Origin: Octopus sinensis
Taxonomy: Eukaryota
Length of the DNA: 64,000 nt
Assembly (NCBI RefSeq): GCF_006345805.1
Contig: NC_043009.1
Coordinates: forward strand, 71,300,001-71,364,000
Direction of reading: 5' to 3'
In this document: piece after piece, positions 1 to 64,000 of the stretch
Layout: every line of letters starts with the position of its first letter
Numbering within the stretch: the stretch's first letter is position 1
Made by a program: the position numbers and the translations under genes
Notes under the pieces: generated by a model
Databases searched by the model: none
The model's input: the letters and a program-made list of their open reading frames with translations, nothing else
Told to the model about the DNA's origin: nothing

Positions 1-223
1 ATTTCAGTTTTCGAAGAGTTTTAAAAGAATCAGAAATCTTCAATTTGATAATTTTTTTCTTATGATAGGGGCAGTACCATGAGGCAATGTTTTACATTTC
101 TAATAGCTTGGGTCTCCTAGTATTTGTCCATATTCTTTAAGAACGCCTTTTCATATTGTCCCCCAAAGCTTCGATGGTTACAGCACAGTTGTTGTTCTGA
201 GATGCCTCCTTTTTGAAACCTCT

Positions 224-395
224 CTTCTAACTCTTCTTCTTCTTCCTCTTCTTCTTCTCCTCCTTCTTCTTTTTCTTCTTCTCCTCCTCTTTCTTCTTCT
301 TCTTCCTCCTCTTTCTTCTTCTTCTTCTTCTCTTCCTCCTCCTCCTTCTTCTTCTTCTTCTTCTCCTTCTCCTTCTTCTTCTTCTTCTTCTTCTC
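224..395. repeat. Compound (CTT/CTC)n pyrimidine microsatellite
   Basis: Direct reading; it explains the poly-K/E/R ORFs 117..467 and 227..427. Confidence 0.95.
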
Positions 396-791
396 CTCAT
401 CATCATTATTACTATTATTATCATCATCGTTATTACTTGTTTGTTTACTGAATGATATAGGACACAATGCGAGTATGTACGGATACAGAAGTTGAACTGT
501 GCTTCTTCGTAAATATCCTCATAGCATCACGTTTCCCTAACTTATTATCATACATACCCACGCGCTGACACACATCCCCACACACACACACACATATGTA
601 TCCGTGTGTTTCTGTTCTGTGTGTGTATTCCACACATTTATACAAACATATAAACCTACGCTAGATATTTACATTTCTAAGACAAGGTCATATTCAGCAC
701 TTTTATGTTTTGTTTTTGCTACAAAATGAACGAAAACCTCACACTCACTTAAGCGCGCAAGCTCACTGATATACCTACACACACACACACT

Positions 792-861
<70 letters not shown>

Positions 862-2107
862 TGTGCGCACAACATATATACACACAGATGACTAAGTAAA
901 AAGACGAAGCTTGTACAAAAAGGTCTCTTATTGTTTGATGCATGCATGAATGCATTATTTACGTATCTATGTCTTTGTCCACCTGGGAGTAAATATATAT
1001 TCACCTGTACACATACATGAACGCATGCTCTTAAAGTGCGTGAGTGAGTGTGCCCAGGTTTGTGTCTGTATATCTATGTGTATGTGCCTATGCGTGTGCA
1101 TCTGTGTCTGTCCTCCACCTCCACTTGGCAACCGGTGTTTTTATGTTTATGTCCCCTTAACTCGGCAATTCGGTTAAAAAAAAATAAAAATAGAATAAGT
1201 ACCAGGCTTTATAAAAGAAAAAGGTTGATTTATTTGACTAAAAATTTTTCGGCGCATTGCCCCAGCATGGCAACTCTAATGACTAAGACAAGTAAAAACA
1301 ACACTTAAATTTTAAAAAAAGGAAAATGTAGTTAAAATTTACGTTTATTTGGTATTTTATATTCTAAATAGAATAACCGTTTCCTCTTTACTCTCCTTAG
1401 TTCGTTCATCTTCCACTGCATTGTCGGAAAACTCTATAGAATTAGAGGTTTAGCTAGTGTGTTTATGCCTGTTAATATCTGCTTAGAATTGAGTTCTAGC
1501 ATTAGGCCAACACCAAGGGATTAGCAAATGCTTGAGGGATATTTGGCTTCCGTTACTGAAGATAATGTCTTGTTTCAATCAACCTCAATACTTCACAAGC
1601 ACTTTATCTTATCGACCCATTTCTGGCGTGCGTGCGTGCGTGCGTGCGTGCGTGCTGCGTGCGTGCGTGCGTGCGTGCGTGTGTGTGTGTGTGTGTGTGT
1701 TCGTGTGTGCACGTGTATGTGTGCAAACACATAACTATATGTTATACATATATGATATATTATATACACTTCATCAATTTTCGCAGAAATTAATACGTGA
1801 GACATTTAGCTATTACTCCTAGCAGGTCAAGCCACTTCTTTGCGGCTCCTTCGTTTTATATTGTGATTTATATATTCAACATGACTAGGAGCAGAGGAAC
1901 AAGAACACTAACAACATTAACTATGATGATTACTCCTAGTGACACGTGATCTCATGTTGAGTTGGACCTAGTACATTACTGGTATATATATTCCATCGAT
2001 CAGGAGAGGATGAAAAGAAATATCGGGAGCTCTATGCGATCAGAACATCAAAAGGTATGAGAGCAAAACGAAGAAGAAGAAGAAGAAGAAGAAGAAGAAG
2101 AAGAAGG

Positions 2108-2325
2108 GTCCTTTCTCCTTCAGGCACAAGGGGCCAGCAATTTCAGGGGAGGGCTTAAGTAGATTACATTGATTCCATTTCTCGACTGTTACTTAACTCA
2201 TCGATCCCCGAAAGGATGAAAGGCAAAGTTGACCTCAGCAGGATTTGAACTCAGAACACGAAGATAGATGAAATCGCGCTAAATATGTTTCCTTGCGTGC
2301 TAACGATTCTGCCAGCAGGTCGCCT

Positions 2326-2327
<2 letters not shown>
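2108..2327 (-). mobile_element. tRNA-derived SINE, family A (head ggcggcgagctggcagaatcgttagc), followed on + by (AAT)n 2328-2394
   Basis: Reverse strand shows a degraded A-box and the B-box gttctgagttcaaatcc, then the body gaggtcaactttgcctttcatcctttcgggg shared with more than 10 other copies in the window. Confidence 0.85.
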
Positions 2328-2394
<67 letters not shown>

Positions 2395-2633
2395 TACAAA
2401 TTTAAGACACAAATTTTGTGGGTGGTGACAGGAAAAGAGAGGAGACGTTTGTAGCTGAATAAGCCAATCAAGGTATATAATTAGTATTTACCTTATTGAC
2501 CCAGAATGCTATAAAAGATATAAATTGAACTCAGCGGGATTTGAACTCAGATCTGTGTAAAGTAAAAGACATCACTAAATATTGCAACAACAAAAACAGC
2601 AGTAAGATAAATAATAACAATGAGATACCTTAC

Positions 2634-2757
2634 CTGAAGTGACCGTACCAGGTAAATCGACAAAGTTATTGTGTATGAGCTGGGGAATGCGTAAGGGTTT
2701 ATATAGTGTGTGATCGTAATACGAGATGATGTGGCGGAGGTTGCGCTGAGAGACATT
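2634..2757 (-). other. Candidate exon (unverified)
   Basis: Strong donor CAG|GTAAGG at 2634/2633 and a weak acceptor tgttgtcag. Two frames are open (NVSQRNLRHIISYYDHTLYKPLRIPQLIHNNFVDLPGTVTS; MSLSATSATSSRITITHY...). The region is CpG-rich relative to its flanks. No homology recognised. Confidence 0.25.
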
Positions 2758-3101
2758 CTGACAACAGCAACCGCCGTTACGTCAGGACGACGAAAGACAC
2801 GCCTGTGACCCCTGACACCGAAACAATAATATTTACATAGAGTTTCTTATTCTCTGCAGCAACTTTTTTATGATTACGGCACACAACACATACAACGACG
2901 TGCGGCTAAAATCTGCCCGCTTCAAGTGTGAGATTTCAAGTAATAAGTAGTAAGCATAATAAGACGACAGCGACCCGCAATGCATCTAGGTGAACGGAAG
3001 GGACAATGGTTCGTACTCCGTTACCGGTAGTACTACACTGTATTGTTTTATTGGATTGAGTTAGGTAGATAAAAGCGAGCAGCACAACGCACCTAGATGT
3101 A

Positions 3102-4366
3102 TTGGGTTATCCCATAAATAATGCGGTTTTTTAATACTTCTTTTATTTTTCAAGATTATGATAAACAAATTTCTTTTTTCATCAAAAAATATATTTTCCT
3201 TCATTTTCTACAATGCCCTTCCATTTATCTGGTAGACTTGCAAGGCCCCTCTTCCAAAATTCACTTGCCCGTGATGAAAAATACTCCTCCGGTGCTGTTC
3301 TACAGCATTCATATTTTTTCTTCCAAATGATTTCGAAGACTGTGGAATAAATGATAATCAGATGGGACAATGTCCAGTGAATATGGTGGGTGGGGCATCG
3401 TTTCCCATTCAAACTGCTCCAGCCTTTGGAATGCCATCCTCGATGTATGTGGCCAAGCATTATCCTGATGGAAGAACACCTTTCGTCTCGAAACCAAAGA
3501 TGGTCATTTTCCTTTTAGCGCTGACTTGAGCCGCTCAAGTTGCTTGCAGTAGATCTCCTTTGTTATCGTTTGGTTTGGGTTTAAAAGTTCGAAGTAGACT
3601 AAACCTTCCATATCCCATCAAACAGATAATAACACCTTACGTGGGTGATGACCTTCTTTAGCCTAGGGTGTCAGTGTTTCTCCTTTCCCTACCCACAGTC
3701 TTCGGCGCTTGACATTTTTATAGAGAACCCATTTCTCGTCACCAGTCACTGTTTGGTCCAAAAAAGGTTCATTTGTGAGATTTGACAGCAAAGAAGAGCA
3801 CACATTCAGTCTCTGTGCGCGATTAGACTCTGAAATTTTGTGAGGGACCCATTGATCCAATTTGCTGACTTTTCCGATGGCACGCAGGTGTTGATGACTG
3901 GTTGAATGACCAAATACAAGCTTCTCTGCTAGTTCCTCAATAGTTACGATGGGATTTTATACCACCACGTTTTGCAGGACGTCCTCGTCGACCTCTACAG
4001 ATCTTCCAGGACGAGGCTTGTCTTCTAGACTGTAGGTTCCGGCTCGGAATTTCTGGAACGACCGTTGTCACTGGCTTACGCTTATTGTCCGATCCTCATA
4101 TACTGCATTAATATTCTTCGCACTTTCCGTTGCGTTGTTGCTTTATTGAACTCATAAAGCAAAATATGCCAGATATGCTCCATTATAGCTTTGGAAAACT
4201 AACTGTTTAAGTCGACCTGCACTCTTCAAAGCTTGCACTAAGAATAAGGACAAGGTAAAATTACTACGTGCTTTTATAGGAAGTTGCTGCAGATAATTTA
4301 CCCCGTTCCGCTCCGACTTTTAGTTCATGCAATTAAAAAATCCGAATTATTTATGGGATGGCCCAA
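3102..4366 (-). mobile_element. Full-length decayed mariner (DD34D) DNA transposon
   Basis: TIRs ttgggttatcccataaataatgcggttttttaat (3102-) and the reverse-complement match ending at 4366, with TA on the left. Transposase motifs WVPHKI, VTGDEKWVLY, FHQDNAWPH and HPPYSLDIVPSDYHLF are split by frameshifts; ATG at 4183. Confidence 0.93.
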
Positions 4367-4544
4367 CATATGTTCACTCAGCGCTATGTGATTGCTATCC
4401 GTTACCCTGAAATGAAAGCAGCGAGAGCACTGTATAAACGGCGAGTGGTTTAATCATCATCCCCGGTCTAATTACTGATATTCTTCCAGTAGAAAATTTT
4501 GGTAGTTTATAGCATTTTAGTCAGATGGGAAACTCTCAGATTCC

Positions 4545-4812
4545 TCCGTAAACTCTCAGATAAGTTGAAATCATTCTTAAACCAGGGTTATGGCCCCTGA
4601 ACAGATCGTACTCTGGCTGAGTATTCCACAGACACGCATACAAGAATGTGACAAAGCTGGCCTTTTGAATTACAGGTACAACCCATTTTTGCCAGCTGAG
4701 TGGAATGGTGCGACGTGAAATAGAGTGTCTTGCTCAAGGACACAACGTGCAGCCAGGAATCGAAATCTCGATCTTACGATCGTGAGCCGAATGCATTGAC
4801 CACTAAGCCACG
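4545..4812 (-). mobile_element. tRNA-derived SINE, family C (CORE-like central block)
   Basis: Minus strand reads tggcttagtggtc...gatttcgattcc...ccttgagcaagacactctatttcacg...cactcagctggcaaaaatgggt. Confidence 0.7.
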
Positions 4813-5112
4813 GCCCTTCACAATTCCGCTGGTCATCTTCGAATGATGACCATCAACTAACAAACAATACAACGGAGGGAGAGTGCCTCAAAAGATCGTT
4901 CTGCCAATTCAGTTTACACGCTCGAATGAATCACATAGAAAGGCGTGAATAATTTCGATCAAATAAGGCGTTCCGGGCAATTAGTAGACAAAAGTTCCCT
5001 CTAGCGATGTTTAAAAACATTTAGAAGACAACTCCAAGAAGAATTTGACGAAATCTTTTAAGGTTATCAGTCATACAAAATGAAGAACTTTAAACAAAGT
5101 TATTTGTTGTGA

Positions 5113-5380
5113 ATGCGCGTGGCCTAGTGGTTAGGCTGTTGCACTGACGATCGTTAGACCGTGGGTTCGATTCTCTGCTTGGGCGGCGCGTTGTGTTCTT
5201 GAGCAAAAACACTTCATTTCACGTTGCTCTAGTCCCCTTTTTGGTCAGGGGAGTATGTTGTCCTGCTCTCCTAGCCAGTGGGGTGGAATCATTTGAAGGC
5301 TAAAAACATGCAAAACGCATTTTGACCAGCGATGTGAAACAACATCTGATAGCCTTGTCGGTCACGTGACCACGTGATAT
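5113..5380 (+). mobile_element. tRNA-derived SINE, family C
   Basis: A-box tggcctagtgg, B-box ggttcgattc, then ttgagcaaaaacacttcatttcacg. Confidence 0.75.
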
Positions 5381-5384
5381 GTTG

Positions 5385-5597
5385 GTTTCAAATTTTGCCA
5401 CTAGGCCAGAAATTTCGAGGTTGGGGCTAAGTCGATTAAATCGACCCCGATGCGTACTTGGTACTTATTTTATCGACCCCGAAAGAATGAAAGGTAAAGT
5501 CGACCTCGGTGGAATTTGAACTCAGAACGTAAAGACGGACGAAATTCCACTAAGCATTTTGTCCTGCGTGCGAACGATTCAGCCAGATCGCCGCCTC
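5385..5597 (-). mobile_element. SINE family A
   Basis: Same body as 2108-2327. Confidence 0.85.
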
Positions 5598-6294
5598 AAC
5601 AATGTTATATATTTCACAAAGCTCTGATGTCCTTTACAACTAAGTTACAACTACAAACTATCCCGATATATTTTATGGAAATACACCAAACATATTTCGT
5701 TTGCTACATGCAGGGTGCGATGGGTAAATTGTTGTCTACGCTGTTTGCTCAAGCGAACCACTTGATCAGACGAACAAAGAAAGGCAATTACAGTTTTTTG
5801 TTTTGTTTTTTTTTTTGTATTTCTATGATACGAAGAAAACAGAAATCCTGCAACTGTTGGCTATTTTTGCTGTTGACAGAATTGGATTTTTAGCAAAGGA
5901 CAAACCAAAGAATGTCTATTCAAACCTGTTCTTAGCACATAGAACGGTCTAACCCGATGAAACAACACCCATTCCCTTTAGCACAAAATGATGGAGTAGC
6001 TTCCGTAGATGATGAAACTGGAAGTGCTGGACGTTCTTGGACAAAGAAATAGAGAAAGAAATTCGAGGATCTTTTGAATAATCTTCTCAAAGATTTAATA
6101 GTTGTCTAATGACAAATTAGAGCCTGTTTTATTTCATGACCGAAACATGTTAGTTTACTTAACGAAGTGAATTGCTATCGAAAACGAAATTTAAATTTGA
6201 CAGCATTCTTAACAGTAAATTGCCCACTCAGTTATTGCAATAGCATCAGTTAACCGTTTCCAAACCTGCCTCAGGCTCTGGAAGCGTCTGCCAA

Positions 6295-6675
6295 TGACCT
6301 CTTCATCGATGCATCACAAAGAAGCTTGAGAACAGTTCTACTGCTCCTCCGTTACCCATTCGCTCCACCTAAAAATCGATAAATGGAAGTACCACTTGGT
6401 TTTAATCAATACCGTATTGTCAATGGAATGTTAACGAAGATCTTCAAGTGGCTGGCATGCTAATGAACATGCAGACAGGATTTGCAAAATACAATTCCTA
6501 AGAATGGTACAATTTCTAAGAGACAATCGTGCCACCATGAATGAACAGTTACAATTTGTTCCTTTGGTTGGTCTCCAAAAACCATCTCTACCGGCTTGGT
6601 TTAATAAAATATCTCGTTAAAGCAATGGGTCACGTCGGCTCAAGAGTAGCTTAAAAAAAGCTCCTAAAATGGCAG
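6295..6675 (+). mobile_element. Degenerate DNA-transposase fragment, Chapaev3 (CMC)-like
   Basis: Manual translation gives LFIDASQRSLRTVLL, QWNVNEDLQVAGMLMNMQTGFAKY and LGLIKYLVKAM, in the order I recall for this transposase family (LFIDSSKRSLKAVLLHNGN ... GDLKV..LLG.Q.G.TKY ... LHIKLGLMKNFVKAM), with internal deletions. The family name is from memory. Confidence 0.55.
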
Positions 6676-9600
6676 TAGCGGGTGGTGAGCTAAATCGATT
6701 AGACTGATATCACTTGCAAGAATATTTTATAAGGAGATTTTATCAGTTTTTTCCACTTTGAATAAATTGTTAGTACAGTGGAACCCAAACCATAGGAGTG
6801 TTTTTAATAATTAAGCGAACATTTCTAAATACCCTACACATACAGGTGGCGATGATCCTTTGACGTCTATAAAAATACATTCTTAGGTGTGTAGAAGAAT
6901 ATATTCTCTATATTGTCTTTGCGATTTATTTGCAGAAAATGTTGACATTGTAAGCCATAAGCAAGAAAAACAACTTCCTCAAAATAATTATGCAATGGAA
7001 GCACCATTTCAGGATTAGTTGCTTGATTAGATATTCAACCAACTGACAGACAATAAAGAAGTAATACTAAACCAGTGCGCGTCTTTATTATTATTGCCAT
7101 AATGACCCTCCCAAGACACAACAAGATTTGTTTCAATATATGAATTTGCATCAAGAATTTTGCAAACCAAATACGAAACCGAAGTTGAGAAACATTCATT
7201 TAAAAATTTGGTTTTCTAGGAAAACAATTCAAAATTAACTTAGAATCGACATCCAAAATGTTCTGAGTTCAAATCCTGCTAAAATATCTAACTTTGCTTT
7301 TTATCATTATTCCTTATGAGGTCGCTAAAAGAATGAAACAGTTTAATTCCCCGGACGATGTCATCGACTCATCCCTCATAATGTGCCTTTGATGGAAATC
7401 AATAATTTAAACAAACAGTACTTTACAACCAAAATCGATACAAGGTCACAGATGGAGGGGCCAAGGTCGATAAATTAAGTACCAATTGCGTACTGGGGTT
7501 GATCTAATAGGCTGCCCCTTCCCCAAACATTTCGGGCCTTGTGCCTTGAGAAGATGATCAAATGCAAGCATGGAGGCCTAAAGTCGAGTAGGCAGACCCC
7601 CACCAGTTCGTTATATTTTTCCATCACACACCGTCTCAATAATTTCAACAAAAATGGAGTGGGTTAACATAGATATACACAGCCATCCACTTTTGAATGA
7701 TGGGTGTAATCGATCACACTAGAAGAATCGTTCGAGAGCCATTCACAATATGTTGTGGTATTTAATTACGGCCTTCTGCGTTCTGTGTTCAAATTCCACC
7801 GTGATCATATATGCATTTTATCTTCCCGGGGTTACTGAAATACCTACCAAAGTATAGACATCGATTTTCTATTCCTACATTACGTATTAGATCTGAATGA
7901 AATCAGAGAACTTGATCGGCACCGATCTCAAAAGAAGGAAACGTTGTAGCGAAGCCGACAATTTTGAACATGGAATTTAAAAAGACAAAATTAAATGGCA
8001 CAAAGTATTTAATTCGCCGATCAACATCTTCTGCCGGTCAACGCCCTCCACCACCTTAATAAAAAAAAAATATTAAGATTTCTAACCCAAGAAGAAAGCT
8101 ATATATTCTGGGGTAAGTCCTAACCATGCCTGTCACATGATTTTAAAGGTGATTAAAACTACATTAATGTTGTTATATAACGTATCCAAACTTTTTTAAG
8201 GTGATGGGTTGTGACTTGTGTGAGACTTGGTTGTTGTTTCTAGTCTGTGATTTCTAAGAGGAGTTTTATCGTAGGGCCTGGGTGTTCTGTTGTAGTATTT
8301 GTCCACTTTTGTTCAAGGCTTATTCGTTTTTTTGTTGTTTTTTTTTTCACAGGGAGACGACTTTGTACCTGTCGGTTAACCGATTTGTCTTGCATTGGAG
8401 GCCAATCACGACAAGCCAGGTTTCAAAGAAGGTTAATGAAAAGAGACAGTATTTTAACTCAGAGCTCGGGGAGCCAGAATAGATACTGCAAAGTATCTCG
8501 CCTAAAAGTTCTGCCAGTCCTCCTTCTACACCAGACTGATTCTTCATTTATCATCTAAGAAAGGATGAAAGGTAACCTGACTTCGGTAAAGTATTTTGTC
8601 TCCAAAATTCCTAACTGCATAAAAGATTGGGTATGAACACAATAAGCTGTATGATTCTTCCGTTATTTTTCCATAAACAATTTTTTTCAATATCTGATGA
8701 CATTTCTGTATATTTTATGTTAGCATGCGTCTGCGTATGTCTGCGGATATTTACGCGAGAACGGATGTGAGTGTGTTTATGCGTCACATCAAAGTTATTT
8801 ATAAGTCAGCTTCCCAGTAGATAAGCCTGAAGTTCCTTTCTGAGAACATACAGTAACTGCTGTAACCTGAATAGGAGACCTCATTTGATGTCATTCGACT
8901 CGCTGAAAATGGTTCCTAAATTTCACTCATATCACACATTTAGAAAGATTGGAACGCTTTTTCACCTGGGACAGTAATAGTTACAACATTAAAAACAAAG
9001 TAGCACAATTTATAGACAGTATACTGTCGATTTAATCAGCGAAGTAGAGGCATCTCTTTTATCTATAAAAGCCAAGTACCTCTCACTTTTCCAGTCTTAG
9101 AAAAGGAATCATTCGGTAATATAACCCTAACCTTCCTATTCAAAGACATTTAACATTCACTGGAAAAATCCACTGAGGTGAAAACAATTTCACTCTAGGC
9201 ATCGGACTAGATTTCTTGTAATATTTATTTGCAGCTTTCAGCGTTTTGGGTTCGAATTCTACCAATGCCTTTTTTCCATTCACCATAGACGGGTGGATAA
9301 AATAAGTAGCGGGTGGTGAGTTAAATCGATTAGACTGACAACTTGCAAGAATTATTTTTGAAGCTGACATCATCGTTCGTAAACTTTTATGCTTCCTGGA
9401 AAATTGCAGACCGTAATTCTGCGCTTCCACAACTAATACAAGCCGACACAGCATGAAATATTCTTCGTGATGAATCGAATATAACCAGAAGACGAAGATA
9501 AGCGTATATATAGATCTCTGTGCATGCTTCTGTGTTTGTACGCGCTCACTCACACCACCACCTCCATAAGAAGAGTTTAAACAAAAATACGCGCGTATGT

Positions 9601-9803
9601 GTGTTTTTTTCTTATCTTTTTATCAAGGTTTTTTGTATAAGTTTCATCGTGAAGTTGAGGCGCTAATACTATAGGAACATAGAGACAATGGATTCAGAAT
9701 CATTATTGTTCCAAAGTATAACGTATTGATACAAAAATATGAAGAAAATGTGTGCAGTCAATAAAACGTTTAAAAAAACCCTGCTCCTCAGATATACAAA
9801 TAA

Positions 9804-9836
<33 letters not shown>

Positions 9837-10289
9837 AGAGAGAGAGATGTCATATATCTTGACTTGAATAAAGCCCAGAAATTTATTAAAGCAAATTTAA
9901 ATCGATGTAGTAAAAGATAGGTAGATTCACCAAGTCGCCATTACGTAAGTGAATACGTATTTAAGCAAACCATCGCACTGCATCGACGTCAGCCGCAAAA
10001 CTCAACGAATAAGTAACGTTGAAATAGAAATGGTTTCCTTTTATCCAAATAATTCGACAGTTTAGAGAAATGGCTTGCATACTCTCAGCAGAGACTGACT
10101 CCATGCACACCTTTAATAGATTGAATGAATGAGGTAAGAACAGGCCCCGCCACAACCGACAGCACCACCGCAATTTATGCAAGAACAGCTTTGAAATTCG
10201 AATTAAAGCCAACTAAGGGCTACTCCCAGCGCCCTTGCAGTGGATCCACTCCACACATGGACCCTACAAACTACACAAACATTTGCATC

Positions 10290-10655
10290 TGTTATCTTGT
10301 TTCAGCCATTAGACTCTGACCATGCTGGGGCACCGTCTGGAAGAATTTCTAGTCGCATGAATCGGCCTAATTTCTTATTTCTTATTAATATTTTAAGCCT
10401 GGGACTTATTCTATCGGTCTCTTTTGCTGAACTGCTTGGTAACTGGGACGTAAATGCACCAACAACGGTAGTGAAGCTGTGAGGGCTGACAAACACAGAC
10501 ACACACACATATGACGAGCTTCTTTCAGTTTCCTTCTATGCATTCACAAGGCTTTGTTCGGCCCGAAGCTATCGTAGAAGGCCCGTGTCCAGAGTGCTAC
10601 GCAATAGGACTGAACCCGGTACCATTTGGTCGGGAAGCAAACTTCTCACCGCACA
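10290..10655 (-). mobile_element. tRNA-derived SINE, family B (~400 bp, internal CA tract)
   Basis: Shares catgctggagcaccg, cttattctatcggtctcttttgc and ctgaacccggaacc blocks with 60795-61204. Confidence 0.8.
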
Positions 10656-11169
10656 ACCACGTCTGTTGACATCAGAAAAATGGAAACAAACGAATACAAA
10701 AAGCAACAAAAAATCGACGCAATGTTTTACTGATGCCTCACAACAAATAGAGAAGCCTCACAACAAATAGGTGAAGACTGAAAATATGACAAAACATGAG
10801 AAGGGGAGACATCCGATGCAGCATTAAGAACCATTGAAATCGTTAGTAAAGCCACTGCATTACATCGAAAAATTAAGACAAATTAAAAACGAATTAATTT
10901 GAGGACAATAAAATTGAAGTCAACTGATTAATTTTGTGTGTGAGAGTTTTTATAGAAGATTTTTATCCTCCTGCTTTATTTACTATTTATGCAGTATTTC
11001 AAATTAGAAATGATTATGCATGCTCAAAAGACAATTTTTGATAAGGAGATCGACTGAACTGGAAAGGGTAAACTACCGCTAGTTTCTTTGCCGTCACGAA
11101 GTTCGATGGCGCTGATAGCTGTGGGTCGTTGGTCCATATATGGTAAGGTGTGCTTACAAATAAATTTAC

Positions 11170-11400
11170 CTCAGACAATATTGGATGGAATATGGACAAT
11201 GGAATGGCAATACTACATGCCAATGGCTGTGCAACTTCAAAAATGATTATTCTTGGAATATTTAACTTCCTAGATGTCACTCTCCGCAGACACCTTATAG
11301 GCCGTGCAGTAAGCCTAACCGAGAAACAAGAACTCATATCAACTCTGACCACCCACACAGATCGTTTCAAAATTTAGTAATACGAGCAGAAGAATCAGTC
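11170..11400 (+). mobile_element. Penelope-like element RT remnant
   Basis: NIGWNMDNGMAIL resembles IGLYRDDGLA; NFLDVTL is followed, after a frameshift, by PYRPCSKPNRETRTHINSDHP, which resembles YRPYRKPN..LYI..SNHPP. Confidence 0.6.
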
Positions 11401-12036
11401 ACCCGTCTTCTAATATGGATATCTTCGATAAACCTGCATTGTGTTACAAGTGTGCAGGAGCAAACAGTGGATTCAGTGACAAAATTTCATCCATCCCCAC
11501 CTTAACATTGCCTTCCCACACTAAAAAGAACTCCGTAACATCATATAGTTCACGTGCACACACCTTATCCGTTACACACACACACATTTATAGAGACGTT
11601 TAACAAACAAGAGGAAAAGTAATCAATACATATTGTATTTATTATACGCAGCTGTTATATCCTGTGTTTCGGTTATGCATACGTTGCATCCGTTCTTGTT
11701 TTTGTTGCCTGGTTTCACCTTTTCAACGACGATCCACTTCACAGAAGCAATGCTTTGCCCTATCTTTAGATTCTATGCGTTGAGATAGCGATATGGAGTT
11801 ATTTTTATTCTCTGATCTAGAGGAATGTATTTATGGCTTATTAGAAGTTTTGAAGGGGGTTTTTTTCCAGTTAACCGTGGACCATTTCAATTCCATTAGT
11901 TGGTTCCACACCATTTCTACTCATCAGCGCTTTCGACGGTGGTGCTGCGGATTACTGCAGCCTTATCTAGATTATTGTTGTTTAGAAGCTATAAAATTAT
12001 AATTTCTAAAAATGGGGATGGGGATAATTTGAAAAG

Positions 12037-12071
<35 letters not shown>

Positions 12072-12197
12072 AAATAAGAAAATGGAGAAATAGATTTCTT
12101 TCAATCATCAACTACCAGATAATACCAATTCATATAATTTATTAACTAATTATTCCCATAGTGGGTTACAATCATAACCCCTATTTCACTTTGTACT

Positions 12198-12224
12198 ATA
12201 TATATATATATATATATACATATA

Positions 12225-12310
<86 letters not shown>
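12198..12310. repeat. (TA)n microsatellite
   Basis: Direct reading. Confidence 0.95.
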
Positions 12311-12314
<4 letters not shown>

Positions 12315-12316
12315 TA

Positions 12317-12480
12317 TCCCCTTCAACCTAGCAAGAAGGATATGTACTATAGTTTCTAATGCAAACACGCGACTACATGAACTAAAAGATACACTCATCC
12401 CCAGGGACTACCCACCTTCACTAATTGACATATGCTCTCAACGTGCCCTTCAACTCAATATCCAGGAGCTATGAATATTT
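12317..12480 (+). mobile_element. Penelope-like RT thumb remnant abutting (TA)n
   Basis: + strand translates [37 protein letters not shown], typical of the PLE RT C-terminus. Confidence 0.65.
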
Positions 12481-12619
12481 CTTTTAGTTAATGATAATAG
12501 TTTTATTAATCTTATATTATCCAATTTCCGTTGTAATTTTCTTTTTAAATTCTATTTGTCTACTAACTTTGTGGACACCCTGCATCATATATGTGTGTGT
12601 GTGTGTGTACATGTGTGCG

Positions 12620-12658
<39 letters not shown>

Positions 12659-12696
12659 ATGTGTGCGTGTGTGCGTGTGTGTGTGTGTGTGTGTGT

Positions 12697-13484
12697 ATTA
12701 CATGGGAAAATGCAAGCAAGAGAAATGATATTCTTAAGGTTATAAATCTGGAAAAGTACAGGACAAGAAAATTTTTACTTAAATATTGTAGCTAAGGATA
12801 AAATTTCAGATAAAGTATTCAGATTTAGAAAATATTAGCTTTTATTAAAACTTAAAATTTTGTTACAAGTTATTCTATTTGTTTTTCTTGTTACTTCTAT
12901 TAAAAATTAAAATAACTCAAAATATTTTTTGCACTTTAAAAAAAATTCATTTTTTAAAATTAACAATCAATGATCAGAAATTTGAAAATAGGTTATAAAA
13001 TAGTAGTACACAATTAGTAGAATAAATAGAATAATACAAAAATTAGTTATATATTACAGTAAAATCTACCTATAACAACAAATTCACAGTAAAATTTGCT
13101 TGAGTTGTTGCTTAAGTTATTGCCAAGTCTTCACATTTTTAGTCTTGACCCAATGTCTATTTTTTAGATAATGAATTTGCCTACCTTATATTCTAGTCTA
13201 CTTTGCATAAAACTTTAGCTATATTGGTACTTCTGGCTCTCATTTTAAAGTATTCTAGTGTGTTAATATTTTAACAAAATGATGGTACCTTCTTTGATTA
13301 TAATGCTACATTGTAAATTAAAATCAACTAATTTTTAATATTCATATTTTATCCTTAGCTGCAATATTTTAAGTGAAAATTTTCTTTTTTCTGTACTTTA
13401 CCAGATGTAATAACTTGTCCTCTACATTTCCAGATTTATAATCTTAAGAATATTATTTCTCTTGTTCGCATTTTTTCATGTAAT
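12697..13484. repeat. Inverted repeat, arms 12697-12804 and 13346-13484, around a very AT-rich spacer (MITE/fold-back-like)
   Basis: attacatgggaaaatgcaagcaagagaaatgatattcttaaggttataaatctgga...gctaaggataaaat matches the reverse complement of the right arm with scattered mismatches and a ~30-nt insertion. Confidence 0.8.
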
Positions 13485-14094
13485 CCATGATTTTTGCAGG
13501 CTATGCTCTTATGCTAATTAATAATGTATCAAATGTGTCAATAAACGGTGTTGATGATGATTTTTTCCTTACGTCAATGATGCCGGTGACATATATTAAA
13601 AGTCCCCTTATAGAACTATATTCACAAAAAAGTATAGAACTATATTATCACCCTCTAATTTGAGAAACAAACCCTCATAACTATTTTTCTTTTAAAACTT
13701 CATTGCATGAGATTGGTACCATCAAATTCCTCGAATTGAGCTCTATCATTTAAAGTAGTTTGTATTTAAAATAAAAAGTTAATTATATTTAAATCCAATT
13801 TTTTGCCTTACTTGTATTTATTTTTTTCATGATATCTTACCTCACAACTTTTTTGATACAAATTTTTGTTGCATGGGACCAAAAATATAAAGTTCTTCAT
13901 GCTTCCATCTATCATTGAAGCTAAGATAAATATATTTTGCTTTTAAAATAAAAAACATTATTTAGATCAAAACTTGATTAGTGACGTTACTTACTCTCCT
14001 ATAACGTTGCTACAAATTTTGATGCAAACTTTTTCCTTCTGGATCAAATCTCAATTTTTTATGCCAAAATACCGCGCGTCAGGTATCAAAGTGG

Positions 14095-14215
14095 ACTGGA
14101 GTAGCGAGAAATGAAGTGTTTGGTTCAAGAACCCAACGTACCACCCGGTCTAGGAATTGAAATCACGGTCGCTAGATCGTGAGTTCAACACCCTAAACAC
14201 AAAACCATGCGCCCT
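14095..14215 (-). mobile_element. SINE family C head
   Basis: Minus strand ggcgcatgg...gggtgttgaactcacgatc...gatttcaattcc...ttgaaccaaacacttcatttc. Confidence 0.6.
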
Positions 14216-14228
14216 CATATATATATAC

Positions 14229-14274
<46 letters not shown>

Positions 14275-14280
14275 ATATAT

Positions 14281-14349
<69 letters not shown>

Positions 14350-14871
14350 CATACTCACAAACACACAGGTGCGCGTGTGTATGCGCGTTTGTAGAACAAC
14401 CCTACTACAAATCAGTCTTCATTTGTAAACACCTAAAAAATTATAAATGTCTTATTATTATTAAGTAGAAAGATTATCAGAAAAAAAACAATTTTTTCAA
14501 ATATTGATACTTTACCAAGGACTTTCTATTTCATATTCTCATATATATATATATATATATATATATGATGAGAGGCAGAGAAAGGAATTCACGAGACTCT
14601 TTATTCAAAATCACAGCCATAGTTTCATCTCATCATGCACACGTACCTTACAGGTGACTTTTCAAATAAGTACCTCGTTTTTTACTTGCCGTTTCGCTTA
14701 TTTTTATAACGCATTTTTAGTTGTTGTAACATTTCATCCGTTCCATAACGAACTGAGACAGAACGAAAGAATGTCGCTCATATAAATAATAAAAACCATA
14801 AATCACTCTGACGGAAGTAGCATTATTTGTTTTAGGTCGTTCACTTTTTCTCAACTGATCAACAGACCGAT

Positions 14872-15167
14872 CTATACATACATGCATACATACATACATA
14901 CATACATACATACATACATACATACATACATACATACATACATACATACACATACATACATACATACATACATACATGCATACGTACATACATACATACA
15001 TACATGCATACATACATACATACATACATGCATGCATGCATACATACATACATACATACATACATACATACATACATACACATACATACATACATACATA
15101 CATACATACATACGTACGTATATACATACATACGTACGTACATACATACGTACGTACACACGTACAT
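14872..15167. repeat. (TACA)n tetranucleotide microsatellite with TACG/TGCA variants
   Basis: Direct reading; source of the MYVC/HTYI ORFs. Confidence 0.95.
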
Positions 15168-16385
15168 GCTGAATTTTTGGTTTCATCTGGAGTGCTCTCC
15201 ATTGCACAGCGCTTCTGAAATCAGAGAACTCTGCTTTCAGCAAAACCGAATTTATTTCAATCAGTTCAGTTAATTAATTAACTGGATGTCATTTATTCCT
15301 GAAGAGGTATACAATTAGACACACATATGCAGATAACTACAGCCACACACATACGCATATATCCTTACCTTGAAGGACTTCTGAAAATTGTGACTGCCGT
15401 GAACCAGGGAAGGATCCATTGCACGATTACTCGAAATGCTAGAAATTACAGTCAAATTTCCTTCAGATCACACATCGTAACATTATCACGGAAAACAGAA
15501 CATGTCAGAGAATGTAGTTCCTGTTAAAACTATAAACAAGATGGTCGAGACTGGAATCTATTTTGTCATAAGCCTGTTTGGTTAGCAAACTTATGATAAA
15601 AGTAGCCCCCATATGATAGATAAACCTCGCGGAAATAGAGGCCAAATCCCTTTCAAATCGCATCTGCTGCTCTGTGGATCCTAAATATATAAAATGATGG
15701 ATGGTTAGAAACTAAAAGCCTTTCATTATAGGACACTCGCGGTAAAAACAGAAACCAAATCTCCTTCAAATAATACAATCTACCACATTAGATATGGTGC
15801 GAATGCTCCGTCTACGTAATGAATTCCCCTCTAGGGAGCCTTCAACTTTATTACCTCCACCATAAGCAGCCATTAACTCCCTAAACGCACCCATTTACCA
15901 GATGTTTTGCGGTATCAAAACCGATGGTGTTTTAGAATTAAATCTGCCATTCGCCAGTCTTCTCCATCGTCGCCGACTGAACTTCTCTAATCTCTTTGAT
16001 CCTCCTCTAATCTCTTCTACGATGATCTACTTTTCTTGACCTGTTGACAATATATTTTCACATCATCTACCGTTTTTTACTTTTGTGTCTGATTTTCTTA
16101 ACTTTCAGCCAAAACAATGGAAGGTTGAACTGCACTTTACAACCAGGATTCGCATCTCAATTAAGTGGGATGGGCGATGGAATAAAGTTATTACATCATT
16201 TACAAAGGAGTGACACAGATTTTTAACTCAGAATGAATAGCCAACCCACTAAATACGTGCTCGCCGCATCACCGTTTCACCTTCTCCTTACGTCAGTTTC
16301 TTTACAATAGCGTGATGGCGAAAGATAGCAAAAGGGTTTTGCAGTCTGGACAAAAGAATTGTTAAATAACCCCACCAACAGAATA

Positions 16386-16405
16386 AAGAAACGGGACATT
16401 ATAAA

Positions 16406-16502
<97 letters not shown>
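16386..16502. repeat. (AAT)n microsatellite
   Basis: Direct reading. Confidence 0.95.
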
Positions 16503-16504
<2 letters not shown>

Positions 16505-18633
16505 GATCGCACAAAGATGTTTTTATTTAATTTTCTTTCATTCATTCTGTGATAAGAGAGGAGTGGGATTACAAATTATTAAAACACGCCGTGACGTCGT
16601 TACCTACGAGCAATTTGTTTTGAAAAATGCGAAAATGAATAAATATACAAGATGGTAAAATAAGCGTTTTAATTAAGGATGACAAAAGCAGATTAGATAT
16701 CATAAAGTGATAAGGGCAAACGGGAAAGGTCAATACTTCAAAGATTGTTTGTATGAAATGTCAGAAGAAAATCTATGGAAAATTTTCTACAAACAATTTG
16801 ATGTTGCATTGAAATTATTTAAACACTTTGTGATGGAGAGAATGGTTGAGTGTGCGAGAAGATACTGGAAAGTGGGGAGCGTGTCACGGTTTCAAATCCC
16901 ACCCCCATTGCAAAGCCCCATTTGACTAAGGTCTTAAAGTTTCTGAGAAAGGAATAAAAGTCATCGCATCACAGTTCCTTATTTGTTGTTGTTTAACCCA
17001 AATGTAACTGAGCAGACCTCTGGTTGAAAGCGTTCCAGTCATGACTAACAAGTCTATTTTTGACATACTATATTTAAGATAACATTATCCAGTGTGTTCC
17101 TCTTATGATGGTAGAATGTGATTTGAGAGAGATTTGACTGTAATTTCCAGCAGGTCGCTTCTGTGGAACAAAGGATTAATTTTCAGGAAGTCGAATTCAA
17201 TCCGAAGACTTGATGAAAGTGATTTCACTTCCCTCACATCACTAATACCCCTTTTTTCTTGACCCCTATAGTATGGAATCCTCTGCCAAATCAAATGATG
17301 CTATTGTTTAGCTCGGTAAAAGGCAACTGCGTTAGTCAAGTGGTTATTTCTTTATTACCAACAGTCGTGTTGCTGAAGAATAATTCTTTGGATTCCCATA
17401 TTTCACTCAAACTTCGCAGTAACGTCTAACAGTTCATGCACGGTCACTCGACTAACAGAAATAATAACCAAGACTACCCCAGATCACACAGGGATACATT
17501 TTCTCAAAAAAAGAAAAATGACAAGAAAAATGAGTGAATAATTACGACAGAAATAATTTTCATTGAATACACGCTGGATCAGGTTGGACATGGAGCTTAA
17601 GAAAGGCATCAGCAACATTTGATAAGCCTGCATTTTTAAAGGCAGTTAGGTCTCATTGGAGTGGTTGTGTGGTCAAGAATTCTATTTTATAATTACATGA
17701 TTCCAGGTTCAATCCCGCTGTAGTGTCTTAGGTTAGTGTCTTATACTACAGCCTTAAGTCGATCGAACTTGCATGGACTGTACATGGTGTATCGTAACAG
17801 ACTTCATCCGTCGCCCGTTTTAACACCAGCAGTCGGGTCTTGAGTGCCATCAGCAGAGTTCACTCTGTTGCGGGTATAAGATCCATGCTTTCCATCTAAA
17901 TATATCTTCTTAAATATACAAGGAGACGGGAGGTTCACAGCTAGAATACCTGCGCAGTCGAAGCTGACCTAGAACTTTCTACCCACCTCTAAAATATAGG
18001 GTATCTATACTTTTTACTCAAAAAGTAACCCGTACTAATATCTCACAATGGCAAAAGGTACAAACACATGTGGTGGGGATTCGGCTTTTCGTTGTCGACC
18101 CGAGTAAGTATCTGATATTCTATGCTCTCCCAACGAAAATTATGAAGGGCAGAGTCGACTCTGTAAGATTTTAAATGAAGAGACAGAACCAAACTAAATA
18201 ATATAATACATGTATTTCAGAAGCTGAAATCTCGAGAAAACTTTAATCCACGGCTGAAAACATTCGATTACAACAAAAGTTCAAATGCTATGGATCTCGT
18301 TCCCTTCAACTGAATTTCCTGTCCTTTGAACTAGTTTATAAATGGTTAATTATTCTAAAGGCACGTTGATACACCGCCACTGTTATCCTCAAGCAGATTC
18401 AGTGGGACACAATGTGTGATAAATCTGTAATGTTTCGAATGCAGGCACATTCCAACCGTCGCGCTTCCGCACAGTTTCCGGCTACCAAATTTTGCTCACA
18501 AAGCATGAATCGATCCCAGGCTATGAGAAATGAGCAAGATGCCATGCAATAAGATCGAACCCAGCCATGGTTAGGATTCTTTTCATTTCACCATCCACCA
18601 TCACCCTAATACGAAGTTGCATACATCCCGTTT

Positions 18634-18746
18634 CCTTCTTCTTCTTCTTCTTCTTCTTCTTCTTCTTCTTCTTCTTCTTCTTCTTCTTCTTCTTCTTCTT
18701 CTTCTTCTTCTTCTTCTTCTTCTTCTTCTTCTTCTTCTTCTTCTTC
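18634..18746. repeat. (TTC)n microsatellite
   Basis: Direct reading. Confidence 0.95.
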
Positions 18747-18747
18747 T

Positions 18748-18950
18748 CCCCCACTACTTCTGCTCGTGATCAGAGATGCACATATCGTCAGCCACTAAGG
18801 GACATGGTAAACTGGTTAAGGTCAAACAACTGACAAGCAAATCTGTGGTATTGAGCAGAATATTTGCTGTGGCCCATCTTTTATACCAAGACAAAACAAT
18901 GTACATGATAACACTTCCAATCAGTTAAGATCAGAAGCCATGAGAGCCAC

Positions 18951-18952
<2 letters not shown>
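18748..18952 (-). mobile_element. Partial copy of the non-coding (AAT)n-associated element (family X)
   Basis: Near-identical to 51555-51760 and to the reverse complement of 63402-63575; lies between (TTC)n and (TTA)n. Strand is inferred from the (TAA)n side. Confidence 0.8.
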
Positions 18953-18999
<47 letters not shown>

Positions 19000-19000
<1 letters not shown>

Positions 19001-19410
19001 GTATATGAAAACTCACAGCTGGGTATGATGGAAGGCGTCAGCTGTCCATAGACAGCAGACTAAGGTGGCACTTGTTTACTGGTCATGCTTCAAGAACCCT
19101 GCAAAGAATACTTGCAGTTCCAAGCAAGGCTGATTTGTGTATGTGTTCTACCTTCACACTAGCATCGATCTGTTTCAGCCATGTTGGTAGTGGAGTACTG
19201 ATACTTCCACGTGCACCAATTACTATTGGCACCACTTCTACTCTCTTCATTAACCACAACCTTCGTATTTCCCACTTTAAATCGTCATAGTCGTTTATTT
19301 TTCCTTCTTCTTTCACATTGATCCTGTTGTCACCGGGGCATGCTATATCGATTATCGCATACGTTCTTCCTTTTTTATTCACCGTAACAATATCGTTATA
19401 TCCCACAGGT
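19000..19410 (-). mobile_element. R4/Dong-type LINE 3' fragment (RLE domain)
   Basis: ORF 19083..19406 reads DIVTVNKKGRTYAIIDIACPGD...KINDYDDLKWEIRRLW...VVPIVIGARG...LLGTASILCRVL; it ends in (TAA)n on its own strand. Confidence 0.85.
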
Positions 19411-20113
19411 TTTTGCAGTTTTCAGGATTCAAAAACCGACGACCTTCCTTTCTGTTCAAGAAATAAATTCTCTTCTTTTCTTCATTAATTACAGGATAAT
19501 AGTTTCGCTGCTCTGGATTCAAATCCTGCAGTAATCAACTTTGTCTTTCCTCATTTCGAGGTCGATAAATAAAGTACCAGTCAAAAACTGCAGAAGTGTG
19601 GAATTGTGTGAGACTCAGGTGTGATGTTTTTTTTTTGGGGGGGGGTATTGCTTCCGGTTGTTCTGAGCACAGCTCCCACCCCCACCCCTTCGTCACGTGG
19701 CTAATCACAGTACGAAACGGTAGCTTCGGAAACTGGCTAATAATGATTGGTTCCCATTGTCAGACAGAGAGATGCATTAATTAAAACATTTCCGAGCTTT
19801 CGACATGGACGACGAGTGAACTCTGCACCGATCGAGATAAACATTAGGACGAAACAAAACTGCAGTGTTGTTGTATGACTCCAGGTCAACTCTATCATTA
19901 AAGATGGCTGCTACTTTCAAATCGTAGCCAATCCGTCTTTTCTACCACACACAGAAGACGCGGGAACAAGTAACCAGATGTGTCTGTCTTTTCTTAGGCG
20001 GTGTGTAATTTGAGGCAGATTTAGTGACTATTTCTAATATGTATGATCTCAACAAAGTCCCTCTGCCTCATGATTTCTCTATTGCGACTACTTTTTAAGA
20101 TTAGCCTTGTTTT

Positions 20114-20175
<62 letters not shown>

Positions 20176-20176
<1 letters not shown>

Positions 20177-20517
20177 GCAACGTTTCTCTAAAAGAAATGG
20201 AGAAACTTTCAAAATACAAAGACCTGGAAATAGAGGTAACCAGAATGTGGAATCTAAAAACAGAAACAATTCCTATCATAATAAGTGCATTAGGCATGAT
20301 AAAAAATATTCAGACAAATACATAACAAAAACACCAGGACTTACAAACACATATAACATACAGAAAATTGCACTACTAGGCACTGCACACATCCTACGCA
20401 GAACACTTTCCATACAATAACCAACAGAGTATCACAACAAATCACAGCACATACCCAAGGCACACAGAGCTGCGCTCGGTAGTGAAGTGAAAGCACGCTA
20501 TAAAAATAAAACTACTG
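20176..20517 (+). mobile_element. R4/Dong-type LINE 3' end, same subfamily as 52817-54880
   Basis: Near-identical to 54535-54880 (NVSLKEMEKLSKYKDLEIEVTRMWNLKT plus 3' UTR); (AAT)n on both sides. Confidence 0.92.
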
Positions 20518-20597
20518 AATAATAATAATGATTATAGGAACGACTAGCGCTGGTACTTAAAGTAGCTTCAGAATCATTTTTAATATCTCACATCAGA

Positions 20598-20765
20598 AGG
20601 CTGCGAGTTAACAGAATTGTTAGTCCGCCGGACAACATGTTTAACGGTATTTTGTCTGTCTTCATGTTCTGAGTTTAAATTCCGCTGAGGTCGACTTTGC
20701 TTTTCATCCTCTTGAGGCTCTGGGGTCGATGTAATCGATTTACCTCCCGCTCCGAAATTAGTATT
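20598..20765 (+). mobile_element. SINE family A, degraded
   Basis: gttctgagtttaaattccgctgaggtcgactttgcttttcatcc. Confidence 0.75.
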
Positions 20766-20906
20766 GTCATACCTGTAGGTGAAGTCAGTGGGAATTCCAT
20801 AACAGAGACACTTTTTGTAACCGGACCAAAAACTCAAGCATTATTACATCGGAACACATGTCTTTTACCTGCAAACAAATTTGTATGATTTAAGTGAGAT
20901 TTAGCT

Positions 20907-20907
<1 letters not shown>

Positions 20908-20974
<67 letters not shown>
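20908..20974. repeat. (CT)n microsatellite
   Basis: Direct reading. Confidence 0.95.
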
Positions 20975-20976
<2 letters not shown>

Positions 20977-21966
20977 GTGAGCTGGCCAGGTAGAAACTTT
21001 TGTTGGTTCGTTATGCAAAGTGTTTAGAGGCATAGGAAGTAAAACAGTTGTAGCTGTATTAGCAGAAGTCTGTGGAGGAGTCGTGACTCAACAGCAGTTT
21101 ACTATTTGCTCTAGAATCGCATTTATATTCATTAGTAATACAAGTTTGTTTGCTTTTTGTCATGTTTGTTCTTCTTTTACTTTTTTTTTCGGCTGGCTGA
21201 CTATACTAGATTGCGAGTTGATAACTTATAGCAATAAATCTCAGTGTAGAGCAGACATAACTGACACAATGGGTCTGTTGTAACTTCCACCTCTCACAGT
21301 TCAACGAAACTCGAGTAAGTTGAGCTGAGTGTTTTGTCATTCCAAACGCCGTAGCGGGTCAATGTATTCAAAGTCAGATTTCAAAAACGCCTTCCTTTTT
21401 CGTATGTTGTTAGACACAGAAACAACAGAATTATGTAATATCTATAGAAACAATCATTAACGTTGTATAACTAGAAGCTGTTCGCTGAATTGACAGCTAC
21501 AGGCGAATTCGCGTGCCGGTTTCGATTCCTACTCGGAACAGTTTGACAATCATCAGAAAGAAACATGATAAAGGTCGACGCAATTTCTTGTCAAACCTCC
21601 TAGTCTGTGGCTACATTAGAAACCATTATTTATTATTTCACAACAGATTTTCCCTTTCAAATTTCACAAAATTTACGACACGTTCATAAAATATTAGAGA
21701 TTTTGAACCGGATACTGAAAGCAACAAAAGAGTTCGTATATTTTGTTGTGTTCCTCCAGTTTACAACTTTGAGCTTCGTATCCGTCTCATCTCACGGCAC
21801 CTATTTGCAACCGGATGACATTAGAAAAAAAGCAAGATATGGTTTGGCATCGGATTCTTGCAACGCTGCTAAAGAAATACGAACTACAGGCTTTTTGTTT
21901 GATGGTGCATACTGTGAAAGATTCACTCGACAAATACTTACTGAATAGATCGACTACAAATAATGT

Positions 21967-22170
21967 TCATACATACACACATACATACATGCATACACAC
22001 ATACATACATGCATGCATACATACATACATACATACGTACGTACGTACGTACATACATACATACATACATACATACATACATACATACATACATACGTAC
22101 GTACGTACGTACATGCATACATGCAAACGTATGTACATGCATACATACAAACGTACGTACATGCATACAT
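21967..22170. repeat. (TACA/TACG)n microsatellite
   Basis: Direct reading. Confidence 0.95.
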
Positions 22171-22724
22171 ACCGAGTATGACTTTTCCAACCACCAACAC
22201 TGAAAGAGTACATATACATGGACACTAAACTAGTTAAAACTAACAACATACAACCACACAAGTAATACACGAAAAGATAATTAATGTCGAATAACTTTGA
22301 AGAAATTTGCAAAGTAAAAATATAAAAGGCCAAAAAGATAGAGTAATGAGTCTAAGGTGGACTTTTAACAACGATGTTAGAAAGGTCGATGCAGAATTTC
22401 AGTCTTGGTCAACTTACTTTACAAAGACTCTCCCTGATAATGCTAAATGCTCCAAAGACAAACCGAAGCTAAATCTATGGCTCAGCAATTCTAATGGCTG
22501 TTACATTGGCGTCTCCTTCTCACAATCTTCCTCCGCCTTTTCAAGGATTTCGTATTTCATATTGCAGAATGTCCAACAATCACCGTCCTCTCCAAAAGTA
22601 AGCTCGACGGAGTTGGCAGTTTAGGTGCCGTCGACCCGACCTGTGCAACAGGTTGTTGTGGGTTGCATGTTACTTGTAGCGCTCGAGAGCAGCCTGGCAT
22701 AATACATACATACATGAAGCGCAT

Positions 22725-22784
<60 letters not shown>

Positions 22785-23000
22785 CTGTGTGTGTGTGTGT
22801 GTGTGGTGTGTGTGTGTCAGTTAGGTGGTTGTTTTATAGGTCGACAAATCATTCAGTTCCTGTACATCTCAACCAGGCTGACAGTAAGTGATGTAGTTAT
22901 ATCTTAATATTAGTGGCAATTGTGCGTGTGTATGTGTCCGTGTGTGTGTATGTGTCCGTGTGAGTGTGTGTATGTGCGTGTGTGTGTGACAGAGAGAGAG

Positions 23001-23031
<31 letters not shown>

Positions 23032-23799
23032 GAGACTTGGATGCAATCGGTTCATATCAGGGTGACTGTCTGGAGATTGATGTAGTAAAAAACAGAAATT
23101 TGAGTTTGATTATCGAAGAATGAATGTGGGGAACCTGAAGAGATAAGCTATGGGTCGATGAGAAGAAGCAATTAAATAAGATATTTCTCGTCAGCCGAGA
23201 ATTTGGCGGTGAGAAACATCAGGGAGAATCTTAGGAGAATCATATTTGTGCCAGACTCACTCGAAGGATTCGATTCCGAGACATCGTGGAAATATAACGA
23301 GAGGAAACACTGTCTAGTGTCTTTCTGCTTTTCTTACACGGTAGAGTGTGATTGGAAAGGGATTTGGCTGCTCTGCCGAGAATCTGCAAGTCCTAAGAGA
23401 TGGGAGTTTATGAATGTCTCATCCCCTATTAGCTATTAGAATCTAGTGTGATAGACCTGTAAATGACAGGGTCAATAAAGGACTGGTTTCGTGGACGGCA
23501 GGGTCAATGATGTTTCCGTTTGTAATGCCTTGCAACTCCATAGCTCTAAAATCATTGATGTTGTTGTTGTAAACACAATCCACAAGTGTCTCGTCCAGAC
23601 AGTCAGTAAATAGAAATGCAGAGAGAAAAATGTCGGAATGGTAAGCACATGCTGTAGATGACAATGCGATAAACGTATTCTGTTGGTGTTGCGTTAGTTA
23701 CACAGAAATGGCTAAAGAAGAGGACGGCGATGGCAGCGGATATCGACCAGAACAACGCAGCCTATAAGACACTGGAAGGCAGTCGAGAGAAATCGATTT

Positions 23800-24990
23800 T
23801 TACATTATTTGTCTAAAGATAAGATGTAATATGAACGAATGAATAAAAAAAAATGATTAAATGAGTAAATGAACGAATGTGATTTAAAGAGATATAAAAA
23901 TGTTAGTGAGTTGCACAAGGAGAGCGTAAAAGGAAAGAAAAAAGGCAAGCGATTATCGTCTTCAAGACTGGTGACTGCCTTGTAAAAGTCGTTGAATAAT
24001 AAATAGCTCAGTAGGCGACGGAGCAATGGAAATAAGCAGAGATTAACAGGAAATTGCGGTACCATAAACATTGTTGGTCGGTCTCATCGCTCACCTGGTA
24101 TAATATTACCAGCTGGCCCTTGGGTCCCTTTCGGGGAATCCATTCTATAGCAAGTATCGGGGGTAGGTCTGCGGGCTGAGGATAGCTCATTCCCTTTTCC
24201 CACAAGTCCTTAGGGACGCACTGCCCTCTTCCTCACTCGAGTTCTGAGCGACAATAAATATATCCTTCGTAGTTGTCGCAGTTGCAAAACCTTGCTTTTC
24301 ACTGATGAGAACTGATCCTAACGTGGCAATTTCCTTCCAACAACCCTTTTTATTTTTATTGTTGCTGGATGAGTGGTGGTTGTTGTTGTTGTTGTTGTCG
24401 TCGTCTAGCACCAACCCAGTTTCAGTCGAGAAATCTACAATTAAAAGTATCCCATCATAATGCTTTCCAACATCGATACTAAAGTAATTTTATACATTGT
24501 ACAACTCGGATCGATCCCAATCAACTTCTAATCTTAGTAGAAAATATACTGATTTTCGCCATCATTCTTTAAGACGTAGATGCCTGACTTTCGAGGTATT
24601 TGGCTGCTACGTCTAGCAAGTCAAATATCCTAGGAGAAATTCGCTCATTGGTCCAAACAGTTTCTGCTTCGGGTGAAAAAGTTACGATCAGAAGAATGCA
24701 CTCGTTGCACTTACTCCGACCTCGAACGCTGAATCGCAAATTAGCTTAGTTTTCCTACAATTTCACGGACGTCCCATTTGCAAGTGATGTCTACTGGTGC
24801 TGTTCGGGGGACTTTGGACCATTTTACAATCAGCCAGGGAAACGAACCCTGGGACAGAATGAGGGAGGGTTTCTTTGTTGTGGTCCTTCGTACTCTAAAG
24901 ACTGGAAATCAGGTTTGATTTGGAATTAGACAACTACAACAACAATGTTACAAAGGAGAAGTGTGTGTGTGCGCGTGTGTGTGCGCGCGC

Positions 24991-25026
<36 letters not shown>

Positions 25027-25160
25027 GTGTGCGTGTGTGTGCGTGTGTGTGTGTGCGCGCGTATGTGTGTGTGTGCGTGTGTGTGTGTGTGGTGTGTGTG
25101 TGTGTGTGTGTGCGTGTGTGTGCGTGTGTGTGCGTGTGTGTGTGTGCGCGCGTATGTGTG

Positions 25161-25194
<34 letters not shown>

Positions 25195-25554
25195 CCAGAG
25201 AGATCGGTCTGTCAGTGTTTAACTGTGCAACTTTTTCTTTTCTTTATATTTTATTTCAAGGATTCATCACATGTGAGAGCAAAAGAGATGTCTATTTTAT
25301 TACGTTGGCATTGCAGTCCCTGGCAGCTGCCAGACTAAGGACGGATTTCATGTTCAATTCAGCTGAATCCGATTTAATGCTTCTGGTTTGCGCAGCTGTT
25401 AACCTTTTTATAATCCTACAAACCAACACTCACCGCCATTGCTCTACAATCTGATTCTACTCTCTCTCTCTCTCTCTCTCTCCCTCTTCCTCTCTCCTGT
25501 TCTCTCTCTCCCTCTTCCTCTCTTCTGCTCTCTCCCCTCTCTCCCACTCCCTCC

Positions 25555-25598
<44 letters not shown>

Positions 25599-28500
25599 AA
25601 CCTCTAATTCTCTGTAATTTAGTTTTTACTAGTTCATCGCTAAGTCATGGGCGCAACGGACGCGCCTATTACGCTCTTCAATACAATTGAGACTGGTGGG
25701 ACAAAATGAATGCTAATTTCAAACCATAGATCTGGTCTTTATGCTTCTCCAGCCCTCATCCGCTCATCTAATGAGACCAAAGACTTGTTGGTGCTGTTCA
25801 ATGTAATGATAGATGATATCTGCCACTCAAATTCACTCTCTCCAAACTTCTCTGCTCGCCACTTCATTAGTTGCAACAACTCGCTTCTGAACACTTTTAT
25901 CTTTTGCCTTTTCCACAGAACTGCTGCCTTCCTCAACAATTCCTCACCGCTCTACGCTCTCCATTTAGTCACCACTTATTTGCCACAATATTCAACACTA
26001 GTCATATAATCCACACCAAGTCATCCATATCACACCGACATCAAGAGATTATGATCTTCATCATATCGAGTTTCAATAAGTACGATAAACATATTGTTAT
26101 TGTAGTTGCTACTGTGGTTGTTGCTGCTGCTGCTATTGTTGTTGTTGTTGTGGTGGTGGTGGTGGTTATTGCTACCGTTGTTGTTGTTGTTGTTCACCTC
26201 CATATCGAGCAATCACCAATCTTAGACCCAAGCGTGAAATGATGATCACTGATTTACATTGATTTCGTGCAGCTCAAAAATGCATTCGTATCGGAAGCAT
26301 CCATGCCGTTGCCCCATTACAACAAATAACCGACGCAGCTGACCCCTCATCGGAATGAAAATCACGGCAGCCTTTATAGGAACCGGCAAGAGATAATTGT
26401 AACATTAAATGGGGTGAGATGAATTGAGAGAGGATCGACGCTCAATAGTGAAGGCCTTTTGGGGTCACAACAAACTCCTGCTCGGTTTCTTTGGTTTAAC
26501 CAGGAAGGTGTGTACATATGCAAATAGAGTGAAATCAGGTGGGCGGCAGATCAGAGAGGCGAACCTGTTTCAATGGGATATCGTGAGAGTCTGTCTTTTT
26601 CCCAGTATCTCGTGTATCCCCACAAACCATGCGCCAAAAGCCACCTGGTTTTGCCCTTTCCGATAATATTCATTCGGGTGGTGGGGTCGTGGAGAGAGGG
26701 AAGGGATCAATCGATGGGGTTGGTGCTGCATACATCAAATGGATTTCGAATGTATATTGAGGGCTGTGAAAGATATCGTTCGAAACAACAATATTTATGC
26801 AGCTCTGTAAATAACACAGATGCGTTTCTTCATTTTATATGTTTTTCCTTCATTTATTCTTTTAATCATTCATTCGTAATAGATTATATTTTCTGACAAG
26901 CAGATCAGAGAATGCAAGAATCGATTTTTGCTGCCGACATTCTTCTGTCTCGTACGGTAGATTGCTCAGATCGATATTCAGCGTCGCCATTACCGGTGTC
27001 TAGTAACGAACTCAACGTCATCTGGTTGAGCTTATCTCGTTGACAGCTTACATACGCTGACACTCTGCGCGTGTTTCAGTCGTGTACCTCCGCAGTCGTC
27101 GTCCACTTAAACTGTCTTGGAAGGACATAGAAACATCCACTGCAATGCTTCTGTCTGGTTTACATTAACAATAACAGACTCGTGATTCTGCCTGGACGTC
27201 TGACTGAAAGACCAGCCAAATGTCACTCAAGCTGTCTCAAACCATCGTTGAAAGTATATTGGATAAAATAGCCTAGAATATATTATTATTCTTGAAAAAT
27301 AAACGACAAGATAATCTTGGGTCAAATACATTTGAGTATAGTCATAGGACTTATTCGACCTAAAAAGACCTGGGTTAAACAGCATTTACATCTTAAACGT
27401 TTATAAAGTACGAGACAGAAGAACCCAAACTACAGAGATCACATTTTACATTCTGATACGTGTCTGTCCAAAACTATTGCAAGAATGAGAGAAAAAAAGA
27501 GTTTAATGAGTAAATGAATGAAACTATTTGTAAACGAGGGAATGAGTGAATGCTGTTTAAGGAGAATGTTGGAAAATGTGACGGGGAAAAATGTAAGAGA
27601 AAAGGAAAATGGAAAGTAGTCCTGAGGCTGGTTTTAAGACTGGCCGCTTTAGTAACAGCTGCGGAATAATAAATAGCTCGGTGAGAGACTTTTTAATAGA
27701 AGGACAACAGATGGATATAAATCAGAAGCAGAATGATTATAGCTTTCTTAGAAGATAAAAGGTCACTCGCAACTTATGGGCCTCTCATGAAGTTTACTCT
27801 GTTACAAACATTGGGGCCGGTTTCGATTTTAAGATTACTTTCTTCCTTCCAGCCAATATAAGAGGCTCAGTAAACCATCTCGGGTGCACCACCGTTTCTC
27901 CTAACACTAAACTATAAAATATGTAAAATATATATGAATAATATCCATTACGCAACACTTCAGGTTGTGATCAACGATAATCCTTTCCAAGTGGGATCAC
28001 TGTTACAGACGTTACTCCTGAATGATAGGGCCCAGTTCAAAAGCGGCAGCTTCCTTGTAGGATGGTAGTGGGATGATAGTGTTACTACTGTTGTTATTGT
28101 TTGACTACAACTCGTCCCTAAAAGAGCACAGACTTATGATAAAAGCTGTTCAAGTCGTGGTCATCCTATTTACATTTCTTAATGACAAAACAGAAAAGTT
28201 CATATCGACATTTTGAGTGAGACTTGGGCTCCTCGGTCAACAAGATGAGCTAAGAAGATATATTTTCATTCAGGATTTCATCAACGATATAACGTATTAA
28301 GAACAACGTTATCCCAAATGCATAAGTTCCCTTTTTTTAAAGAAGGGCTATAAATTGAGGAAGATTCGGCTGCTAATTTTTGCAGGTCAGGTGACCACCT
28401 TGAGACATTCTCTTAGACTCGTTCCTTCACAGTTTTCTGCATGTCAATGTTTTCAATACAGAACTATTTGAGCTGCCCTTAATCGAAGTATCGATTTGTT

Positions 28501-29730
28501 TATCACCAACTGGACGAGTTACGTGTTATTTTACGACACTTTCATTGATTGCCCATTCCCTTCTCTACATGGTATTTTTGGAACTGAGATCATTGTACAG
28601 ATTGTGGAAATGTCTTCAATCAGTGAAATCAAAGGTAGAAGCCAACAAGAGAAAATATAAGTGGTCACTCGATCTGCAAGCAATAACAGCTAAAGCTCGC
28701 TAAAAATCACATGCTACCAACTTACGAAATATATTCAGCAACTCAGTTAGTCCGATATATACAAAGAGGTAAGGGTGGATACGAGCCCAAATGGAACGCT
28801 TTTCTTCGGAGATCTGCTGGAACATGGATGCCTTAGAATTAAACAGCGACGACAACAACATTACGAAGAAGAAATACAGAGGCTCGGGTAGCCTGTCTAT
28901 TAGAGTTTAGCGAAACAATTGTTGTTAAGGATTAGGCAGAGTTAGCACATGTGATAGCTAAAACGATATCTAGTTTATTGTTTCGCTCTGCAGCTGGAAT
29001 TAGGCCGGATTTCGTGTTCCGATTTAAGATACTACCGGGCTGAGCAGCTGTTAACCTTTTATAAAGCCCTTTTATAAATCCTACAAGCCAACACTCGTTG
29101 CCATTGCTCTACAATCCGGTTGCACCCCCCTCTCCTCTCTCTCTCTCTTTCAGTCTCTCTCTCTCTCTCTCTCTAATTTCTAATCCTCCGTAATTTAGTT
29201 TTTACTTGTTCATCGCTAAGTCATGGGAGGAAAGAATGCGCCTATTACGCTCTTCAGTGTTTCTGAGAATGATGCGACGAAAGAGATGTTCATTTCAAAG
29301 CAAAGATCTGCTCTTAATGCTTCTGTCACAGAATATTTAACACTAATCGTATAATCCACACTAAGTCATCCATATCACACCGACATCAAGAAATTATAAT
29401 CTTCATCATATCGAGTTTCAATAAGCACGATATATTATACAGGGTAAATAAACATGTTGTTGATGTTATTGTAGTTGAGAGCAAAGACTTGTTGGTTGTG
29501 TTCAATGTAATGATAGATGAGGTCTGTCTCTTAAATTCACTCTGTAAACTGGTTAACTCTCTCCAAACTTCTCTCTACACGTCACCTCATTAGTTTTCAA
29601 CAACAACTTCTCCATTCGGTCATCAGCCACTTGCGTCAATAATCAACATTAGCGATATTGTCCACACCAAGTCATCCATATCACACAAACATCAAAAATC
29701 ATTATAATCATCATATCTAATTTCAATATG
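23800..29730. repeat. Old, diverged direct duplication with a period of about 3.65-3.7 kb (~23800-26100 vs ~27480-29730)
   Basis: Matching anchors: gaataataaatagctc (~23995/27664), agctgttaacc (~25394/29046), gttcatcgctaagtcatggg (~25631/29208), aaagacttgttgg (~25779/29483), ccacac(c/t)aagtcatccatatcacac (~26011/29356/29661). Confidence 0.75.
24961..25194. repeat. Compound (GT)n/(GC) microsatellite
   Basis: Direct reading. Confidence 0.95.
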
Positions 29731-29745
29731 CGCGGTATAGAACAG

Positions 29746-29841
<96 letters not shown>

Positions 29842-31460
29842 GGAATTTACAGAAAAACAAATGACGAAGACAGGTGTCTAAACAACAAACAAGTGTATTA
29901 GTTTAACGCTCGGGAAGATGGGAAAGACTTATGTTTCGAGCCTACGCTCTTCAACAGAAAGGAATACGAGGAAATAAACAGGAAAAGAATAAAAAAAGCT
30001 TTAGGGGCTAGCGATGTATGTATGTGCGCTAATGTTGTTTAACCTGTGTCAGCGGCACCTGTGATTGTGCTGGATCTATGAACTAAAAAGCATAGTATAG
30101 TTGATGCTATTGTAGTCGGTGGTGGTGGTGGTGGTGGTGGTGGTGGTGGTTGGGATGTGGGGTAACCTCAGATTACATCTGACTGAGGAGTGTCGTGATC
30201 AGGGGTGTTTGGGGCTGTGACCATAGAGTCTTGCTTTTAGTGACAACATATCACGAACTAAATTACCAAATATTTTGTGTGTATGTGTATGTGTGTGTGT
30301 GTTTTAAGTGACAGGATATGATTTGAGTTAGTTTCAGAGCTATGTCTAGCACGTCAAGCTATCTGGAAGGTCCATATGCTCTCGGCGTGTACCGCTAAAG
30401 TGCCTTCAGGGTGAAGAGTGACTCTGGCATTATTTGAGCTGTTTCCTCTGTTTTACGGGTCATAACTGTTCACAAACGCAATATTCTGTTGGGAACCTCA
30501 AATCAGCCAAGTCAGGCGAGAATTGAAATCCCTGCAATTTCCATTTTCCTTCGATTTGTATTGATTTCTTCAATACAAGTAAAAAGAAAACCAATATAAA
30601 CAAATCGATCAGAATAGTTTGAGTGTCTGTACTATGCAGTTTTCAGTTACATTCTTTGAGTTCAAGTCCTACTGAAGTAAATTTTGCCTTTTATTCTCCC
30701 AGGAACCATAAAATGGAGAATTAATAGAGAACAAAAGTCGTTTTATATTCCTATAAAACAATTTACATGTGAACCAAATTATGAAAGAATATTTTATATA
30801 AAGACTTTAAAGGATCATCTGCTATCATCTTAAAAAACGAAGATTTTTGTTTAATGTAAGCACGGATTTAGAATACCGCAGGATGATCGCAACTGGAATT
30901 CTTTTGGTCTAAGTCTGCTCAATCAGGACTAACCTGAACTTACAGAACAACATCAATATTCTTATGGAACACTAACTGCAAGAACTAATCGAGTGCCAGT
31001 ACTGAAAATAATCTTATGGCACTTACTTACGGTCGTTTGAGTTCAGAGCTCAAAATTACGACCAAGTTTGTCTTATATTCTTCATCTTTCCAGGGTTCGA
31101 CAGAATAATTACCAATCAGGTAGATATTGGTTTCGATTAATTTGATTTAATACATCCCATCCATTTGTGGCCTTCTGCCATACTTAGAAACTGTGATATG
31201 GTTTCTGTACTCGGTCGAAATCATGGCAGACTACTTCACATCACTAAAACCGGTGAGAAAAACTTCACGACTTCTTATTTTCGTTTCCATCATCCACTCA
31301 CCTAACAGAAAATTCTTCTACCAAGTACTACAGAAGCTAATCACCCTTTTATCCCCAATGCCAGTCGGCAACTTGGCAGAATCTTTTAACGCGTTGGATA
31401 GACTTTCTTGCAGAATTTGTCTTCTCTCTCTCTCACACTCTCTCTCTCTCTCTCTCTCAA

Positions 31461-31491
<31 letters not shown>

Positions 31492-31493
31492 CT

Positions 31494-31564
<71 letters not shown>

Positions 31565-32758
31565 CCAATCGGCTACGCAAAGGGGCCAAAAGAATAGAAC
31601 ATTCAGCCCTTCCAATCTTTCCCCTACCATTCTGAGGACACAGCAAGCTAGAAGGACCTTCTGCTTCTGACTTCTAAGTACGTGTCCTTCATGTCAGGAA
31701 GCAATATTTCAATGAAGTAAAATCAAAAACTAATTGACTTATTAAAGCATTCCAACGTCCATAAAATGTCAACGAGTACAAAGAAGTCGACTTTTATGAA
31801 AGCCAAACGAAACACAACAAAGCTACGTGGAAGGGTTTGTAACATTTTATTTATAAAACCATTCTATTCATTCATTCGTCTTCCATATTTTAAATCGAAT
31901 CTGCGTAGATTATACTAACAGCGAATCGATGACTCTCCATGTATATATTATTTAATAAACCCAAAGTATGGTTTTATGTGCTACTATTAGCTTCGTGCGG
32001 CGAACGCATCTCAATTTTTTTTTAACATGCCTGGTGCCTTAGAGCAATCTTGAGGCACTGCTCACATGGCATCACAAGCTAAAAATAAGATAAGAAGAGA
32101 GTAAAAATGAGAAAAGATGTCACACTACATGTGATAAAGTGGAAAATAGCCGAAAATTCCAGACTATATGTCAACGGATCACAAAAATATAAGCTAAGCG
32201 TAGCTGGAAGAACTCTACCACACTACTGAATTCTAGTTCCTGTTGACGAATTAGAAAGTACCACCTTCTCCGAATTGAGCAGCTGTACTGCAGACTCTAG
32301 GTCACTATCCTTTTATCCTTATGATTTACGGTCAAAGGGGACATAATTCTAATTCCTCTCTCTTGCTTCTTTCCGTCTTCTTTTTCGTTTTGTAGTTTTT
32401 CAACCTTCTGCCTTTTGTATCTACTTCTTTCTCGCCTTTTCTCGTTTATTTCACTCATCTGATCGTCCTATTTTTAGCTCGTTATGTTGCAGTGTCTGAA
32501 GATTGCTCTGAGGAAGCAGACAGAAAAATACTGCCTGAGATGCTTTCGTCCCATGAAACTAATAGTAGCACATATTGTGTTTATTAAGTAATATTTATCT
32601 CTCATCAGATGGAGTATTTTCATGTTGATCTTACCATCACGAATAGCACATTATAATATATATATATATATATATATAGATATAATATATATATTATATA
32701 TATATATGTTTATATATTATATACACGCACATATACGTATAAGTATGTATACATACAA

Positions 32759-32797
<39 letters not shown>

Positions 32798-32810
32798 ACA
32801 TATATAATAC

Positions 32811-32842
<32 letters not shown>

Positions 32843-33413
32843 ACATATATATATATATACATATATAATGTAAATAATATATATATATATTCATATAGGC
32901 ATATATGCATACGTATACGTCCATACATTTTTACGTATATACATATGTGGGCAGAGGGTGTCACAAAACGTAAAAAACAAAAAATATGAAGTACAAGGAC
33001 ATGAAATAGGAACAAGACAAACAACACAAAGAACGACCTTTCATCAGTTATCGGCTGTTTTTCTAATCTGTATTTCGAACAAATATATACACACGAATAC
33101 GTATATATATATATGCACATACATATATACATACGTGTGTGTGTAGAGAGAGAGAGAGGGGGGAGGGAGGGAGAGAGAGAGGGGGAGAGAAAGAAATAAA
33201 CCTGTCAGGGAAAATAAGTTAATGGGATGTTAGGTGTAGAATTACAGTCGTGCAAAGAAATTCACTTGAAAATATTAAAATTCTATGAATAATAATGAGG
33301 AAATCATTGGGCGTATCGATGTATTATTGAAATAGAAATCATTGAAGTGTGAATACAGTGTATAATGGATAAACAAATGTATTTGTGACTGTCATGAACA
33401 TACACATATATAC

Positions 33414-33444
<31 letters not shown>

Positions 33445-33627
33445 AGAGAGAGATGCATGCATACATACATACATAGGTAGACAGAGAAAAAGAGAGCAGA
33501 GGAAAAGCGCAAGAAAGACCCAAACATGGGCTCAAAGCTCTACATACAGAAACCAATGGAAACCGACCAATTCATTTTCTTCTGATTATTTTTCTGTCTC
33601 GTTATTTTCGCAATGATAATCATTGGA

Positions 33628-33720
33628 TAACTGGAAATACGTAACTGGAAATACGTAACTGGAAATACGTAACTGGAAATACGTAACTGGAAATACGTAA
33701 CTGGAAATACGCAACTCGAA
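33628..33720. repeat. 14-bp minisatellite (TAACTGGAAATACG) x6 plus a degenerate partial unit
   Basis: Six identical units, 33628-33711, then caactcgaa. Confidence 0.97.
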
Positions 33721-34366
33721 CGACCATTTTGTCAAGATTTCGGCGTTCCATGAATATATACTTTTTATATGATCTTCTGCAGTTTCTTCTGCTTGTCCAT
33801 GGTTTGATTATATGCCAATTACATTTCCAATCTTCTGCAGACCAGAGAACGTAGACACATTAATAATGGTTATATTGTGAAAGACATCCAATGATTTTTT
33901 TTCTATCCAACTATATTCTTATTCTTTCCTCTATGAAATACCCAATAGTAAATACACTTGCATTTGCAGGAAATCTTGGATAATGGAACGCCTGCAGACG
34001 ATGCCCATGATAAATTCGGTTTCCATAAGACTCCCTTAACTACAGAACTGTTTAAAACGAACTTCAACCTCAAACTCGTAAAAATTATCTAATCCTAGTA
34101 ACCATTCGGACCAATAGAAATTCATATGTATACATATCTGTGTGTGTGTGTGTGTTTCTCTGTGTGTGTGGGGGGGGGGGTGAGCCATAAAAATGGCGAA
34201 ACATCGATGTTCATCGTTCCTTAATGGGGTTTGGGGCGAGTTGTTTCGCTTATCCATGAACATTCAGATGTTTTAACACCCGACATTTTGAGGGAATAAT
34301 CCCCACTGCGCCATCGCATCCTACTAGCTTACAATCAGTATGTATTGAGCATGCGTGTTCAATAAT

Positions 34367-34505
<139 letters not shown>

Positions 34506-34539
34506 TGCACACGCACACATTGTTTTTACTGGACAATTT

Positions 34540-34720
34540 TTTTCCTAACCCCGGGTCAACTCTGATCACACAGACTTATGATCTATCATTTTCCTTCCTG
34601 CAGGAAACGAGGTGTACATAATCCAGTTTGATCTTTTCTAAAACAACGGGGGTTGTACTTTGGTGGAGATTTGGTTGCTATTTCTAACAGCTTAAGCGAC
34701 TACGTAAAGGCCTCCTTGTT
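34540..34720 (+). mobile_element. Degraded interspersed repeat (block gatttggctgctatttctag), probably SINE-related
   Basis: Variants of the same block at ~17130, ~20010, ~20890, ~24600, ~28360 and ~30330. Confidence 0.5.
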
Positions 34721-35045
34721 AGAGCTGAACTACGGCGTTTGGTGAGGTTTTTGCTTCGGTAAAGATGAAAGCAATGCCTTTTGACCACTGCAATTATTCT
34801 ATCGCATTGACAGGAACCATTTCCGGCAGCCAACAGGCAAATAGTATTTCTACAGACAAATGGTGACGAATAACCATATTTTTGATTCCTGCTTCAAATG
34901 AGGTCTCAATTTTCCTGTCATTCGGAAAGTCAATGAATACAGGAAATATAGTAACCTTATTTATTTATTTCAACATTCATTTGTCGTATCATTTTCCCCA
35001 TTCCTAGAGCCAGCCCTAATCTAGTATACAGAGAGACAGACAAGC

Positions 35046-35092
<47 letters not shown>

Positions 35093-35095
35093 TAT

Positions 35096-35168
<73 letters not shown>

Positions 35169-35245
35169 CATGTTTTTCTTGATGTAAACCCTTGCAGTTA
35201 ATAAAGAAATCATTATTATTATTATTATTATTATTATAATTATTA

Positions 35246-35286
<41 letters not shown>

Positions 35287-35869
35287 GTTGTTGTTGTTGT
35301 TGTTGTCGTTGTTTATTTTTAATCTGCATGTTTGTTACAGTCACTTGCCGAGGCACACCCGGCGTCCAGGGTCAAGTGAAGGATAAGAGATGTTACGGTG
35401 TGGCTTAAAGCTTGGGGCAGAAGCGAAATGTAATGCAACACATTTAAATTGGTAGGTTTGTTCTTATTAACTAAGTTTCAGTTTATATTCTGCCAAGGTC
35501 GACTTTACCTTTCATCCTTTCGGGATCGATAAAATAAGGACCAATTGAATACTGGTGCATCTCCTCCCTCAAAATTGCTGTCCTTGTGGCAAAATTTGAA
35601 ACCATTATTTTACTAAGGCATAATGATACTAATAACCCAGTATTAGATTTCAATAGACATATGCTCTTCAGAACCCAGCGTCAGTCGAGTAATGAACAGA
35701 AACAAGAAATTAAATAAATGATAAGAGAATCAGAAATGATGTCATGAACTCCAACAACGAATGCATTGCATATGATAGCAGAAACAGCTGTTAGCTAATG
35801 AAGTGCATTGCATTATTTCTTATTCCCATGTCATGTCTTTAACTTCTTGTGTGCCTGCGTGTGTACGTG

Positions 35870-35900
<31 letters not shown>

Positions 35901-36529
35901 TGTGTGTGTGTGTGCGTGTGCGTGTATATGTGTGTGTGCGAATTATTATAACATACTGTGTCTGATTACGTCGCTTCACATATTATATGTTGAAACCCTG
36001 CTTTTGAAGTGGAAAAATTGCTATAGTAACCTCTTGAAATGCAGGGCTTATCGCTGTGTTAGAAATCCTTATTCGAGACAAAACGATGGATGAGCAAAAT
36101 GTTTGTTGCGACTCTTTACGTACTGAGTTCAAATTCCGCTAAGTTCAAATTTGCCTTTAATCTTTCCGGGGTCGTTAAAATAAAGCACACTCCTTGCTTC
36201 CTTCTTTCTTTTCAACATTGTTTTGTAATTCGCCATGCACATTACAAGTGACTAAGCACTACAACAATTATAAACACACACACACACACATATAATACAA
36301 AGAAAGAGGCTTTATTATTTGGCTTCCCACGAGCTTCAAGGAAGAAACACATAATGCATTTTTCATTAGCATCTAACAGTAATTTAACTTTTCCTTCCAT
36401 AAATTATGATGACAACACCACACATTATCTCCGCGACACTCCACAAGTAAATCTCACAACATCAAATATTTTAAACGCATTTTACTTTATGTCTTTAAGT
36501 ACATTTTAAAGGTGGAATGCTAGTTGTGT

Positions 36530-36562
<33 letters not shown>

Positions 36563-36701
36563 CTTAAAGAAAAGCCAGTCAATCACGTCAGTCTATCATG
36601 AAACGATTAGTAACTATGTGTTAGTTTATACATTGACTAATCCAATATATTATATGTCTGCATGTGTGCGTGCGTGTACATGTGTGTGAGTGTGTGTGTG
36701 T

Positions 36702-36762
<61 letters not shown>

Positions 36763-36915
36763 CCTACGATTGTATTGGATACACTACTTTTTCATACAAT
36801 TTCATTTTCAGTACATGATAGACATATAGAGGCAGACAGAGAGAGAGAGGTAGAGAGGTGGGGAGAGAAAGAGAGAGAAACAGATAGACAGAAAGACGGA
36901 CAGACAGACAGATAT

Positions 36916-38339
36916 ATTTCAATTTAATTTTACTTTAATTTTTATTGGCTCAAAAAGCAAAAGCAAGGCCATGTAGGGGGACAGGGAGTTATGTACAGGG
37001 AGGGTGGTCATACAAAGAGTTCAGGCCATTTCTGGTCAAGAGAGACTTTGAACCGAGCGGTCGTCGGCATCTTCACCATCTCGTCTGGCAGCTTATTCCA
37101 CGGATCCGCAACCCGGACGGAGAAAGCTCCTCTCCTTCGATTGAGATGAAATCGTCGCAGATAGAGCTTTTCGGAGTGACCACGCAGCCCACGCTCTGGA
37201 GCAGGAGTGAAGAACAGCTCTTTCCAGAGGTTACACTTTCCGCTTATGATGTTGTGATCGAGAATGAGATCTCCACGGCGTCGTCGTTTTTCGAGAGAAT
37301 AAAGGTCGAGCGTCTTCAGCCTTTCTTCATAACACAAATGCTTGAGACCAAGAACCATGTGGGTAGCCAGCTTCTGGACTCTTTCGATATGATGTATGTC
37401 TTTGAGGAGATAAGGAGAAGAGGCTTGAATCCCGTGCTCAATATGGGTCTCACCAGCGCGACATAGAGCGGTAGGAATATGGTTGCCGTGAGTATTCCGA
37501 ATGACCGTCGAATCAAAAACAGAACTCCGTGTGCTTTGTTGGCTACATGGACGCATTGGGCCGAAGGTGAAAAGGAAGAATCCACCAAGATACCCAGGTC
37601 CTTTACTTGGTCGGTCTTCTCCAGCAGCAGACGACCCGGCTCGAAATCAAGTTGAGTTGCAGGAGAGGAGCCAACAGGCAGATGACAGCACTTTGACACG
37701 TTCAGACACAGGTCCCATTCGTTTGACCATCTCCAAACTTGGTGGAGGCATCGACGAAGATCATCTATATCACTGCGAGGAGCGACCAGTTTGACATCGT
37801 CGGCAAATAAAAGGGTGTGCTGCGTGAGATCGTCGGGCAAGTCATTGATGAAGACTAAAAACAACAACGGCCCAAGCACTGAACCTTGAGGCACGCCACT
37901 GCTCGCACTGGAGACGTCGAACAACGAACCATTAACTTGGACTTGGAAGGAGCGATTTGAGAGGAAGGCACCAACCCATCGTACAATATCCGGATGGAAA
38001 CGATATGCTTAAAGCTTGACAAGTAATAGGCGGTGGTTAACCGAGTCAAAAGCTTTGGCAAAGTCCAATAAAACGATGTCAACAGCATCACCATCATCCG
38101 GGATACACGTCACCTATTCTTCCATTACCAGTAAGTTGGTCAAGCATGATCTCTTCGGCACGAAGCCGTGCTGGGAATCAGAGATAGAGGCTGTGTTTTG
38201 GAGGTGGAGCAACATACTTTTCTTGAGGATGGTTTCGAACATCTTGCTGATTATTGAAGTAAGGGAAACCGGTCGGTAGTTAAGCGGGTCTAGGCGGCTC
38301 CCTTTCTTGAAAATCGGGCAGATTATCGCTGTTCTCCAG
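36916..38339 (-). mobile_element. 5'-truncated CR1-group LINE, reverse transcriptase plus C-terminus, frameshifted
   Basis: WRTAIICPIFKKG..NYRPVSLTS, QHGFVPKRSCLTNLL, LDFAKAFD, GVPQGSVLGPLLFLVFINDL, LFADDVKL and ...FSVRVADPWNKLP; A/T-rich tail near 36916-36945; the 5' break sits at a (TA)n(TG)n tract. Confidence 0.9.
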
Positions 38340-38363
38340 TATATATATGCAAATACACACACG

Positions 38364-38465
<102 letters not shown>

Positions 38466-39059
38466 GTGTGTGTGTGCATTCGATCTATGAATGATATTTT
38501 TTGTAAATTTACAAGTAATCAATCAAAAATAATTTAGTAATAATTTGTTTAATCCGGATAACTATTCCATTAATACGAGTATCATGAGGCGAATTATCTT
38601 TGCTTATAATTATTTCGGTTTCGTACTTTCGCTGTTATGTAGATTCGACTTCATCATAAATCCGGGGTTTTTCTCTTATCATGGTAATTTGCATGGAGTG
38701 TGGAATATGTTTCTTTTTATATACTTCGGTATGAAGAGTATTATAATGAATTTACTCATTCAAAGTTAACGATCATATTTTGTACATTTTCAAATTTTTA
38801 TATTAAGAACTCGGTTTAATAAAGGGATGCCACAGAATGTACAACATATAGGGATTCCAATAGTTTTGAGCAACAATGCTTGTCCCATACTTTTTAAGAT
38901 TTATTATGACATTCTGTAACCCTTTGAGCGTGCGCATTCTTCAATTCTAGTGTATGTATGTATGTATGTATGTATGTATGTATGTATGTATGTATGTATG
39001 TATATGGTTCAAATTTACAGAAAATAAAAGACGGAAACATGTGTATGAGCAACAAGCAG

Positions 39060-39111
<52 letters not shown>

Positions 39112-39304
39112 GCATATCCATAGTAAAGAATTCTTGATATAATCCTGACATATCTTTGCTAGAAGAATCGCTGTAAGTATTCTGCCAAATCGTTTATGAG
39201 AGCGATTTTAGAGTTTAGCCTTATTTCTTCCTCCTACGAAAGTTGACGAAACTCTCCGTGCATATCGTTAGGGCAAGGAATTCCAAAACCGATCCTGACA
39301 GAGG

Positions 39305-39670
39305 TGCAGGCGTGGCTGTGGGGTAAGGAGTTTGCTTCCCAGCCCCATGGTTCCGGATTCAGTCACACTGCCTAGCACCTTCAGCAAATATCTCCTACCG
39401 TATCCCCGGACCGACGAAAGCCTTGTCAGTGGATTTGGTAGACGAAAACTGGGACTTTCCTGTCATTTAGACACATGTTTATGTGTGTGTGTGTGTTTCT
39501 TCCTTACCGCCGCTTGACAGCCGTTGTTAGTTTGTTTATGACCCTGTAACTTAGCAATTCGGGATAAAACCGAATTAAAACGAAACAAAATTAAAAAGAA
39601 ACAAAATAACTGGGGTCGGTGCCCCAGCATGGCCGCAGTCCAATGACTGAAACAAAAGAGAAAGGAAAAA
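39305..39670 (+). mobile_element. SINE family B
   Basis: Head ggcgtggctgtggggtaag...ggttccggattcagtc, 3' part cagcatggccgcagtccaatgactgaaac. Confidence 0.85.
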
Positions 39671-39689
39671 AAGAGACACTGCATATTCT

Positions 39690-39795
39690 CATGGAATCAG
39701 CGGAAACGTTGTGATAACAACAAACAAGATGAGGACAAATATCCGTCAATTGTAAATAATGTAAATAATGTACATAATTCCTCATCTCTTAAATA
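39690..39795 (+). mobile_element. Partial copy of the hammerhead-bearing short element (3' half only)
   Basis: cagcggaaacgttgtgataacaacaaacaagatgaggacaaatatccgtcaattgtaaataatgt matches 41964-42037 and 55086-55159. Confidence 0.8.
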
Positions 39796-40810
39796 TAAAA
39801 AAGTGACCATTCTTGTCACTATACTTAGAGACAGCCATCAGCTGACATGTGGTCGGCATTCCATTGAACCAATCAATCTCAGCAAAATACTTTACCGATT
39901 TTTGGAAGCAGAACCGTTGATGTTTACATCTTAAATTTTAAAGTCGATTTTATCATTACGATCTGCAATAAAGGCAGAAGAGTCAAGTCTTGAAACATCG
40001 ACTGAATGTCTCGAAAAATCTTTCTCAAAAAGCGGGTCGGATGAGATATTGTTAATCACCAGGCGGGACACACAACAAAAAACATTTCAATAACTATTAT
40101 TGTCCTCGTGAAATTAGGAGTGCCATTCAGAAAGCCCCACGGGCCCCAGTTTGTACATGTCTACTCTATACGGTCACATATTCTGCCAAAAATAGCAGCC
40201 AAATTCTTTCAAATTATATCTTGTCAGACTTAATGATGAAAGGACAGGAGAATATGGTGAGTATATAAATGATCAGAGATCCGTGTGACCGGAGTTGATT
40301 TGGGGACTCGACCACCATAACAACCATAACAGCAACAAAACAACTATCAACAATCACACACACACACACATACACACACACACACAGTGATTTACGATAT
40401 CGGTTTCTGCAGGTGTTGCTTGGGAATGTTAAGTTACCATTAAGAAAATAGAAACGGGGGTGGGAATATACACACATACACACATACATATATACATATA
40501 TACATACATACATACATACATGTAGCTCGATAGACAAACAGAGAGCGAGATTGAGTGGGAGAGCTTGAGAAGAGGTTAGGTTATGTAACAAGAAAGAAAT
40601 GAATGAAATACGAGAAGGAATCTAATGTCATACGATAGAACAACGTCCGGTTTTCACGATGAATGGAACACACACACATTCTCTCTCCCCTTCTCACCCC
40701 TTCTCACCCCTATCTCCCTTTCACTCCCTCTCTCTCGCTCTCGCTCTCTCTCTCACATATACATATATATAGACACATACTCACATATAAATAAACACAT
40801 ATATACACAT

Positions 40811-40841
<31 letters not shown>

Positions 40842-40900
40842 CGTACACAGACATATACGCACACATACACGCATATACATGCATGTATATATACACACAT

Positions 40901-40935
<35 letters not shown>

Positions 40936-41239
40936 ACACACACACATACACATGCACCCATATACACACACATACGAGTGCACGCGCACGCACACAATTC
41001 GGAAGAGAGTTCAATAAGTCTTTAACGACGGAAAAGCAAATTCCTCTCAGATATGAAGAGATTGGTTAAATCTAATTAGTTGAATAATTATTTCTCTTTA
41101 ATTAGAATTACAGAGAAATAAGAGGGAACGAAGATGGAAGCATTTATCGGAAAGGAGGAATTTAGATGGGAGGGAGGTGTGTACTGTCCTTTAAGCCCTA
41201 CAGTGATTCTCTGGGCTGATTACTCTTTTTACGACGGTC

Positions 41240-41323
<84 letters not shown>

Positions 41324-41384
41324 TATATATGTATATATATGTATATATATTAGTGACCGAGATCACGACACTCCCGCTGATCCC

Positions 41385-41545
41385 TCCCGCCGGTCGGTTG
41401 TGGGGTTTTACCATTTACAGCTGGGCGGAATGAAGCAGCGAGGAATGAAGTATTTTGCTCAAAACTACAACCCACTTCCTTGTGTAGGGTTCGAAACCAT
41501 AGTCTGACGATCACAAGTGCTACACTGTACCCACCTGGCCACACA
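41385..41545 (-). mobile_element. SINE family C, degraded
   Basis: Minus strand ...ggtttcgaaccc...ttgagcaaaatacttcattcc...ccgcccagctgtaaatgg. Confidence 0.6.
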
Positions 41546-41806
41546 CCTTTACAGCTGAGAGGTAAGCGAGATATTTATAATAGGATCGCAAAATCCCTAG
41601 AATTGAGAGGGAAAGCTTTAGCTAAGGCAGTGCGTTCGTGAGAATATAAAACAAAATAGAGAGAAGAGAGTGGGGGTGGAGGAGAAGCCGAATCCAAGAG
41701 AAAAAGCTGTCGTCGGCATCGATTTCTACGGTTGAAACGGTAAAATTCATTTGAAATATGAATTATTTCAAGTTGCTGTTGAGAATCAGAGTAAGCTAAA
41801 GTTTGT

Positions 41807-41828
41807 ACAGTTCGATTCCAGGCAGAGA

Positions 41829-41884
<56 letters not shown>

Positions 41885-42035
41885 TCGAAAAATACCTTAG
41901 GAATGAGAACCCAGCTTCGAAATTTCCCCCAAGACACCTGATGAAGGCTTCTAGAAAGTACATCAACCGAAATGTTGTGTTAACAACAAACAAAATGAGG
42001 ACAAATTAGGGTCAAATGTAAATAATGTAAATAAT
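41807..42035 (+). mobile_element. Short non-autonomous retroelement with a minimal hammerhead motif and a 16-bp TSD (retrozyme/Penelope pLTR-like)
   Basis: Flanked by the perfect direct repeat gtaagctaaagtttgt (41791-41806 and 42036-42051); internal (AAT)n; hammerhead at 41933-41981. Confidence 0.75.
41933..41981 (+). ncRNA. Minimal type-I hammerhead ribozyme motif (mutated copy)
   Basis: gacac (stem I) - CUGAUGA 41938-44 - stem II gg..cc - GAAA 41969-72 - u(c)GUU - guguu (stem I'). Confidence 0.7.
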
Positions 42036-42369
42036 GTAAGCTAAAGTTTGTTTTGCGTTATTAAATGTTTAAAAAATTAATGACTGTATTCAGAATGAAA
42101 CGAAGATTTTATAAGCTGAAACTAGAATTGGTTTTCTAATAATGTTTCAAGCTTTCATAAAGAGAGCAGACGTCAGTTAATATGAAAGATTATGAGTGAA
42201 TATTTTAACCATTTCTGAAGAAACACAGAAAACGTCAGTTCTTATGAAATTAGGGGAACAAAGTTTTATTAAAAACTGCTAGGCATGTGGTATTTCGTTG
42301 TGCAACCATAATATACTATAAAGTATATTTTTTTTATTTTTATGAGTGAAGGGGTAAAACTCTCCCGGA

Positions 42370-43345
42370 ATATTGTTGCTGTAATTTAGCCCCAGGAGAC
42401 ATCGCCTCCAGCTGGCTGTACGACACGATCTGTGCCCTTACATTTTCGAACAAGGGAATCTAGCACCCCAACTCAGCTCATGACACAGATACACAGAAAT
42501 TGTTTTGTTGTTGGGTTGCCATGTTATGTTGGCAAATAATCTTTACTCCAAAATGTTATTAGTATTAAAAAAAAAAGGGGAAATATTTTTTTAATTTCGT
42601 ACCGATGGTATAGTTTAGGCATCTGTGATTGCGCATAAACCTTCTAATTATCTGACTATGCTGATTGTTTGTAGCATTCTAATGTGCCCAGGCTTGGTCA
42701 GCTATTTTAAAAATTCCTTGTGATTGTATACTTCACCAAGCTATAACGGTTACATCGCATCTCTTTTGGTGCAATCAACAGTTTTCGAACCGAGAAAAGC
42801 AATCATCCCAATAATTCCTACTTTGTTTATTGAGCGAAGAATAAAACTAATAATAATAATAGATTAGAAAATTACTATTTGTAAATCTCACGAGAGATAT
42901 TCAGCAACAGTACTTTGGAGTAAAGATTGTTTGCCAACATAACATGGCAGTCCTGGTTTAGGACGAATGTTGCTGTAATTTAGCCCCAGGAGACATTGTC
43001 TCCAGCTGGCTGTACGACACGATCTGTGTCCTTATATTTTCGAACAGTAACTTAGTATTTAGTAATAGTAATTTCTGGGTTATTTCCCTTCATTAGCACA
43101 GAATAAGTTTCGGCTAGAGGTAGCGCTGCCAAATTCCCGTTCGAAATATATAGTTTTCAAAGTGCCAACAAGTCATTTATTTATAAATTAGAAAATTACT
43201 ATTACTAAATACTAAGTTACTGTTCGAAAATATAAGGACACAGATCGTGTCGCACATAGCCAGCTGGAGACGATGTCTTCTGGGGCTAAATTACAGCGAC
43301 ATTCATCCTAAACCAGGACTGCCACATTATGTTGGCAAACAATCT
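42370..43345. repeat. Cluster of one repeat family forming nested inverted repeats; main arms 42924-43075 and 43193-43345
   Basis: ttgctgtaatttagccccaggagac...ccagctggctgtacgacacgatctgtg occurs at ~42375 (+), ~42970 (+), ~43240-43300 (-) and ~48000-48060 (-). Confidence 0.88.
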
Positions 43346-44045
43346 GTACAACACAATAATAATAATTGTCCTTACCAATATATGCAGAAAGCCTGAAATT
43401 TGTGAGGAGCGGGTAAGTCAATCACATTAACCCCGGCACTTAGACGTCACCTAATTTATTGAGCCCGAAATTAGCGAAGTTTTACGTGCAGACTTAATTA
43501 GTTGAAATAAACATCCAGGATGCTTTCCCAGTGCGGAAACTGCAGCAGCCCCTGGAAGGGTTTTGAAGGTCTTCTTCTGAAATGATCTCAGTATCGGAAA
43601 CCCTTTCGTATCACAGGGTCACAAGCGTTTCGCCCCTCAATGTGAGTCGGGCTGAAAGCACTGAGTTAGTGTCCGCCAGCGGAAGGGGGTTCGATCCGTG
43701 GTCTCTTATCGACCATAACTACTCTGAGCTAGTTTCAGCTACTCGTCGCCTTGGTGGCTGTCTTCGGTTGTTTTAGTTCGAGATCAGACAAATGAACCAA
43801 CCACTGAGGAAGCTGTCAAAGAGTTCATCGTGTTTTGTGCTTTGTTGGGAAATTAAAGGAAATGAAAGCAAATCGTTGCTTGGGTTTCTTCTCACATTTA
43901 TACACAGAAAACTAACATAGTTTTCCATTTCCTGTTTTTTTTTTTTTGTTTTGTTTTTTTTTTTTTGTTTCATTGAAGTTTCATTCTTCTTCTCCTAACC
44001 TTTGTTCCTTCTTTTACGTTCACGAAATCTTATTAATTTATGTAT

Positions 44046-44080
<35 letters not shown>

Positions 44081-44089
44081 TTATTATTA

Positions 44090-44157
<68 letters not shown>

Positions 44158-44165
44158 GTTATCTC

Positions 44166-44345
44166 CGACGCGGCGAGATGGCAGAATCGTTATGAAATGC
44201 TTAAAAGCATTTCGTCCGTCTTCAGGTTCTGGCTTCAAATTCTGCCAAGGTCGACTTAGCCTTTCCTCCTTTCGATAAAATAAATACCAGTTGACTACTG
44301 GGGTCGATGTAATCGACTTATCCCTCTCCCGAATCTGCTGGATTG
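44166..44345 (+). mobile_element. SINE family A after (ATT)n
   Basis: ggcgagatggcagaatcgtta...gttctggcttcaaattctgcc...ggggtcgatgtaatcgac. Confidence 0.85.
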
Positions 44346-44460
44346 GAATGTGCCAGACAACGGGAAACTATATTAATGAATAAATTACAAGTACACATAC
44401 ATGCACACACACGTACGTACATACAGACAGACATACGTACACACATACATACACACATAC

Positions 44461-44493
<33 letters not shown>

Positions 44494-44723
44494 TACATAC
44501 ACACATACATACACCAATCCTGTCTTACGTGAAATAACGCTTATCTTTCACTTCTGTTTAATAGTGTTTAATTCAAAATTTAATTTTAAAACATTCAAAT
44601 ATGATTTTTTTTCATTACAAGGAACTTAATTATGATGCTCTGATATCGAACAGTTTTCCATAATTTCAAATTTGTCGTTCACTGACTTATAATTGGATAT
44701 TAAGAGCGTTCTTTTTTTTTGTG

Positions 44724-45015
44724 GAGGCACATGGCCTAGTAGTTAGAGCAGCGGACTCGCGGTCGAGGGATCGCGGGTTCGAGGGATCGCGGTGTGTGTA
44801 TGTGTTTATGAGTGAAACACTTACTCCGGTAGAAGATAATAGCGACCTTCTGCTGACTCTTTCGCCACAACTTTCTCTTACTCTTTCATCCTACATCTAG
44901 CATCTCCCCTGCGACGGACCGACGTCCCATCCAGATGGAGAACCTATACGCCAAGGAAACCGGGAAACTGGTTCTTATGAGCCAGGCATGGCTCAAGAAG
45001 GAACAAACAACAACA
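44724..45015 (+). mobile_element. tRNA-derived SINE with an RTE-like 3' tail ending in (AAC)n
   Basis: A-box tggcctagtag, B-box ggttcga, 3' gaaaccgggaaactgg..tatgagcc..ggctcaagaaggaacaaacaacaac. Confidence 0.6.
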
Positions 45016-45179
45016 AGAGCGTTTTTACTGTTGATAAAAGTTCATCAAAATCTTGGCAGATTGAAAGAGAAATGGTAACTCAGTTTTAATCGGGGGCTTC
45101 TCTTCCTGAATGATGTTACATAATGCATCCCCGACCAAATAATCTTAATATCGACTAAACTCCCTTAGAATCAAAGTAT

Positions 45180-46200
45180 AGTTCGAGGATATTACAGAGT
45201 TATGCTGTTACTGGAAGATGAACTAGTTCTCAGTAGTACACCAGTACTACAGGGATCGGCTTACACCAAGTATGTGAACGATATACTCATCGTAATAGCT
45301 GCAGAAGAAGAGACTACGACACTAAAGAACCTGGAATAGAACTCGGCATTAAAAGTCAACAACCAAAGCAATATTAATAAAAGACGTAATTTTAAAAAAT
45401 CGACATCATCTTTAGATACCTTCACCCAGGCAATAACAGATCCATCGCGTCCATTTACACCAAAGATACAAAGGAATAGTTGTACTTACTGAGAGACAGT
45501 GAATACCCAGGAAGGCGTAAACTATCAGTGGTAAAATCCCCGATTAGAAGAGTATTTAGGTCCTCCTCGATAAAGTCCTACATCAAGAAATTTATGCGAT
45601 ATATTAAATATTAGTCTACAATGGGATTCTAAAGAACAGCCTAAGCCATTCAGCAGTCTAAATACAAATGCGACACAGCAAATACATTTGATGCCACACC
45701 TACTAGAAATACAAAAACCACAAATAAAGTAGATTTTATGAATCGAATGCATAATAAACTGTGAAATACATCGTTAGCAATAGAAAACGTCACTCAACCT
45801 TAGACTTATACTAATAAATACCTTAGTAAAACACTAAAATTCCAAATCTTCCTATAACTTACTGCCAACATGTGATCATGTGATTATGTGATCATGTGAT
45901 CATGCAAAAACCACTAAAATGACATAGTGAGCAATAAGTTTCATTCGAAATGTGGAAGTTGTAAACTTCGTGATTAGAACTGTTATATTGGACATAGATA
46001 TACAACACTGTCGCATCAGATCGCTATGCATTTATAGCAAGAGGCCCTTGCAAGACACATCGCTAAAGAAATTACCGACGAAAATATACGGCATGTAATA
46101 TAAATATTCCATAATTATAATCAAGGGTCAGCTAATTGCTTCGCCACGCACTGATTTAGAAATAGGAGCTAAATGCGTTTTCTACAATTATGAAGACCTT
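45180..46200 (+). mobile_element. Highly decayed Penelope-like element (RT plus GIY-YIG remnants)
   Basis: AYTKYVNDILIV resembles Y.RYVDDI at ~45260; CYIGHRYTTLSHQIAMHL resembles YIG.T...L..R...H at ~45980-46035; domain order and strand are correct. Confidence 0.5.
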
Positions 46201-46498
46201 CCAAACAGTAACACACTTTTTACGTAGGCAAAAAGAAGAAATAATGAATTCACACGACTCATACTAGCTACATACGCGTTTCGAAATTAAAGTAAAGTTA
46301 TATTTACTTACTTATTTCTCATCTTTAGTGCAGCATTTTGAAATATAAATTTAAGAGTGTTAGAATTAAATATGTAGGCGATCAAGCGCCATCGCATAAC
46401 CAATATTCAACCACACTTCCAAAAATATACAGCCGAATGGGAACACATATTTAGCCTCAATACCCACGTGTGTGTTACGAGCAATCCCGCAGTTTTCG

Positions 46499-46576
<78 letters not shown>

Positions 46577-46603
46577 TAATAATAATATAATAATAATAAT
46601 AAT

Positions 46604-47556
46604 TCTGAATGAAAAGTGGCAAGAAAAACCTCTCTATGGCAAATACCCAAAGAGAGCGAATAATGCAGATGTTGACAAAGCTCTGACCCATCAATGGCTA
46701 ATGGCCTCTGGCTTAAAATCTGAAACAGAAGGGTTTATCATAGCAGCTCAAGATCAATGCCTACCAACAAGAAACTACCAGGCCAACATATTAAAGAACG
46801 GCAGTAGCCCAACATGTCGTGTATGTCAACAACAAAATGAAACCATTGATCATGTTGTCTCCAAGTGCAGTCTTCTAGCGCCTACAGAGTATCTCAACAG
46901 GCATGATAGAGCTGCACAATATATTCACTGGGTAATTTGCAAAATCCTGGATTTGCCCCATGATAAAAACTGGTGGGAACACAAACCACCTCCAGTGCTT
47001 GAAAATGACCACATCTTACTCCTCTGGAACTTCACCATTCAAACTGACAGAAAGATAGATGCGAATAGGCCAGACATCATATTGAAAGACTTCAGACAAA
47101 AATCATGCCTCCTCATTGATATGACTGTCCCAATCGATATAAACGTATCTGTCAATACCTACCAGAAACTGAGCAAATATAAAGATCTGGAAATAGAAAT
47201 CAGCAAAATGTGGACCCTGAAGACTAAAACAGTACCTGGGAATAATAGCAAAAGGGGCTGATTGCTACCTAACTCAGATACCAGGAAACCCAAAATGGCA
47301 GAAATTCAAAAGATAGTGCTCATGGGAACTGCTCATATCCTACGAAAAATACTTTCTATGTAATCTCAAGGTTTAAAACAAACATAATTTTCGGTTTGTT
47401 TTTTTAGACATTCACTAATACAACACCAAAATATATATATATATATATGGCACACTAGGCATAACAACAACATGAACTTCCAGCCTGTTGTCTCTTGAGG
47501 TCTCTGGGTGAGACTTGGAGCCAACTTGTACAAATATAAAGCAAAAGTCAAACATA

Positions 47557-47557
<1 letters not shown>
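46604..47557 (+). mobile_element. R4/Dong-type LINE 3' fragment, second subfamily
   Basis: ORF 46701..47261 contains a CCHC knuckle (CRVC...H....C), RHD, RPDII..IDM and KLSKY; there is a deletion near 47240; (AAT)n on both sides. Confidence 0.92.
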
Positions 47558-47636
<79 letters not shown>

Positions 47637-47677
47637 TATTAAGATAAAACTTACTTGGAAATATATCTATATATATA

Positions 47678-47801
47678 GCAATAATAAATCTCTGAACGAG
47701 ATGTAAATAGTAACCGCTCGACAACGTAAAGTATACTAGCCAGTATACTTTACGTTGTCGAGCGGTTACTGTTTACATCTCGTTAAGAGATTTATTATTG
47801 C
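47678..47801. repeat. Near-perfect hairpin: 60-bp arms, 4-nt loop (AGCC)
   Basis: Arms 47678-47737 and 47742-47801 differ from perfect complementarity at two positions (one G-T wobble, one G-A mismatch). Confidence 0.95.
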
Positions 47802-48133
47802 TTGCAGACAGGTTTTCGAAATCAGTGACAGTAGTTACTGGGAAAAATATTAAATAGATATTTGCAAACAGGTCTCCCTTCATCGAAAACCGGTGATTTC
47901 CGTACGTTGACAAGAGGCAAATACCTCGAAACTGCAGTCCGTGCGTATCACTTAGGTTTCGAAGGAAGGAATGACCTCCCTTTGCAAATACCATAAGGGC
48001 ACAGAAAGTGTACCTAAAGCCAGCTGGAGACGATGATCTCCTGGGGCTAAAAGCTACAGTAACACCCACCCTTAGTGGTTAGCCATATTGAGATGGCTAG
48101 TATACTTTACGTTATATATATATATATAGATAT

Positions 48134-48176
<43 letters not shown>

Positions 48177-48384
48177 GGCATGTATCTATGTATATGTTTG
48201 TATGTGTGTACGTGCGTGTATGTGTGTGCATGTGTGTGTACATGCTTGGTGTATGTGCGTATGTCTATTTGTGTCTGTGTGCGCACACACGCGTGTGTGA
48301 GAGAGAGAGAGTCTGTGTGTCTGTGTGTGTGTATACACATATACACACATATACACATTGTAATGTAACACTTGTAAAGTATAT

Positions 48385-48598
48385 TGGTTCCCAATTTTGG
48401 CACAAGGGCAGCAATTTAGGAGGCGGGGTAAATCAGGTACATCGACCCCAGTATGTAACTGGTACTTATTTTATCGACCCAGAAAGGATTAAAGGTGAAA
48501 TCAACCTCGGTGGAATTTGAACTCGGAACGTAATGTCGCACTAAATGCCGCTAAGCATTTTTCTCGGCGTGCTAACGACTCAGCCAGCTCGCCGCCTT
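48385..48598 (-). mobile_element. SINE family A
   Basis: Same body as other family A copies. Confidence 0.85.
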
Positions 48599-48811
48599 AA
48601 GAGTTATAAATTATATTAAAATGTGTTTTACAGAGAGCAAACTTTGATGTGAAACTTGAAGTGTCTATAAAATCATGAACCGCCCCGGGTGAACCTCAGA
48701 ATAAATCATCAACTTTTGATGTAACAAGCATAACCATATATCCATGTATAAATAGTTTTACATACATACACACATGGACGTATGCGTGCTCACACAGACA
48801 AACACACTCAT

Positions 48812-49020
48812 GTCCCACCTGATGGATTCCTAAGCGTGACTAACTGAGACGATGAATATTATCCAAATACCTCATTCATGGTCTACCCTGTGGTCTCCTG
48901 TCGGTTGGCTCGGCTTGAAGAATCCGTTTTGTGACTCTTTCCTGCGACATTCTAATCATATGTCCTTAGTACCAGGCCTGTGACTTCTCAATGTGGAAAA
49001 CGAACGGCTCGACCTAGGCA
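48812..49020 (-). mobile_element. RTE-clade LINE 3' remnant
   Basis: Minus strand reads VEPFVFHIEKSQAWY*GHMIRMSQERVTKRILQAEPTDRRPQGRP*MRYLDNI...SRLGI, resembling the RTE C-terminus (IERSQLRWFGH..RM...R..KR......RPRGRP). Confidence 0.65.
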
Positions 49021-49640
49021 AAACACATTGATGTCCCAGTTGCACACCCTGTTGAATACAGCTATGAAGAATAACTGGGACAAAATTGCGGCAAAAATCC
49101 CTTATGGATTTTTTAAAAAACTCTAAATTCTACAGGCAGCCTTCAACTATGCAGGTTGCTATTTATAGCTCTATGTGATGTGCTTCGAAAATTGATATTC
49201 CAAAGAAAAATTATACATACATACATACATACATACATACATACATACATACATACATACATACATACATACCTGCATACATACTTACAAACATGCGTAC
49301 ATACATAAATACATACATAGGTACGTACATACATACATAATACATACGTACATACATACATACGTACGTACGTACGTTCGTACATACATACGTACTACGT
49401 ACATGCATGCATACATTCATACATGAATACATACACACTCACATACGTTCGTACATACATACATACATACATACATACATACATACATACATACACACAT
49501 ACGTACATACGTTCGTACATACATACGTACATACGTACGTACGAACGAACATACGTACATATATACATACATACACATAATTAATAGCGAAAGAAGCTGT
49601 ATTAATACCAAAACGTAATCTTTTTCTCCCATTTAACGAG

Positions 49641-49825
49641 AATATGGCGTTAGTACACAGAAAACCGCCATGTTGATCATGAGAGGTCCTCTCATATGAA
49701 CTCGTGGTACATAAGAGCACTCCTGTTTCAATCGATGACGGACGACCGCCGAAACAACCAATCACGTGATTTCTCTCTTCTTGCACTTGTTAATGACACG
49801 TGCAGCGACTTTCTAACCAATCATA
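49641..49825. promoter_or_regulatory. Promoter-like motif cluster (YY1-like x2, CCAAT x2, CACGTG x2)
   Basis: aatatggcg at 49641, ccgccatgtt at 49665, ccaat at 49758 directly followed by cacgtg at 49763, cacgtg at 49797, ccaat at 49817. Motif reading only. Confidence 0.35.
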
Positions 49826-49850
49826 ACCACAGATATACTACATGTCTACA

Positions 49851-49896
<46 letters not shown>

Positions 49897-50342
49897 CATC
49901 AGAATAAAGTGTTACTAAAAAGAGATTATCCATCAGGGAAAAATACTTAAGTTCTCTGTTAATGCAGATATACCAGGCTCACAAAATGTTTTCAAATTGG
50001 TATAAAACTGCAGGTAATCCCAAGGCAAGGTGTGAAGTTGACATCCATCACAAGTCAATTTCGTTAAGCCATGGTGGCATTCCCTGGTTAAGCTGATCTT
50101 TTTACACAGGGCGGATACACAAGTAAAGGCATAAACAATAATGGGCTTTACATATTTCTTTACTTGTGCATCTTTACCTTACAGCTGTTTCGAATATAAA
50201 CTATGAAAGCACCTATAATGCATATCAGAAACGACTGTAAGTCAAGGATGCACAAATAAAGACGTATGTAAAGACCATTATAAATACCTTTCGGGGTACA
50301 TACATACATACATGCATACATACAAATATGTGTACATATATA

Positions 50343-50575
50343 GGCGTAGGAGTGGTTGTGTGGTAAGTAGGTTGCTTACCAACCACATGGTTCCGGGTTC
50401 AGTCCCACTGCGTGGCACCTTGGACACGTTTACGTCTCCGTAACCTGGTGGTTCGGCAAAAGAGACCGATAGAATAAGTACTAGGCTTACAAAGAATAAA
50501 TCCTGGGGTCGATTAGCTCGACTAAAAGCGGTGCTCTAGCATGGCCACATTCAAATGACTGAAACAAGTAAATGA
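50343..50575 (+). mobile_element. SINE family B with an internal deletion
   Basis: ggcgtaggagtggttgtgtggtaag...ggttccgggttcagtccc joined directly to the 3' half. Confidence 0.85.
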
Positions 50576-50585
50576 GTATATATAT

Positions 50586-50689
<104 letters not shown>

Positions 50690-50709
50690 TATATACACCA
50701 TATATATAC

Positions 50710-50759
<50 letters not shown>

Positions 50760-51292
50760 ATATATATATACACATATATACATATATATATACATATATA
50801 TATATATAGGGAGAGAGAGAGAAAGAGAGAAGGAGAGAGAGGGGGATAACTTTTGCGTAGTTATTCGATTTTACAATAAGGGGAGAGCGAGCGTAGGAGT
50901 GTGAGACGATCGAAGAACAAAGAGTGGGAGAGTGACAATGGGATGAGTAGAAAATGAATGTGGGTGGAGAGATGAGACCTGTGACACGTTTAAGGAGAGA
51001 GGCAGAGCGAGAAGTGAAACGGGTGGAAGAAGGAGTGGCAAATATCATGGACGGAGGAATTTTCATTGTCAGAGAAATACAAATGTAGAATAAATTTATA
51101 ATTCAAGCAGGAGTGTATGAGCTACAGGCGAGCACACTCACACAAACAAACGAGCACACACACAGAGGCACACGCACGCACGCACGCACGCACACGCACA
51201 CACACACACATACACACACACACAGACTTGTACTGAAAGTTTTAAAAAATTTGTCATTTTGGCGACCCATATATACTTGTGTGTACAAGTGT

Positions 51293-51446
<154 letters not shown>

Positions 51447-51447
51447 T

Positions 51448-51776
51448 CCTGTATAAGGTCTGTTTAAAGATTTTGAATGAAATGCCCCTGCCTCCAGAGG
51501 TGGATTATTCAAACCCCAAAGAATTCCTTTCAACGCATGGCTATGATGCTCCCCCATTACTTCTGCTCGTGATCAGAGATGCACATATAGTCAAAGCACT
51601 AAGGCTCATGCTCAACTGGTTAAGGTCAAACAACTGACAAGCAATTCTGTGGTATTGAGCAGAATATTTGCTGTAGCCCATCTTTTATACCAAGACAAAA
51701 CAATGTACATGATAACACTTCCAATCAGTTAAGATGAGAAGCCACGAGAGCCACTGCCTGATGCTGCATCAAGGTG
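51448..51776 (-). mobile_element. Partial copy of non-coding family X
   Basis: Matches the reverse complement of 63402-63675; lies between (AGAT)n and ttattatt. Confidence 0.85.
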
Positions 51777-51789
51777 TTTATTATTAATA

Positions 51790-52250
51790 TGGTTTGGCTC
51801 AGGTTCGGTCTTATTCCTGCTAGGATTTATGTGGGTAGTAAGTTACTACATGTGACCTGAGGAATTCACAAGTTTTCAGCAGTCCTTCAGGTGCTTAGAA
51901 CCCTCCTGATAATCCTTGCTGTCCCTAAGAAACAAACTCTCTGTAGGAGCTCTACCAACCATTCTATTCCAATCTCCTTCAGCCATTTGTCTATATCTTG
52001 GTTTACTCTTCCCAATGCACCAATTATTATAGGCATGACTTTTACTGTTCAAATGCTCTAAATTCTTCCTATTTCAAATTTTAAGGGATTGTATTGTTTT
52101 TCTTCCTCTTTCTTTACGATCCTAGAATCAAACAGGGATGATGGGTCGATAAGAAAGCAAATTCGCTTTTCCTTATCTAAAATTATGTCCGGCCTAATAT
52201 TTTCTAATTTCTTGTCTGTTTGAATAGGAAAGTTCTACAAAATCTTACAT
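51790..52250 (-). mobile_element. R4/Dong-type LINE 3' fragment, decayed, further subfamily
   Basis: Minus strand reads DIILDKEKRICFLIDP...FEIGRI...VMPIIIGALG...CFLGTARIIRRVL. Confidence 0.75.
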
Positions 52251-52267
52251 CTCTCCAACTCCAGTAC

Positions 52268-52450
52268 TTTTCAGAGAGGGGTCTAGTCGAATACATCGAC
52301 CCCAATGTTTCACTATTATTTAATTTATCGATCCCGAAAGGATGAAGGGCAAAGTCGACCTCGATGGAATTTGAACTCCGAACGTAACGGCAGACGAAAT
52401 ACCGCTAAGCATTTCGTCCAGCGTACTAACGATTCTTCCTCCTTGCCACC
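52268..52450 (-). mobile_element. SINE family A
   Basis: Same body as other family A copies. Confidence 0.85.
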
Positions 52451-52454
52451 TCAC

Positions 52455-52537
<83 letters not shown>

Positions 52538-52543
52538 TAATAA

Positions 52544-52574
<31 letters not shown>

Positions 52575-52644
52575 AATGATAATAATAATAATAATAACAA
52601 CAACAACAACAACAATAATAATAATAATAATAATAATGATGATG

Positions 52645-52693
<49 letters not shown>

Positions 52694-52756
52694 TAATAAT
52701 ATTAATAATAATAAAAATAATAATAATGATGATGAGGATGATAGTAATAATAATAA

Positions 52757-52816
<60 letters not shown>
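52455..52816. repeat. Long compound (AAT)n tract with AAC/GAT variants
   Basis: Direct reading; it is the 5' flank of the Dong-type element. Confidence 0.95.
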
Positions 52817-52818
<2 letters not shown>

Positions 52819-54880
52819 GGATCATATGGCTGTAAAGATCAACTAATGATTAATAAAGCCATAACTGAAGACAGCCACAGAAAGAAGAAAGGCCTCAGTA
52901 TGGCCTGGATTGACTACAAAAAGGCGTTTGATAGCATCCCCCACAAATGGATTCTCGAAACTCTAGCCATTAACAAAGTAGCACCAACAATAATAAAATT
53001 CATAGGGCACTCTATGAATAAATGGCAAACAGTCCTACACCACCAAACAAAAGAGGGACTCATGAAAACCAAAGACATCTCCATTAGAAGAGGAATATTC
53101 CAGGGAGACACGCTCTCTCCACTCCTTTTCTGCTTGGCACTGTCACCTCTATCTGATATGCTAAATAGAACTGGATGCGGATATAAATGTTACGGCAAAA
53201 CGATCAGCCACCTTTTATATATGGATGACCTAAAACTATACGCTACAAATGACAAACAGCTGGAAACACTATTAAAGACAGTTCATGGATTTACCAAAGA
53301 AATAGATATGAAATTTGGATTAGAAAAATGCGCCAAAGTAACCATGAAAAGAGGAAAACTAGTTAAGAGTAGCAACATCACACTAGATAAAACCAATGAA
53401 GTAAAAGAATTAGACCAAAGCCAAATTGACAAATACTTATGAATCCATGAACTAGATCAGACACAACACACACAAATGAAAGAGAAAATAAAAAAAGAAT
53501 ATTATAGACGAGTTAGATCACTACTAAAAACAGAGCTCAATGCTAAAAACAAGATAATAGGTATTAACACTTTAGCTGTCCCAGTTATAAGTTACAGCTA
53601 CAATATCCATAACTGGACACTAAATGAACTGACCAAAATAGATAGGAAAACAAGAAAAATAATGACAGGATCTAGGATGCATCACCCAAAATCTGACATA
53701 GAAAGACTATATATACAACGTATAGAAAGTGGTAGAGGCCTTATACAACTGGAAAACTACTATAAAATAACCACCATAGGACTGCAAAAATATCTACTTC
53801 AAAAGGAAGGAAAACTGATCCAGAGAGCAGCAAAACACGAGCAAAACAAAAAACTGTTCTCAGTATTTAAGGAAGCTGACAAATACAAACAAGAAATCAT
53901 ACCACCTAATAAATATGAAGAAATAGAAGAAGATGAAGAAACAACAAAAGCTATAAAACAAATGAAATCCAAACTAAAAATAGAACAGCAACGAACCATG
54001 ATAAAACGATGGCAAGAAAAGCCCCTTCATGGTAAATACTGGACTAAACTAAACGCAAAAGAAATAGACAAAGAAAAATACCAGCAATGGTTGAGAAGCT
54101 CAGGACTCAAAGCAGAAACAGAGGGATTTTTAATTGCAGCACAAGACCAAAGCCTCCCCACCAGAAATTACCAAAAACATGTAATGAAAAGAAATATTAC
54201 AAGTAACTGCAGAATATGTGGAGATGGACGAGAAACAATAAATCATATTATCTCTAGCTGCCCAGTCCTGGCTAAGAAGGAATATATTCACAGACATGAC
54301 AGAGTTGGAACCTACATACATTGGAAGCTATGCCAACATTATGGAATAACAACAGAAAAAAGATGGTATAGGCACACACCAGAAAAGGTCACAGAAAACG
54401 AGAAAGCAACCATACTCTGGGATATGCCGATACACACAGATAGAGAAATTAAGGCCAACAGACCAGATATAGTTGTCAGAGACCATGAAGAAAAAAAATG
54501 CTTTCTAATTGATGTATCAGTACCGGCAGATGACAACGTGTCTCTAAAAGAAATGGAGAAACTCTCAAAATACAAAGACCTGGAAATAGAGGTAACTAGA
54601 ATGTGGAATCTGAAAACAGAAACAATTCCTATCATAGTAGGTGCATTAGGCATGATAAAAAAATATTCAGACAAATACATAACAAAAACACCAGGACTTA
54701 CAAACACATATAACATACAGAAAATTGCACTACTAGGCACTGCACACATCCTACGCAGAACACTTTCCATACAATAACCATCAGAGCATCACAACAAATC
54801 ACAGCACATACCCAAGGCACACAGAGCTGCGCTCGGTAGTGAAGTGAAAGCACGCTATAAAAATAAAAATAAAACTACTG
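52817..54880 (+). mobile_element. 5'-truncated R4/Dong-clade non-LTR retrotransposon (RT + CCHC + restriction-like endonuclease) with one in-frame TGA at 53440-53442
   Basis: ORFs 52846..53442 and 53476..54777 are in the same frame. Motifs: WIDYKKAFDSIPH, RGIFQGDTLSPLLF, LYMDDLKLY, FGLEKC, KYL*I (expected KYLG), CRICGDGRETINHIISSC, RHD, RPDIV..IDV, KLSKY. (AAT)n on both sides. Confidence 0.96.
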
Positions 54881-54946
54881 AATAATAATAATAATAATAA
54901 TAATAAATAATAATAATAATATAATAATACTAATAATAATAATAAT

Positions 54947-55009
<63 letters not shown>

Positions 55010-55010
<1 letters not shown>

Positions 55011-55160
55011 TCGAAGAATACCTTGGGAATGAGAACCCAGATTCGAAATTTTTCCAAGACACCTGATGAAAGCCGGAGAATATATCAGCAGAAACGTTTT
55101 GTTAACAACAAAGAAGATGAGGACAAATTTCCGTCAAATGTAAATAATATAAATAATGTA
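55010..55160 (+). mobile_element. Hammerhead-bearing short element, third copy
   Basis: Colinear with 41885-42037; CUGAUGA at 55063-69, GAAAC-GUU at 55091-98, stem II mutated. Confidence 0.8.
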
Positions 55161-55181
55161 TCTATTCGTCTATTATTATTA

Positions 55182-55669
55182 TATGTTTGACTTTTGCTTT
55201 GCATTTGTACAAGTTGACTTCAAGTCTCACCCAGAAACCTCAAGAGACAACAGGTTGGAAGTTCATGTTGTTGTTATGCCTAGGGTGCCATATATTTGGT
55301 TTTGTACATAGTATTGTTCAAGAGAATGTTTAAGCAACCATAAGAAAATAATGAGTTTCTTTTAAAATTTGAGATTACATGGGACAGTATTTTACGTAGG
55401 ATATGGGCTGTTCCCATGAGCACTATCTTTAGAATTTCTGTCATTTTGGGGTTTCTTGGTATCTAAGTTAGGTAGGAATCAGCCCCTTTTGCTATCATTC
55501 CAAGGGCAATTATGATAACAGGTATTGTTTTAGTCTTGAGGTTTCACATTTTGCCAATTTCTATTTTAAGATCTTTATACTTGCTCAGTTTCTGGTAGGT
55601 CTTGACAGATACGTTTATATCGATTGGGACAGTCATACCAATGAGGAGACATGACTTTTGTCTGAAGTC
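55182..55669 (-). mobile_element. R4/Dong-type LINE 3' fragment, same subfamily as 46604-47557
   Basis: Reverse complement matches 47087-47557 including the 3' UTR; (TTA)n on both sides. Confidence 0.9.
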
Positions 55670-55736
<67 letters not shown>

Positions 55737-55959
55737 CATTTTTATTATAATTCGAAGACGTGTGAAGCGGAGCAAAATGTTATACAGAAACGATGGAGGA
55801 AATGAAAGACATTAAAGACATTAAAGACAAATTGAAAAGTTATTTAATTAGTAATTGCACAGAAATATAATAAAACAAAGCAATTAGATATAAATAAAAG
55901 GTAATAAGATATGAGGAATGTTAGAAAGTGGTGGGTAGGTCGGGTTAGATCTCTTCATG

Positions 55960-56640
55960 TTCCTATTCACTGGACATTCTTCCTGCTGTTGTCTCAACCA
56001 TTCAAAGTCAATCATTTGTATTTTTAGAGTTGGCTGGGGTAGATAAAAGCCTTTGTCTTCTGGATAAGACTTTCACAATTCATTGTGATGTCCAATTGTT
56101 TCTACCAGTCGCTCTTTCCGTGGCCATCACTGACAGGACGTATTTGCCTCTTCTCAGTCACTTTGATCTTTAAAGATTAATCAATCATTTCATCCTCTTT
56201 CTTTTAACATCTCCATCCTTATTGCGAGGGGTGGAATCATTGTTATTTCTAGGAGGTTGTTCCGCCTCACCCGTTTCAGTTGCTTTCGGTTTCTATTGTC
56301 GAACTTTTTTTTTAACCACTTCCTTCTTTCTTCCGTTCGTGCTTCATTCGGCAGTTTGGATATTTCTTTTTCTGCAACCCTTATCTTTTCCTCAACATAG
56401 GATAATGGAGTGGTGCTATTGGTTACTGCCGTTAGCAGACGCCGTGTCTCCACTCCTTTGTTTCTTAGACTGAGCAGAAGGTAATCTCTTCTGGCATTTC
56501 TAGAGCTGTGGCGAAGAATGGTTTACTTCCTCAGTTAGTCTCCACTACTTTCCTTTCTCATTTTAGTTTCAGTTCTTCAGAGGAAACGGTTTCGAAGTGG
56601 TTCTTACAAGGCATCATTAGTTCCATGCCCATGTATTGCA
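55960..56640 (-). mobile_element. Possible Penelope-like N-terminal remnant
   Basis: Minus strand RRLLTAVTNSTTPLSYVEEKIRVAEKEISKL, then KVLSRRQRLLSTP...MVETTA, loosely resembling the PLE vLskGlnF.PtP...vE region. Weak. Confidence 0.3.
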
Positions 56641-57773
56641 GCCCTTACATTCATTCATTCATTCATTCATTCATTGTTCTCTTGGATTACATCCTGCGAC
56701 AAGGAGGCATTATCTGATTTTAGAAAATCCTTCTCTTTATTTCGGATGGGGACTGTTTAAATCTAAAACTTCTGTTTGTGACACAACACATCCAAAACTA
56801 GCTTTATATGAGTAAATATAAACGTTTGTCACTGTGCAGATGTTGTTGCTGTTGTCACGATCTTCAAAGTTATTGTTCGACCATTTTTCTTTTATTACTT
56901 GTTCATTAAAATGATAATTTTCCTCTTTTTTCCTGTCATATCTTACTTTTGTACTGTTTCTCTGTCATGTTTCGGTTATCATATTTTACTTTCTGCGAAT
57001 CTGCGAAACATTTTCAGTGTGAAATGTGATTAAACGTAAACAAAAAACTTAAAATCTAAATAAAAACTATTTTGTCCCCAAATAATGAGTGTTTTCGGGT
57101 GATTTATACTTTGTTTTGGCAAAAGTGTGAAAGCGAAGGAAAAAAATGATTTCAATATTTTTCAGGTTTTTTACGCTCTAATTACTAATTCTGTTGAGAT
57201 CAACTTTGCCCTTCATCCTTTCCAGATCGATAAATTGAAATACAAACCAATTTCTGGATTCCATCGTATCGATTAATACAAACCCCTTAAAATTTCTTAG
57301 ATGACAGAATCGCTATAGCGCGGGAAATAAGGTCATGCGACGCTTCTGACAGCTCTTCGTAATCTGGGTTCAAACCCTGCCAAGGTTAACTTTGCCACCG
57401 ATCAGAAAGCAATTTGTCCGCTGGAATTATAAACAAAGCCAGGGACTTTGTTTAGGCTCAGTGTCCCAGATGCTTCCGGCTGACAAGACACTACAGAATG
57501 CCTTGCGCCGAAGCAGTGCTGGGCAAATTGCTGTCGTAAGCGAGACACGTTATTCTGTGACATACACAACAGCGATCAGCATATTTTGCGTCTGAACCTG
57601 CCTGGACGTGTTAAGAATGAATATTCGAATAAAACAATGTTAATGAATGTTACTATTATTATCTCTGATCATGTTTCAGCTTTTTATAGGAGAGTCTTAC
57701 TTTCAAACGTAAAGGAACAACACTCCACTAACCACACACGAATACGGGTGGGGGTGAGTACGTGTGTGTGTGT

Positions 57774-57808
<35 letters not shown>

Positions 57809-57934
57809 TGGTTATTTTAGTTCTAAACCTCGAAAAGACGAAAGACAAATTCCACCTGGACGGGTTTTGACTTCAAGGAAGCAGAACCAAAACAAATGCC
57901 GAACGGTCTCATTGCACTCGTGCACACACGCACG

Positions 57935-57965
<31 letters not shown>

Positions 57966-58299
57966 GTATTACACATGTTTACCATCGCAGACAGAACGTA
58001 AATGGAAGGGAAATAACTCATGAGTAGCCAGTAACATGTTGCTGGAGACGTAAAGGTTTATTGAATAACATGAGATGAGTTCTTGGACGGTCTTCTGCCA
58101 GTTTCCCTCAACCAACATCATTTATTGTTGGCCAAATCGGGGCCACGGCAAGACATGCAGTGAAGTGGAATCCACTGGCAAATGAATCCCAGTTATGTCT
58201 GCATCTATACAACAATATACACTCGCAAGCATATTTATGTCTAGATTTGAACATGTATGTATATATATGTATGTATATATAAATATATATCTTTATTTT

Positions 58300-58650
58300 C
58301 GTCTCTTTGATTTGCTTCAGTTATTAGATTGTGGCCATGCTGGAGCTCCACCTAGAAGCATTTCAATCGGACGTGTCGTCCCCCATTACATTTTTATGGT
58401 TGGTGTACATAATCAGTCGATCTCTTAGACTAAACCGCTAAGTAATGGGGACATAAGCACACCAATACCGGTTGACAAAAGGTGGTGGAGGACAAACACG
58501 GACACAAAGACACACACACACAGAGTTTCATTCGGTTTCTGTTTACCAAATTCACTCACAAAACTTTGGTCGGTCCGAGGACTATAGTAAAAGACATTTG
58601 CCCAGGGTGCAGTGCAGTGGGACTGAACCAGGAGCCGTGTGGCTAGAAGC
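58300..58650 (-). mobile_element. SINE family B
   Basis: Colinear with 60795-61204. Confidence 0.8.
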
Positions 58651-58767
58651 AACCTTCTTACCTCTATTTTTGTTCTGTTCACATTTTACTTTTTCGACCC
58701 GACCCGGTGCCTTACCACCCACTCCAGTCCTGATTTATATACACATACGCACACACACATACATACA

Positions 58768-58803
<36 letters not shown>

Positions 58804-60313
58804 TATATATACACGTGTATATATTTTAGTATATATATATATTTATATATATACGGGTATATATTTTTGTATGCATTTATGTATGTGTGTATGCGTGTGT
58901 GTGCATGTATTATGTGTGTGTATTGTATATTTAGATGAAGGAGCTGACGTAAGTGGAACTCACACATTTGCCTGGAGACATTTAAACTAGTCTTATATAT
59001 ATATCTGTGTGTGTGTGCGTGCGTGCGTGTGTGTGTGTGTGTGCCTCTGTGTGTGTGTGTGTGCGTGTGTGTGTGTGTGCGCGTGTGTGTGTGTGCGTGT
59101 GTGTGTGTGTGTAAGCACTTTACATAACTATTGCTGCGCCAATGTATTTAACAAGACTTGAAAACAAAAATTATAAATCACACTCTCGCCTCAACTTTTA
59201 CTGTTTTACCTGTCATGACTCGTCTCCTTCTCTCTCTCTCCCTCACCTTCTCCTCTTATATTCTTTCTCCTCTCTCTCTCTTCCCCTCTCTCTCTCTCTC
59301 CCCCTCTCTCTCTCTCTCTCTCGCACTATCTTTAACAGGAGTGTCAGCGCATGGAGACCGCCTCGGCATTCAGTATTACAATATAGGTTATTTTATAACT
59401 GAAAGGGTGGGCGGGTGTGTGTGTGTGTGTGTGCGTTGGTTTGCACCTCTCCCTGGCTACTTAAAGCTACAAACGTTGAACCAGAATTAAATGAAAATAT
59501 ACATTAATTTCCACGAATGAGTGGGACAAGCAGATTTTAATGACTAATTTTTCGTAACGAGACGCTGAAAGTAATGTGTGTGTGTGTGTGTTGTGTGTGT
59601 GTGTGCGTGTGTGTGTGTGTGTGTATTGCGATGGTCGACGTCTCCCCCTCCTTGCAATGTCGTCTACATATTCTGGCATTTGAAAACATCCTTGTTTTCG
59701 TATTATTTTTTGCTTTTTTTTCTCTCTTTTTCTTGTTTTTAACCCTGCGCGACCCGACCTACTGTTAAAGAGAGACGTGGATGGTAAGGAAATATACGTG
59801 TGGGACAGCCAAATATAATGGCACGAACGCTTCAAAACAACTCTTCTCTCTCTTTCTCCGGTCGGTCTCTGCTTCTCTCTCTATTTCCTTATCTGCTTTT
59901 CTCTCTATTTTTCTGTTGTTACTATTTCCCTGTCTCTGCTTGTCTTTCTATCAATGAATCTGTTTTCTGATTTCATTCAGTTTATATCTAACAAGTGGAA
60001 CTTCGATTCGTAGCCTCTCAGAGTAGAATGGCTGTTGGCACCGACGGTGCTGAGGAGCCGGGTTCTTCATTTAAATCTGGACGATGGGAACGAAATTCTA
60101 TATGAATGCTAAACCTTACAAGAAATATCAGTCAAACCTCCCTCAAATCATACTTTACCGTATTAAGATAAGGGAAACACATTTTATAACGTAATTCCCG
60201 ATTGAAGCACTTTCTCTGGAAATAAAACGTGGTGGTCCGGCTGCAATGTCTCTGATCATGTTTGGTCAATCAGAACCGAACTGGGGTTCAACAACGATAA
60301 TTAGTTACGTGTG

Positions 60314-60315
60314 TC

Positions 60316-60383
<68 letters not shown>
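60314..60383. repeat. (GTA)n microsatellite
   Basis: Direct reading. Confidence 0.95.
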
Positions 60384-60384
<1 letters not shown>

Positions 60385-60794
60385 ACATTCATATAACAGA
60401 TTTAGGCAATCATTTAAGAATAGGATGTATCGGTCGATGGGTGGCATTATTGGACTTCGCAAAAAAAGTGAAGTGAGAGCGATATAAGAGAGAGAGAGAG
60501 AGGAAGAGAGAGAGAGAGGAAGAGAGAGAGACAGAAAGCGAGAGAGGAAGAGAGAGAGAAAGAAAGAGAGAGAAAGAGAGAGAGTAGTAGACATAAACAG
60601 ACAGGTAGATAGATAGATCAACAAGGTAAACAATTACAAACTGGTCGAAAAGCGAGACTAAACGAACTGGAAAGCACACACACGACACACACACAACACA
60701 CTCATACACACATGCACACGCACACACACACACACATTTCTTTTATCTTTTACTTGTTTCATATATATATATACATACATATATATATATATAT

Positions 60795-61204
60795 CTTTTA
60801 CTCTTTTACTTGTTTCAGTCATTTGACTGCGGCCATGCTGGAGCACCGCCTTTAATCGAGCAACTCGACCCCGGGACTTATTCTTTTGTAAGCCCAGTAC
60901 TTATTCTATCGGTCTCTTTTGCCGAACCGCTAAGTAACGAGGACATAAACACACCAGCATCGATTGTCAAGCAATGCTAGGGGGACAAACACAGACACAC
61001 AAACACACACACGCATATATATATATATATATATACATATATACAACGGGCTTCTTTCAGTTTCCGTCTACCAAATCCATTCACAAGGTTTTGGTCGGCC
61101 CGAGACTATAGTAGAAGACACTTGCCCAAGGTGCCACGCAGTGGGACTGAACCCGGAACCATGTGGTTGCTAAACAAACTACTTACCACACAGCCACTCA
61201 TGCG
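60795..61204 (-). mobile_element. SINE family B, best-preserved full copy
   Basis: Minus strand: tRNA-like head gagtggctgtgtggtaag...ggttccgggttcagtccc, body, internal (TA)(TG) tract, tail tgaaacaagtaaaagagta. Confidence 0.9.
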
Positions 61205-61322
61205 CACATATATATACACACATACATACATAAATAGATGTACATATATAATTTATATATATATATATATATGACTTTGTCCCTCTTAGTGTGAGGCATT
61301 TATGTGTAATAATGCCCTCTAT

Positions 61323-61370
<48 letters not shown>

Positions 61371-61456
61371 TAATATGTATATATTACTATATATATACAT
61401 ACATGCATACATACATATGTATGTGTATGTATGTATATATTTGTATATATATGTAT

Positions 61457-61487
<31 letters not shown>

Positions 61488-61536
61488 CATATATACATAC
61501 ATTCATCCATACATACATATATATATGTGAATATAA

Positions 61537-61574
<38 letters not shown>

Positions 61575-62514
61575 TGTACACTCACAGATACACACACACG
61601 TATATATATAAATACATACAATACATACATGCATGCATACGTACATTCTTATATATTTATATGTATGTATGTATATCCTTGCGCGCACGTGCAGGCCCAT
61701 CTAGACATGCGTACAAGTGCCGTGTATATGTGCATGTTGTGTAGGCCATAAAGACAGCGAGCCATGTCCGCAGATATTCGTAAATGCAGCCATTCACGTA
61801 AATATAGACACGGTTCAGTGAATCGAAACCAAGCTAGAGTCAGTGAGGCGACGGAGCGAGAAGTGACAGAAGAGAAAACGGATGGAAGGCGTGAGAAACA
61901 GTTTCGTTGTTCATCGGAATGAAAAATAATAAATTATTGCATGGACCTAAATATTTAAGGAACGTACAATTCCCAGTAAGCCAGACTGCTTTAGGGCCGG
62001 GCAGATAAAATGGGAAAGGCGTTGACCCGGAGGATGAGGAGCGAGACGCAATGTAGGAAGTTGTGAAGTAGAGTCTAGTTATCTCCCTTTAACGTTCTGG
62101 CTTCGAATCTTTGTTAGTTTTGATCGAAAGATGTATTTTTGCTGCCATCGAAGCCTCTTTCCTCCACTCTTGCAATTCGGCTTTGAAAGAGTAAGTGAAG
62201 GAGAGAGACCAGAAGGACACAGAAAATGGTTTATGGAAGTTCGTTGTCACGCGTTCGAAACTGGTTTGGGGGGTTGACTTTTCGTCTTTTTCTCATGGTG
62301 TAGGTCTCCTAGTATAATTCCATTCCCATCTTGGTATATGTGTCTCAGGACTTTGTTTTATAGACCCCAGGAAGGTTAAAGACAAACTTGACATCAAGAA
62401 GATTTGAACTCAGAAAGTAAGAATCCATAACAAAGACAAGTTGTCCTGCGTGTTATTAAATGTTCCACTCCATCGACCTTCATAATAAACAACCCATGAA
62501 ATGTTGTAGCTTTA

Positions 62515-62983
62515 AGTTATGACACAAGGCCAGCAATTTCAGGGGATTGGGGGGGGGTCGATGTAATAGACTCCCCTCCCTTAATGTTCGACTGCTACTT
62601 ATTTTATCAACCCCGAAAGGGATGAAAGGTAAAGTCGACTTCGTCGGAACTTGAACTCAGAACGTAAAGGCGGTCAAAATGCTTAGCAGTATTTCATCCG
62701 GTACGCTGACGAGTTTGCCGCTCGCTGCCCCTAACCTACGAAATATATTGGTTTCAAATTTTGGCACAAGGCCCGCAATTTGGGGAGAAGGGGGAAAATC
62801 GATTACATTGACCTCAGTGCTTTGTTAGTATTTATTTTAACGACCCCGAAAGGATGAAAGGTAAAGTTGACCCCAGCGGAATTTGAACTCAGAACGTAAA
62901 GACAGACGAAATGCCGCTAAGCATTTCGCCCTGCGCAGTAACGATTCTGCCAGCTCGCTGCCCCTAACATACGAAATATATTG
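62515..62983 (-). mobile_element. Two head-to-tail family A SINEs sharing a 30-nt flank
   Basis: ctcgctgcccctaac(c/a)tacgaaatatattg at 62721-62750 and 62954-62983. Confidence 0.8.
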
Positions 62984-63401
62984 CTTTTGTTTTTAATGTA
63001 GATTCGAAAGGGGCAATGAATGGCAAAGAGTTGGGCGAAAGTCCTTGCAGCATTTAGTTTATATATTTTTAGGGCCCAAGTTCAGCTCCTACCAGGTTCG
63101 ACAAATATTATCCTAATAATATATTGGTGATCTGCCCCTAAATCTGTGACATAGTTTATTTTAGAAATGTCTATTTCCTACAATGTAGATATCGAGAATG
63201 ATTTGACAGAACTAGTGGAACCCTCAGATGAAACAGCTACGGTGATCCTTGATGTTCTAAGTTCTAATCCTGCCAGAGTTAATTTTGGCTTTCATTCTTT
63301 GGCAAATGTAAGTAGCCTCGTGCGTTGCTTTGTGGGTTCCATTCTCAAACAGTGCAGTGTGTTGTGTGATTAAGAAAAGGACTTCATTTCAAATTGTTCC
63401 A

Positions 63402-63899
63402 GCTTCTGACCTTAACTGATTGGAAGTGTTATCATGCGCATTGTTTTGTCTTGGTATAACACATGGGCTACAGCAAATATTCTGCTCAATACCACAGATT
63501 TGCTTGTCAGTTGTTTGACCTAACCAGTTGAGCATATCCTTTAGTGGCTGACGAGCAGAAGTAGTGGGGGAGCATCATTGCCATGTGTTGAGATGAATTC
63601 TTTGGGATTTGAATAATTTATTTCTGGGAACATGGGTGTTTTATTCAACATGCTTAAACAACCCTTATACAGGGACCTTTTGAGCTGGATGGGTTACTCG
63701 ACCAGAAGAAAATTCTAACTGGGCCTCACCTGCAAGGTCATGCACTGTTTATCTTGATATGAGATCACCATGTCGCGCACTTATGGTTGTGATGCATGTG
63801 CTTAATCTACCCTTATCAGACAGGTAGTCATGATGGGTATACTGGGCTTCGTATATTTTACCCCAGTGTCACTTGATGGCATGCACTGCTCTCTCACTC
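63402..63899 (+). mobile_element. Longest copy of non-coding family X, ending in (AAT)n
   Basis: Homologous to 18748-18952 and 51448-51776; no ORF and no tRNA A/B box recognised. Confidence 0.85.

Positions 63900-64000
<101 letters not shown>

What the first reader, a model, noticed from the sequence alone, without database searches (positions are those of the whole stretch)
41791..42051. Hammerhead-ribozyme mini-retroelement with a 16-bp target-site duplication (retrozyme-like)
A ~230-nt non-coding insert is flanked by the perfect repeat gtaagctaaagtttgt. It has two relatives in the window (39690-39795, 55010-55160). Each copy is mutated at different sites, but the composite is a complete minimal type-I hammerhead: gacac-CUGAUGA-a-ggcug...cagcc-GAAAC-GUU/guguu. 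Stem III is reduced to the self-complementary ACGU, the form known to work as a dimer in Penelope pLTRs and non-LTR retrozymes (established). Independent insertion with a TSD and no coding sequence suggests a non-autonomous, possibly circRNA-forming family mobilised in trans (inference). It also carries an internal (AAT)n, so it seeds new Dong targets. I cannot tell whether it is already catalogued.
Basis: partly seen in the sequence, partly recalled or inferred. Interest (0 to 1): 0.72.

Follow-up and report, generated by a model that had tools for sequence, protein, structure and literature searches.

The report
Short dead retroposon with hammerhead-like motif
A 229-base non-coding insert with a clean 16-base target-site duplication is real and belongs to a small old repeat family, but its "hammerhead ribozyme" folds only as a mosaic of two decayed copies and it lacks the tandem layout of retrozymes, so it reads best as an ordinary dead short retroposon.

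Summary
The sequence facts hold. A perfect 16-bp direct repeat (41791-41806 and 42036-42051) brackets 229 non-coding bases. Two relatives exist: 55010-55160 (full unit, 87% identical) and 39696-39772 (cut short at its 5' end).

The insert has three pieces: 26 nt of unknown origin, (AAT)16, and a 155-nt unit. The unit ends in a conserved hairpin plus about 2.8 copies of TGTAAATAA. All three copies end in AATGTA and the duplication starts with GTA. So the whole insert was retroposed as one RNA by target-primed reverse transcription.

The hammerhead is only partly there. Both full copies have CUGAUGA, a bulged A, GAAA, the self-complementary ACGU (AUGU in one copy), U17 and a helix I of 5/5 or 4/5 pairs. 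Such a motif is nominally rare by chance (0.003-0.03 per window). Helix II does not form in either copy: 4 of 7 pairs, never more than 2 in a row, no compensatory change. No Rfam hammerhead model matches, even at E<=10 on about 65 nt.

The window holds no tandem unit, no second ribozyme and no Penelope-like ORF, so the retrozyme/circRNA reading is unsupported. Descent from a Penelope-type minimal hammerhead stays open (about 35%). No further copies could be retrieved.

The parts
41791..41806 (.). Target-site duplication, upstream copy (GTAAGCTAAAGTTTGT)
   Evidence: Perfect 16/16 match to 42036-42051.
41807..41832 (+). 26-nt 5' extension of unknown origin (ACAGTTCGATTCCAGGCAGAGACCTG), inside the duplication
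   Evidence: No other copy in the window. Similarity to the tRNA-like SINE family next to other (AAT)n arrays is not significant (p 0.16-0.5).
41833..41880 (+). (AAT)16 carried inside the retro-insert
   Evidence: TRF reports period 3, 16.7 copies, 100% matches. It lies between the two duplication copies.
41881..42038 (+). Repeat unit: AAC followed by 155 nt (41884-42038) shared with the other copies
   Evidence: Alignment and nhmmer E=1e-45.
41933..41981 (+). Hammerhead-like motif. Helix I 5' strand GACAC 41933-37; CUGAUGA 41938-44; bulged A 41945; would-be helix II and loop 41946-68; GAAA 41969-72; UG 41973-74; U16.1 41975; U17 41976; helix I 3' strand GUGUU 41977-81
   Evidence: Descriptor scan and pair table. 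No Rfam hammerhead hit.
41974..41987 (+). Conserved hairpin GUUGU-GUUA-ACAAC. It overlaps U16.1, U17 and the helix I 3' strand, so it competes with the hammerhead fold
   Evidence: It is the central helix of the tail-only RNAalifold consensus of the three copies, kept in 3/3 copies at 4 of its 5 pairs.
42015..42039 (+). 3'-terminal tandem repeat, about 2.8 copies of a 9-mer (AATGTAAAT, i.e. TGTAAATAA in another phase), ending ...AATGTA
   Evidence: TRF. The same end is present in all three copies.
42036..42051 (.). Target-site duplication, downstream copy. Its first 3 nt (GTA) are also the family's last 3 nt, a 3-nt overlap between target and RNA end
   Evidence: the other two copies also end in GTA before unrelated flanks.
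55010..55160 (+). Second full-length unit. Hammerhead-like motif 55058-55103 (CUGAUGA 55063-69, U17 55098). It starts at the same base, directly after an (AAT)n array. No target-site duplication was found
39696..39772 (+). Third copy, 5'-truncated inside the would-be loop II, with the same 3' end
   Evidence: E=6e-23.
39682..39692 (.). Possible decayed target-site duplication of the third copy (CATATTCTCAT; partner CATAATTCCTCAT at 39773-39785)
   Evidence: Read: 11 matches with two 1-nt gaps. No exact 8-mer is shared, so this is weak.

Best explanation
The 229 bases are a dead retrocopy made by target-primed reverse transcription, not a working ribozyme element.

Shown: the family has a fixed 3' end. 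It consists of a conserved hairpin, then about 2.8 copies of UGUAAAUAA ending ...AAUGUA. One copy is truncated from the 5' side, and one copy carries a clean 16-bp duplication of a non-repetitive target.

Inferred: an RNA ending in that tail annealed to the nicked target through GUA/TAC. A reverse transcriptase supplied in trans started in the terminal repeat, as LINEs of the UnaL2 type do with their stem-loop plus (UGUAA)n tail. It copied the 155-nt unit, ran on through an upstream (AAU)16 and 26 more nt, and then stopped. That upstream part came either from a longer parent or master locus, or from a template switch onto an (AAU)n-tailed RNA. Repair left the duplication.

The copies differ by about 13%, so they are old. 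None of them can fold a hammerhead: the core boxes and helix I are present, helix II is not. A lone motif with the zero-loop ACGU helix III would in any case need a partner. In its present state the element neither cleaves itself nor makes circles. Its only lasting effect is to have planted a microsatellite at a new site. Whether the core boxes descend from a Penelope-type minimal hammerhead or are a chance match in a LINE-type tail is left open; I lean slightly to chance or an unrelated tail.
For: Duplication and boundaries. One-step insertion: all three copies end AATGTA and the target starts GTA. 5' truncation: model positions 75-151 only. The tail is among the best-conserved stretches (51-53 of 57 identical in each pair). 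The only consensus structure is the tail hairpins. UnaL2-type tails are a stem-loop plus a 3'-terminal (UGUAA)n and are shared with partner SINEs (PMC1636434). No coding capacity. No tRNA or other small-RNA head. Hammerhead not foldable: helix II 4/7 and 4/7 pairs, at most 2 contiguous, no compensatory change. The stretch between the core boxes folds at -0.6 and -1.4 kcal/mol, within the range of shuffles. Whole-motif MFE z-scores are -0.35 and -0.54. A strict descriptor gives 0 hits. There are no Rfam hammerhead hits at gathering score, at E<=10 on 451 nt or at E<=10 on 63-66 nt. No tandem arrays.
Against: The hammerhead-like core is not trivially expected. A descriptor just loose enough to accept both copies hits nothing else in 128 kb of both strands. 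It is expected 0.0275 times per simulated window, or 0.0025 for the quality of the 41.9-kb copy; both figures are nominal because the descriptor was fitted after the fact. The motif also shows features not forced by that descriptor and listed as hallmarks of Penelope minimal hammerheads: the extra A after A9, G10.1-C11.1 in one copy, and CG at 15.2-16.2 in two copies. A mosaic of the two copies gives a 7-bp helix II (-8.0 kcal/mol). No partner LINE sharing this tail is present in the window. Only three copies were available.
Confidence: 0.6

Rival explanations
1. The unit is the 3' end of a 5'-truncated Penelope-like element, or of a non-autonomous derivative of one. CUGAUGA-A-...-GAAACGUU would then be a decayed minimal hammerhead that once acted as a dimer in tandem transcripts. 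The copies here are dead solo relics.
For: Core, bulged A, palindromic CG and a 5-bp helix I match the published consensus features. Most such motifs are solo and come from truncated elements (PMC4209133). PLEs are heavily 5'-truncated, carry the ribozyme near the 3' end and favour AT-rich or microsatellite targets (PMC8557442; PMC11167929). Nominal chance expectation is 0.003-0.03 per window. A mosaic helix II of 7 bp is possible. An AC-rich hairpin follows the motif, as in the anole element.
Against: Helix II, which is 6-8 bp in these ribozymes, is absent in both copies, and there is no compensatory change. That region is the most diverged part (13/21 identical) yet unpaired. Position 11.1 is C, A and G in the three copies. 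No Rfam hit. No GIY-YIG or PLE-type motif in the window, though only a regex test was run. No pseudo-LTR, partial tandem, inverted copy or 30-40-bp tail. The 3'-terminal short tandem repeat is a LINE-tail trait.
Confidence: 0.35
2. Two separate insertions. First, a stump of an (AAT)n-tailed element (26 nt plus array) inserted and made the 16-bp duplication. Later the 155-nt unit landed exactly at the 3' edge of the array, because the family, or the enzyme it borrows, targets (TAA)n as the neighbouring Dong-like LINEs do.
For: Both full copies begin at the same base right after an (AAT)n array. The window holds several LINEs with a restriction-like endonuclease that have (TAA)n on both sides.
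Against: The GTA shared by the unit's end and the duplication's start fits priming of this very target by this very RNA (1/64 by chance). No array remains on the 3' side of either full copy. The third copy is not at an array. A (TAA)n-specific enzyme is not expected to place the first stump in a non-repetitive target with a 16-bp duplication.
Confidence: 0.1
3. A genuine non-LTR retrozyme. Tandem copies elsewhere are transcribed, cut by dimeric hammerheads, circularised and re-inserted. The copies seen here would be solo monomers of an active family.
For: Unit size (155 nt), low GC and a duplication longer than 4 bp fall in the published range. Solo monomers of retrozyme families do exist.
Against: No tandem array. 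The motif is of the minimal type, not the canonical type with loop-loop contacts that defines metazoan retrozymes. The unit boundaries are not at the cleavage site and no permuted junction exists. About 13% divergence and broken stems argue against activity.
Confidence: 0.03
4. An internally deleted derivative of a (TAA)n-specific Dong/R4-like LINE. Its 5' 50 nt would be an HDV-like ribozyme that trims the upstream (UAA)n co-transcript, as shown for Bombyx Dong. The hammerhead-like boxes would then be incidental.
For: The unit abuts (AAT)n at a fixed base in both full copies. Dong carries a 5' self-cleaving ribozyme that cuts at the (TAA)n junction (PMC3774820). The helices UCGAA/UUCGA, CUUG/CAAG and GGG/CCC occur in the nested order typical of that fold (read).
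Against: No P4, and no match to the loop and junction consensus as I recall it. No Rfam hit from any HDV-like family. The 3' end is unlike the Dong-like 3' ends in the window. Two copies sit in non-(TAA)n targets with long duplications.
Confidence: 0.03

Closest known systems
Minimal hammerheads of Penelope-like elements (Cervera & de la Pena 2014, PMC4209133)
   Same: Type-I order of parts; CUGAUGA and GAAA boxes; an extra unpaired nucleotide after A9; helix III reduced to a 2-nt palindrome (ACGU), so only a dimer could be active; helix I of 4-5 bp; mostly solo copies on 5'-truncated retro-inserts.
   Different: Helix II, normally 6-8 bp with a near-invariant G10.1-C11.1, is missing. There is no covariation, no link to a PLE ORF or pseudo-LTR, and the insert ends in a short tandem repeat.
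Metazoan non-LTR retrozymes (Cervera & de la Pena 2020, PMC7229834; Li et al. 2026 preprint)
   Same: Small, AT-rich, non-coding, non-autonomous, with a target-site duplication longer than 4 bp.
   Different: Retrozymes are head-to-tail arrays of 150-450-bp units, each with a canonical hammerhead, and they yield circRNA. Here there are single units, a minimal-type broken motif, and fixed linear ends.
Stringent-type LINE/SINE 3' tails, e.g. eel UnaL2 and UnaSINE1/2 (PMC1636434)
   Same: A conserved stem-loop followed by about 3 copies of a short 3'-terminal repeat containing UGUAA; 5' truncation; variable duplications; mobilisation in trans through the shared tail.
   Different: No partner LINE with this tail was found. 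There is no pol III (tRNA/5S/7SL) head, so the unit is either a headless tail-derived element or the end of a longer unknown parent.
Sm-alpha SINE-like repeats of Schistosoma with hammerheads (cited in PMC4209133; otherwise from my own knowledge)
   Same: A short dispersed retroposon that carries a type-I hammerhead.
   Different: Sm-alpha ribozymes are canonical and cleave. Here cleavage is unshown and unlikely.
Retrocopies with upstream flank or template-switch chimeras; microsatellites born from non-LTR retroposons (review PMC3812793 listed, not read; otherwise from my own knowledge)
   Same: One duplication encloses the element plus foreign upstream sequence. A microsatellite is copied to a new locus.
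   Different: The array is (AAT)n, which in this genome is also the landing site of a site-specific LINE.

Membership tests
Hammerhead ribozyme, type I / PLE minimal variant | Catalytic core C3-U4-G5-A6-N7-G8-A9 ... G12-A13-A14, A15.1/U16.1, H17 not G | tested here: met
   Present in both full copies: 41938-44 with 41969-76, and 55063-69 with 55091-98. The 3' half is also present in the third copy.
Hammerhead ribozyme, type I / PLE minimal variant | Helix I of at least 4 bp flanking the core | tested here: met
   5/5 pairs (GACAC/GUGUU) and 4/5 pairs (GACAC/UUGUU; the 1.1-2.1 pair is broken). The 3' strand is also part of a competing conserved hairpin.
Hammerhead ribozyme, type I / PLE minimal variant | Helix II of at least 4 contiguous bp (6-8 in PLE variants), closed by G10.1-C11.1 | tested here: not met
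   4/7 pairs in each copy, at most 2 contiguous. 10.1-11.1 is G-C in one copy and A-A in the other. Position 11.1 is C, A and G across the three copies. The fold is no better than shuffles. A strict descriptor gives 0 hits.
Hammerhead ribozyme, type I / PLE minimal variant | Extra unpaired nucleotide between A9 and 10.1; palindromic 15.2-16.2 | tested here: met
   A at 41945 and 55070. CG in two copies and UG in one, a CpG to TpG change. The feature list comes from PMC4209133.
Hammerhead ribozyme, type I / PLE minimal variant | Covariation or compensatory changes in the helices across family members | tested here: inconclusive
   0 compensatory changes, but only 2 copies are informative for the 5' strands.
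Hammerhead ribozyme, type I / PLE minimal variant | Match to curated covariance models (the Rfam hammerhead families) | tested here: not met
   No hit at gathering score, at E<=10 on 451 nt or at E<=10 on 63-66 nt. Caveat: I do not know how well these models cover variants without helix III.
Hammerhead ribozyme, type I / PLE minimal variant | Self-cleavage 3' of H17 | not testable with these tools
   Needs transcription of monomer and dimer constructs.
Non-LTR retrozyme | Head-to-tail tandem units, at least two with complete hammerheads | tested here: not met
   TRF with periods up to 1000 finds no array with period above 48 in the window. nhmmer finds three solo copies.
Non-LTR retrozyme | Canonical type-I hammerhead with loop 1-loop 2 contacts | tested here: not met
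   Open helix I without a loop 1, and no helix II. Definition from PMC7229834.
Non-LTR retrozyme | Circular RNA product | not testable with these tools
   No transcriptome data available.
Penelope-like element (truncated copy) | Continuity with, or linkage to, an RT plus GIY-YIG ORF | tested here: inconclusive
   No GIY-YIG or PLE motif was found by regex on the six-frame translation. Pfam was run on only 13 ORFs. A 64-kb window says little about the genome.
Penelope-like element (truncated copy) | Pseudo-LTR or partial tandem, adjacent inverted copy, 30-40-bp tail | tested here: not met
   No minus-strand or tandem partner next to any copy.
LINE-dependent short retroposon (SINE-like or tail-derived) | Fixed 3' end, 5' truncation, target-site duplication of variable length | tested here: met
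LINE-dependent short retroposon (SINE-like or tail-derived) | Conserved 3' stem-loop plus short terminal tandem repeat | tested here: met
   Compared with UnaL2.
LINE-dependent short retroposon (SINE-like or tail-derived) | Tail shared with an autonomous partner LINE | not testable with these tools
   None of the LINE 3' ends in the window resembles the tail. The source genome could not be searched.
LINE-dependent short retroposon (SINE-like or tail-derived) | Pol III head derived from tRNA, 5S or 7SL (true SINE) | tested here: not met
   ARAGORN found no tRNA. Rfam at E<=10 found none.
Dong / R4-clade LINE (the neighbours, not the finding) | RT followed by a CCHC finger and a restriction-like endonuclease; insertion inside (TAA)n | tested here: met
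   RVT_1 and zf-RVT hits. CRICG...C and RPD...D...K motifs read from the translation. (TAA)n on both sides of 52819-54880 and of 46604-47557.

The most novel reading that the evidence does not exclude
The family is a hammerhead-bearing, headless short retroposon that is independent of Penelope ORFs and travels with its own (AAT)n array. Each new copy would create a landing pad for the (TAA)n-specific Dong-like LINEs that crowd this genome, a self-reinforcing loop between two unrelated retroelements. The ribozyme would have been active as a dimer in master copies. The unusually diverged but unpaired helix II region would then reflect rapid turnover of the ribozyme in the masters.
Probability: 0.07. 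Interest if true: 0.55.

Novelty: new member of a known kind. Interest (0 to 1): 0.2.

Why it matters
As it stands, this is an annotation result. It defines a small, probably uncatalogued family of short retroposons and gives a clean example of a microsatellite being copied to a new locus inside a retro-insert, in a genome where (TAA)n is itself the target of a site-specific LINE. It also carries a methodological caution: a ribozyme rebuilt as a mosaic of decayed copies can look complete while no copy, and no parsimonious ancestor, folds. If genome-wide copies later restore helix II with covariation, the family would add one more lineage to the known Penelope-type minimal hammerheads. That would be useful, but not a new kind of element.

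Tried and rejected
1. More copies from outside the window. A six-frame translation of both full copies, joined into one protein query, gave no hit at E<=1. Exact-pattern scans of metagenome contigs (2 scans), viral contigs and prokaryote genome contigs gave only chance matches, confirmed with nhmmer. The window's own Dong-like ORF is not on record. Its closest relatives sit on contigs of about 1 kb with no unit. The source organism stays unidentified. From memory only, the tRNA-like SINE in the window resembles one common in octopus genomes; this is untested.
2. A paralogous empty site for the 41.8-kb insertion: none in the window.
3. The 26-nt head as a piece of the tRNA-like SINE family that abuts other (AAT)n arrays: not significant.
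4. C/D-box snoRNA reading (snoR160, E=0.09, 25 bits against a gathering score of 42; no D box): rejected.
5. HDV-like ribozyme in the 5' 50 nt: helices occur in the right order, but there is no P4, no consensus loops and no Rfam hit.
6. Coding reading. An ATG inside CUGAUGA opens a short frame (MKA...NV.LTT.KMRTN) kept in all three copies. This recalls the anole PLE, whose ORF starts within the ribozyme. But the frame is only 22-25 codons, stops at the terminal repeat, and has no protein match.
7. Thermodynamic signal: MFE z-scores of -0.35, -0.54, +0.40 and +0.07, so none.
8. Tail similarity to the LINE at 37.3-38.0 kb or to the Dong-like 3' ends: none.
9. Supplements of the two PLE papers, which might hold mollusc consensus sequences, are not held as text.
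Full report
THE OBSERVATION. The window is eukaryotic, 37% G+C and rich in simple repeats: 10.5% of its bases lie in arrays of period 6 or less. At 41791-41806 and 42036-42051 there is a perfect 16-bp direct repeat, GTAAGCTAAAGTTTGT. In my listing of 16-mers repeated within 400 nt, all other printed hits are microsatellite edges; only the first 60 of 379 were printed. The 229 nt in between have no long open frame. Two relatives exist in the window. 55010-55160 is 87% identical over the whole unit. 39696-39772 is 87% identical over 77 nt and lacks the 5' half. nhmmer with a profile of the three finds nothing else.

ANATOMY. The insert has three pieces: 26 nt found nowhere else in the window (41807-41832), a pure (AAT)16 (41833-41880), and a 155-nt unit (41884-42038) shared with the other copies. 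The unit ends in a conserved hairpin GUUGU-GUUA-ACAAC (41974-41987). After it comes a well-conserved stretch and about 2.8 copies of a 9-mer (TGTAAATAA in one phase), finishing ...AATGTA.

All three copies end in AATGTA before unrelated flanks, and the duplicated target begins with GTA. The duplication is thus 13 nt plus a 3-nt overlap between the target and the RNA end. This is what priming of a nicked target on that RNA end would leave. It ties the duplication to the unit's own 3' end, so the 26 nt, the array and the unit went in as one RNA.

The third copy is cut from the 5' side and has a possible decayed duplication (CATATTCTCAT / CATAATTCCTCAT, weak). The 55-kb copy has none that I could find. 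A fixed 3' end, 5' truncation and a variable duplication together are the signature of target-primed reverse transcription by an enzyme acting in trans.

THE HAMMERHEAD CLAIM. Both full copies read GACAC-CUGAUGA-A-(21-24 nt)-GAAA-YG-U-U-(G/U)UGUU.
- The core boxes, A15.1/U16.1 and U17 (41976; 55098) are in place.
- Helix I is 5/5 and 4/5 pairs.
- There is an unpaired A after A9.
- 15.2-16.2 is the palindrome CG in two copies and UG in the third, a CpG to TpG change.

According to Cervera & de la Pena 2014, the extra nucleotide, the palindromic 15.2-16.2, a short helix I and solo genomic copies are typical of the minimal hammerheads of Penelope-like elements, which can only act as dimers.

A descriptor just loose enough to accept both copies hits nothing else on either strand of the window. 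It is expected 0.0275 times per simulated 64-kb window, or 0.0025 at the quality of the 41.9-kb copy. These figures are nominal, because the descriptor was fitted to the case.

Several results count against the claim.
- The same paper describes helix II as long (6-8 bp) and closed by a near-invariant G10.1-C11.1. Here helix II pairs at 4 of 7 positions in each copy and never more than 2 in a row. 10.1-11.1 is G-C in one copy and A-A in the other. Position 11.1 is C, A and G in the three copies. No difference between copies is compensatory.
- The stretch between the boxes folds at -0.6 and -1.4 kcal/mol, no better than shuffles. Only a mosaic that takes the pairing base from whichever copy has it gives a stem (-8.0 kcal/mol).
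- The same stretch is the most diverged part of the unit: 13/21 identical plus a 3-nt indel, against about 90% elsewhere. Simple decay from one perfect ancestor does not predict this. Compensated evolution in master copies would leave each copy paired. This remains unexplained.
- RNAalifold on the three copies returns only the tail hairpins, one of which uses the helix I 3' strand, with zero compensatory pairs.
- MFE z-scores are near zero.
- No Rfam hammerhead family matches at gathering score, at E<=10 on 451 nt, or at E<=10 when only 63-66 nt are searched. I do not know how well those models cover variants without helix III, so this is a weaker negative than the helix II result.

My reading: no copy here is a ribozyme. 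Descent from a real minimal hammerhead is possible (about 35%) but not shown.

THE RETROZYME CLAIM. Metazoan non-LTR retrozymes are head-to-tail arrays of 150-450-bp units. Each unit has a canonical type-I hammerhead, and at least two are needed to release a monomer that is then circularised. Isolated motifs are not expected to give circles (PMC7229834; Li et al. 2026 preprint). In the window there is no tandem array with a period above 48. Each copy is solo. The motif is of the minimal rather than the canonical kind. The unit has fixed linear ends that do not coincide with the predicted cleavage site.

WHAT MOVED IT. A conserved 3' stem-loop followed by about three copies of a short terminal repeat containing UGUAA is the organisation of the eel UnaL2 tail. 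That tail is shared with its partner SINEs, and reverse transcription starts in the repeat with slippage (PMC1636434). By analogy I favour a LINE-type partner. None of the LINE ends in the window matches, and the unit has no tRNA, 5S or 7SL head. So it is either a headless tail-derived element or the end of a longer parent. A Penelope-like partner is the main rival. Such elements are heavily 5'-truncated and carry the ribozyme near the 3' end. But I found no GIY-YIG motif (regex only) and no pseudo-LTR, inverted partner or tail.

Both full copies start at the same base directly after an (AAT)n array. This could mean that the array is internal to a longer element. It could mean read-through from a master locus. 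Or it could mean a template switch onto an (AAU)n-tailed RNA; the Dong-like LINE RNAs of this genome have such tails. Three copies cannot separate these readings.

CONTEXT. The 55-kb copy lies between the 3' ends of two LINEs that point towards each other. The LINE at 52819-54880 has RVT_1 and zf-RVT hits, plus a CCHC finger and an RPD...D...K restriction-like endonuclease motif. It has (TAA)n on both sides, as expected for a Dong/R4-like, (TAA)n-specific element. Bombyx Dong itself sits in TAA repeats and has a 5' self-cleaving ribozyme (PMC3774820). Further fragments of the same kind lie at 46604-47557, 20074-20322, 19086-19421 (-) and from 55186 (-). The array upstream of the 55-kb copy may be an example, but the order of events cannot be read from this window.

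SEARCH FOR MORE COPIES. This would have been decisive, and it failed. The six-frame protein trick gave no hit. Pattern scans of the metagenome, viral and prokaryote collections gave only chance matches.

VERDICT. The element is a dead, short, non-autonomous retroposon copy inserted by target-primed reverse transcription together with a microsatellite. It carries a hammerhead-like core that cannot fold, and it is not a retrozyme. It is a new member of a known kind. Interest is low (0.2), unless genome-wide copies restore helix II.

Noticed in passing
52819-54880 (+); also 46604-47557 (+), 20074-20322 (+), 19086-19421 (-), about 55186-55260 (-): Several 5'-truncated copies of a LINE with RT, a CCHC finger and a restriction-like endonuclease (RPD...D...K). 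Each is embedded in or tailed by (TAA)n/(AAT)n arrays, which makes it a Dong/R4-like microsatellite-specific element. Closest database relatives are 91% (a Logan run) and 80% (GCA_024449705.1) identical. Relatives at about 55% occur in corals, fish, shrimp, anemones and starfish.
   Followed up: partly
2180-2328 (-), 52306-52455 (-), 44163-44310 (+); fragments near 36110-36185 and 35480-35545: A tRNA-like SINE family with box-B-like GAGTTCAAATCC. The 5' end of each copy abuts an (ATT)n array. ARAGORN does not call it. From memory it resembles a SINE common in octopus genomes; this is untested.
   Followed up: partly
whole window: Extreme simple-repeat load: 102 TRF arrays, with 10.5% of bases in arrays of period 6 or less, and about a dozen (AAT)n loci. 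Most of the (AAT)n arrays touch a Dong-like LINE end or the tRNA-like SINE, so retroelements and this microsatellite seem to spread together.
   Followed up: partly
37319-38008 (-), 3' end near 36930: A fragment of a different LINE (RVT_1, E=1e-14, with an FADD motif). It ends in an AATAAA-containing AT-rich stretch followed by (TCTG)n and is unrelated to the finding's tail.
   Followed up: partly
3185-3956 (-): Two adjacent frames look like a decayed mariner-type transposase by eye (TGDEKW..Y and LPDKW motifs). Pfam gave no hit at E<=0.01.
   Followed up: partly
41946-41968 versus 55071-55090: The stretch between the two hammerhead boxes is about 4 times more diverged than the rest of the unit, yet it is unpaired in both copies. 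This is unexplained.
   Followed up: partly
42008-42010 versus 55130-55132 and 39744-39746: A 3-nt block in the tail reads AGG in one copy and its base-for-base complement TCC in the other two. In the one copy it allows a long-range pairing with GACACCUGA.
   Followed up: no
41884-41935 and 55010-55060: The 5' 50 nt of the unit, directly after (AAT)n, has helices UCGAA/UUCGA, CUUG/CAAG and GGG/CCC in the nested order of HDV-like ribozymes, the class that Dong uses at its 5' end. There is no P4 and no Rfam hit. This is probably chance.
   Followed up: partly
62706-62760 (+) and 11927-11870 (-): Two other CUGANGAG...CGAAA co-occurrences without convincing stems. In all, 6 core-only matches in the window against 1.2 expected, two of them the family copies.
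   Followed up: no
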